Shown here: positions 1-64,000 of the stretch, one piece after another
How positions within the stretch are numbered: the stretch's first letter is position 1
Layout: every line of letters starts with the position of its first letter
NCBI GenBank assembly: GCA_002269645.1
Contig: NIVC01002567.1
Location: 62,001 to 126,000, forward strand
DNA: 64,000 nt
Direction of reading: 5' to 3'
Origin: Macrostomum lignano
Lineage: Eukaryota
Notes under the pieces: model-generated
Seen by the model: only the letters and a program-made list of their open reading frames with translations
What the model was told of the DNA's origin: nothing
Database searches by the model: none
Program-made: the position numbers and the translations under genes

Positions 1-19
1 GATAGATAGATAGATAGAG

Positions 20-50
<31 letters not shown>

Positions 51-51
51 G

Positions 52-98
<47 letters not shown>

Positions 99-99
99 G

Positions 100-130
<31 letters not shown>

Positions 131-175
131 GAGATAGATAGATAGATAGAGAGATAGATAGATAGATAGATAGAG

Positions 176-258
<83 letters not shown>

Positions 259-295
259 CAGATAGAGAGACAGATAGATAGAAAGACATAGATAA

Positions 296-332
<37 letters not shown>
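1..332. repeat. (GATA)n microsatellite
   Basis: Near-pure GATA tandem array from the window start. Confidence 0.98.
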
Positions 333-333
<1 letters not shown>

Positions 334-400
334 CGGAAATCGAACCCCCGACCTTCAAAGTCGTGAGTCCGACGCTCCAACCGCTAGGCGACAATCCCCT
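333..400 (-). mobile_element. tRNA-like (SINE head) fragment abutting the microsatellite
   Basis: Minus strand has A-box-like TCGCCTAGCGG (391-381) and B-box-like GGTTCGATT (346-338), then runs into (TCTA)n. No complete cloverleaf is evident. Confidence 0.4.
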
Positions 401-510
401 AGCGTGAGCCTGCTCGTAGCGGACAAGAACTTGTGTCGATTCCTTCATGCGATCTGGCAACACATTAAAAAGAAACTTCTAATCCAAGCCTAGCTTTACA
501 TGTACATCAG

Positions 511-3500
511 TGCCACCGTCTCCAACACCCGCAGCCGCGTCAGCCGCCAAGTGGGCCCTGGCAGTCAGCTGTCTGACTCTCGTAGTCCTATTCTTGAGGT
601 CCAGCGGCTACCAGCAGCCGCAGTCTCAGCAGCCTCATCAGCGGGGCCGGAGTCCAGCCGGGGAATCGCAGTTCAACCCCTGCTGCTCGTCGCCCTGCAA
701 AAATGGCGGCATTTGCATGGAAAAGGGCACCGCAGGCGGCTTCGAGTGCGACTGCACCAATACGGGCTACTACGGCCGGATCTGCCAGCGGTCCAACTGG
801 TCCACCTGGTTGGCCAGGCTTCTCCGCCCGGACACCGAGACTACTCACTACCTGGTGACCAATTTCCGGCCGCTCTGGTCAGTTGTGAACCGTTTGACTT
901 TTCTCCGCCGACTGTTTATGCGCCTGGTGCTGAAGGTCCGTCTCGGGGTGGTCTCCGTGCCGCCGTCCTTCCGGGCGGGCGTCGAGTACACGACAGTCGA
1001 AGGTTTCAGCAACATGTCCTACTACAGCCAGACCCTGCCGCCCGTGCCTTTGAACTGCCCGACACCCATGGGCGTAGTTGGTGAGTGACAGCTGCTGGAT
1101 TCCACGAGTTCGTTGCAGTTTTATCTCTCCAGGTGTGTCTGTTGTCATTGCCACTTCCCTCTCCAGGTGTGTCTGTTGTCATTGCCACTTCCCTCTCCAG
1201 GTGTGTCTGTTGTCATTGCCACTTCCCTCTCCAGGTGTGTCTGTTGTCATTGCCACTTCCCTCTCCAGGTGTGTCTGTTGTCATTGCCACTTCCCTCTCC
1301 AGGTGTGTCTGTTGTTATTGCCACTTCCCTCTCCAGGCGTGTCTGTTGTCATTGCCACTTCCCTCTCCAGGTGTGTCTGTTGTTATTGCCACTTCCCTCT
1401 CCAGGTGTGTCTGTTGTCATTGCCACTTCCCTCTCCAGGTGTGTCTGTTGTTATTGCCACTTCCCTCTCCAGGTGTGTCTGTTGTCATTGCCACTTCCCT
1501 CTCCAGGTGTGTCTGTTGTCATTGCCACTTCCCTCTCCAGGTGTGTCTGTTGTTATTGCCACTTCCCTCTCCAGGTGTGTCTGTTGTTATTGCCATTTCT
1601 CTCAGCAAGTGAGCCTGTCGAACTGCCATTTCCCATGTGCTTGCTTTTCGTGTTTGCGGTGGCCCATAAAATCTCTTTATAGCGTGCATGAGATGGAGCT
1701 GAGGTCACTGCATTAACTTCTCTCTCTGCACACTGAAGCTTCGGCCATCACCATGTGGTTTGTTGCTGTGTGCGCTGCCCGCCAGACAGCGTGGATTCGA
1801 GCTCCGCTGCCATTCCTTCTCTCGCCCTACCCCAGGCTTTCGCCGTTCATTCCAGCCCATCCCACATTGTCTCTCAGTATTCTGAATTAATTGTAGACTA
1901 CACCATATTCTTCTGTCTGGCCCGTAAGATCTGTTTACGATAATTGAAAACATTGAATAATTAGTGATAAGCAAATTAAACATTGTGGAATGCTATTTTT
2001 AACAACAAACTTTTTATTTTGTATTTCCTGCTATTTGAATACAGTTCGGCATGTCTGCATTGAAAATAGACTTTGGGCCGTCTCTGAGCCCGTATTGACT
2101 CAACTCACTCATTGGATGGGCGAGTCATTGACCACCTTTGGTCCCAGTTCACCCATCCACACAGTCTTTGACCTCTGACCTTTTTTCTGCATCCCTGAAC
2201 AAGCATCGCTCCCAAAACTGACGGCCCTCAGGCCCGAAGCAGCTGCCGACAGTGGGCGAAGTGGTCGCCATTCTGTTCAAACGCCAGCCTGGCCAGCCGT
2301 TCAAGCCAAGCGCGATCGGCACCAACATGCTGTTCGGCTCGTTTGCCCAGCACTTTTCGCACATGTTTTTCAAGTCCGACCCTCGGCAGCATCCCGGCTA
2401 TACATGGGGCGACCATAATGTGAGCGATCGGGGCAATAGTGCTTAAATTGATTATTGGTTTGCGTAGGAGCGAGTTGGGCACGGTTGGGGCAAAGAAGGG
2501 TGAAGAGGTGGTGGATGTATTGGGGCAGGGATTGAGGTGGTGGGTGTAATTGGGCAGGGAGTGAGGTGGTGGGTGTATTGGGGCAGGGATTGAGGTGGTG
2601 GGTGCATTGGGGACAGGGAGTGAGGTGGTGAGTGTATCGGGGCTGACAGTGAGGCTTTGGTATACCAATATTGGGGCAGGCAGTGAGGTGGTGGGTGTAA
2701 TAGGGCAGGGAGTGAGGTGGTGGGTGTATTGGGGCAGGGAGTGAGGTGGTGGATGTATTGGGGCAGGAAGTGAGGTGGTGGGTGTATTGGGGCAGGGAGT
2801 GAGGTAGTGGGTGTATTGGGGCAGGGAGTGAGGTGGTGGGTGTATTGGGGACAGGGAGTGAGGTGGTGGGTGTAATGGGGCAGGGAGTGAGGTGATGGGT
2901 GTAATGGGGCAGGGAGTGAGGTGGTGGGTGTATTGGGGCAGGGAGTGAGGTGGTGGGTGTATTGGGGCAGGGAGTGAGGTGGTGGATGTATTGGGGCAGG
3001 GATTGAGGTGGTGGGTGTATTAGGGCAGGGATTGAGGTGGTGGGTGCATTGGGGCTGACAGTGAGGTGGTGGGTGTACCAATATTGGGGCAGGGAGTGAC
3101 ATTGATATGTCAGGACAGGGAGTGAGGCTGGTGTTCAGCTGACAACCTGGGCCTATAGCATAGTCCCAACCTCCTCTCGCAGATCTACGTGAGTCACCTG
3201 TACGGCAAGAACACCGAGGTGGAGAACCGGCTGCGCGAGTTCCGTCGCGGCCGAATGCGCTCCCAGCTGCTGCGCGGTGAGGAATTTCCGCCGTTCCTCA
3301 GCCAGCAGCTGAAGCTGCCAGATCCGGCGCCAAACCCGCGTAACGTCAGCCGCCAGTTCGCAGTTGGCCATCAGATCGCCAACCTGCTGCCCACGGGTGC
3401 CCTGTGGCAGACGATCTACCTGCGCGAGCACAACCGGGTCGCAGGGTTGCTGGCCCGCTTGCATCCCGGCTGGGACGACGAACGAATCTTCCAGACCACC

Positions 3501-4577
3501 AAGCTGATCCTGATCGGCAAGACGCTCAAGATAGTGGTGGAAGAGTACGTGCAGCACCTGAGCAACTACCACTTCAAGTTGCTGTTCGACCCGACTCTGA
3601 TGCACGGCGAGGCTATGCAGTACCAGAACCGCATCGCGGCTGAGTTCAACCTGCTGTACCACTGGCATCCTCTGATGGCCGACGACTACAGGGTAACCGG
3701 GACTACCCGCCGACTGAAAGACGAGATGTTCAACGGCACCAAGCTGCTGGACCATTCCAGCCGGGACTACGTGGAGGGCCTGGTGAACAGCATCGGCGGC
3801 TCCTTCACCGCCAACAACCACCCGGAGCCGACGCTGATCGCGGCCAGGGCGGCCGTCCAGATGGGCCGCACGCTGCGCCTGCAGTCGTTGAATGCCTACA
3901 GAAAGCGATTCCGCTTGAAGCCGTACAAGACCTTCCAGGAGTTGGCCGGTTAGTGAAAGAGAGCTCTCAGTGGAAATGTTCTTAAGCTCTGAATAGAAGT
4001 CAATTCTGCAGAATTCCTTTCTTAGCGCCATCTTTAGATTCCAATTCTAAATATCATTCTTGCACCTGCTCTCACATGCGCTCCAGGTGGCGACGAGGAC
4101 CTCGCCTGCGCCCTGCGCTCGCTCTACAAAGACGTGGACGCGGTGGAGTTCTACCCAGGCCTGGTGGTGGAGCGTCACCGACCGCACGCCATGTTTGGCT
4201 CCTCCATGATCGAAATCGGCAGCCCCTACTCGCTGCAGGGCATCTTTGGAAACGCCTTGGCCAGCCCGCAGCTGTGGCGACCGGCCACTTTCGGCGGCTC
4301 TGAGGGCTTCCGCATGGTAACGGAGGCGACTCTGCGCGATCTGGTGTGCAACAACGTGCCCAGCCCGTGTCCGATTATTCAATTTTCAGTGCCAACCCCA
4401 GTCCAGCTGATGGAGCATCAGCAGATGCTTCGAGTAAATCTGTCTGCGGCTGCGGCGGCTCAGGCTGCTGCTGCTGCGTCAGAGTCCAGAGACAACAGCG
4501 GCGTGTCTTCTTCAATCTCGTCATCGTCCTCGTCTACGGGCTCTAGACTTCATCAAGATCGAAACGATGAACTCTAA
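511..4577 (+). CDS. PTGS: Cyclooxygenase / prostaglandin G/H synthase; exons 511-1081, 2232-2419, 3183-3948, 4087-4577; start codon not resolved
   Basis: EGF domain NPCCSSPCKNGGIC, FAQHFSHMFFK (distal His), LREHNRV, EEYVQHLSNY, EFNLLYHWHPLM (catalytic Tyr, proximal His), GSPYSLQG (Ser530 equivalent), C-terminal NDEL. All junctions are GT-AG with matching phases. No in-frame ATG precedes 510 (stop at 480), so an upstream exon or a 1-bp error is implied. Confidence 0.95.
1126..1602. repeat. 34-bp minisatellite in PTGS intron
   Basis: Unit CTCTCCAGGTGTGTCTGTTGTCATTGCCACTTCC, about 14 copies. Confidence 0.95.
2500..3110. repeat. 29-bp G-rich minisatellite in PTGS intron
   Basis: Unit approx GGGGCAGGGAGTGAGGTGGTGGGTGTATT. 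Confidence 0.93.
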
Positions 4578-5696
4578 TCAGTGTTGGCATTTTCTTTTGA
4601 GTTAAAAATCATTAGAAACCGCAACCGCACTTGTCCCCAAAAGACGCCAAAGCCCAATGTTGCAGTGTCAATGCAATGCAATGAAAATTTGATGGAAAAT
4701 TTATTGAACAGTGCAACCGTAGGGGGGCTAGTTGGTAGGAAAAAGAATCGCTTGAGCGTTAAGCTTGGCGGACTTGGCGGGGTGGGGTAGAAAAATAAGA
4801 TAAGAAGCGACTGTACACTTAAACGCCCCACTCAATGTACATCCCGCTGGGGCAGAGAAATCTGTCTAGAAACCATTATATGTACATTTGTACAGTCGTT
4901 TTTCAAACGAACATAAATAAGAGATCAAAGTTTATTCCCAAGCCTTGGTCGATGATCTATCAGAAGCTAAAGCGACACTGCAACTCCTACTTAGAGTACT
5001 GATTAACACAAAACAGCTTTTTTGCCTAAATAACACAGTTGGCATTTTTTACTTGCTATATTGATATGTCATTTGATGCACGTCTATTTGTTGTAAATTC
5101 ACCCCTTGCACTGCTCACCCTGTAGACACAAGCTTGAGCACTATATATTGCTCTGCTTCGAGGATTTTCGTCAGCAGGAGAATCTTCTCTCCTGCTGGGC
5201 GCTCTCATTTGATTTTGTTTTTCGAACTTTTCCTACAAAAATACAGAGCCACAAAAATGCTGCCTCTGCCTGCCTAATCAACTAACAATTAGTAGACCAG
5301 CTCAGGTGCATCTCCGCATCTTTCGATTTTGAAATTTCGATCGCTTTCTAATAACAGTACGCACCAGTATCGCTTGACTAACCAAACATTCTTTCTGCTT
5401 CAGTTTCTCGCTTGACGCACAAAGTTTACATCTTTTACAAAAAATGAATGCCAGACAGATTGAGATTACATTTTTGCATAAAAATATAATTATTGCCGCT
5501 TAAATCAGAACACCAACTGATTTACATCGTTTACCGTTTCTGTTGCAATTTTTTGGATAAAATACTTCTTTTTACAATGAACATAAACTTATTAAAACAT
5601 GAATCGATGGAAATACACTAATGCGAGTAGTTAAATAGAACATTAAACATGTGTTCCCAGGTGAGGTGTGGTTAAGACCCATTGACGTGTATGGCA

Positions 5697-6085
<389 letters not shown>

Positions 6086-6470
6086 AGATACTAACAAACA
6101 AGCCAGAGAGCACAGAGACGCCACTATATTTAACACAAACAAAAGCGACCGATGCAAAACGAACAGATTTATCCGCCATATTGTATATTTATTCAACGGA
6201 AACTAAAAAATATAAATATATTGTATACTTTTCTTCAGAAGAAAGCAAGCAACAGAAGACACGACAGGCGGGGGTTGCGGCTGACACGAGCGAAAAGGCT
6301 GTTCAATTTGAGGCTTTGGGGTTGGATGCAGACAGAAATTCTAAGATCGAACTTGTGAATGCCTGTGACGTCACAGCGGATCTGCAGGAAGCAGACAGGT
6401 TTGATTGGATGCCAAAATCTAATTAAATTGAATAATTGGGGATTTGGCCGCGAAATTAATTGTATAACTG

Positions 6471-7100
6471 ACGGAGCGGAGAGGCAGATTTTCAAGGACT
6501 GATGGAGCGGAGAGGCAGATTCTCAAGGACTGATGGAGCGGAGAGGCAGATTCTCAAGGACTGATGGAGCGGAGAGGCAGATTCTCAAGGACTGATGGAG
6601 CGGAGAGGCAGATTCTCAAGGACTGATGGAGCGGAGAGGCAGATTCTCAAGGACTGACGGAGCGGAGAGGCAGATTCTCAAGGACTGACGGAGCGGCAGA
6701 TTCTCAAGGACTGACGGAGCGGCAGATTCTCAAGGACTGACGGAGAGGCAGATTCTCAAGGACTGACGGAGCGGAGAGGCAGATTCTCAAGGACTGACGG
6801 AGCGGCAGATTCTCAAGGACTGACGGAGCGGCAGATTCTCAAGGACTGACGGAGAGGCAGATTCTCAAGGACTGACGGAGCGGAGAGGCAGATTCTCAAG
6901 GACTGATGGAGCGGAGAGGCAGATTCTCAAGGACTGATGGAGCGGAGAGGCAGATTCTCAAGGACTGACGGAGCGGAGAGGCAGATTCTCAAGGACTGAC
7001 GGAGCGGAGAGGCAGATTCTCAAGGACTGACGGAGCGGAGAGGCAGATTCTCAAGGACTGACGGAGCGGAGAGGCAGATTCTCAAGGACTGATGGAGCGG
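6471..7100. repeat. 31-bp minisatellite
   Basis: Unit GGACTGATGGAGCGGAGAGGCAGATTCTCAA with shortened variants. Confidence 0.95.
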
Positions 7101-7854
7101 CAAAATGATTATCCATAATGGTTGACAGTGAAATACTCATTGTTTCGAACGCATCGGCACACAGACAAAGCTTTAGCAATCGCAGAAATTGTTAGGTTGA
7201 AATCATATTGAATAATAAATAAACTTTGGATAAACAATCAATCAATCTGCAGCAAAAAGCAACGAATTATAATTCTACAGACTAGAATCATGATTGGCCA
7301 ATCAATATAAGTACGAACAGACGCGAACACGGGGTTCATCCGCGTATGAAAATAGAAAATAGAGAATATTCGAACTCCGAATACTTGAAAATGTTGCAAT
7401 TTCGATGCCAGTATCGGTGAGATGTTGAGTTCCTAGATAAATTAGAATGTGGGACTTAAATGTTTGCCTGCTTTGAGGAGGCTATTACATCATTCCCTGA
7501 AAAATCCGACATTGTCGCAAATAAGAGGCCCAGTAAATACGGGCACATTTTCTGACAGAACGAAAAAGCAATCTATCTATCAAACAGTCAACCACAGTCA
7601 TCAAGCAATCAATAAGTTATCAATCGATCAATAAATTAATCAATCAATCGATAAATCAACGGACCAATCAATTATCGACTGATCAATTGATCAATCAATC
7701 AACACATCAATCACCTATCGATGGTGAGATCATCAAAAAGTCAATCAATATATCAAGCAATCAATCATTCATCAATCAATCATCAAGCAATCAATCAACT
7801 AATCAAGCAATCATCAATTTATTAATCCATCATTAAGCAATCAATCAATATCAA

Positions 7855-8040
7855 TCATTCATCAAGCAATCATCAAGCAATCATCAAGCAATCATCAAGC
7901 AATCATCAAGCAATCATCAAGCAATCATCAAGCAATCATCAAGCAATCATCAAGCAATCATCAAGCAATCATCAAGCAATCATCAAGCAATCATCAAGCA
8001 ATCATCAAGCAATCATCAAGCAATCATCAAGCAATCATCA
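7855..8040. repeat. 11-bp tandem repeat
   Basis: (AAGCAATCATC)n immediately 3' of the SNX stop codon. Confidence 0.95.
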
Positions 8041-8045
8041 ATCTA

Positions 8046-11000
8046 TCAATCATCATCGCTGTCTCCCTCCCGATCGTCCATCCGTTGCAACTGCGGCCGC
8101 TGTCGCCGGGCGGCCAGCGAAGGCGAATTCGACCTCGCCGATTCGTTGGCGGTGGCCGCGGCGGCGGCCCAGGCCTCGGCGGTGGTCGTCAGGCGGTCGG
8201 TGTGAGCGGCGGCCAGGCCGTGCAGGAGGGTGCGGGTGTCCCGGATCCGGTCCAGGCGCCAGCGATCCAAGTCGGCCGTCAGGTCGGCGCAGGCGGCGCT
8301 GGCGATGTCGGACAAGCGGTTGGACCTGCTGGACAGCTCGGCGATGCGCTCGGCGCTGGCCGCCGCCGATGACGAAGGCTGCGTCGGCTGCTGCTGCTCG
8401 GCGGTCCGGGCCTTCTCCAGGCTGTCCTGAGCTGCCTGGGCCTGCGCCTGTTTGTTCGTTTGGGGCGGTTTGAGACCGGTGCTCAGTCACTACAAGCCCA
8501 CACTCAGTCACTCCTAGACCCGCACTCAGTCACTCCTAGACCCGCACTCAGTCACTCCTAGACCCGCACTCAGTCACTCCTAGACCCGCACTCAGTCACT
8601 CCTAGACCCGCACTCAGTCACTCTCACACCCGCACTCAGGCACTCCTAGACCCGCACTCAGTCACTCTCAGACCCGCACTCAGGCACTCTCACACCCGCA
8701 CTCAGGCACTCCTAGACCCGCACTCAGTCACTCTCAGACCCGCACTCAGTCACTCCTAGACCCGCACTCAGTCACTCTCAGACCCGCACTCAGGCACTCC
8801 TAGACCCGCACTCAGTCACTCTCAGACCCGCACTCAGGCACTCTCACACCCGCACTCAGGCACTCTCAGACCCGCACTCAGGCAGTCTCAGACCCGCACT
8901 CAGTCACTCTCAGACCCGTACTCAGGCAGTCTCAGACCCGCACTCAGTCACTCTCAGACCCGCACTCAGTCACTCAGACCCCCCGCACTCAGTCACTCAG
9001 ACCCCCCGCACTCAGTCACTCTCAGACCCGCACTCAGTCTCACCTGCAGCCCGGACGCTCTGGTCAGGCAGTCCCTCACGCAGCCGGTGTACAGCAGGTA
9101 CTCGTGCATCGGCTGGCCGACCTCCTCGGAGGCGAACTCGGCCAGATCCTCGGCCGCCCGAACCCCGTCGCTGGCCGCTTTTGCCGCCCTGCGCAGGTCT
9201 TCAACAGCGGCACTGTCGCAGCCGCTATCAGCAGCCCAGGCCTTCTCGGCCAGCTGCAGGCTGTACAGCGCCTCCGCCAGGGCCGCCTCCTCGGCCGCGA
9301 GTCCCCGCAGCTCCCCGGCCAGCCGGTCGGCCGCCTTCTCGAACCGGCCAAACAGCCGGCCGGCTCCGGCCGCGACTCGGTCGGCAGCGACGAACTCCGG
9401 ACGGAGAGCGGAGGACTGAGCGGCACGCCGGCTCTTGGACAGCAGCAGCTGGGGGAGCAGGGAGGCCTGCGGCTGCTGCAGCTGCTTGCACTGGCGCTCG
9501 AACTCCTGACTGTCCGGAGCGGTCAGGAAGGCCAGGAACACGGGCGCCGCTGACAGGACCGGATTGTCGGCTAGCCGGCCGAGAAATCGTTGAAGGGCTC
9601 GGGCGCGCCGGCCGACAAACCGAGAGTCGAAACGGTCGATGGTGGCCAGCGGGTGCTTCTCGGGCAGCGGCGGCAGCACCCGGCCCGGCCAGGCCTCGGC
9701 CAGGGCCATCCGGAGCCGGGAGAAGTCGGTGAACCGGCGCCGGACCGAGTGGACGCGGTCGCCCAGCTCAGGACGGGTGCCGTTGCTGCTCACCCGGTAG
9801 AGCACGAAGGCCTCCATGGTGGTCACCTGCGGACGGAAGGGGCGGATGAGGATCCTTCAGGGGGCGGATGAGGATCCTTTAGAGGGCGGAAGAGGATGCT
9901 TTAGGGGGCGGAAGAGGATCCTTTAGGGGGCGGAAGAGGATCCTTTAGAGGGCGGATGAGGATCCTTCAGGGGCGGATAAGGATCCTTTAGGGGGTGGAT
10001 GAAGATTTTTTATGGGGCGGATAAGGATTCTTTAGGGGCGGATGAGGATCCTTCAGGGGCGGAAGAGGATCCTTTAGGGGGCGGAAGAGGATCCTTCAGG
10101 GGCGGATAAGGATCCTTTAGGGGGCGGAAGAGGATCCTTTAGAGGGCGGATGAGGATCCTTCAGGGGCGGATAAGGATCCTTTAGGGGGCGGATGAGGAT
10201 CCTTTAGAGGGCGGAAGAGGATGCTTTAGGGGGCGGATGAGGATCCTTTAGGGGGTGGATGAAGATTTTTTATGGGGCGGATAAGGATTCTTTAGGGGCG
10301 GATGAGGATCCTTCAGGGGCGGAAGAGGATCCTTTAGGGGCGGAAGAGGATCCTTTAGAGGGCGGATGAGGATCCTTCAGGGCGGATAAGGATCCTTTAG
10401 GGGGCGGATGAGGATCCTTTAGAGGGCGGAAGAGGATGCTTTAGGGGGCGGAAGAGGATCCTTTAGGGGGCGGAAGAGGATGCTTTAGAGGGCGGATGAG
10501 GATCTTTCAGGGGCGGATGAGGATCCTTTAGAGGGCGGATGAGGATCCTTCAGGGGCGGATGAGGATCCTTTAGAGGGCGGATGAGGATCCTTTAGAGGG
10601 GGAAAAGAATGCTTAGGGGCGGATTAGGGATCCGCTAAGGATTCTGTGGGGGGATGGAGACCATGTAGGGGTTGGTGAGGATCTAGCGATGAAGTAGAGA
10701 CCAACGATGGTCTCACTTTTTTGATCGGATCGTCAACAGTAACAAACAAGTCGTTGGACTCCTGCTTGGAAGCCGCTGCCGCTGCTGAAGATGCCGGCTG
10801 ATTCTGCTGTTGCTGCTGCTGCTGCGGCGGAGGCGGCGGTGGCGGCAGCGGGCTTCGAGGCTGCGGTCGCACAGTAGACTTGGCCACAATCTCGGTCACT
10901 GAGGCGTCGCTCTCGCCTTCGCCGCTGTCTTCGCCTTTGTCTTCGTCTTCATCCCCGCCGCCTTCTTCAAAGCTGGTCATCAGCGAGTTGTCATCGCCGA

Positions 11001-11151
11001 ATCGCCGACTGCCGGCAAGGGTGAGCTCTGGCGAGGCGGGCAGGACCGCGGCGGGCCCGTCACCATTGAGTTTCTGGTGTTGCGATGTGTCTTCATCATC
11101 GGCTTCGGCGAAGGCGGCCGCGGCGGTCAGCGGGTCCAGCGCGTCTGACAT
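8046..11151 (-). CDS. SNX7/SNX30: Sorting nexin, PX-BAR type (SNX7/SNX30 subfamily); exons 11151-10717, 9826-9044, 8447-8046
   Basis: LFVTVDDPIKK|VTTMEAFVLYRV...VRRRFTDF...LPPLPEKH...RRARALQRFLGRL PX domain, then a helical BAR region ending DLDRWR. Three phase-0 GT-AG joined exons. Confidence 0.9.
8495..9040. repeat. 22-bp minisatellite filling SNX intron 2
   Basis: Unit CACTCAGTCACTCCTAGACCCG. Confidence 0.95.
9836..10625. repeat. About 24-bp minisatellite filling SNX intron 1
   Basis: Unit approx GGGGCGGATGAGGATCCTTTAG(A/G). Confidence 0.93.
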
Positions 11152-11239
11152 CGCGGCGACCTCGGAGGCTCTTTGGTGCAGCGATTCGGGCTTTGGTGCG
11201 ACAGAAGACAGCATAAATTGTGTAGGACAGCTGCAATGC

Positions 11240-13592
11240 TGACACTGGGACACACAGACACAGGGACACAGACACTGGGACACACAGACACTGGGACACT
11301 AGGACACACGGACACTTGGACAGACACAGGGACACACAGACATTAGGTCACTGACACTAGGACACACAGACACAGGGACACACAGACACTGGGACACAGA
11401 CACTGGGACACACAGACACTGGGACACACAGACACTGGGACAATAGGACACACGGACACTAGGACAGACACTAGGACACAGACACTAAGACACAGACACT
11501 AGGACACACAGACACTAGGCAGACACTAGGACACAGACACTAGGACACACAGACACGGACACTAGGACACACGGACACTAGGACAGACACTAGGACACAC
11601 AGACATTAGGTCACTGACACTAGGACACACAGACACAGGGACACACAGACACAGGGACACACAGACACAGGGACACACAGACACAGGGACACACAGACAC
11701 AGGGACACACAGACACTGGGACACTGAGACACAGACACTAGGCACAGACACTAGGACACACAGACACTAGGACACACAGACACTGGGACACAGAGACACA
11801 GACACTAGGCACAGACACTAGGCACAGAAACTAGGACACAGACACTAGGACACACAGACACTGGGACACTGAGACACAGACACTAGGTACAGACACTAGG
11901 ACACACATACACTAGGACACGCAGACACTAGGACACACAGACACTAGGACAGACACTAGGACACAGACACTAGGACACAGACTCTACAGACACTAGGACA
12001 GACACTAGGGACAGACCCTAAGACACAGACACTAGGACACAGACACTAGGACACACAGACACTAGGACACACAGACACTAGGACAGACACAGGGACACAC
12101 AGACACTAGGACAGACACAGGGACACACAGACACTAGGACAGACACACTAGGACAAACACACTAGGAGTTAGGACACACAGACACTAGGACACACAGACA
12201 CTAGGAGTTAGGACACACAGACACTAGGACACAGGCACTAGGACACAGGGACACAAAAACACTAGGACAGACACAGGGACACACAGACACTAGGACATAG
12301 ACATTAGGACACAGGGACACACAGACACTAGGACAGACACAGGGACACACAGACACTAGGACACAGGGACACACAGACACTAGGACAGACAAACTAGGAC
12401 AGACACACTAGGACAGACACAGGGACACAAAGACACTAGGACAGACACACTAGGACAGACACACTAGGACAGAAACAGGGACACAAAGACACTAGGACAG
12501 ACACAGGGACACACAGACACTAGGACAGACACAGGGACATAGGGACACACAGACACTAGGACAGACACACTAGGACAGACACACTAGGACAGACACACTA
12601 GGACAGACACACTAGGACAGACACACTAGGACAGACACACTAGGACAGACACACTAGGACAGACACACTAGGACAGACACACTAGGACAGACACACTAGG
12701 ACAGACACACTAGGACAGACACACTAGGACAGACACACTAGGACAGACACACTAGGACAGACACACTAGGACAGACACACTAGGACAGACACACTAGGAC
12801 AGACACACTAGGACAGACACACTAGGACAGACACACTAGGACAGACACACTAGGACAGACACACTAGGACAGACACACTAGGACAGACACACTAGGACAG
12901 ACACACTAGGACAGACACACTAGGACAGACACACTAGGACAGACACACTAGGACAGACACACTAGGACAGACACACTAGGACAGACACACTAGGACAGAC
13001 ACACTAGGACAGACACACTAGGACAGACACACTAGGACAGACACACTAGGACAGACACACTAGGACAGACACACTAGGACAGACACACTAGGACAGACAC
13101 ACTAGGACAGACACACTAGGACAGACACACTAGGACAGACACACTAGGACAGACACACTAGGACAGACACACTAGGACAGACACACTAGGACAGACACAC
13201 TAGGACAGACACACTAGGACAGACACACTAGGACAGACACACTAGGACAGACACACTAGGACAGACACACTAGGACAGACACACTAGGACAGACACACTA
13301 GGACAGACACACTAGGACAGACACTAGGACAGACACACTAGGACAGACACACTAGGACAGACACACTAGGACAGACACACTAGGACAGACACACTAGGAC
13401 AGACACACTAGGACAGACACACTAGGACAGACACTAGGACAGACACACTAGGACAGACACACTAGGACAGACACACTAGGACAGACACACTAGGACAGAC
13501 ACACTAGGACAGACACACTAGGACAGACACACTAGGACAGACACACTAGGACAGACACACTAGGACAGACACACTAGGACAGACACTAGGAC
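11240..13592. repeat. 16-20 bp minisatellite, 2.3 kb
   Basis: GACACACAGACACTAGGACA variants grading into a homogeneous (GACACACTAGGACA+GA) 16-mer block from about 12560. Confidence 0.96.
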
Positions 13593-14561
13593 ACATGTAT
13601 GAAATCAATGCAAGAATGAATTATCATTGCCTGTTTGCCAGTTGTCTGCAAAACCAAGCATTTATATCATAAAAAGTTGACAACAGTAATTAAGTGCTAA
13701 GTGAACATTAAAAATAGTTGGAAAAATACTAAGAACAGCAAATTCCGAAGGCAGTCAGTGCAGCTGTTTATCTGTAAGCAAAAATGCTGGCAGTCTACGT
13801 TTACCTGATGAATTATTAAACATGAAACGACAAATGTTCAAAATGCTTCAAAATAACGTTCGCCTCAGGACTTGAATTATTAGAGTTGCAAAGTTTCCAA
13901 ATTTCTACTAACATGAGTAGCATAATTATTCAGTTTAAAGTTATACATTGTTTTCATCTGTACAAACACCTGTAATTGCTAAAGCGTCAGTAGCAATAAT
14001 TCAAACTGCATATGCACCAGTGCTGGCACACAGAACTGCAGCACATTTGCGTGTAAACTACTTTCAGTTCAGTAGTAAGTTAAACAGAAGCATTTTAATG
14101 TATTTTTAAAGCCAAGGCTCATTTATTGGCGCTTTCCCCCTTCCTCAGCCCGAACCCTCCAACCGCGCCTTTCACACTACGAGCTACCCCACGGCCCCGC
14201 TCCAAGTTTTATTGCCTTTCTCGGAATTCCAGCCTAAAGCTGCCATGTACATTTCAGTGGACTGGCCAATTTACATTACTTCTGACCCAATTAGCAGTTG
14301 TTTACGCGCCTGCAAGCTTGGGCTTCTAAACTTATCAAGGTCATTTCAGCGGCTTTTATTTTTATAAAATAGCTTATGTATTTTTCTTTGCTACTGAACT
14401 GAAAGTAGAAAGCTGGTTTACTAAGTATTATATGCCTGAGTGGCCCCATATCTAGTGACCCCATGTCGCGTTCTGTCACGGCAACGACCTCATACAACAG
14501 GCAACCCACAAGAGAGAGTCAGGATCCGATCCCCACAGGGAAGAATGCAACAAAAACCGCC

Positions 14562-16240
<1,679 letters not shown>

Positions 16241-16275
16241 TCGCGAACTGCGGACCGAGTTTTCGATTGCAGCGG

Positions 16276-16289
16276 GTTGCCATGGTAAC
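16276..16289. promoter_or_regulatory. RFX X-box
   Basis: GTTGCCATGGTAAC, a full match to the X-box consensus GTTNCCATGGNAAC, about 40 bp upstream of the SLC25A35 coding homology. Confidence 0.6.
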
Positions 16290-17223
16290 ATGCCGGTAGT
16301 TGTCAACGGGTTTTCCTAGTTTGACTGGTTTCACTCGAAGGAAAAAAATTGGGCTGTACCTTGCTGCTAGGCCTACCTAATCCCCTGGCTTTGTTCTAGG
16401 GAGGTCACCTGATCCCCCAATATAGAATCTGATATAATGTAGGGATGTCACTTGACCCCTCCCCAAGATAAAATCTGATATTGGGAAGGGAGGTCACCTG
16501 AACCTCCAATATAGAATCTGATACTATGCAGGGAGGTCACCTGACCCCCAATATAAAATATGATACTATGCAGGGAGGTCCCCTGACCCCCAATATAAAA
16601 TCTGATATTATGTAGGGAGGTCACTTGACCCCCCCCAAGATAGAATCTGATATTATGGAGGGAGGTTACCTGACTCCGATATAGAATCTAATCTACTAAA
16701 TGACAAGCGAGGGAGGTCACTTGATCCCATTGATTTAGAATACAGAATCAATGCCATCCTATGCTGGGAAGGTCAGACCACCCTAAAACCTGTTTTATTG
16801 CAGCCAAAATTTTAATCAAAAAAAGAAAAAAGCCATTATGAAAACTTATGAATCTCCGCGGAACACGAAAAGCACAATTTACCAGAAAGAAAAACAAAAC
16901 AGTCCGCAGACCCCTAACATTGGTACAAGAATTCTTACAATATGGCTACATAAATCACTCAATTTTCAAATGAATAAAAATATTGTGCAACATTTTGTAC
17001 ATTAGGTAGTGCAAGTGGCCCAGTTGCAGACCCCCTTAGCAGCTCTACGAACTGCGCGTTAAATTCACGTTATCAACAAGCTTTGAAGTTTACCGACAGC
17101 AATTAGCTTATACAGCTATAAGAATGGAATAGTTGTTCTGCAAATACATTTTACAGTTAGCTAGGAAGCGGGCGAGGCGCTGCGACTGCTGCTACGCCTG
17201 CCGGTTAAGAAATAAGTCTTCCA

Positions 17224-17295
17224 TGACAGTCAGACAGACAGACAGACAGGCAGGCAGACAGACAGACAGACAGACAGACAGGCAGACAGACAGGC

Positions 17296-17352
<57 letters not shown>

Positions 17353-17395
17353 GGCAGGCAGGCAGACAGACAGACAGACAGACAGGCAGGCAGAA

Positions 17396-17436
<41 letters not shown>

Positions 17437-17440
17437 GGGA
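17224..17440. repeat. (GACA)n microsatellite
   Basis: Direct inspection. Confidence 0.95.
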
Positions 17441-17990
17441 CACAAAGAGGCACAGACGGACACAAAATTGAAGTGTCAAAGCGGCAGGTGCAGATGCGGT
17501 GGGTGAAGAAGTGAACAAAGGAAACTACCGAAGCCAATAGCGAAATGCGGCGACAAGCAAGAGGCCAGCAGTAGACAGAACGACACCGCGAAACGAAGAC
17601 TCACAATCTTTGTTAAATTTTTATTAAAATTGTCGAAGTTATAGCATATGATACAGTATGCAGCATAGTGCTGAAATACGATAGAATGCTACATCGTTCC
17701 CATATTATGTATGATTGCTACATTATTGAATTAGCTATACGAATATGCAAATAAATACAGCAATCAAGCACTTTAAAACAAATGTGAAGACAACACAATA
17801 ATGCTTCAGTCAGAAACTGAAAAATAAATATTTTTTGAAAGTCAAACTCTTTGACATTAGGCTGTGGGAAAATTTTATAACAATTCCCACACAGCTAATA
17901 AATTATCAAATTACAATCAAAACTAAGGACTCCAACAAGCAACCGATATGTTGTGTAAATAACTTTGCAAAGGCGAAACTCTATTACAGC

Positions 17991-18610
17991 CACAGATACT
18001 AGAATAACTAGATGTGTCACTCGCAAAAAATGCGTTTCTCTACTCATTTTTTCAGTAGCAAAATTAGCGTTTTTTGCCTTTATAAAAGTGAAATTAAAAT
18101 TTATCTACTTTTGAACGAAATTTAAAGTTTTTAAAGCTGCAAAATTTGTCTGTGTCTAATTCTACAAGCAGGCTAATTAAATAAGCATGTCTGCTGAGTT
18201 TTACCGGTTCAAAAATAAACGAATTTAAGACTTAAGACTGTAGAGAACTATAAAAATGTAAAATTTCCAAATTCAGTGCTTGGCATAGAGAGCAAGAGAG
18301 AATTAGTGCTGGCGCCCAGACATCTCTCTACTGCTCTCTCATTGGCTGAGCTAGATTGGGCCTGCCCCCCCCCCCTAGGCTGAGTTTCGTCCGTCTTGCG
18401 TTCATTTGTGTACATTTAGTTAACAAATGCTTGTTCATTCTTAATCCCATATGCTCTTGAGGCCGCAAGCCCTGAGGAAGGAAAGGAATTTTACCTTCTA
18501 CATCAAATTTAAATTATATTAGCGCAGACAACTACTTTAAAAAGAGTAGAGGCTCTACTTTTTCACAATTTTCATTGCGAGTGACACATCTAGTTATTCT
18601 AGTATCTGTG
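17991..18610. mobile_element. Non-autonomous TIR DNA transposon (MITE), 620 bp
   Basis: 36-bp perfect TIRs (CACAGATACTAGAATAACTAGATGTGTCACTCGCAA; 17991-18026 and 18575-18610) flanked by the 8-bp duplication ATTACAGC (17983-17990, 18611-18618). Confidence 0.92.
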
Positions 18611-18650
18611 ATTACAGCTAAGGGGCAGACAGGCAGATGGACGGACAGCC

Positions 18651-18699
<49 letters not shown>

Positions 18700-19049
18700 C
18701 AAAGGCCTAGGAAGAATAGGTGAATACCAGTATTGTGGATGAGCAAAGGGAAGCAAGATTTGAGAACAGGGCTGTACAAAACGGGCACTGCAACAGTGCG
18801 AGTGTGCAGCGGTCCATCAGAACAGACTCTAACTCCGTGTACGCAAAAAACAATAAAAACAATTAAATAATTGGATAGTATTCATGGGGTTAATAATGTG
18901 CAAACACGAATTTCAACACAATAAGCGAGTTCAATTTAACAACGACAAACAGTGAGTAGCCAACCAATGTCTTTTATGGCACGACTGTCGAAAATAATGG
19001 ACATGATCTGACACTGCTCGAGATGAAATATCGCTCCCGAAAGTAATCA

Positions 19050-19800
19050 TCGAACCCTAAATCTCACCTATGAGATATATAACAGATCCCAAATTTCAGC
19101 CATGAGATAGATGCCAGATCTCAAATCTCACCCATAAAATAGATTTCATATTCAAAATCTCAGCCATGATATAGATGTCAGATCCCAAGTATTACCCATG
19201 AGATAGATGTCAGACCCTAAATCTCAACCACGAGATAGATGTCAGATCTTAAATCTCAACCATGGAATAGATGTCAGATCTCAAATCTTACCTATAAAAA
19301 AGATTTCTGATTCATAATCTCACCCATGAGATAGATTTTAGATCCCGAGTATCACCCATGAGATAGAGATGTCAGATCTCAAATCGCAACCATGAGATAG
19401 AAGTCAGATCTCAAATCTCACCCATGAGATAGATGTCAGATCTCAAATCTCACCCATGAGATAGATGTCAGATCTCAAATCTCACCCATGAGATAGATGT
19501 CAGATCTCAAATCTCACCCATGAGATAGAAGTCAGATCTCAAATCTCACCCATGAGATAGATGTCAGATCTCAAATCTCACCCATGAGATAGATGTCAGA
19601 TCTCAAATCTCACCCATGAGATAGATGTCAGATCTCAAATCACACCCATGAGATAGATGTCAGATCTCAAATCTCACCCATGAGATAGATGTCAGATCTC
19701 AAATCTCACCCATGAGATAGATGTCAGATCTCAAATCACACCCATGAGATAGATGTCAAATCTCAAATCTCACCCATGAGATAGATGTCAGATCTCAAAT
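19050..19800. repeat. 32-bp minisatellite
   Basis: Unit AGATAGATGTCAGATCTCAAATCTCACCCATG, degenerate at the left and homogeneous at the right. Confidence 0.95.
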
Positions 19801-19942
19801 CTTAACCATTACAAAGCAACGTGAATACGGAATTGCATACAAAGATGCAACTCATTCAAAACTAAAGCTTAACGCAAAAGTCTGTTCACCATGACAACGC
19901 AAGCAGAAAAAAGTTTAAATCGATAAAACCAAAATTCCAAGA

Positions 19943-22900
19943 TCAATGGTGCTCATGCGAATGGCCCAGGCTGAGCACCAGCGGCAGGCAACTGCCCAGC
20001 ACATTGAAGAAGAGCTCTTTAAGCGTAAATCCTCGGCTGCTTTCCACGCTGACAATGGAGGCCGGGCCGCCGACACCGCCACCAATGGAGTGACTGTGAC
20101 CGGCTTTCACCAGTTCGGGCAGCACGTGAACCGTGGCCACGTACAGGAATGTGCCAGCAGAGAATAGCATGGCCAAGCCTGTGGCGTTCCACGAGACCAG
20201 AGACTCCTTGCTTTGCTGCGGGATGGTGGGTTGGAGGCGCAGCAGTGCTACTTATAGTAGCTGTTAGGAATTCGATTAATTAAATAAATTGAGATTTATG
20301 AACAAACTTAAGGCGATTGTTGCAGTAAGTTTTCTGAGTAGATTAGGGGCGACTCATAGTGGATTAGGGGCGATTCATAGAGAGGATTAGGGGCGACTCA
20401 TAGAGAGGATTAGGGGTGACTCATAGAGAGGATTAGGGGTGACTCATAGAGAGGATTAGGGGCGACTCATAGAGAGGATTAGGGGTGACTCATAGAGAGG
20501 ATTAGGGGCGACTCATAGAGAGGATTAGGGGCGACTCATAGAGTGGATTAGGGGTGACTCATAGAGAGGATTAGGGGCGACTCATAGAGAGGATTAGGGG
20601 CGACTCATAGAGTGGATTTGGGGTGACTCATAGAGAGGATTAGGGGTGACTCATAGAGAGGATTAGGGGTGACTCATAGAGAGGATTAGGGACGACTCAT
20701 AGTGGATTAGGGGCGACTCATAGTGGATTAGGGGCGGTTTGTAGAGTAAAATATTAGCGATTTGTAAAGTGGATTAGGGCTGATTCATAGAGTGGATTAG
20801 GGGTGATTCATAGAGTGGATTAGGGGTGATTCATAGAGTGGATTAGGGGCGATTCATAGAGTGGATTAGGGGTGATTCATAGAGAGGATTAGGGGCGATT
20901 CATAGAGCGGATTAGGGGCGATTCATAGAGTTGATTAGGAGTGATGCATAGAGAGGATTAGAGGCGACTCATAGAGTGGATTAGGGGCGACTCATAGAGT
21001 GTATTAGGGGCGACTCATAGCGTGGATTAGGGGCGACTCATAGAGTGGATTAGGGGCGACTCATAGAGTGGATTAGGGGCGACTCATAGAGTGTATTAGG
21101 GGCGACTCATAGCGTGGATTAGGGGCGACTCATAGAGTGGATTAGGGGCGACTCATAGAGTGGATTAGGGGCGACTCATAGAGTGGATTAGGGGCGACTC
21201 ATAGAGTGGATTAGGGGCGACTCATAGAGAGGATTAGGGGTGACTCATAGAGAGGATTAGGGACGACTCATAGAGTGGATTAGGGGCGATTCATATGTGG
21301 ATTAGGGGTGACTCATAGAGTGGATTAGGGGCGACTCATAGAGTGGATTAGGGGCGACTCATAGAGAGGATTAGGGGTGACTCATAGAGAGGATTAGGGA
21401 CGACTCATAGAGTGGATTAGGGGCGATTCATATGTGGATTAGGGGTGACTCATAGAGTGGATTAGGGGTGACTCAGAGAGGATTAGGGGTGACTCATAGA
21501 GAGGATTAGGGGTGACTCATAGAGTGGATTAGGGGTGACTCATAGAGAGGATTAGGGGTGACTCATAGAGAGGATTAGGGGTGACTCATAGAGTGGATTA
21601 GGGGTGACTCATAGAGAGGATTAGGGGTGACTCATAGAGAGGATTAGGGGTGACTCATAGAGTGGATTAGGGGTGATACATAGAGATGATTAGGGGCGGT
21701 TCATAGAGTGGATTAGGGGCGACTTCTGGAGTGGATTAGGGGCGACTCATAGAGTGGATTAGAGTGGATTATAAGGTAGATCAAAGGCTCTATAATACAA
21801 TAGATTAAAGCCCCAAAAGCCGACCTGATTAAGGCACAGATAAGTGACCAATGCCAGAACTGGAGCAGCCAGAGAGAAAGCCAGCAGATGCCGTTTAATC
21901 CGATTCCTGTCAAAGCCGTCGTGCAGCAGGAAGGAGGTCAAGCCGAACGCGGCCGGGCCCTTGTGCAGCATGACGGCCACGAATACGATGAGTTCCACTC
22001 GCATGTGCGAGGTGGACGCAGCCGCGCCCAGAGCGATGCCGTCGGCGGCGGCGTGAACGATGAGGCCAAGAGAGGCTGTGAAGCCCGGCCGGGAGTCCGA
22101 CAAGTCCGAGACCCGGCGGCGATGCGAGGTGGAGCCGCCCAGCTGGTCAATTAGCAGCATGAATACGAAGCCAAGGACTAGGGTTAGGCCAATCACCTGC
22201 GGATTGTTGGGGCGGGCGGATACGTCTCGAACCCTGTGTTTAGCTGCTCCACGGTGTCTCAAGTCATCATTTTTATGTCCCAATGTCTCCCAGGTATCAC
22301 TTAATCATCTATCCCAAGTATCATTCAATCATCTATCCCAGGTATCACCAAATAATCATCTATCCCAGGTATCACTGAATCATCTATCCCAGGTATCACT
22401 GAATCATCTATCCCAGGTATCGCCAATTATCTATCCCAGATAACACTCAATAATCTATTCCAGGTATCACTCAATCATCTATCCCAGGTATCATCAGTCA
22501 TCTATCTCAGGTATCACTCAATCATCTATCCCAGGTATCACTCAATCATCTATCCCAGGCATCATCAGTCATCTATCTCAGGTATCACTCAATCATCTAT
22601 CCCAGGTATCACTCAATTATCTATCACAGGTATCACTCAATCATCTATCCCAGGTATCACTCAATTATCTATCACAGGTATCACTCAATCATCTATCCCA
22701 GGTATCACTCAATTATCTATCACAGGTATCACTCAATCATCTATCCCAGGTATCACTCAATCATCTATCCCAGGTATCACTCAATCATCTATGCCAGGTA
22801 TCATCAGTCATCGGGGGGCCGTAGCCCAGCGGTAGCGCAGCTGCTCTGGTGTGCCAGCGACCCAGGCTCGATTCCAAGTGCAGTCACATTAATTTGGGGC

Positions 22901-24383
22901 TAAATTGGAATCTCGGCTTGGCTCTGCTCGTGCAATTAACGGCCTTGAGTGTCAACCCCCCAAGGCGCAGTGAAGTGTACATGCCTAACGATAAATAAAG
23001 TCAGGGCCGCTGTACACTCCTGTGTGAGTGTGTGCCTGCGTACGTATCCGCGCGCTTGTATGCCTGCTCAGGGGAGTCAGCGGAATGGGCAGTAATGCCT
23101 CTCGCCGGTTGTGTGCCTATGTCGCTTAAAGTGCGCCAGGGTGCACACAACCCCCCTGCCTCTAATAAAAAAATCACCAGTCATCTATCCCAGGTATCAT
23201 CAGTCATCTATCCCAGGTATCACTCAATTATCTATCCCAGGTATCATCAGTCATCTATCCCAGGTATCATCAGTCATCTATCCACAGCATCACCAGTAAC
23301 TGATCCCAGGTATCAATAGCTCACCTGATGCTCGTCAAGCCATCCCTCGGCGTCGTGATGCGCGCCAGCTGAGCCGGCAGCCGCGGCGGCAGCGGCAGCG
23401 GCAGCGCCGCCCGACGCCGACCCGGCAGCGCCAGGGCCCGCAGCGGCCGCAGCCTGCGGAGCCGCCACAGCCTGGATGAGCCGCTTGCCACCTCCGGCCA
23501 CAGCGGCCGCGGCGCCGGCAGCCGCTGAATCGGCGTGGTGAGGCAGGACGTCTTTTGCGGACAGCAGCAGATGCCCCGGTGGGTCGCCGCCGCTGCCACC
23601 GCCGCGAGAGGCAGCACCGGGAGCATCGTATATTGCGTGCACACCCTCCGGGATGATGACGGAGAGCGCCGTGCCAACTAGAAGGCCGGCGCCGAATATA
23701 GTCACTAGGCGGAGCCGCTCCTGGCGTCAGGAATCGCAGTTTAAATAGGATTTTTGTTAAATGTTAATGAGACTGGTATAGTACCCGCATTCACCGTCCC
23801 GACGCCACCAGTCGACGAACGGCCCACAGGCGGATCGAACAGTTCGAAGCTGGCCGGCAGTGTTGTTAACTTACCCAAAAGTGGTCGGCCTTTAACATCT
23901 TCAGCCAGCCTCGAACTGTTCGATCCACCTGCAAACCGCTCGTCGACCAATGGCATCGGGACGGTGAATGCGGGTCAGGTTTTCGTGAATTTCAGGGCAT
24001 TTCTGACCAAGACTCCAGAGTGTAAAAATTGCGTGTCTCTGCTTTTCTGTAGGGTGAATGTTAGGGTCCATGACTGGAACAAATCTTGCAGCTGCTGTCT
24101 TGCAACTCTGTGCTTGATCAGCTGTACTTGTGGCTTCCTTCTGAGTGAGCATAGAAGCACTATGCGGTGTGTATTTCTATGGCCAAGGGTATGCGAACAA
24201 ATGCATGCTTCTTACAGCAGGAAGCACTTATAAAGATCGGATTTGCGTGGCATGAAAGCTAAAATAAGCCGCTAACTTTTAAGGCATATGATTTTTTATC
24301 ACAAATTAATACTTGTGGAAGCAAGCAAAAGAGACACTACTTCTGGGACACCCCTCGTAGTAATAGCAATAGTAATTTTAATA

Positions 24384-24469
<86 letters not shown>

Positions 24470-24491
24470 GTATTAGTATTAGTATTAGTAT

Positions 24492-24571
<80 letters not shown>

Positions 24572-27500
24572 CAATGCATTGTAGTTAAATACAAATTGCA
24601 CATTTAATAAAATTATTTCCTGATTCCAATTCAGCCTATACTAACAGTGGTTATGGGTCATTTTGTCTGCTATCAGTTTGTTTGCTAGAGATCCATGATA
24701 GGGCAAACAGTTATATTATGGCTAGAAAGGAAAGAATTAGGGATAAATATGAATTAGGGAATTAAGGACTGAGAAGTTTGGTTTTAAGAGTTGAGAGTTT
24801 AAGGGGTTGTGGGATTGTGGTTCAAAATGGGGGAGGGAGTTTAGGATAAGATAACACATGGTATGTCTTGAAGAAAGGCAGGGATGCTTGAGCACTTATA
24901 AGCATACTGTGCTCAGATTGAGTACTGAGGCTTTAGGAGGCTTTGAGGCTTTAGGAGAAGTAGAACATTATGAATTGAGTTTATGGAATATGGATTTGAG
25001 GGCATTAATTCCCACAAACTCAGAGAGATAGGGTTGGCATATGGTCTAGGTACATTTCAATGGACAAAAAATAGATATGGGCCAATTAGTTGAGGGATGC
25101 TAAAGGGAATAAGAATAGATATTAAATACCATGTTTTTTAGCAGTGAGTATAGCTAGACTTGGACATTTCCATATAAGTTTTATTATTGCAATTCATGGC
25201 TTCACCAAAGTGCTTACTAGTATACTTTTTTTTCAATAAAATGGCAAAGCAAAGCAACCTATAACAAATATGGCATGAAATTTGCTCATAACTATTTAAA
25301 CTTTCTGTCTTTGTAACTCAATTTTTATCACTGTACTTTTAAATACATTCTATTTATAAGCCATACTATATAAATAAGGGAAAGAGAAATTGCAATGAAG
25401 AAGTAAATAAAATACATTCAAAATCTCAATTTAAAATAAAAGACAAGGACAAAATATTGGCTCTTTAAATTAAGTTATTGTGGCAGCTAGCCTAATGACT
25501 TTTAGTCTATGGTACCACTTTTGTTTTTACATATTGCATTATTCTATTTAGCCCATGGACACAACAATATATAAAGGCAACATGTTCTTTTAAGACTTGC
25601 AATATACTGTAAGCCATTAAATTATGCTGTATATAAACAAACTATAATTAATTGTTTTTTTTTATTTTGTTTAAAATATGAGAAACTCAATTATATACAA
25701 ATCATTTAATAAATAAATTTATCAAGTAATTAACACCTTTATTACTGAATAATCAATTTGTTTGCTAGTAGACAAACTAACAATAGAAAAAAATGACTAT
25801 AGATTTTATAATATGTAATGTATGCTAGTAAAATAATATATGGTATATGCTAAATATATACAAATCAGTACTATATATACATTCTGGCATATAATAGCAT
25901 AAGCTAGTAATAGAAGTCTTGCATTAATTTTCAGTAAAAACTTTGCTCTTGTGAACTAAAAACTTTTAAAAAATATTTAAGACTATATTATAGTAGGCTC
26001 TTTTATAGAATAAATGCATTTTATATTATTACAACATTCTAAATCTTACAACTAGCTAATTATAACTAAGTTTTAATTAACAACTATAATTTGTTTTTAT
26101 ATAATTATAGACAGTTAATGCCAATATGCACCTTAAAAAATTTATATAGGTATTGAATAACTTGAAGAAGTATAGTCTATAAAAATTAGGTTTGGTACTG
26201 ATTTGTACCCTAGTTTAGACTTTCTTTTTGTGTTTAAATATCATGACAATTTTAATTGAGAAACTAGATAATTGATATGAAAATATCAAAGCTTCAGCCT
26301 TATATGGTCTTATACAAATATTATAGGAATAGCACTTCGTCATATTATATCAGGAGGTTAGGCAACTGTAAAGCATAAATTAAATACTTTTAACTTAAAT
26401 AAATGCCAAAGAATAATTAAAAATATTCTTAAATTATTTTGATTTATTTTCAGACTATAACTATGTAGTTGTTACAAGCCTTTAACTCTGTAAATTATAA
26501 CTGATTGTCCCTGGCCTGATTAGTGGTTCCTAGGCCTAGTCATTTTGTCATCTAGGGTGTCTAGGATGCTCACCTTGACTAGGGTCACTTCATAATTTTA
26601 ATTAGCATGTACTACCTGAAGAGAGTCATTTCATCATCCACCAATCATATTAGTTCCAACTTCCAAGTGAATTAATGTGGCAATTAAACATATTTACTTG
26701 GAATCCTAATGATCCCAGTCATTTTGTCATCTCAATTGATAAAACCTATCAATCAATTGGTTCTGCTTGCTGCAGCTTATAGTTAATAAAAACAAAAAAT
26801 AGTTTGCACTAACTTAAATCTCACACAGATTCATTGGTTGATCATTTTGCCAATGATCAGATCATCATATTCCATTTCATTATATTGGATGACAAAATGA
26901 CTAGAAGCAACGCAACTTTGAAAAATATCATGAAGTATCCAGTATAAGAAATATTTGTCACTTTGTCGTATTGTTTTTCAAAGTTACTTTGATTCTGGTC
27001 ACTTTGTTATCCAATAGGCCTAGGCCTATGACAAAATGGAATATGAAAATCTGACCAATGACATGATTAGTGATCATTGCTTACAGTGACTAGATAGCTG
27101 GATATCTAGGCCTACCTATGCTACCAAATAAAATATAGAATAAACCTTAAAAGATATATAAAACCTTCATTATGCCCCTAGTGCAGTTTGGTTGGATGCT
27201 CTACTGGATCAGCCACTATTAGCTAGGGCCTACCCATTGTAACCCATTGAAATTGTATCACTGACTACCTAACAAGTTGTGCTATTTTTGAATAGTTTTG
27301 TATTATTAAATATATCTCTTATCACAATAATATTAATAAATACATTCTAGTGTTCATTTAGGTTGAAAAATAATTACATGTGCTTCTTTACAATTGCCAG
27401 TGATTATAACCTGCTATAATATGGCAATGACCTAATGTGCTATAAATTTTGACAGGCCTAGTCTACTAACTAAGCAAAGAATAAACTTAGAAAAAATTTC

Positions 27501-27662
27501 TTAAAATCAAATAGCTCCCCTTGAATCAGCAAATACGAAAAAGTTAAAGAAGATCTTTAAAATTACCTCAGAAAGACTAAATGCGAGAGGAATCATTCCA
27601 ATACCATAAGATCCAGCTAGCATAGCAAAAGAAAGAAACGCTAGTGTAAGAAATTCCTTCAT
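19943..27662 (-). CDS. SLC39A9: Zinc transporter ZIP9; exons 27662-27567, 23720-23325, 22196-21825, 20215-19943
   Basis: [32 protein letters not shown]|[47 protein letters not shown]-equivalent [32 protein letters not shown]. All phase-0 GT-AG. Exon 1 is absent from the ORF track and was found by reading the AT-rich region. Confidence 0.93.
20340..21765. repeat. 23-bp minisatellite in ZIP9 intron 3
   Basis: Unit GGATTAGGGG(C/T)GACTCATAGAG(T/A). Confidence 0.96.
22278..23310. repeat. 24-bp minisatellite in ZIP9 intron 2, split by a SINE
   Basis: Unit ATCACTCAATCATCTATCCCAGGT on both sides of 22813-23173. Confidence 0.93.
22813..23173 (+). mobile_element. tRNA-derived SINE, about 360 bp
   Basis: A box TAGCCCAGCGG (22822-22832), B box GGCTCGATTCC (22865-22875), 3' AATAAAAAAA. 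A diverged second copy lies at 39893-40251. Confidence 0.85.
23783..23975. repeat. About 190-bp imperfect foldback (inverted repeat)
   Basis: ACCCGCATTCACCGTCCCGA...GGATCGAACAGTTCGA / TCGAACTGTTCGATCC...TCGGGACGGTGAATGCGGGT; about 70-bp arms. Confidence 0.9.
24380..24570. repeat. (TAG)n microsatellite
   Basis: Direct inspection; marks the left edge of the AT-rich domain. Confidence 0.97.
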
Positions 27663-28140
27663 CTTTAGTTTTGAGTTTAGTTTAGTTATTATATGAGATA
27701 CTATGAGATAGTAGGGGCCTAATTTGCTGAATAGAAGACTGAAGTTTGTGCGTCAGTCTAAAAGATTAACAGGTGGTTGTAGCTGAGCTTCTTACAAAGG
27801 AGGGCCGTTGGATAAGATCTCTACTCCTCAAATACCGAAACTAACTACAGCAGACAGACTACAAAAATAGCCGGTTTCGACACGAAAATTGTATTATTCT
27901 TAGAAAGTTAAGTTTTCGCGGACATTGTAAAAGTTAACAAAAAATATTAAACACTTAGTCATCGATCTTTCTTTGAAAATCAACTAAACTCGGCTTGAGG
28001 ATGTTGTTACAACTTTTAACTTTTAAGGGTGTGTTTTTTCAAAGGTACTTACAAAAAACGCACCATTTTAACACTAACCTCGACGTCACACTTTAATATC
28101 TATAAATAATTAATCTAGTTAGTTAGTGTGCGCGACCTCC
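27663..28140. promoter_or_regulatory. CpG-retaining promoter island, probably the divergent ZIP9/PEX2 promoter
   Basis: Lies directly upstream of the ZIP9 ATG. CpG-dense relative to its nearly CpG-free flanks. PEX2 is transcribed away from it and lacks its first exon at 31550. Confidence 0.55.
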
Positions 28141-31100
28141 TCTTGTAATTTGTAGTTGTATCTTGATGGCAGATGTCACATTGACTGACACTGTGCCACT
28201 AGTCATTATTTCTGTGTATTCATTTAGACCCTATGACACCAGAATGCTTCTTTTTTATAAATGCAAATAATGCTATTATAGTCCTAACTCCTAGTCATAG
28301 AACCAGTTTTGTACTTTCGTATAGAGACAACTTAATAAACATTTTGACTGTTTTTAGCTAGCATTCTACTTTTCAATTTGGCATTGACATAGGATGCCAA
28401 ATGGCACTATTTTTTGTTTATTAAATACTAATGTTGGGTGATTTGGATTAAGTTTGTCTTTTAATTATTTATTGACATTAAAGCCTTTGCCTTCTAAGGC
28501 AGGAAGCTAAATGCCTAAGCAAGCTAGGCCTAGGCCTACTAGCCACGCTTTGCCGTGATGTATTTTGTCTTTTCATTTTAGGCAAGAATTATGGTAATCC
28601 TACTTTGGTGATAGTCAGTTTGGTAGGCCTAACATCCATTTTGGTGACAAATAATGTGTGTATTATTTCACATTTAAACTAAATTAAATCTCTAGATTGG
28701 TCACTTGTAATTTGATGCCTTGCTTAAATAGGTCAATTTTAAAAAGGAAGTATGCTACTTGTCTTATTTAAAGTAAGGTGTTTCTAAGAAAAAGATGTAT
28801 ATGAGGTATGTGTAGAGAAATGGAAATATAATTTGAACTCAACTTGACATTAGCTGACACCAACTGTGGGGTGGTTTAATTTTGAATTGCCGTCAACATT
28901 GAGTTTGCATGTATTAGATCCAGAAAATTGCATTGACAAATCTCAATGAAATTTCTCCTGGTACTCTGGCTGCCAAGGTCCTCAATTCTAGGGAGGGTAG
29001 TTTTAGTTGTAGGTGAGTGGTCCTAGTTTGGTGCAAGCATTCAGATGTGGGTCCTCAGACACCAAATTAATGTACCTTGTATGTTTGTCTCGTTACTAAT
29101 AGTAGAGTAGCGCTGCCACCACTGTAATTTGCATATTATGGAATGTTGAAGTCTCAGAGCTTTCTTTAAGTTAAGACAGGGTTATTTTATGCCCTATGGG
29201 CAAAAGACTTAAGTTAAACTATGGCTCTTAATTCCAATAATACACCAAAGAAACAAAGTTGTTGCTTATTTATTGGCATACATGTGCAACCTCCAAAATT
29301 CGGTCAGCCATGCGACTTAGTTGTAACAAAATGCGACATAGTTTTTGGCCAAAAATGCAACTTACATGTAAGAAAACCATTAAGCAAAATTAACGCAACT
29401 TTGGGTAAACGGCAAGCGTAACTATGACTGTCCTATTTAGTCAAAATGCCTCATCAGCTAATTAGTACTACTACTAGGGTATTTTAGGTGGGCATTTTTG
29501 CAACTTCCTTGGTTGGCTGCCAAATTGGTTGGCCGAATCGGCCAACTTGGCCGACTGTTGCGCATGTATGTTTATTGGTGTCCAACAAAGTTATTATTTT
29601 GTACACAAGAGAGTCAACTCGATGATCAAATGAATAAGGGTGCCACAGTGCGGGCTCTAAACTAATTAAAACTTAAGTCACAGCTGGTTGAGCACAGATT
29701 AAAAAGAATTTAAGTTAGCAATATTAAGTTGTTTGAGTTAAGGGAAAGAAAGGGTAGAGGAGGAAGAGGAAGAGAGAGGTCCGTGTTTGGGGTTCAAGAC
29801 AGGAGCAGAGGGCGGAGTTATATATATACCAAAATGCAAAAAGTGGCCAATGTAGCTTAGAAAATGGGAAGGGGCAAGAACACCAGGGCCCAAAGTGTGG
29901 CAAAAGAAAAACTCCATAGAAGAGCATAGAAAAAAACTAAATATCTAGAAAAGGGACATACAAAACCAGAAAATAGGACAGTTAAATCAGAAAAAGGGCA
30001 AAAATTACATCATAGCTTGTGCCAGGGGGTGGACAAGTAGGACCTGAAATTAGGGCAAACATAAATCAAAAGTCCATGAAATGTTTTTATAAAAAATCAA
30101 ATTGTTAGTTTCATAGTGGTAATTCCAACTACCACATATATTTAATTTTTTTCAAGATTCGTTTTCAAAGCAAAGTGCTTCTCAGAAACATGCTATTTAC
30201 TTTTAAACTTCCTTATTTTATCAAAAATATAACTTGTCAAAAGCTTATAAAATAAAAAAAAAATACTTTGTGGTTGGATAGTCAACTTTGAGCTCTTGCT
30301 TAATGTCTTATAGTATTTCAAGTGCCAATAGACAAAGAGTTTTTAAATGTGGCATCCATTGCCAGCTTCTTTGATATAGTTTAGAAATTGATTTTATTGT
30401 TAATTATTGTCACTCTTGTTCTATACTCCGGATCATGTAGTTGTAGTATATGCCTGAATTGGCCAAAAATTTGGGCATATATTGGCCTTGCATACCAAAA
30501 GTAGGCGTGCACAGTTGGCATGCATTACTCCTAAGAAAATAGTATGGTGCACACCTAGCATGCACTTTATAGAATCACGCAGAAGAGTCATTGTGAAGTA
30601 GATAAAAAGATAGAAAAAGTTCATTTTTAAGTATATATTTCAAAATTTCTCTTTTTTTAAACCTCATAATAAAGCATTTAAACAAGTTTTTGCATGTAAT
30701 TTTACTGTTATAAATAGTATTGCCAAAAAAGCATTAAAATTAACTAAATTATGTGCCAAATAGGATCTATTGTGCAATTAAAAAGGGATTTATTGTTGTG
30801 CCAACTAGGATCTATTGCGCAATTAAAAAGGTCATATATTGTTGCAAAACTGGCAAAGTTCTGAGAATGGGCATGCACTCAATTTTTTTGGCATGAATTT
30901 ATTATTATTTAATTTTTGTTTGGGCATGCACCCAGCATGATCTGGACTATGGCTCTTATTACAACCCCTCTCTAATTTATACCAGCCATGCAACTTACTT
31001 TTTGACCAAAAATGTGACTTACCTATGAAAGAAACCTAAGCAAAAACTAATATAACTTTGGGTAAACAGCAAGAGTAACTATGACTAAATTTTTGGGTGG

Positions 31101-31549
31101 GCATTTTTGCAACTTACCTCGGCTGGGTCCCTCACTAGCCAGCCAGGTGTTGCACATGTATAACTTTTATACACTGTTATTTCACTTATTGTAAAGTAAG
31201 GGTTTAAATTAGACTTATTAGACAAAGTTGGCCTAAACACATGTTTATGCTTATGATAAAAATTACCTATCTAGACATGCTTGGGTGCAACCTAGGGATT
31301 CACCCGGCCGTTTCTATTGGCAACACACACATGTAAGTCGCTATTGGCTGAGAGCAGTCACGTGAGAGCAGTGATCACGTGAGATTCCCAAGGTTGCGCA
31401 TGTATGTATCTAGATGGAATAACACACTATGCTATTGCTACAATATTGCAATTAAATAGTGCATAAGCATATAGGCTTATGATTAGGCCACTGAAATATT
31501 TGTAGCATTAATTTTTTCCTGTTTTTGTACTTGCTATCTAACTCTCCAG

Positions 31550-34500
31550 GCTGCCACTGAACCAGCCACAGTGCAGGCGCTGCGTGTCAGCCAGCTGGAG
31601 GCCGATGACCTTGATGAGGACATGACAGCCCTGCTGGCTGACCGGATTCTGGACGCCCTGAGCCTGGTGCAGCCATTAGTTTCCGATTGGTCTGTCGAGC
31701 TGAGGTCGGCAGTTCGATTCCTGCTATGTGGCGCCATGCTGTGCGGCACCAGCGGGCCTGCCGCGACTTTTGGTGCCAAACTGTACGGACTGGAACTGCT
31801 GACGGCCCGAGCAGCTGGTGGCTACGCGACTCGGTTGAAATTCTTGACAGCCCTGTGTCTGGTTGGCTACTGGCGGGACTGGCTGAGGCTGAGGCAGGCC
31901 GTGAGTCTCCAGTCTTTGTTCAGAGTAGTTTGTGGGATTGTGCTCAAAACCTGGCCGTGAGTCTCCAGTCTTTGTTCAGAGTAGTTTGTTGGATTGTGCT
32001 CAAAACCTGGCCATGAGTCTCCAGACTTTGTTCAGAGTAGTTTGTGGGATTGTGCTCAAAACCTGGCCGTGAGTCTCTGTTATGTTTTAAGTCAAGGCGA
32101 GTGTGTGCGAGCTACGAAACGCTTAAAGCCAGCGATGGGCAGAGAGCCGATATATATATTATTGTTTAGTCAAGTGCAGTGAGCAATGTACATTGTACGC
32201 GTCAATGGGGGACTGGGGGCAGGTGCACTGAGAGAGAAAGAGAAAGACTGCACGTCGGCTAGCCAGTATCGATCATTACACAACACCTCCTTACATTGAA
32301 AAGTACGAATATAATGGCACGAAAATAGTAGAACGAATATAGTAGCACGAATAGAGTCGCACGAAAACAGTTGAATGGGGAAAAATAAAAACATTGAAAT
32401 ATTTTACGATCATATGGAACAATACAATATTAATGTTGAAAAATATCATTTTAGACCGCTTTTTAAATCGCACGCTTGAGCAGCAAAGGCAACACATCAA
32501 CTTCTGCCATACCTCCTTTCACCAAAATTGTAGAAACTTAAAAAGAGCTTTCAGTTCCTTTAAATTCAGTCAACAGTCAGTTTTCACACAAAAGTTCACC
32601 ACGAGGCCTGGTACCTCTGCGGCTGATGGACAAGCCGACCTCGCTTGGTCCGGAACCCAGAGTCGTCCGAGCTTGAGCACGGTTGCACAGATGCCGGCTG
32701 CTCAGCTGGCTGCACTGGCTCTGCAGGCTGCTCTGTCGCGGGTTGCACGGCCGGTTGCACGGCCGGTTGCACGGGTGCCTGCTGGTCGTCCGCCTCCGAC
32801 AGATTGACATCCTCATCAGCCACTGCCACTGGGTAGCTTTCATGGGATGGCACGCCGATCTCACGTGGCCTGATAAACCGCCGGTTGCGCCTGAGCAGCT
32901 GGCCCGACTCCGTGCGAAGCCAGTACGACCGCGGGCTGCCGTCCACCTCGCTGTCGACCTCGGCAGCCACCCAGTTCCGACGATCGCACTGAAGCCAGAC
33001 CGGCTCGCCGACCTCCAAGCGTCGAAGTGCGCGCGCACCGCGGTTGTAGAGCTGAGCTGCCCGGGTCCGCTCCTTCTGGAATGCTTCGATGCTGGCATGC
33101 ACGTAGGTCTCCCGAGGCCGCAGATCTTGCACCGTTGTCGGCAGGTCGCACCGCAGTTTCCGGCCAAACGCCATTTCCGCCGGGCTGGGGAAGCCGCTGC
33201 CGACCGGCGTGTTGCGATAGTGCAAAAGTAGCGGTGAAATTTCTTGCAGCCGTACACAATAGCCAGGAGCTCCTTCTCAATCTGCGCGTATGCCTGCTGA
33301 GCTTTAGTCATGGCTGATGAAGCGAACTCAACCGGACGGTCCTCTTGGAGTAGCACAGCACCGATGCCGCTCTTGCAGGCATCCACAGACACGGTGACTG
33401 GCTTGCTGACGTCAAATGTGGCCAAAACCCTGTTAGAACACAGCTCCGTGATGATCGAGTCGTACGCCTCGTCGTGCTGATGCGTCCAGCTCCAAATGAC
33501 GTCTTTCTTGAGCAGGTGTCTAAGCGGCTCTGCAGTAGCGGAAAGATGAGGACAAAACTTGGCCAGGTACGTCACACAGCCGAGAAATCGCCTTAGCTGC
33601 TCCTTCTTCGAAGTGAGACCTTCAAAATCATTCGGCCGGATCATTTCTTTGATGGCTTTGACCTTCATTGGATCTGCTCGCAACCCTTCCGAGCTGAGCA
33701 CATCGCCTAGGTAGTTGAGCTCTTGGACACCGACTCGCATCTTCTGTGGGTTCAGTGTCACCTTGGCACGCTTGCACTGCTCCAGGAGCTCTCGCACAGC
33801 TTGGTCGTGCTCCTCGACTGTTCTTCCCCACACGATGATGTCGTCAAAGAAGTTCTTAGAGTTTCTCGCGTTGTTTGTGACGTTTTCTTCCATTCTCTTC
33901 TGGAAGACCTCGGGAATGGATGAGAGACCGTATGGAACTCGTTTCCAGCGATATCGGCCGAACGGGGTGTGGAACGTGGTCAGGAAGGAGCTTTCATCAT
34001 CGAGTTTTAATTGGTGAAAGCTCTCGTTCGCATCGAATGAGCTGTACAGGATGGCTCCAGCAGTCGCAGCTCGAACTTCCTCAGCGGTGGGGATCGGGTG
34101 GTACTCTCTGATGATGAACCTGTTCAGGTAGGTCGGATCTAGACACAGTCGCATCGAGCCGTCCTTCTTCCACACGATGGCCACATTGGAGACCCACTGC
34201 GTCGGTTCGTCGACTCGCGCTATCGTTCCTTCCTTCTCCAGTCTCTCCAGCTCGCACTTCAGAGGTTGATACGCAGCAAATGGCACCTTGCGAGGAGGCT
34301 GCACCTTAGGCACTGCGTTGTCCGACAGTTGAATGGCGTATGGCTGCTTCATGCAACCAACGCCGTTGAATACTTCTGGGAAGCTGGCCTTTAACTGGCT
34401 GGAGTTCAGTTCCGATAACTGCTGCTTGCTCACCTTGCTGATGCTGCTTGGACTCTGCTGCAACGAGAGCAGCTTCTTGACCAGCTGCAGCTCCTCAATC

Positions 34501-36802
34501 GCTGACTTCCAGCCGATGATGGGCGTGGAGTTCTCGCCGACAACAACAAACTGCAGTCGGGCATTCTTCCGGCAGGGCGAAGACACAGTCAAGTACGTGA
34601 TGCCGACCACGTCCAGCAGCTGCTTGTTGTACGTTGTCAGAGTCCAGGATGTCGGCTCAATCGATGCTGCAGGGGCGAGCTGGATCAGCCGGTTCAGAGG
34701 GATCACGTTGACGTCCGCACCGGTGTCCACCTTGAACTGCAGCTTTCTTCCAGAGTCCGTGACAGTCAGGCACACCATCATCGCCGAGCTGTCGGTTTGC
34801 GCCTTGGTTCGAGCACCTGGCTGTTCCACGGTCATGATTGCTGCAGCCGGGCCATCACCTGCGGACTCGGTCTCGGTGTTCTCCACCAGCTCGTTGACCT
34901 TCTTAGCTGAGCGGCACACGGACGAGAAATGGTTTGCGCGACCACAGTTATTGCAGGTCTTACCGAATGCCGGGCACTTGCGCCGCTCATGCTGCTGTCC
35001 GCAGAAGCCGCAACTGCGAGCCGACTTGGCATTGCTGGCGGGCTGCGACCGGCTAGTTCAGCCTTGAACTGCCTCGACGGACGCTGGCGCGGGTGCAGGC
35101 GTTGCTCGGCTGATCTGCGCTGTGGCCAGGGTTCGAGCCTGCCGCTTCGAAGTCCCCGACGCTCGACCCATCTGGATGGCGCGGTCCAGCGTCAGCTTTG
35201 TCTCGCGGAGAAGCCTCTCCCTCAGAGCTGGGTCGTTCGCACCGATGACGATCTGATCTCGAATGACGCTGTTCTCGATGGTCTCCTTGTTCGCTGGCTC
35301 GCTGTAGTTGCATCGCTTCATGAGCTGGCGAAGTGAGCCGACGAATTGGTCGAAGTCCTCAGCTTCTCCTTGCACTCTTGTTCGAAGCTGGTAGCGCTCA
35401 AAGGTCTCATTCGACAGAGGCTCGCAGTACTCTTGGAACGCACTCTTTGCAGCTGCGTACGTTGCTACTTGGTCTGCAGAAAACGTGGAGAATACGTCCT
35501 GTCCATCGGATCCCAGCGCGGTCAGGAGAACAGCGATCTTCACTTCTTCACTTTCTTCAGTCCTCTTCGTAGCTTTCATGTAGAAATCAAATGCACTGAT
35601 CCATCGCCTCCAGTTGTCTGCCCTATTGGTGTCAAAAATCATGGGCTCTGGCGGCCTCAATCCATCCATGCTGGCTTGCTAGAAAGTTTAGACTTGCGAC
35701 GCCATGTTATGTTGGAAGTCAAGGCGAGTGTGTGCGAGCTACGAAACGCTTAAAGCCAGCGATGGGCAGAGAGCCGATATATATATTATTGTTTAGTCAA
35801 GTGCAGTGAGCAATGTACATTGTACGCGTCAATGGGGGACTGGGGGCAGGTGCACTGAGAGAGAAAGAGAAAGACTGCACGTCGGCTAGCCAGCATCGAT
35901 CATTACACAACAGTCTCCAGTCTTTGTTCAGAGTAGTTTGTTGGATTGTGCTCAAAACCTGGCCGTGAGTCTCCAGTCTTTGTTCAGAGTAGTTTGTTGG
36001 ATTGTGCTCAAAACCTGGCCGTGAGTCTCCAGTCTTTGTTCAGAGTAGTTTGTGGGATTGTGCTCAAAACCTGGCCGTGAGTCTCCAGTCTTTGTTCAGA
36101 GTAGTTTATTGGATTGTGCTCAGGAGTCAGCGCTTGATGTGGTTCAATGTCGTCGAAGGGCATTGAATTAGGGTGTCCGCAGCCCCCGGGGTGTGGATTC
36201 TATACTTTGCTTGTAGATTTCGGATACGGTGGGCTCCATTTCTCAAATGTACTTTAAATGTGGCATTCACACCTGTTCAGAATGCACGCGGCAGCAGCAG
36301 CGGTGCCGCCAGCGTCTCGCTCTCAGCTCTATCCGGTGTACTGAGCCTGCTGGAGCTGGCCAACCTCCTGGCCTTCCTGCGGCACGGCCGCCGGGTCAGC
36401 CTGGTCCACCGGTTGCTGGGCGCCCGCTGGGGCCACCCGCCGGGCCCGCCTAGGCTGTACCAGCCTGCGGCATTCGCATTCGTCGATCGGGAGCTGGTCT
36501 GGCACAGCTTCGCCGAGTTGGCCGACGCCGCCACCGGCGCCATTGCCGATGCTCGCCGATTCATTTCCGGTAGACGCGACTACGACTGTGACGGCTCGTC
36601 TGGTGCCGCTTCCGGTAGTCCAGGCGGCTGCAGGCTGTGCGGTCAGGAGGCCTGTCTGCCCACTCTGTGCAGCAGCGACTGCCGCTGCGGACCCTGCTGC
36701 TACTTCTGCCTGGCTGCCAGCCTGCCCTACTCCTGCCCGACCTGCCCTGCCGCTGCCCGCACCGTGGCCGACCTGGTGCTGGCGTGCGGTCCATCGGAGT
36801 GA
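31550..36802 (+). CDS. PEX2: Peroxisome biogenesis factor 2 (RING peroxin); exons 31550-31900 and 36281-36802, first exon not located
   Basis: LRVSQLEADDLD, ATFGAKLYGL, LELANLLAFLRHGRRVSLVHRLLG, AFVDRELVWHSFAE, C-terminal CRLC...CYFC...CPTC RING. Phase-0 GT-AG intron. Confidence 0.9.
32078..35912 (-). mobile_element. Ty3/gypsy LTR retrotransposon, internally deleted
   Basis: 208-bp TG...CA LTRs at 32078-32285 and 35705-35912 (3 mismatches seen), 5-bp TSD GTCTC, PBS-like TGGCGTCGCAAG, PPT AAGGAGG. Confidence 0.97.
32596..35669 (-). pseudogene. gag-pol of the gypsy element (gag, zinc knuckles, protease, RT, truncated RNase H, integrase C-terminal remnant)
   Basis: Gag NWRRWISAF; in-frame TGA at 35058-35060; CGFCGQQH and CNNCGRANH knuckles; VDTGA; FFDDII; DACKSGIGAVLLQ...YAQIEKELLAIVYG; frameshifted join to LHYRNTP near 33228. 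Confidence 0.93.
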
Positions 36803-36887
36803 CGGGCGTCAGTTCTCTCTCCGTCTGTGCTGGCCTTTATTGTGTTCTTAGTGCTGCTTCGCTCTCAGGGAGGTAGGCGATGCATCT

Positions 36888-39370
36888 TTCCCAGATCCTC
36901 GGTTGGAAGTTGCCACCCTCCCAGATCCTCAGTTGGAGGATTTCACACTCCCAGATCCTCAGTTAGAGGATTCCACACTCACAGATCCTCAGTTAGAAGC
37001 TGCTACACTCCCAGATCCTCAGTTGGAAGTTGCCACCCTCCCAGATCCTCAGTTGGAGGATTCCACACTCACAGATCCTCAGTTGGAAGCTGCTACACTC
37101 CCAGATCCTCATTTGGAGGATTCCACACTCTCAGATCCTCAGTTGGAGGATTCCACACTCCTAGCTCCTGAGCTGAAAGCTGCCGCCCTCCCAGATACTC
37201 AGGCTTAGTCCTTCTAGCAATGCTCTATTGTGCTTAAAATACTCGTAGTGGACTCTCAGTTAAGAGTCTAGCAGCACTATTTGCTATGTCCATCACTGCC
37301 AGTTTGTCAGTATTTGTCTGCCAGTCTATTTGTTCGCCTGTGCCTACTGAAGCATTAGTAGTACTCTCATATGTGAGGCATTTTTTATCGTAAAATCCAC
37401 CAGTTAATTTTGCAGCAATAGAAAGTATTCTAAATTAGAATATTAGTTTGCTGATTGCGAAGTATCCTGTTCTGCTCTACCATGTCCTCAGTAATGCATA
37501 TTCTTGTCACTCATAGCGCAGTCATTTTGATTTGAAATAAACATCTTCGCATCGATATTATCTGCTTGTCTTTAGCAAAAAAATTTGACTGATTAAACAA
37601 TTTTCAACATGTAAGCAAGAATTGACTTACTGATATATATATTATAGTAGACGGGAGAACCTTGCCATATCCTCTGTTGCTGAGCCAGTCTCCCAGATCC
37701 TCAATTGGGCAGCCAGTCTCCCAGATCCTCAGTTGGGCAGCCAGTCTCCCAGATCCTCAGTTGGGCAGCCAGTCTCCCAGATCCTCAGTTGGGCAGCCAG
37801 TCTCCCAGATCCTCAGTTGGGCAGCCAGTCTCCCAGATCCTCAGTTGGGCAGCCAGTCTCCCAGATCCTCAGTTGCTGGACCAGTCTCCCAGATCCTCAG
37901 TTGGGCAGCCAGCCTCCCAGATCCTCAGTTGCTGGGCCAGCCTCCCAGAACCTCAGTTGCTGGGCCAGCCTCCCAGATCCTCAGTTGCTGGGCCAGCCTC
38001 CCAGAACCTCAGTTGCTGTGCCAGCCTCCCAGATCCTCAGTTGCTGGGCCAGCCTCCCAGATCCTCAGTTGCTGGGCCAGTCTCCCAGATCCTCAGTTGC
38101 TGGACCAGTCTCCCAGATCCTCAGTTGCTGGGCCAGCCTCCCAGATCCTCAGTTGCTGGACCAGTCTCCCAGATCCTCAGTTGGGCAGCCAGTCTCCCAG
38201 ATCCTCAGTTGCTGGACCAGTCTCCCAGATCCTCAGTTGGGCAGCCAGCCTCCCAGATCCTCAGTTGCTGGGCCAGCCTCCCAGATCCTCAGTTGCTGGG
38301 CCAGCCTCCCAGAACCTCAGTTGCTGGGCCAACCTCCCAGATCCTCAGTTGCTGGGCCTGGGTCAGTCTCCCAGATCCTCAGTTACTCGGCCAGCCTCCC
38401 AGATCCTCAGTTGCTCCTCCCAGAGTCAGTTGCTGGGCCAGCCTCCCAGATCCTCGGTTGCTAGGCCAGCCTCCCAGAGTCATCTGCTGGTCCAGCCTCC
38501 CAGAGTCAGCTGCTGGTCCAGCCTCTCAGAGTCAGTTGCTGGGCCAGTATCCCAGATCTCGGTTGCTGGGCCAGCCTCCCAGAGTCATCTGCTGGTCCAG
38601 CCTCCCAGAGTCATCTGCTGGGCCAGCCTCCCAGATCCTCAGTTGCTGGACCAGTCTCCCAGATCCTCAGTTGGGCAGCCAGTCTCCCAGATCCTCAGTT
38701 GCTGGACCAGTCTCCCAGATCCTCAGTTGGGCAGCCAGCCTCCCAGATCCTCAGTTGCTGGGCCAGCCTCCCAGATCCTCAGTTGCTGGGCCAGCCTCCC
38801 AGAACCTCAGTTGCTGGGCCAACCTCCCAGATCCTCAGTTGCTGGGCCTGGGTCAGTCTCCCAGATCCTCAGTTACTCGGCCAGCCTCCCAGATCCTCAG
38901 TTGCTCCTCCCAGAGTCAGTTGCTGGGCCAGCCTCCCAGATCCTCGGTTGCTAGGCCAGCCTCCCAGAGTCATCTGCTGGTCCAGCCTCCCAGAGTCAGC
39001 TGCTGGTCCAGCCTCTCAGAGTCAGTTGCTGGGCCAGTATCCCAGATCTCGGTTGCTGGGCCAGCCTCCCAGAGTCATCTGCTGGTCCAGCCTCCCAGAG
39101 TCATCTGCTGGTCCAGCCTCCCAGAGTCAGCTGCTGGGCCAGTATCCCAGATCTCGGTTGCTGGGCCAGCCTCCCAGAGTCATCTGCTGGTCCAGCCTCC
39201 CAGAGTCATCTGCTGGTCCAGCCTCCCAGAGTCATCTGCTGGTCCAGCCTCCCAGAGTCAGCTGCTGGTCCAGCCTCCCAGAGTCAGCTGCTGGTCCAGC
39301 CTCCCAGAGTCAGTTGCTGGGCCAGCCTCCCAGAGTCAGCTGCTAGTCCAGCCTCCCAGAGTCAGTTGCT
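36888..39370. repeat. CCCAGATCCTCAGTTG-core minisatellites (30-bp block 36888-37200; 28-bp and derived blocks 37680-39370)
   Basis: Shared 16-bp core; higher-order block duplications visible (e.g. GGGCCTGGGTCAGTC at about 38355 and 38845). Confidence 0.94.
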
Positions 39371-39470
39371 GGCCACCGCTGCCCTCCCATTTTCCTGTCA
39401 GCTTTCAAACCACCCTACTCGCTGCAATCAGGTCAGTAGTGCAGTGCGCACACAACCACCCATTGCAGAC

Positions 39471-39650
39471 ATGAAGCGGTACAAGTCCATCCCCAAGAAG
39501 CGCACCCGTCACGATCGGGAGGAGAAGCGGCGGGACCAGGCCACGCTGCCGAACCAGGTGGTGACCATTGTGCTGCCCACCCTGGTGCTCATCGTTCTCT
39601 TCGTTATTGTCTTCGTGTACTTTGCCTCGCAACCGGCAGCTGAGGCTTGA
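39471..39650 (+). CDS. SMCO4: Single-pass membrane and coiled-coil protein 4 homolog (59 aa)
   Basis: MKRYKSIPKKRTRHDREEKRRD...QVVTIVLPTLVLIVLFVIVFVYFASQP matches the basic N-terminus and TxVLPTL...VFVY transmembrane pattern of SMCO4. Acceptor-like TTGCAG sits 2 nt before the ATG. Confidence 0.8.
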   Translation: MKRYKSIPKKRTRHDREEKRRDQATLPNQVVTIVLPTLVLIVLFVIVFVYFASQPAAEA

Positions 39651-39892
39651 TCGAAAGGTCTAGCTAAGACATTGATATTAACAATTTACTCTTTCTGGAT
39701 AACAGTTAATGCGCTGCACTTTTAGTCCTGTCTGGTACGTACGCGTTTAGCGAATCTCTTGAACTTTGTCAGAATTTATAATTTGATTGATGGCTCTGCT
39801 GCTGTCTTGTCTAGTGCTATAAAACTGGATTTGTTGTCCACGGCGGGTTGCAATGTAACAGAAATATGGAGCCTGCAAGTTTCAGATTAAAC

Positions 39893-40251
39893 TTTTTTGT
39901 TAGAGGCAGGGGCTGTGTGCACCCTGGCGCACTTTAAGCGACATTGTCACACAACCGGCGAGAGGCGTTGCTGCCCATTCCGCAGACTCCCCTGAGCAGG
40001 CACACAAGCGCGCGGATACGTACGCAGTCATACGCACAGGCACACACTCACACAGGAGTGCACAGCAGCCCTGACTTTATTTATCGTTAGACATGTACAC
40101 TTCACTGTGCCTTGGGGGTTGTCCATCAAGGCCGTTAATTGCACGAGCAGAGCCAAGCCGAGATTCTAATTTAGCCCCAGATTAATGTGACTGCACTTGG
40201 AATCGAGCCTAAGCCGCTGGCTTCCCGCGCCAGACCACTAGGCTAAGCCCC
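39893..40251 (-). mobile_element. Second copy of the tRNA-derived SINE
   Basis: Reverse-complement homology to 22813-23173 along its full length, including B box and A-rich tail. Confidence 0.85.
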
Positions 40252-40549
40252 ATCAGATTCTACTTTAAGTAGCATCAAAGAAATTTGAAAATCCAACCAG
40301 TAGTTTCTATACAAGCTCCTCGCTTTGGACAATTTTTATTGCATTATCTATCCGGCTATTGACCGGCTTTTAATTTGTCTTTTTAAAAGTACATGTGTAC
40401 GAGCCAGCTGGTTAACTTTGTACGATTGTAAAAATTGAAATTCAATGTGCTTCCATTGTTCGTTGTTTTGTTAACTCCGCTTGTCTCATGTGCGGTGTGT
40501 ATTGCTGTGTGTCACTATTCGTCTGTCACCATTATAGGTCTTTTTTATA

Positions 40550-40795
40550 TCTTGCCTGCCACCTCACCCTCCCCCTGCCTCCCTCACCCTCCCCCTGTCT
40601 CCCTCACCCTCCCTGCCTCCCTCACCCTCCCCCTGGCCTCCCTTACCCTCCCCAGCCTCCTTCACCCCTCCCCCTGCCTCCCTCACCCTCCTCCTGCCTC
40701 CCTCACCCCTCCCCCTGCCTCCCTCACCCCTCCCCCTGCCTCCCTCACCCTCCCCTGCCTCCCTCATTCTCCCCTGCCTCCCTCACCCTCCCATT
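40550..40795. repeat. C/T-rich about 20-bp repeat
   Basis: CCCTCACCCTCCCCCTGCCT units. Confidence 0.9.
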
Positions 40796-41404
40796 GCCAG
40801 CGGAAGTTAAGTGCAGTTTCTAATTTCTTTAAAAAAATTAGTCTTGACGATAACGGCTTGTTTATGTCTTTTTACTCTCACTTGTTTTTTATTTTTATAT
40901 ACTGAGCAGAGCTCGTCCGTGTCCATGTGATGCTTCTGATGTCAAGGGGCGTTATGCCATTCCCGAAGTCTGTTATTCCACGCTTGTCATTCCCCTTTTT
41001 CTCCAGGAAAATTGATTGTTTGCCAGCCTCTCAGAGCAGCTTGCTGATCAAACTGAGTTCAACTCATTGTTGACACAGGTTTTTAAATAGATTTTACAAG
41101 CGTTTGACTATCTGAGCGTTTTGTCAGTCTGTTCTTGTTTTCTGCGGTTTTAGGCCTGATTGCATGACAAAAAATTATTGTTATACAAACTGATTCTTGT
41201 TTGCTTGTGAGTGTTTCTCGTGTCAAAGTCTTCTTTTAAGTTCTGATATGAGTTCGAAAATATATAAATATTCCTTTCGGAGTGAGCAGTCCTATCTCTG
41301 ATACCTTCAATAGCTTTTTGTGTCAGCCAGGTTTGCTTACGAGCATAGTTGGTCATTTCCGTGTGCCATGCCGCCATGAAAGGAACGGGAACGGTGGGGG
41401 CTGA

Positions 41405-41790
41405 TGGAAAGGGTTAGAGAGTGATAAAAAGGGTGTGAGGGTAACAAAGAGTGTGTTAAGGTAAGGAAGAGGGTAAGAGGGTAATGAAAAGGGTGTGAGG
41501 GTAACAAAGAGTGTGTTAAGGTAAGGAAGAGGGTAAGAGGGTAATGAAAAGGGTGTGAGGGTAACAAAGAGTGTGTTAAGGTAAGGAAGAGGGTAAGAGG
41601 GTAATGAAAAGGGTGTGAGGGTTATGAAAAGGGTGTGAGGGTTATGAAAAGGGTGTGAGGGTTATGAAAAGGGTGTGAGGGCAATGAAAAGGGTTTGAGG
41701 GTAATTAAGAGGGTGTGAGGGCAATTAAAAGGGTTTGAGGGTAATGAAGAGGGTGTGAGGGCAATGAAAATGGTGTCAGGGTAATGAAGA
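41405..41790. repeat. Purine-rich 20/61-bp repeat
   Basis: GGTAATGAAAAGGGTGTGAG units with a 3-copy higher-order block. Confidence 0.85.
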
Positions 41791-42511
41791 GCGGAATAAA
41801 GAGAGTTGAAGGATGATTGAGAGGGTATGAGGGTGATGAAGAGGTTGCAAATGTTTAATCAGGTGAGAGGGTGCTGTGCAGGGCGAGAGCAATGCTTGCC
41901 CACGTTTCTGCTCGAAGAAGAAATGGGAACCAAAAAAGTAGCACATTATGAAATTTCTAATCTCAATAGTACAGCAAAGTGCTTTGTTGGCCCTCAAGGA
42001 ATGTATTGCATGGTTTCTATAATTAGCAGTAAATCCAGTCCATGGAATTCCCTTACTGCATGTCTACATGTACATTCGTGCACACGTATTTCCATAAATT
42101 ATATTTGTACGAAAGATTACTTTGGCCAGACACACAATGCCACTCAACGGACGCTTCTACCACGAAATCTACCCTCTGCATTATAGTGGGTTGGACTGGG
42201 TGGCAACAATTTGCACTGTGAGTTCCCAGGTATAGGAGTTGGCTGAGGGGATTGAAGCTATTCTTCGCCTGTGTACTTTCATGCCCGGTGTGTACTTGCT
42301 CAATCCATCAACCAACCGACCAAGCAAACCAAACAACCAACCTACCAGATAACCAAACTAATCAACCAATCAAGCAAGAAAGCTACCAAGCAAACAACCA
42401 ATCAAGCAAGAAAGCTACCAAGCAAACAACCAATCAAGCAAGAAAGATACCAAGCAAACAACCAATCAAGCAAGAAAGCTACCAAGCAAACAACCAATCA
42501 AGCAAGCAACA

Positions 42512-42698
42512 AATCGATCCCGCAGGCACCATGTCGCTGGCCCCACTCCGCTGCGTCGGTCCCGACTGCTCAGAGCCGTCGCCATTCCGACTGTCGCCAG
42601 CCGACGGTCGAGTCCGTATCGGCATGGCCGGCATCTACTACCTATTCGGTCACGTGACGTTCACCTCAATCACTCGAGCAGGCCTTCGCTGTGTCAGT
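42512..42698 (+). pseudogene. Truncated duplicate of the last exon of the TNF/C1q-like gene
   Basis: Near-identical to 45831 to about 46013 including the acceptor GATCCCGCAG; diverges after HVTFT and then breaks off. Confidence 0.88.
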
Positions 42699-43009
42699 TC
42701 GCTGTGGCGCCTCCTGGCACTGTGGCGCCTCCTGACACACTGACGCAGAATCAGTTTGCGCTGATACAGTTAAAGCGCCATTAACTGCTTGATAATTTTT
42801 TGCCTTTACTATCACTAATCGCTAATTATTTGCGAATAAATGAAATGATATTTAACTGATAGAAATGTCAGCCTCGTCTGCAATGCAAATTTAAGTATAA
42901 TATTCTATATACACGTAATGTATTTTTACCAGGTACTTATTTATGTACCTTAGAGAATATAATTCTTTCTATAGAATTATAATCTCTTGTTTTATTTTTA
43001 ATCAATACA

Positions 43010-43540
43010 CTAATGAACTAATACGCTAATGAACTAATACACGAATGAACTAATACACTTGTAATGAACTAATACACTAATGAACTAATACACTAATGAA
43101 CTAATACACTAATGAACTAATACACTAATGAACTAATACACGAATGAACTAATACACGAATGAACTAATACACTAGTAATGAACTAATACACTAATGAAC
43201 TAATACACTAATGAACTAATACACTAATGAACTAATACACGAATGAACTAATACACTAATGAACTAATACACTAGTAATGAACTAATACACTAATGAATT
43301 AACACACTAATACTTTCACGTGTCCCCATCCGCATATACTAATCCCTATCTTTCCCTCAGTCACTAATCCCCAACTGTCTCTCATTCACTAATCCCCAAC
43401 TGTCTCCCATTCACTAATCCCCAACTGTCTCCCATTCACTAATCCCCATCCGTCCCTCATTCACTAATCCCCATCCGTACCTCATTCACTAATCCCCATC
43501 AGTCCCTCAGTCACTAATCCCCACCTGTCCCTCATTCACA
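43010..43540. repeat. 16-bp and 24-bp tandem arrays
   Basis: (TAATGAACTAATACAC)n at 43010-43310; (TCACTAATCCCCAACTGTCTCCCAT)-like at 43360-43540. Confidence 0.9.
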
Positions 43541-43890
43541 AACCTCCCTTTGCTTTCCCTAAATGGTAACTCTGTGCAATTTAAATCGCTAATATTCCTA
43601 TCTGACATTCAGTTAATCCAGTTGGCAGCAGCTACATCCTTGTTAGTTAAAAAGCCAAAGTGCCTTCCATGGGAGTTTCGCTCTACGTCATGTCAAAAAT
43701 CTGCTACCGAAGCATCGCACATCCTCGTATGTGCAAACTGATTTTACTCAATCCAGTTGCTGCGCAAATGCGGTGCCTTTTGCCAATTATTTAGCACCTC
43801 TTTCCGCAAAACCAACGCTCTGAGTCATATATTTAAGTCCGCGGAATCGCCCCCCCCCTTCTTATATACGGGCAGATACGAGTACAAGGC

Positions 43891-45366
43891 ATGGAGTCGT
43901 GCCGGTTCTTGTCCCGTGTCGATTGCGCGTGCACCTGCAATCACAGATCCAATATTCGTTACAAGGAGAACAAGCCCAAAATAATGCCAACGCCCAACGA
44001 CAGCTTCATCCGGATTCCCTCGCAGACTCCCAACGAACAACCGACTGTCTCAAAGCCTTTGAGAATGACATGCGTCTCAGCGCTGCTCTGCCTGTTGTTC
44101 GCCTCTTCAATTGTCTGCCTGCAACTCTGGCCACGATATGGAGCCGGCTCCAAGTCTCCTGTTCAACAAAATGCCACTTTCAATGACGGCAAGGCACCTT
44201 CTTCAGCTGCGAGAAATCTGCCTGCAGCCCCGACGGTTTTGACTGTGAGTCTGGCGCTGTGAGACAGACACTAGGACATGCAGATAGACACTAGGACATA
44301 CAAATAGACACTAGGACATGCAAATAGACACTAGGACATGCAGATAGACACTAGGACATGCAGATAGACACTAGGACATGCAGATAGACACTAGGACATG
44401 CAAATAGACACTAGGACATGCAGATAGACACTAGGACATGCAGATAGACACTAGGACATGCAGATAGACACTAGGACATGCAGATAGACACTAGGACATG
44501 CAGATAGACACTAGGACATGCAGATAGACACTAGGACATGCAGATAGACACTAGGACATGCATGCAGGCACAAAGACATTGAGACACTACTACATGCACA
44601 CTGACACAAAGACATGCTGAAAGACACTATAGGCCAAGCAGACGAATACTAAAACATATAAACATAAAGACAGCCGTGAAGACAGAGAAGGCAGGCAGAA
44701 TGAACTCAGAACAGCTATTTTTAGCCCTTGCTCAATTTTATCAAGGGTCCCTATGAGCTCTTGTCCTGCATGGTAAGCGTTGCTATGCAGTACTGGTCAG
44801 GTGTACCCCAGAGTTCCGCTGCCACCGCTCCTCACCAGTGTGATCCAGCGCACTCTACAAGGAAATTCCAAGCTTCTGCCCCGGCTTTTCTGCACTTTTT
44901 CCACCCCCAGACAAACACTCACCCCCCTCGCAACCCTCGCAGAGATCCTACGCACTAGATCTGCGCTCGCTGCCGCAGTGCACTAAGGCGAGGCAACAGC
45001 AGCAGTCGATGAGGGCACTGCAGTGTCGGAATGGTGCCGACTACGTGTTCAAGGGTGAGGATTTTGTTTACCTACAAGTACAGTGGCATCGCTTCCGTGA
45101 AAGGAATAGGAAAAGATACTTTGCTCTATAAACTTTGTCACTATCGTGAGTTCGAATTTTCCCCACAAATTGGTCAGTCAACCAATCAATCAATCAATTA
45201 ATCAATCAATCAGTCAATCCAAGAATCAATCAACCAACCAATCAATCAATCAATCAATCAACCGATCAATCAACCAACCAATCAATCAATCAATCAACCG
45301 ATCAATCAACCAACCAATCAATCAATCAATCAACCAATCAATCAATCAACCAACCAACCAACCAGC

Positions 45367-45426
<60 letters not shown>

Positions 45427-45617
45427 TATCAATCAATCAGTCAATCCAAGAATCAATCAACCAACCAATCAATCAATCAATCAATCAACCAACCAATCAA
45501 CGAATCAATCAACCAACCAATCAATCAGTCAATCAACCGATCAATCAACCAACCAATCAATCAATCAATCAACCAATCAATCAATCAACCAATCAATCAA
45601 TCAACCAACCAACCAAC

Positions 45618-45656
<39 letters not shown>

Positions 45657-45673
45657 CCAACCAATTAACGAAT

Positions 45674-45704
<31 letters not shown>

Positions 45705-46194
45705 CCAATCAATCAACCAACCAACCAATCTATCAATCAACGAATCAATCAATCAACCAACCAACCAATTAATCACCCAATCAACCTATCGCCCAATAAA
45801 TCAAGCAACCGACAAATCAGTCGACCAACCAATCGATCCCGCAGGCACCATGTCGCTGGCCCCACTCCGCTGCGTCGGTCCCGACTGCTCAGAGCCGTCG
45901 CCATTCCGACTGTCGCCAGCCGACGGTCGAGTCCGCATCAGCATGGCCGGCATCTACGACCTGTTCGGTCACGTGACGTTCACCTCGCCCGAGCAGGCCT
46001 CCGCTGTGCCGGTCGGCCTGCTGGTGAACGGCCGGCCAGCGGCGGTGTCCCGGACAGGCTGCTCAGTGCAGAGGAAGCTGCGCCTGCAGCCCGGAGACTG
46101 GGCCCGTCTGATAGTGCTTCGCAACGGCCCCATCGTCAGGGTTAGCGCCAGTCCCAGCGCCACACTGCTGCAGGTCACGCGTCTGGGAGACTGA
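43891..46194 (+). CDS. Type II membrane protein with C-terminal TNF/C1q-like jelly-roll domain; exons 43891 (or 43984)-44244, 44943-45054, 45845-46194
   Basis: N-terminal cytosolic part; TM CVSALLCLLFASSIVCLQLW; stalk; then DGRVRISMAGIYDLFGHVTF (cf. TNF-family G.L.I...G.Y..Y..V.F), LRLQPGDWARLIV (L.L..GD.I.V) and TLLQVTRL. Splice phases 0 and 1 match. Confidence 0.7.
44262..44560. repeat. 20-bp minisatellite
   Basis: (GACACTAGGACATGCAGATA)n starting 18 bp after the donor; related to the 11.2-13.6 kb family. Confidence 0.95.
45135..45832. repeat. (CAAT/CAAC)n microsatellite
   Basis: Direct inspection. Confidence 0.95.
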
Positions 46195-46750
46195 GCAGCC
46201 TAGGGCTCCCTGAGCCTCCGACCTCACCACAGCAACTATCCAGCACACCACAAGCAGCTGCTTCTTTGCATCGAACTTCATTTAACCTCGTGACTTTGGC
46301 ATCGTCTGCAATTGCATTAGCATTCATTCTCATGCATGCACAGCCTCTCTGTTGTATCCGGACGCAACACTCAGGTTGAGGAGGCGTTAAGGTTCGCATA
46401 ATTTTTTAAAATTTATCTGCAATTCAACTTTGTCTGTGCAAATTAAGCCGCTCATTCTACTTGAAGATTTCAATTTTCTGTTCACTACTTTTGTAAAATA
46501 TCCTTAAAGCTTGCAATAAGTCGTTTTTGTTTGGTGAATTTTCGCAATAAATTATTTCATTTTAAATTCATGCTGACAAAAGGTGTATTTCTGCCGGCTG
46601 TAAAAAATCTGGACTTTGATACGCTTTTGCTTAACATTCTGATACTCTCTACTTGTCAGTAGACTCTTTCGCAAACCAGCGACTCTTTCTTTGAATCTTT
46701 CATTCATCGGGCTGGCCCGATCAGTGACAATCAGGAAGCCAGCAACGGGA

Positions 46751-48835
46751 TCAGCTGACCAGCTCGCACACCTGGGCGCATCTCTCCGTGTACAGATCAG
46801 CGAAGCGCCTGGCCAACTCCAGGAACGGCTGCTCAACGCCTTGGCCGTCCTTGGCGGAGGCCTCGAAGTAGGCCAGGCCGGCGGACTGCGCCAGCTCCTG
46901 GCCTTGGCTTGGTGTCACAATGCGCCGGTTGTCCAGGTCGGACTTCAGCGCCACCAGAGCTGTGGGAATCGGCGCCAGCTGAGAACAGGGGGAGGGGGAG
47001 TTTCTGATGCAGAAGGCCGCTGGCAAATCATGAAGTTTTCCGTCTTTCAACACTATTAAATTCTCCTCAGCATCTCACCTTGTGGACTCCTGAATCACAA
47101 ATGAAGCCATGCATTGTTTGTTCTCTCCAAGGCTTACTCAAAAGCTTATCAAGTTATTCGTTCACAAACTGCTACCCGAAGCTGATAGGCAAAGGCAAAG
47201 GCATTTATGCACTGATTTTGATAAACATATTTTGAAAAACGCAAATTATATTACTCACAATTGTCAGTAGTGTACTATAAATTTCATACCTTCCCTTTAA
47301 TACGAGTACATGTACCTAACATAGCTTGCTGGTCGTATATCTGCCTGAATGTCTACTTCCAGTTACACCATATATACACTCCCAATGTCTACTTCCAGTT
47401 ACCTACCATGTATACTCCAAATGTCTACTTCCATTTACCTACCATGTATACTCCCAATGTCTACTTCCAACACCTACCATGTATACTCCAAATGTCTACT
47501 TCCAACGCCTACCATGTATACTCCAAATGTCTACTTCCAACACCTACCATGTATACTCCAAATGTCTACTTCCAACACCTACCATGTATACTCCAAATGT
47601 CTACTTCCAAGTTGCCTACCATGTATACTCCAAATGTCTACTTCCAGTTACCTACCATGTATACTCCAAATGTCTACTTCCAACACCTACCATGTATACT
47701 CCAAATGTCTACAAATGTTAAGGTATTTTAGAAGTAGTTTTTCAAAATTTATGGTATACTATTGATATTGGTGAATAATATTGCTGTGTAGTGAGTAAAA
47801 TATTGCAAATATTGGATTAGTTAAGCAGTACATGTTTATAGATTATTTTCTTAGCGTATTTTCCTCATATTTCTACTGTCAGTAGAGTATCAAATAAAAG
47901 TCCTGCATAATTTAGACTAGCTATTTTTGTTGCACGCTGTATATTAATTTGTAGATTTGTCAGATTTTTATATGCGGTTATTTCGCGACGGTCCAGGCAG
48001 GTATCGCGTACAGAAAATAAATATATCGGAGCTGTCCATAGCTCCACTTACCTTTCTTCACAAATGCAACACAGTTTCCCAAAAGCGGCACTGAAACGCG
48101 TGCTAAGCAGAGACAGCTAGGAACAGATGGAATTTAGCTGGAACTCTGCCTGTCCCGCCGGTCTCTCTCCGATAGCATTTCATGAACGAATATAGCGATC
48201 GATAAACTTAAGTGATCAAATAAGTAACTGCATGGAGATTAAATTACTATATATGAAGAAATTCTGTATACAATTCAGCCCACTTCCTGTGATTTTGTTT
48301 GTGTTCTCAGAAGTATCATATCCACCACAAAGCAGCTATTATTAGCATTTATCATGCACTATTCTAGCAATTCGCTTACCACCTGCTGCTGCTGCTGCTG
48401 CGGCTTTGATGGCTTCATCTGCCGGCTGCCTCTGCCTCTCTCTACCAGCCTCTGCAGTTTGCCCAGCCAGTGACGGCATTTTTCAAAGGACGCCTCGCTG
48501 GTGACGTCATAGGTCAGCACGCACAGGTCGGGTCCCTCCGCGTGGCCCTCCACCGCGTCGGCGTAGACCTCCTGGCCGGCGCAGTCATAGATGTGCAGCT
48601 CGACCTGCACCTGCTGCTGCTGCTGCATCTGTAGCTGATGCTGCTCAGTGACCCGACTGCTCAGCGGTGCTGCCGCTGGCGGAGTGACCGCTTTCACTAG
48701 AAGCTCCACGCCCAGCGTCATGTTGTAGTTCTTGGGAAAGTGCTGCCCATCGGAATGGAAAGTCTGCACCAGGGCGCTCTTGCCCGCGGCCGCGTCTCCC
48801 AGCACAATTGTCTTTGCGCGAAGCAGCAGAGGCAT
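46751..48835 (-). CDS. IFT27: Intraflagellar transport protein 27 (RABL4); exons 48835-48380 and 46978-46751
   Basis: MPLLLRAKTIVLGDAAAGKSALVQTFHSDGQHFPKNYNMTLGVELLVK, ELHIYDCAGQE, YFEASAK...VEQPF. Phase-0 GT-AG intron. Confidence 0.92.
47345..47712. repeat. 35-bp minisatellite in IFT27 intron
   Basis: Unit CCTACCATGTATACTCCAAATGTCTACTTCCAACA. Confidence 0.93.
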
Positions 48836-48860
48836 GCTTCTCTGCGGTGTTGAATTTCTT

Positions 48861-48874
48861 CTTTCCCTGGCAAC
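48861..48874. promoter_or_regulatory. RFX X-box candidate upstream of IFT27
   Basis: CTTTCCCTGGCAAC (12/14 to GTTNCCATGGNAAC, intact GGCAAC half-site), 26 bp from the ATG of a ciliary gene. Confidence 0.55.
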
Positions 48875-49137
48875 CAGATCCGGCCTAGCTGCAGCCTGGG
48901 TCCACCTGTCCTCCTTTATGGGATGATTTTTACAGCAGCCGCAAACCCATTGTCTATACTCTGCAATTGTTCCTAACTTGCTGGCGTTGCTTCTCCTCCC
49001 TTCTCTTCTGCCAGTGCTCTCTCGCATTCAAGTCCAGCGCGGCAGTGAGTGTACATTCAATCCAGCATGAGTATGTTTTGAGTACCGCTTCTCATGCACC
49101 TGCAGCATAGCAACAGTTGAGCATATGGGTGTATTTG

Positions 49138-49148
49138 CTATCTATCTA

Positions 49149-49183
<35 letters not shown>

Positions 49184-49268
49184 GTCTATCTATCTATCTA
49201 TCTGTCTATCTATCTATCTATCTGTCTATCTATCTATCTATCTATCTATCTGTCTATCTATCTATCTG

Positions 49269-49327
<59 letters not shown>

Positions 49328-49363
49328 GTCTATCTATCTATCTATCTATCTATCTGTCTATCC

Positions 49364-49419
<56 letters not shown>

Positions 49420-49420
49420 G

Positions 49421-49471
<51 letters not shown>

Positions 49472-49512
49472 GTCTATCCATCTATCTGTCTATCTATCTA
49501 TCTATCTATCTG

Positions 49513-49551
<39 letters not shown>

Positions 49552-49587
49552 GTCTATCTATCTATCTATCTATCTATCTGTCTATCC

Positions 49588-49635
<48 letters not shown>

Positions 49636-49636
49636 G

Positions 49637-49667
<31 letters not shown>

Positions 49668-49675
49668 GTCTATCC

Positions 49676-49719
<44 letters not shown>

Positions 49720-49744
49720 GTCTATTTGTCTATCTATCTATCTG

Positions 49745-49783
<39 letters not shown>

Positions 49784-49784
49784 C

Positions 49785-49815
<31 letters not shown>

Positions 49816-49823
49816 GTCTATCC

Positions 49824-49860
<37 letters not shown>
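49138..49860. repeat. (TCTA)n microsatellite
   Basis: Direct inspection. Confidence 0.97.
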
Positions 49861-50184
49861 CAGTAGAAATAAGGAAAAGGAAATCTCATTTATTTCACCG
49901 AGTTGATCAAATTTATATTTTTTAACTGTTGCCAAACCCACTAAGCACACCGAGACACAAGACCGAGAACTTGAAACCGGCCTAGTAAAATTAAAACTTA
50001 TTGATTTTTTTCGTGCTATTAAAAACTGAAAAAGCATAAAAGGACTTTAGAAGTATTAAATATTTAAGAAGATACTTGATAAAAAATAGGTAGCGAATTT
50101 GGATAGAACTGTTTAATATTGATATTCGATACCAAAATTTAAGCAGAAGAGGATATTATAGTTAATAATATTGGGGCCTTAAAA

Positions 50185-50465
50185 GATTCAATCCTGAAAC
50201 TGTCAGATTCCATTCTGAAACTGTCAGATTCCATTCTGAAACTGTCAGATTCCATTCTGAAACTGTCAGATTCCATTCTGAAACTGTCAGATTCCATTCT
50301 GAAATTGTCAGATTCCATTCTGAAACTGTCAGATTCCATTCTGAAACAGTCAGATTCCATTCTGAAACTGTCAGATTCCATTCTGAAACTGTCAGATTCC
50401 ATCCTGAAACTGTCAGATTCCATTCTGAAACTGTCAGATTCCATCCTGAAACTGTCAGATTCCAT
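50185..50465. repeat. 21-bp minisatellite
   Basis: Unit GATTCCATTCTGAAACTGTCA. Confidence 0.95.
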
Positions 50466-50602
50466 GCTTGAAATATTTGGATTTCATCCTGACAGCCGCA
50501 AACTGAACCCGAAAACCGCAGACAAGAGGCAAATACTGGGGATCATGCAAAGTAATTGTTAGATTATTGTTACTGCAAATTGCACAACGGAAGGCAGAGC
50601 CA

Positions 50603-51166
50603 TCACACCCGCTGGAAGGCCAGCTGGCCTGTGCTTCTCTCGATATAGTCCAGCTCCCGCTTCATCTGGCACAGAGCGCAGGGCAGCGAGCAGCTGCTCG
50701 TTACGCAGCAGTCGTCGATGGCTCCGCCCGAGATGCCGTGGGCGGCGCGCAGTTTGGTGCGGTAGACCAGAGGCGCTGAGTGGCCGCACAGCGACAGGCA
50801 GAACGGGGCGCAGCAGCTCTCGCCCATTCTCGGCGACAGGCTGCAGCACAAGAAGCAGGGGGTGCACCAGGTGACCAGGCAGCAGGAGCTCATGTCCTCG
50901 CAGCAGCCGCAGAGACTCGTCGACCAGGTGCGCAGCTGGCGCGGCTGGTTAGTCACCACGTTGCCCAGGTTGACCATCACGTGGGTGCCGCCGCCACTGC
51001 CGCCACTTCTGTCCATGTTGACTGACGGCTGGTTGTAACCCACTCGGTAGGGATCCATGCCGGATGCCGTTGGCTGCTGCTGAGTCACCCAGTGCTGCTG
51101 CTGCTGCTGCTGGTCCTCGTCTTGGTCATACTTTGGCGGCGGAGCGGTCGGTTCGTAGCGAGCCAT
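50603..51166 (-). CDS. PLAC8/cornifelin family protein, paralog 1
   Basis: WSTSLCGCCEDMSSCCLVTWCTPC...GESCC...RTKLRAAHGISGGAIDDCC...CALCQMKREL; Gln/Pro-rich N-terminus; single coding exon. Confidence 0.92.
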   Translation of the reverse strand: MARYEPTAPPPKYDQDEDQQQQQQHWVTQQQPTASGMDPYRVGYNQPSVNMDRSGGSGGGTHVMVNLGNVVTNQPRQLRTWSTSLCGCCEDMSSCCLVTWCTPCFLCCSLSPRMGESCCAPFCLSLCGHSAPLVYRTKLRAAHGISGGAIDDCCVTSSCSLPCALCQMKRELDYIERSTGQLAFQRV

Positions 51167-51224
51167 GCTGCTTTCGGAGCTGCTGGGGCCGGGCGCGAAA
51201 AGGGGGACAGTGCTTTAACTGCGT

Positions 51225-51700
51225 GTCTTGGTGCGTCTGTCTGTCTTGGTGCGTCTGTCTGTCTTGGTGCGTCTGTCTGTCTGTCTTGGTGCGTCTGTCT
51301 GACTGTCTTGGTGCGTCTGTCTGACTGTCTTGGTGCGTCTGTCTGACTGTCTTGGTGTGCCTGTCTGTCTGTCTTGGTGCGTCTGTCTGTCTGTCTTGGT
51401 GCGACTGTCTGTCTGTCTTGGTGCGACTGTCTGTCTGTCTTGGTGCGTCTGTCTGTCTTGGTGCGTCTGTCTGACTGTCTTGGTGCGTCTGTCTGACTGT
51501 CTTGGTGTGCCTGTCTGTCTGTCTTGGTGTGTCTGTCTGTCTTGGTGTGTCTGTCTGTCTGTCTTGGTGCGACTGTCAGTCTGTCTTGGTGTGTCTGTCA
51601 GTCTGTCTTGGTGTGTCTGTCAGTCTGTCTTGGTGTGTCTGTCTGTCTTAGTGTGCCTGTCTTAGTGTCTCTGACTCTGCCTGTCTTGTTGTCTGTCTGC
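51225..51700. repeat. TCTG/TCTTGGTGCG low-complexity array
   Basis: Direct inspection. Confidence 0.9.
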
Positions 51701-53171
51701 ACTTGCCTAATAATTGTTGAATAAGTGAATACTAGACACAATCGAGAAGGAAATCCTACACAAACTTAAAAGGTGTCCGAGATCCAGGCAGGATTCACTG
51801 ACTCACTTTGCTGCGGTTCAATAATCAGTTCAGTTAAGTTCAGTTCGGACCAGTTGTGCATTTTAATAGCTTCTTCAAACATTTATTCTAATTCGCAACA
51901 ATCTCTATACTTTAGCTAACATGTATAGCAGTCTAGGACTCTGGCTCTGCAGTTTTTGTGAATTCGAATTTCCAAGAAATACGAGTGTTTCCAAGAAATG
52001 CGAATGCACACTGACTGACTAAGAGGTAACTGCAGTGTAGACACAAACAATTACAGATATGATATCTATCGAATGAATCAATGCCGTTGGCTCAAGGCTG
52101 ACGTTGGCTATAGTATTATAATCATACGGTGTTTATAACGGCATGCCTTAGTTTTACGACCTGAGATAACAGAAACAGAAAATATAAGATGAATTAGTTT
52201 TTAAATAGTTTTTTCTTGAAAGTCCAAGTCCAGGTCTCTCTATATCGCCTATAGGAGTAGATCATATGCGAAAAGAGAGGATTACAAAAATGAAGAGATC
52301 ACATCACATCTTACCTTCTTTGACTTTAGTTTATAACTTTAACTTGGCTTGACTGGTGGAACAAGTCCGGTAGCTAAATTTCCTGGAAATTGTGCTGGCT
52401 TGGCAGTCATTCCCCCTCAAGTTCCTCCAATATAAAGGCTGGTTCTCCGTCGTTCGCAAATGTACATACTCCCCACCCCACCCCCGCCCCAAATAAAGAT
52501 AAGTGAGGGCCGCCAATGTACATTGCAAATGCCCACGGACAAAGGCGGGCCCCGTTTTTTAAAGTTTTAATGTTACTAATAAACTTTTATATACGAGCGT
52601 ACTTATTATAGCTTGTTTTCTTGGCTGAAGTATATTATATTATAAAATAAATTAGAATAAGATGTCTGCGTAAGTTGTAGGGGAAGGTTTCACAAACCCG
52701 AATTTTCGCAATGTTGAAAGTTGTCTATAAACTTGGTCTGGCCACGTTAAAGCGAGCGTTAAATTGTCAACCCCAGCCTGTATATGGACATTCAATGTTA
52801 TCCTGCCGAGTGCGTTACTGTGGGCCATAGAGAGTGTGTGAATGCGGTTGCGGCCATAGACAAAAAGAGTAACTATGTTTTATCATAGAACTTAAACATA
52901 GAGACTGAATATATTATGACTGGAGGTAGTGTACGAGCTATACGACAATAACAAACCAAGCAATATAGAAAAAGAGTAATAGCACAATTGCGGCAGTGTG
53001 CGTAGCATAATTAATTCCCTTTAAAGATTATATAGATATAGATAATGAACCTGTAGTACTTATAAAAATGGCTGGCTGAAAGGCTATTGGCTATATTTTA
53101 AGGCTTATCACAATTCCCAAATAGTGCGCGACATACCCTAGATAGATAGCAACCCTTCGCTTCAACCTGCA

Positions 53172-54086
53172 TAGGGATTCCAAAATCCCGACATTTTACA
53201 ATCCCGGGATTGAATAGTCCCGAAATCCCGATGCTGTTGAAATCCCGGGATTCAAAATCCCGGAATCCCGGTGCTTTTGCAATCCCGGGATTAAAAATCC
53301 CGGGATTCGATTCCCAAAAAAATCCCGGGATTCAAATCCCGGATTTTTGGCCCCAATCCCGGGATCCCGGGATCCCGGGATTGGAATCCTAAGACGGACT
53401 GTGCGGCGTGCCGCGTGCAGTAGTCATGGTCTCGCGACTCTCAGAGTCTCAGGGCCTTTTCATATTACCAATTCCAGAACCAGAATCGGTTCGGAATTCC
53501 AAGAAAAACAGCAGTATAACTATTAAACTCTGTTAATATTTGACTGCCTTAACAGCCTCACTTTGCACGATTTTTCACTTTCTTCTTGGCGACTGTCATT
53601 CAATGATAAAAACTTTATAGCACGTATCTCCCTCTAGTTATGGAGACAAAAAGTTTATACTTCACAAATTGGTTCTGGTTCTGGAACCAGAACAAGCACT
53701 ATGAAAAGGCCCTCAGTCTCGTCTCGTGGTGGAAAACGAAAAAAAGTTAAAATTATCTATCATTTACAGTTCACATTAACAATTTTTAGCTCAATTAGGA
53801 CAGGAGCTTTGCAAAATGTTTAACGTTTCATTGAGAAACAGCAAAAACAAATAAATGTTTTATTATTCAAATAAACGTTTAGACTTTAAATTATCTAACT
53901 TAGGCATTGAAAGGTTGTTCTAATCCCGGACCAATCCCGGGATTAAGGCCTTGAAACCCCGGGATCCCGATCCCGGACTTTTGCAATCCCGGGATTAGAA
54001 ATCCCGGGATTCGATTCCCAAAAAAATCCCGGGATTCAAATCCCGGATTTTTGGCCCCAATCCCGGGATCCCGGGATTGGAATCCC
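53172..54086. mobile_element. Composite MITE cluster: two ATCCCGGGAT-palindrome elements (53172-53391; about 53920-54086) around a TIR element (53451-53713)
   Basis: Both outer copies share TTTTGCAATCCCGGGATT...TTGGAATCC. The inner element has AGGGCCTTTTCATA/TATGAAAAGGCCCT TIRs. The whole cluster is flanked by AACCTGCA at 53164-53171 and 54087-54094. Confidence 0.75.
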
Positions 54087-54665
54087 AACCTGCAACCTTG
54101 TCCAACCAACCAGCCAACGAACTAGTAGCTACTGCTAATATTAAAACCAACACTATACTACTAGTCTAATAAACGCTAGGAATATGTTATAACAATGGGT
54201 GTAAACAATAAGAAAGAGGGAGAGAACGAGCGACGATGCACAAACAGCACAACAACGCGCGCAATATGAGGCGCAGATTCATTGTAATTATGAGATGAAA
54301 ATATTGAAAAATATTGGGGCCTATATATAAAGGAGAGATGAGAAAGTTACAACAAAAAGAGCATTATCTAGATTTCACAATTACCAATTAATTAGTTATG
54401 TTAATAGCTACTTATTAATTAATTAATTTACCTCAAGAAACGCTCTAATTTTGCGACGTAAATCTTGTCTTAATTTTCTTTTGTGTAGTGTATAAAAACT
54501 CCAATTTTTTCTTTTCGTCTGTGATCTGGTCCCACATATTGTGACTTAAAAATGAGCCCCCATTTTGTGCTAGCTCTGTTCTGTATACATAGAGCGTTTC
54601 AATAGGTTCAATTTTATAATAATATTTTTATCGTTTATGGTCAAAGTTATCAATCAATTAAGTTC

Positions 54666-56220
54666 TTACTGATGTCGAGCTGATGTCGAGCAACAAAAAC
54701 CTCGACGATCTAGATGATGGCGATGGGGACATCTGCTCGATGCAGCTGGATGCCATGATTGTTGCCTGCCGACGCCGCCGCTTCTGATCCGCATAGGTTG
54801 TCGCCTGCGAAAGCGAAAGAAACGTCGACGCTGCACCGCTTTCATCTGGCCTGTCAACAACAATAGCGAGCTGCTGATCATCGACGGCGGCGGCGGCGGC
54901 GGCGGCAGCGGCGGCTTCATCCTCCGCCGAGATAGACTTTTGTGGCAGCGGCCTTCGACGACGTCTACTACCGGAAGGTGGCTGCTGACGATGCTCAGAT
55001 TGCTTTTTTTGTTGTTGTTGTTGTTGTTGTTGTTGTTTTTGTTGTCTAGATATAGAACTGGCTTCAGCAGCAGCATCAGCGGCGCCGCGGCGGCGGTACG
55101 TCCAGCCACCAGAGCAGCAATCGTCGCCTGCATATTGGTCTTATTGGACAACATAGAGTCCGTGGCATAATGCCTAAACAGCATGGCCTCCGACGTCTCC
55201 ATCAGGCTGGCTAGTGATCTTGTCAGCACAGGATGACTGGCGGTCAAGATGGTCGTTTTGGAGCTGCGGAACACTGTCGGCCCTACGCCTCTGCGATTTA
55301 ACAGGCGGGCAGCGTGCGATTCCACCGCGTGGCTGTATGTGCTGACTGACATCTTCTTGCCAGCACGCGTACAAAATACAAACGGAGATGCGGCGGCGGC
55401 AGCGGCGAATGCAGACGAAGAAGCAGCGGCTGTCAGCGAATAGCGCCATGACCGCAGCAACTCAAAGAATGCAGTTGGCACGATTGTCCATCCGGTAGAC
55501 ACTGTCGGGTTGAATGTAATCCCAGCGCAGTCCAATCCATGGCCGAATGCGTTGCGGATGCTGCATAGTCGCATGCATGACCAATCTGTTGCGCCCGCTG
55601 CTGTTGCTGCTTGGCGCGAGCAGATCAACGCAGTCAGCTAGGACAATGCGCCATTCGCCATCAGTTAGCCGCTTCTTGCGCTTTTTAGCGTGATGCTCCG
55701 GTGCGTCGAGCTTGTAGCGAAAGTCGTGCGTCTGACGCAGTGTGCGCATTCGTTTCGAAAACATGGCGCACCGCTCGCTCAGCACGACAGTCAGCTCGAT
55801 CGGCAGCTGCATCCAACCGCCCATGTAGTGGCGATGTTTGCCGGGATCATACTCGACGAACATTTCAATAAATTTCATGCACTTTATCAGCGCCTCGGAA
55901 CGGTTGCGCACAGTCCCGCTGCTCGTACTGGTGCGCGACAGCTCGGCGGCAGCCTCCGACGGCTCGGCCAGACAATACTCAAAGTCGCGCCGATGGTGAA
56001 GCTGACGCGCTCGAGAGATGTTGGCCTGCAGGTTGTCAGCGTCGAGATCGACAGCGGCCGCCGCCACAGTTTCAGCATATGCCACCGACGCAATTTTGTC
56101 AAACAGGAACACTAACAGGCGCAGCAGGGCGTCCAGCGCATCGCAGTAGCCGTCAATATCGGGATCACGGATGCCGGTGGATGGGTACCAGTAAAGATAC
56201 TCTATCGCCTGTTGTCGCCG
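54666..56220 (-). pseudogene. Tyrosine recombinase-like gene, frameshifted
   Basis: Helical N-terminal region; box I-like QRIRPWIGLRWDYI (about 55554-55513); after a frame change IVPTAFFELLRSWR, FVFCTRAG, GPTVFRSSKTT (box II Arg) and LASLMETSEAMLFRHYA (Tyr at 55169-55167). Confidence 0.65.
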
Positions 56221-56671
56221 CAGTAAGCCGACAGCACGGGGGATGCCCGTTTGACTCGGGGAAGCGGCGGCGGCGGCGGCGGCGGCAGCGGGATAGCGGA
56301 TAATGCAGGCGTAGCCGCCGCCAAAGCCGAAGGCGCAGGTGGAGCCGCTGACTGAGGCGCAGGTGGAGCCAATGATGAAGCTGCTGCCAGCGCAGGCCGA
56401 GCCGCCTCCGGTGCCATGTCCTCAACAGCCGCTGCCGCCGGTGTGCCAGTCGACAATAACAGACGGGCATGCTTCTTGGCGTGCTTCGCAGCATCCCTGT
56501 ACCACATAGCACGCTCCGCGAAATATTTCTCGGCGCGATCAGAGCGCGTCGCGGCCGCTTCTTCGGCTGGGCGAAGGATCAGGCGCCGCCAGTGCCACGT
56601 CGTCGCCAGGGGTTAGCGAAATGGGCGGCAACGCCTCCTCGCTGTTTCCGGACGCACGGAGCCCCCTGCAG

Positions 56672-56917
56672 CTAAGTCAAGTCAAAGAAGTGCCACGTCG
56701 TTCGCTGCAGCGGCGTCCAGGTGGCCACACTACTCGCCACCGTGCCTGCAGATGAATTAATTGATGCATCCTGGCACCAGACGGCATGCTTGGCGAAAAA
56801 GTGCCGCTTTAGAGTGTCGACTCGAGGCGTCGCGTAATTACAACCTTCGATTGGACAGGGCCTGGCCGTCGGCTTAGCAGATTTCTGCTGCTTCGGAACC
56901 GTGCTGACCGACGCCAC
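56672..56917 (-). pseudogene. C2H2 zinc-finger ORF, probably the 5' part of the recombinase gene
   Basis: CPIEGCNYATPRVDTLKRHFFAKH = C-x4-C-x12-H-x4-H; begins at GTG; followed by a broken Pro/Ala-rich linker (56507-56202). Confidence 0.6.
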
Positions 56918-57029
56918 CGCAGAGATGCCTGAGCACGCGTGAGAGAGATATATATTGCGCTCTTATACAGCGAATAATAATTAAAAGCGTGACCATAAAC
57001 AAAACAAAAATTTCAAGACAGATATAACG

Positions 57030-57746
57030 CACCAGGAACGGCACATGGCCCGCATATATGATACTGCCGACCCATTTGCTCTGCACATGGGCCTTGTGCT
57101 TTGCGTTTATGACAAATCTATCCCTATTCATGAGCAGCAGAAGCTGCCCCTTGCCGCCTGTGCCGGCTGCAGTTCATCAAAGAATAGGCACTGTGTATGC
57201 CTAATTTTAATCCGTCGAACGGAAAGGCTTCGGAGAGTCTGGCGCGTAGACAGTCTCTCGGCCGAAATGTAAGCCGACCATCGCCGACTTGCCCACTCCA
57301 CTGGGGCCCCACAAAAAAATTATTGTTGGAACAGCCAGTCCTTGTCGCATGGCTGTGCAAATTTCACGCTGTATTGCACAGGCGCCACCAAGCGACAGTC
57401 TCTGTGTGTCGTTGTTGCTACGCGACGCCGCATTTGATGTTGTCGTCGACGCCACGACAGCTGGAAATTGGCAGACGCCGCACATGCTTGGCCGTACCAG
57501 ATTGGCCGGCATGGGGCTGATGCCTAGCTCCTCCACCCGGATGCGGCGCATCATTTGGACAGAGCTGAAATAGTCCAGCGTCTGTCTAAGCAACAACGGA
57601 TGGCCGCACACTAGCTGCGGATCGTCGGGCCTCGGCTGCATGCAGCCCAAAGGGTGGGACATGGCCCACCGATACAACAACACATTCCTGGACAGGCAGC
57701 CGTCGTCAATGTCCGTGACGGCTGCTGTCGGGTCGTTAAGTGTCAC
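57030..57746 (-). pseudogene. Superfamily 3 helicase (CRESS Rep/picorna-like P-loop), in several frames
   Basis: Walker A IIFLWGPSGVGKS; PFDG; Walker B QCLFFDEL (frame not in the ORF track); B'/C-like LLLLMNRDRFVINAKHKAHVQSKWVGSIIYAGHVP. Confidence 0.72.
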
Positions 57747-57849
57747 GCGGCGTATCTCCGCGTGTGCACTCTGTACACTCCCGATCTCAGCATTTGTCCA
57801 CCCTTTAGCGGCGAACGCGTCCTCCCTGGGCCCCGACGCAAACAGCCTA

Positions 57850-58430
57850 TCAGATCTACTGTGCTATGTAGAAATTGCACAACACTGAACTTTCTCAAAC
57901 CTGAAATTAACGTCCACAGGGGACATAAGAAGGACTGGAAACTGTCCCCTATCGAAAATTCGACAATCGCTATCGGCGATGAAAGTCTCTCTGAGCCCGG
58001 GCAAGCGCACCCAGATGTACAAATTGAGATTTTTCCAAATCTACGCGCTGAGAACTTAATCAAGGTGCTGCGTGAGCAGTTGAAGAACCCTAGCTCAGCT
58101 GTCAAAGTGGTCATTCTCTTCCCTTGTGGTCATGACCTGTCGAGACAATTTGAAGGTTTCCAATTTCCAACAACAATCGTGAATCATTGTCGCAAGGCCT
58201 TTCCAGAGACAAACATCTACACACTTGACTCAGTGGTGGATGTCGAGGCAACGGACAGCGTCCGAAGCAACGTGGACAAATTGAACCGCCATGCGCGGAA
58301 TCTCAACCAGCAGGGGCACGTGTCACTACCCAGACAGGGTTTGACCTTCCTGTCAGACAAGGTTACACTATCTGACCAATCGGCCTTGGAGGTCTTCAGG
58401 ATTGTCTATGGCAAAGTGCAAAAAGACTAG
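57850..58430 (+). CDS. SGNH/GDSL esterase-like ORF of the Penelope-like element
   Basis: TIAIGDESL (GDS block), EIFPNLRAENL (FPG.R block), VVILFPCGHDL (GxND block), FLSDKVTL (DxxH block); separated from RT by TAG TAG in the same frame. Confidence 0.5.
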
Positions 58431-58442
58431 TAGGTTTTAGGA

Positions 58443-60699
58443 ATGCGGCCAGCAGCCAAGTCAAATTTATCAAATTATCGTCTCTCTGAATGCAAAACCG
58501 AAATTTTAGGAATGGGGAAGAACTTTGTGCCAGCCCCAATTATTATGGGGTCCAGCGTCCTTTCTGACTCCATCAAGGTTTTCAAGCAGAGAATAGTGCT
58601 TAACTTCCTGCTTCAGCGTCGCACGTGTGCTTTCACCCCGCGCACCCCTTTTACTGGCCGAGCTTCAATCCCCAACATCAACTTGGACAAGTGGCGCTCT
58701 CACAGAGACCTTTTTGAAAGCCTAGACAAGATCAGAATTCCAAGAATCATACACAACAAGCCAAACCTTCAGGAGCAGCAGAGAATGGCACTGAAGATTC
58801 TTCGAGACAAAAGCAGTATCGTCATTAAACCTGCCGACAAGGGCAGCAATATGGTCGTTATGAATCGAACTGATTACATACTGGAAGCTAACAGACAGCT
58901 CTCCAACAGGACCTTCTACCAACCCCTAGACACTGCAATGAGCGCCCAGACCAGTGCCATTATCAAAGCCATTTTTCAAGATCTTAAAGAAGAAAAGATA
59001 ATTACTAATCATCAATACTCGCAACTGATTCCACCGTCTATTCCTAGAGATCGAATTTTTTTACCTCTTGCCAAAAATTCACAAGGATCCCGAAGAATGG
59101 CCTACTCCTGGAGTGCCTCCTGGGAGACCCATTGTCTCAGTCTGCAGCTCGGAAAGCTACATGAGCGCCAAATTTATCGATCTCTTTCTACAGCCGATCG
59201 CTATGGAATAAGACTCCTTCATCCGAGACACGGACCACTTTCAAGCGGCTATCAATGATTTGATTTTTGAAAAAGACGAAAATGTATTTCTGGTTACAAT
59301 GGATGTTGAATCCCTGTACACCAATATACCCACTGATAAGGGGATGGATGCCATTAGAGATGCCTTTCAAAAATTTCCCCAAACCTCAAGGACAGATAAT
59401 CATCTTCTTGCGCTCCTGGATATTAACTTGAACAAAAATGATTTTGTTTTTAACGACACGCGCTATCTTCAAGTCAAAGGCACAAGCATGGGAAAGTCAT
59501 TTGCGCCATCCTACGCCACCATCTTTATGTCTGCCTGGCAATCCAAAGCTTTAGAAGCTGCTCCGTTTACCCCTCGTTCTTCAAGCGCTACATTGACGAA
59601 ATTTTTATGGTTTTCGTCGGCACTGAAGTCGAACTAAAGGAGATGCACAGGCATCTGAATGAGTTCGATAGCAACACCCGACTCAAGATGCAATACAGCA
59701 GAGAAAAGGTTCACTTCCTGGACTGTTGTGTCAGTCTGGCTGACGGAGGGAGGCAACAGCAACAAGAGACTTTCGTGCTCAATCTACTTCAAACCCACCG
59801 ATTCACGCCAGCTCTTACATCCGGGATCTTTTCACTCAAAGCACACATTCAAAGGTATACTGAAATCTCAGTTCCTCCGTTACGCTCGCCGTTGCACATT
59901 TAAAGAAGACTTCGATGAGGCCAGCAGCAGCTTAACAAGCATCCTGAAGAATCAAGGATATTCTGTCCGCTTAATCAGGGATGCCAAGAAATCTGCTCTC
60001 ATCCAGCTAGGCTTCTACATTGATGGTCGGTGGGAGTTCGGCTTCCAGGATTGTGGCAATCTAAGCTGCCGTCCTTGCAGAGAGCACGGGCCTTTGGCCA
60101 AGTTTGTTTAGGGTCCAGCGCTACAAATATGATTTACAAAATTTGTCAAAAAGTCCGCAGGAATGTGGTGTATGCCATTCTGTGCAAGACTTGCAATGAC
60201 CGCTGTATCTACGTAGGTGAGACTGGAGGCGCTCTTAAAGTCAGACTTCAGGCTCACCTGAGCGACATCAGACTGGCTAAGGACACCCCAATCTCCAGGC
60301 ACTTTCGGTCACCAAACCACAATATTCAGGACCTCCGCTTTATGGGTCTGTGGTACCTCAGTACTGAGTGCCTGGCCACTAAAGAGGGCGCTCAACGCAG
60401 GCGGAGGAATATGGAGCAGAAGCTCATCGCTTTACTATAGACTCAGACTCCAGCAGGCATAAACACCGTCATCACTGAAAAAAGACGCCTGCATCCCAAT
60501 AGTGATCCCTTTCACGGACCACTCTGGGCGAGTTGTTCATCAAATTCGCACGTCCATTTCAAACCACGCTGCAGAGCTGGACACGGCGGCCGTCTATTCT
60601 CGCTCACGCTCATTAAAGGACATTCTATGTCCATCCAATCTGCCCGCCGTAACTAATGGTCGATCCCAAAACTCAAACCTCTTTTCAGATGAGCACTAG
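58443..60699 (+). pseudogene. PLE reverse transcriptase and GIY-YIG endonuclease
   Basis: Frameshifts near 59060 (7 T), 59575, 59770 and 60105; in-frame stops at 59209 (TAA) and 60438; C-terminal IPF...YSRSRSLKDILCPS extension. Confidence 0.9.
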
Positions 60700-61431
60700 A
60701 TGTACAGGTGTACACATGCGTTGCAACGTGCCCGCCTAACCATATTGATCATTTTTTTACACGTGGTTTTTGTACTCACTGTTGAAATGAACAAGTCATG
60801 AGCTGAGAGTTTGCGAGACAAGACGAAAGTGCCAAGTGCACCGACAACCAACGATACGATTTATTACAAGCGAGGGTCAATAGTAGCCACCCCCACCCCA
60901 GGGCTAAAACACCAACAATGTACATTAAAATCACGATAGAGCAGAGACGTGCAAAGAGCGTGAGCCACGGACCATGAGTACACGCACAGAGTTAAGAACA
61001 CAAACAATACACGGAGTAAAAGCGCACCCCAACCCCACGCACCAGGCCCAACACTCACTATAAATAGTGAGTTAAATTTATAATTTACTAATTTACTAAT
61101 TTACAAATTTTACTTAAAGTTAAAGGTGAATCGGAATATCTGATAATGAAAAACTCAAGGCAGGCAGATAGGGCGATCCCGCAGAGAAAATGAGTAATCA
61201 ATGTCTTGTTTTCCTATGGAGTATTAAATATATACAGAGCTAATAATGAAAAATTAATCGACCATTTTTAGCGAGAAAACGTTTGCTGATTAAGCATTTG
61301 AAAAATTGGTTTTGATTAAAAGATCCTACTAAAAGTAGAGCGAATGGCATGGACAGATAAAGTATCAGAAATTCAATCAATAACTCGTCGATAAGCGAGA
61401 CCCGATCCCGAAATTTTCCGAAGGCTCTCCT

Positions 61432-61962
61432 TCAACGGTGCCGCGCGAACGCCGGCTTTCCGGTGGTTTGCTCGATGAAGTCCAGCTCCCGCTTCATCTG
61501 GCACACGGAGCAGGCCATACAGCAGCCGGTGGTCACGCAGCAGTCCTCGATGGCGCCGCCTCGGATGCCGTGGGCGGCTCGCAGTTTGGTGCGGTAGACC
61601 AGCGAAGCCGACTGACCGGACAGCGACAGGCAGAACGGAGCGCAGCAGCTCTCGCCGAACCTGTGCGACAGGCAGCAGCACATGTAGCAGGGGCAGCACC
61701 AGTACACCAGGCAGCAGGATTCGAAGTCGTCAAAACAGCCGCAGACGCTTGACGACCAGTTGCGCAGTCCATCGGCAGATTGGCCTACGTACAGCTGCTG
61801 GGAGACGACCGTCATTTGGTAACCGGCACTCCCTGCTGACTGCTCATAACCAACCCTGTAGGGGTCGCTGCCGGCTCCCGGCATCGGCTGCTGCTGCTGC
61901 ACCTGCTGTGGCTGCTTCTGGATAACTCCATCTTCCTGCGGCGGCTGGGCGGCTTCGGCCAT
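61432..61962 (-). CDS. PLAC8/cornifelin family protein, paralog 2
   Basis: WSSSVCGCFDDFESCCLVYWCCPC...FGESCC...RTKLRAAHGIRGGAIEDCC...CSVCQMKREL; ATG at 61962. Confidence 0.92.
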   Translation of the reverse strand: MAEAAQPPQEDGVIQKQPQQVQQQQPMPGAGSDPYRVGYEQSAGSAGYQMTVVSQQLYVGQSADGLRNWSSSVCGCFDDFESCCLVYWCCPCYMCCCLSHRFGESCCAPFCLSLSGQSASLVYRTKLRAAHGIRGGAIEDCCVTTGCCMACSVCQMKRELDFIEQTTGKPAFARHR

Positions 61963-62049
61963 TGTGGTTCTTGACACGGTGGGTCGGGCTGGGGGCTGCA
62001 GTTGCGATCGCTTCAGTGGCTCTGGAGATAGATTGATGGATAGATTATT

Positions 62050-62735
62050 AGTGGATAGATCATTTGTGAATAGATCATTTGTGAATGGATCACTTGTGAA
62101 TAGATCAATTGTGAATAGATCATTTGTGAATAGATCATTTGTGAATAGATCATTTGTGAATAGATCATTTGTGAATAGATCATTTGTGAATAGATCATTT
62201 GTGAATACATCATTTGTGAATACATCATTTGTGAATACATCATTTGTGAATACATCATTTGTGAATAGATCATTTGTGAATCGATCATTTGTGAATAGAT
62301 CATTTGTGAAAAAATTATTTGTGAATAGATCGTTTGTGAATAGATCAATTGTGAATAGATCATTTGTGAATAGATCGTTTGTGAATAGATCATTTGTGAA
62401 TAGATCATTTGTGAATAGATCATTTGTGAATAGATCATTTGTGAATAGATCGTTTGTGAATAGATCATTTGTGAATGGATCACTTGTGAATAGATCATTT
62501 GTGAATAGATCATTTGTGAATAGATCGTTTGTGAATAGATCATTTGTGAATAGATCATTTGTGAATAGATCATTTGTGGATATATCATTTGTGAATAAAT
62601 CATTTGTGAATAGATCATTTGTGAATAGATCAATTGTGAATAGATCATTTGTGAATGGATCACTTGTGAATAGATCAATTGTGAATAGATCATTTGTGAA
62701 TAGATCATTTGTGAATAGATCATTTGTGAATAGAT
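62050..62735. repeat. 15-bp minisatellite
   Basis: (GTGAATAGATCATTT)n. Confidence 0.96.
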
Positions 62736-63489
62736 CCGTTTTAGATGGATCATTTTGTTCTAAGTTCTTGACTGCGCTTATGTTATCAATAAGCTAGAGA
62801 AACGCTTCTTAAGTTAAAGTACATTTAACTTGAATTGGAAAAAACATCAAGAAAAACTTACGTGATTCTTGCAAAAAGTTTTCTTTGTTGAATTCCTTCT
62901 TATACTGCCGAGACGAGTCCTTCTAGTTTTTCAAAATTACAAGCAAATTTCTGACGGATGCTACCTTTTGGGCTCGAGATTTCCAAGAAATTATATTTTC
63001 TTTTATGCTGTCTGCTCGGTACTGTATGAAGCGCAATGAGGTGGGGGTGTAAACACTCAGAGACTACATGAGTAAATTCAATAGTTTTCTGCGTGCATTG
63101 TGAATACCTTGTGGCAGCCCGACTTTGGCTACACAATTATGCGCAATTAACACAGAACTCGGCGGTGGAAAGCTCGATTTTGGTGTGCGCAACCACGTCT
63201 CTTTCGAAACGAAAAAAATTATGCGAGAGACCTTTTTATCTAGCATACATTCTCTTTTTATTTATTTATATTGAAATGAGAAATGCTTTTTACATCTGTT
63301 TCCTCGCTCAAGCAAATTAAGGGTTTACAGTCCCGCCATGCGACCAAGAAACATAATGAAATAATGGATGCTCGATTTTGATGAAGGGGCCATTCGTAAG
63401 TAAGTGCAAAGATGATCACAGACAGGGGCTGCTTATGTTTATGTTATAGTTTGACCACAGAATATTGATTGACTTGTACCTGAGGGTGC

Positions 63490-64000
63490 AGAAGGTCCCA
63501 AACCATAGACTATATTGATTGACTGTAGCTGAGAGAGCAGAAGGTCCCAAACCATAGACTATATTGATTGACTGTAGCTGAGGGAGCAGAAGGTCCCAAA
63601 CCATAGACTATATTGATTGACTGTAGCTGAGGGAGCAGAAGGTCCCAAACCATATACTATATTGATTGACTTTGGCTGAGGGAGCAGAAGGTAACAAACC
63701 ATAGACTATATTGATTGACTGTAGCTGAGGGAGCAGAAGGTCCCAAACCATAGACTATATTGATGACTTTGGCTGAGGGAGCAGAAGGTCCCAAACCATA
63801 GACTATATTGATTGACTTGTAGCTGAGAGAGCAGAAGGTCCCAAACCATAGACTATATTGATTGACTGTAGCTGAGGGAGCAGAAGGTCCCAAACCATAG
63901 ACTATATTGATTGACTGTAGCTGAGGGAGCAGAAGGTCCCAAACCATATACTATATTGATTGACTTTGGCTGAGGGAGCAGAAGGTCCCAAACCATAGAC
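63490..64000. repeat. 49-bp minisatellite running off the window end
   Basis: Unit GAGGGAGCAGAAGGTCCCAAACCATAGACTATATTGATTGACTGTAGCT. Confidence 0.94.

Follow-up and report, generated by a model that had tools for sequence, protein, structure and literature searches.

The Rep-like gene and its setting

The window, by which we mean the whole 64-kb stretch of Macrostomum lignano DNA analysed here, carries a 5'-truncated and internally deleted remnant of a larger element (52721-57872, minus strand; family W), traced by blastn to the copies C3789 and C1567 and by a tblastn map. Its first gene (57039-57872, minus; identity 94% with C3789 and 66% with the C1024 copy) is the remnant of a Rep-like gene, consisting of an HUH-derived domain without catalytic residues, a Cys-rich linker and an SF3 helicase. 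The preliminary description of the locus had reported helicase motifs in the correct order and SF3 spacing, dispersed over several frames, and this is what we find: all lie on the minus strand between 57045 and 57311, in three frames. They comprise Walker A (WGPSGVGKS, 57285-57311, by motif search), a PFDG motif (57211-57222), Walker B (CLFFDEL, 57170-57190, by motif and joint alignment), motif B' (57093-57143, with LLLLMNRD at 57120-57143 and INAKHK at 57093-57110) and motif C (IIYAGH, 57045-57062, by hhalign and joint alignment), in which His replaces Asn. With a helicase profile built from outside proteins (alignment A6, see below), the best six-frame domain of the entire window was 57057-57320 (iE 0.0014), the single other row having an iE of 0.052.

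Between the N-terminal domain and the helicase, the linker contains Cys motifs conserved in the alignment of the element family (A5; 57357-57482, minus), which may form a Zn site. Further upstream lies a degenerate HUH motif III region (57729-57752, minus; profiles and joint alignment) with Arg at the position of the catalytic Tyr. The earlier view that the origin of the helicase is undecidable for want of its N-terminus has to be revised: about 185 codons of the N-terminal domain are present in the window (up to 57872), the rest is contained in other copies, and the protein is a Rep that has lost its nicking residues. The upstream exon and the gene start are missing from the window copy, and a Penelope-like retrotransposon (57871-60440, plus; RT and GIY-YIG, Pfam RVT_1 E 0.0015 and GIY-YIG E 0.00024) abuts the cut 5' side, outside the element. 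This retrotransposon has 43 matches in the genome; it shows an upstream 271-codon frame without Pfam match, and other copies of it occur in 4.5-kb tandem arrays. The idea that our element is nested within it was not supported.

At the other end of the gene, blastn revealed an internal deletion junction (57038-57040), where most of the spacer is gone together with the helicase tail and its Arg finger. It is followed by the second, recombinase-like gene of the element, which goes beyond the preliminary description. This gene starts with two zinc-finger-like motifs (56469-56857, minus), recognised by eye and matched only weakly by Pfam in other copies (E 0.03-0.05), and continues as a frameshifted tyrosine-recombinase-like gene (55167-56196, minus) in which a helical domain precedes the R, x-x-x-R and Y motifs. 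The 3' non-coding part received a later insertion of a CCCGGGAT-rich repeat (53152-54086; blastn gap versus C3789 and C1567). We place the 3' terminus of the element at about 52721 (52715-52730, minus). Among 10 loci, this end point is common to four different flank groups, with C1567 diverging earlier; C666 has its 3' junction in common with the window copy. Elsewhere in the window there are two PLAC8/cornifelin-like frames (50603-51214, minus, Pfam E 2e-15; about 61432-62000, minus, by eye), and minisatellite arrays are very dense in positions 1-50000, with 78 tandem-repeat rows over the whole window.

When the genome (764 Mb, 5269 contigs) was searched at the DNA level, nine matches were found. 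The sister copy C3789 (94-95% identical to the window) has the helicase half in a single frame, a copy at 67% retains a 367-codon open frame, and other copies of the element in the genome also keep open frames. Compared with C3789, the window shows single-base gaps near 57145, 57191 and 57236, corresponding to three frame breaks (57145-57236). As to whether such breaks are genuine indels or assembly errors, a question already raised in the preliminary description, those at 57145 and 57191 are real because short-read contigs of X2 and X3 (two studies) span both without difference, whereas that at 57236 is likely an assembly error since X1, X2 and X3 all differ from the window there at full depth; short-read contigs can drop a rare allele, and one of X1-X3 may be the assembly's own source. 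The window helicase copy is truly decayed. Contamination was rejected since the window junctions recur in short-read contigs of X1-X3, those at 57039 and 57872 being spanned with zero differences in all three. The short-read run X11, which we guess to be RNA, matches the sister copy type.

Relatives of the Rep-like protein and the loss of catalytic residues

Among 1.84 billion representatives, the best phmmer match was P0001, named a Macrostomum lignano hypothetical protein and 100% identical in this genome. Of the 12 proteins found in this search, a further eight (P0002-P0008 and P0010) are metagenomic and of the same type, two (P0009 and P0012) are Reps with intact HUH motifs and one (P0011) is an ordinary CRESS Rep. 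In the Atlas ranking, unnamed clusters (one mostly bacterial, two rotifer-rich) were followed by CRESS Rep clusters (0.93). Pfam gave weak P-loop matches only for the broken pieces of the window, and RNA_helicase at E 0.07 for an open copy. Word-indexed protein searches with the Rep-like protein found nothing further, and scans of viral and metagenome contigs yielded no element locus and one distant genomovirus-like contig.

P0012 in turn led to 82 proteins encoded on contigs of about 1-3 kb, 68 of which were aligned (A6: P0009, P0012 and the P0018-P0097 group). The HUH His, Tyr and Lys are invariant in these proteins, and their Pfam matches (n=68) were DUF5906 (48), RNA_helicase (25), PPV_E1_C (16) and Gemini_AL1 (11); the best PDB match of A6 was AAV Rep, that of the element family profile (A5) the Rep 9pqj (E 0.003). 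In hhalign, A5 and A6 aligned across 246 columns that begin at motif II and end with the helicase (probability 99.5, E 2.5e-22). On open-frame relatives, the A6 helicase profile scored 35-50 bits, while none of 20 shuffles per protein exceeded 2 bits. An A6 profile confined to the N-terminal part matched 7/7 family proteins tested (5-24 bits, above their own shuffles), and with a profile of the HUH core only, P0005 alone scored, weakly. Judged by these alignments and profile scores, the nearest full-length relatives of the element Rep are the unnamed, HUH-intact proteins of A6, possibly an unclassified ssDNA virus lineage with parvovirus/papillomavirus-like helicases. The helicase tree unites ten family rows (94/84; drawn open, with no papovavirus or parvovirus rows); long branches make its link to CRESS or A6 unreliable, and its genomovirus-like row is probably mis-cut. 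The AlphaFold model of the Rep, made from a single sequence, was poor (pLDDT 33).

The assignment as a viral-type SF3 helicase proposed earlier is thus borne out, with a CRESS-type Rep affinity seen by Atlas, phmmer, PDB and hhalign. The best matches are not host AAA+ proteins, the outcome that would have spoken against a viral-type helicase, and we rejected a host AAA+ identity since the phmmer and hhalign matches are Rep-type. Of the label "circovirus-Rep-like", the CRESS-type relation stands, but the term is too narrow: A6 is nearest, and its helicases also match papillomavirus E1 (16/68) and AAV Rep.

A joint alignment of 55 A6 rows and 15 family rows, some of them partial, revealed how the element proteins depart from this lineage. 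The catalytic Tyr is present in 55/55 A6 rows and in 0/8 family rows with a residue at this position, which have R, S, W or K instead; the first HUH His is found in 55/55 versus 0/6 rows, the second is kept in 3/6 family rows, and the Lys partner of the catalytic Tyr is gone as well. The two metagenomic relatives that cover the Tyr site (P0005 and P0010) also lack it. Loss of the Tyr predates decay because it is common to families 30-70% identical and to the metagenomic relatives. From these replacements, the DNA-nicking (HUH) domain of the element Rep is likely disabled. We did not find the first half of the HUH fold (motif I). The upstream exon gave no match, and as a candidate for motif I it gained no support (57-200 of 200 shuffles score equally; hhalign probability 0.1); its terminal "IGE", considered as a conserved Glu, is the splice donor read in frame.

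In the helicase, Walker A, Walker B and B' are kept in the element family within about 100 residues, and the Arg finger, deleted in the window copy, is kept in 8/8 family rows that reach it. The replacement of the motif C Asn, pointed out in the preliminary description, is real and not peculiar to the window: flatworm rows read AGH and P0002 also has His, whereas Asn is found in 54/55 A6 rows. Helicase activity of the element protein is therefore not certain. Comparison of Rep genes gave dN 0.18-0.48 versus dS 1.5 or saturated, and for the N-terminal domain (A-C) a dN of 0.43 and a dS of 2.4; the Rep gene, including the N-terminal domain, is under purifying selection.

Element families, the second gene and insertion sites

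The element forms a multi-family set of dispersed units of about 8-9.5 kb with low copy numbers (tens); where both ends are present, the unit length is about 9.5 kb in family A, 8.1 kb in C and 7.9 kb in D. We mapped the window and 60 tiles (10 kb each) and obtained 23 Rep loci, at 12 of which, representing five diverged families, a whole or partial zinc-finger/recombinase-like gene lies within about 8 kb; these locus counts are not independent because several loci are duplicates of one insertion, and the pairing is known from one genome only. The two genes have the same orientation in families A (C1024), B (C2956, C3789, C491), C (C957, C1267) and W (window, C3789) and in a further C1267 copy, and are convergent in family D (C150, C283, C1938), whose Rep is about 30% identical to that of A and whose recombinase is 27% identical to that of C (E 2e-8). 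At the other 11/23 loci (six of family E, C84, C2869, two truncated, one at a contig end) no recombinase was seen in the tiles examined, and for the family E loci, C84 and C2869 it was also absent by profile, with the positive control working. Recombinase matches are frequent in copies without a nearby Rep.

In all five families the upstream exon ends in GTGAGT, and an in-phase AG precedes the Rep frame. This defines a phase-1 GT-AG intron at the same place, 81-376 nt long in four families by script and placed by eye in the fifth. Between families, the only conserved frames are the Rep exons and the zinc-finger recombinase. No capsid was detected among conserved frames or by Pfam in the frames scanned inside the ends, where a divergent or family-specific capsid could escape; nor did conserved frames and Pfam reveal a second P-loop gene, packaging ATPase, primase or polymerase. 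Some arrangements deserve mention. In family E (L071:6499-8607, C267, C2362, C1811, C1874) the Rep is extended by a long stretch at its N-terminus, and an intron interrupts its helicase; the family adjoins a non-LTR-like insertion and tandem arrays, and C267 holds two copies about 19.4 kb apart. At C3789:53500-93200 (L014-L018; duplicates C2956 and C796) three element pieces of different families lie within 40 kb, and C1267 has two pieces within 12 kb. Upstream of the sister copy there is a ubiquitin C-terminal hydrolase frame (L018:5671-6189, minus; Pfam UCH E 5e-11).

In tyrosine recombinases, the canonical residues occur in the order R-K-H-x-x-R-H/W-Y. In the second gene we find R, K, x-x-x-R, Y, placed by eye, and both catalytic His positions hold Thr or Asn; R-H-R-Y is named as the recombinase motif in the part of PMC3212892 concerned. 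The Atlas match of the second protein (0.94) is a cluster in which 17% of the members have Phage_integrase, and 144/256 features are in common. The AlphaFold model was poor (pLDDT 42); in Foldseek searches with the second protein no row reached E 0.001, all 17 rows shown to rank 23 were XerH, Cre or Tn1549 Int (E 0.01-0.2, TM about 0.2), and the top row of the viral set was an integrase. VIA re-alignment returned helical hairpins only, and Pfam, PHROGs and PDB sequence searches as well as plasmid tblastn gave no recombinase match. DUF3504 is absent from the element recombinase by Pfam (positive control, a Crypton of the same genome, 4.7e-21), and in tile mapping a Crypton query does not match it. 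On the strength of the motifs and the weak structure matches, we consider it very probable that the second gene encodes a tyrosine recombinase.

The ends of family A form a 9-bp terminal inverted repeat, family C has one start point with three different left flanks, and short tandem repeats lie just inside the element ends. A true empty allele was found at one of three sites analysed (C957). Its flank is a repeat, five empty copies of which read GC|AAACTT (2/5) or GC|AAACTA (3/5); the filled site reads GC-TATCTT...GC-AAACTT. Only 2 bp are repeated there, and the 8-bp core is imperfect. An imperfect core without target duplication is as expected of the integration of a circle by a tyrosine recombinase. 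The other two sites (C283 and C1024) gave no empty allele, their left flank being a Crypton end; the left end of the element lies there within a few bases of the Crypton terminus. Crypton-type recombinase genes adjoin element ends at L011/L131 (C1024, about 127597) and L065/L125 (C283, about 524583), and further ones at L064 (C150, 337218), L027 (C491, 389597-389934) and L059 (C1267, 157065). Crypton matches occur in 8/60 element tiles versus 0/15 arbitrary tiles, an association that is weak when counted by tile and striking where the junctions are concerned. Each of the two recombinase systems may target the ends of the other.

Proposed mode of replication and comparison with known systems

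We propose that these loci represent a capsid-less two-gene element in which recombinase-mediated excision and integration would alternate with papovavirus-like, helicase-dependent replication of a dsDNA circle, and assign this reading, which includes the presumed replication, circles and enzyme activities, a probability of roughly 0.6. The zinc-finger recombinase would join both ends across the core of about 8 bp and thereby excise a circle. The spliced Rep protein would bind the short subterminal repeats with its dead HUH domain, acting as an origin-binding domain as in E1 and LT, and its SF3 ring would melt the circle DNA for host Pol alpha-primase and polymerases, so that the circle is copied by theta rather than rolling-circle replication. 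Finally, the recombinase would insert copies at chromosomal sites with a partly matching core.

The low copy numbers do not by themselves demand replication, and they would suit a non-replicating, Crypton-like tyrosine-recombinase transposon whose Rep-derived gene has an accessory role in excision, recombination or end binding. Such a transposon would explain the ends and the empty site equally well, and the altered motif C and the many recombinase copies without a Rep nearby are in line with it. We nevertheless regard it as unlikely, since purifying selection at saturated dS has preserved Walker A, Walker B, B' and the Arg finger, family E keeps the Rep with no detectable recombinase, and an origin-binding domain joined to an SF3 helicase is a known initiator layout according to the relevant part of PMC6668415. 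Packaging by a helper is the alternative suggested by the closest HUH-intact relatives, which are found on contigs of 1-3 kb, a CRESS-like size: the loci could be integrated copies of a DNA virus or satellite that is helper-dependent or multipartite and has its capsid encoded elsewhere. Related proteins are present in environmental data, and Polinton-like viruses combine Reps, SF3 helicases and recombinases in various ways, as stated in portions of recent preprints. Yet the interval between the ends contains neither an additional conserved frame nor a capsid match by Pfam, the viral contigs scanned hold no relative, and the insertions are dispersed, low-copy and equipped with host-type introns, which makes a packaged genome rather improbable.

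Two further readings concern the Rep gene itself. Endogenous rep genes are common and the window copy is broken, as would be an ordinary CRESS-virus rep fragment that decayed after chance integration next to an unrelated recombinase. This is the least probable explanation and already largely refuted: loss of the Tyr predates the decay, the gene is under purifying selection, and the same neighbour recurs in five families with sharp common ends. Alternatively, a different tyrosine or an active site that has moved, possibly into the upstream exon, might still allow the Rep to start rolling-circle replication; we did not find the N-terminal half of the fold, the second His persists in 3/6 rows and there is no confident model. 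With R, S, W or K in the motif III column, the partner Lys lost and the first His lost in 6/6 rows, a relocated nickase seems very unlikely to us.

A broader view suggests itself, to which we give somewhat less than even odds: the loci would be undescribed eukaryotic self-replicating integrative elements (animal integrative plasmids), in which a CRESS-type Rep independently made the papovavirus switch from nickase to origin-binding domain and from ssDNA rolling-circle to dsDNA theta replication, the capsid being lost or never present, and joined a new tyrosine recombinase. The metagenomic relatives without Tyr would then point to a wider and older lineage. HUH inactivation with retention of the SF3 helicase has been described as the step leading to papillomaviruses and polyomaviruses, with an obscure driving force (parts of PMC6668415 and of PMC13595969, section 7). 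A second case with close HUH-intact relatives, in a flatworm that is probably a laboratory model, would make this transition testable; one reason for the loss might be that nicking is dispensable once a recombinase takes over excision and insertion. It would also add a new DNA transposon group and a new recombinase targeting short cores in an animal. A group of elements combining a Rep helicase with a recombinase is apparently undescribed: the literature covered, including the pertinent parts of PMC10288648, PMC11071296, PMC11296320 and PMC12859917, contained no such description; Repbase, Dfam, supplements and subscription journals lie outside this coverage and may hold such families.

Compared with Reps of CRESS-DNA viruses (Cressdnaviricota), the element protein is collinear over motif II, the linker and the SF3 helicase, with A6 as the nearest group, but has lost the Tyr, the Lys and the first His, has the motif C Asn replaced and has gained Cys motifs. 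The element furthermore differs from these viruses by its introns, its recombinase partner, the lack of a detected capsid and an integrated unit of 8-9.5 kb. With papillomavirus E1 and polyomavirus LT (Papovaviricetes, the named case of HUH inactivation; PMC13595969, section 7) it has in common an inactivated HUH domain and an SF3 helicase, the inactivation being deduced here from sequence; it is integrated together with a recombinase, its frames scanned gave no L1/VP1 Pfam match, and its sequence affinity is to A6. The missing capsid match places the element outside the papovaviruses.

Polinton-like viruses likewise combine a recombinase with an SF3 helicase and sometimes an HUH or circovirus-like Rep; in the portions of two preprints concerned (bioRxiv 10.64898/2026.10.13.758929 and 10.64898/2026.06.19.733378), Rep-like nickases, SF3 helicases and recombinases are mixed within capsid-defined genomes. 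Our element is smaller, contains introns and has only two conserved genes, the capsid check having covered conserved frames and Pfam. Among eukaryotic transposons, Helitrons and Replitrons also have a Rep-derived protein, which in their case is an active HUH transposase, whereas the element Rep has no catalytic Tyr; in the sections of PMC10288648 concerned, Replitron-1 is without a fused helicase, Helitrons have an SF1 helicase and neither is given a recombinase. Rep genes are also carried by rotifer Terminons, as stated in part of PMC6431247. Because of the missing catalytic Tyr, we place the element outside the CRESS viruses, Helitrons and Replitrons. With Cryptons it has in common short imperfect terminal cores, no target duplication and a proposed circular intermediate, as far as these are covered in the corresponding part of PMC3212892, in whose main text the word "helicase" occurs 0 times. 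The absence from its recombinase of DUF3504, the domain of animal Crypton recombinases, sets it outside the Cryptons, from which it is further distinguished by the presence of an initiator-helicase gene.
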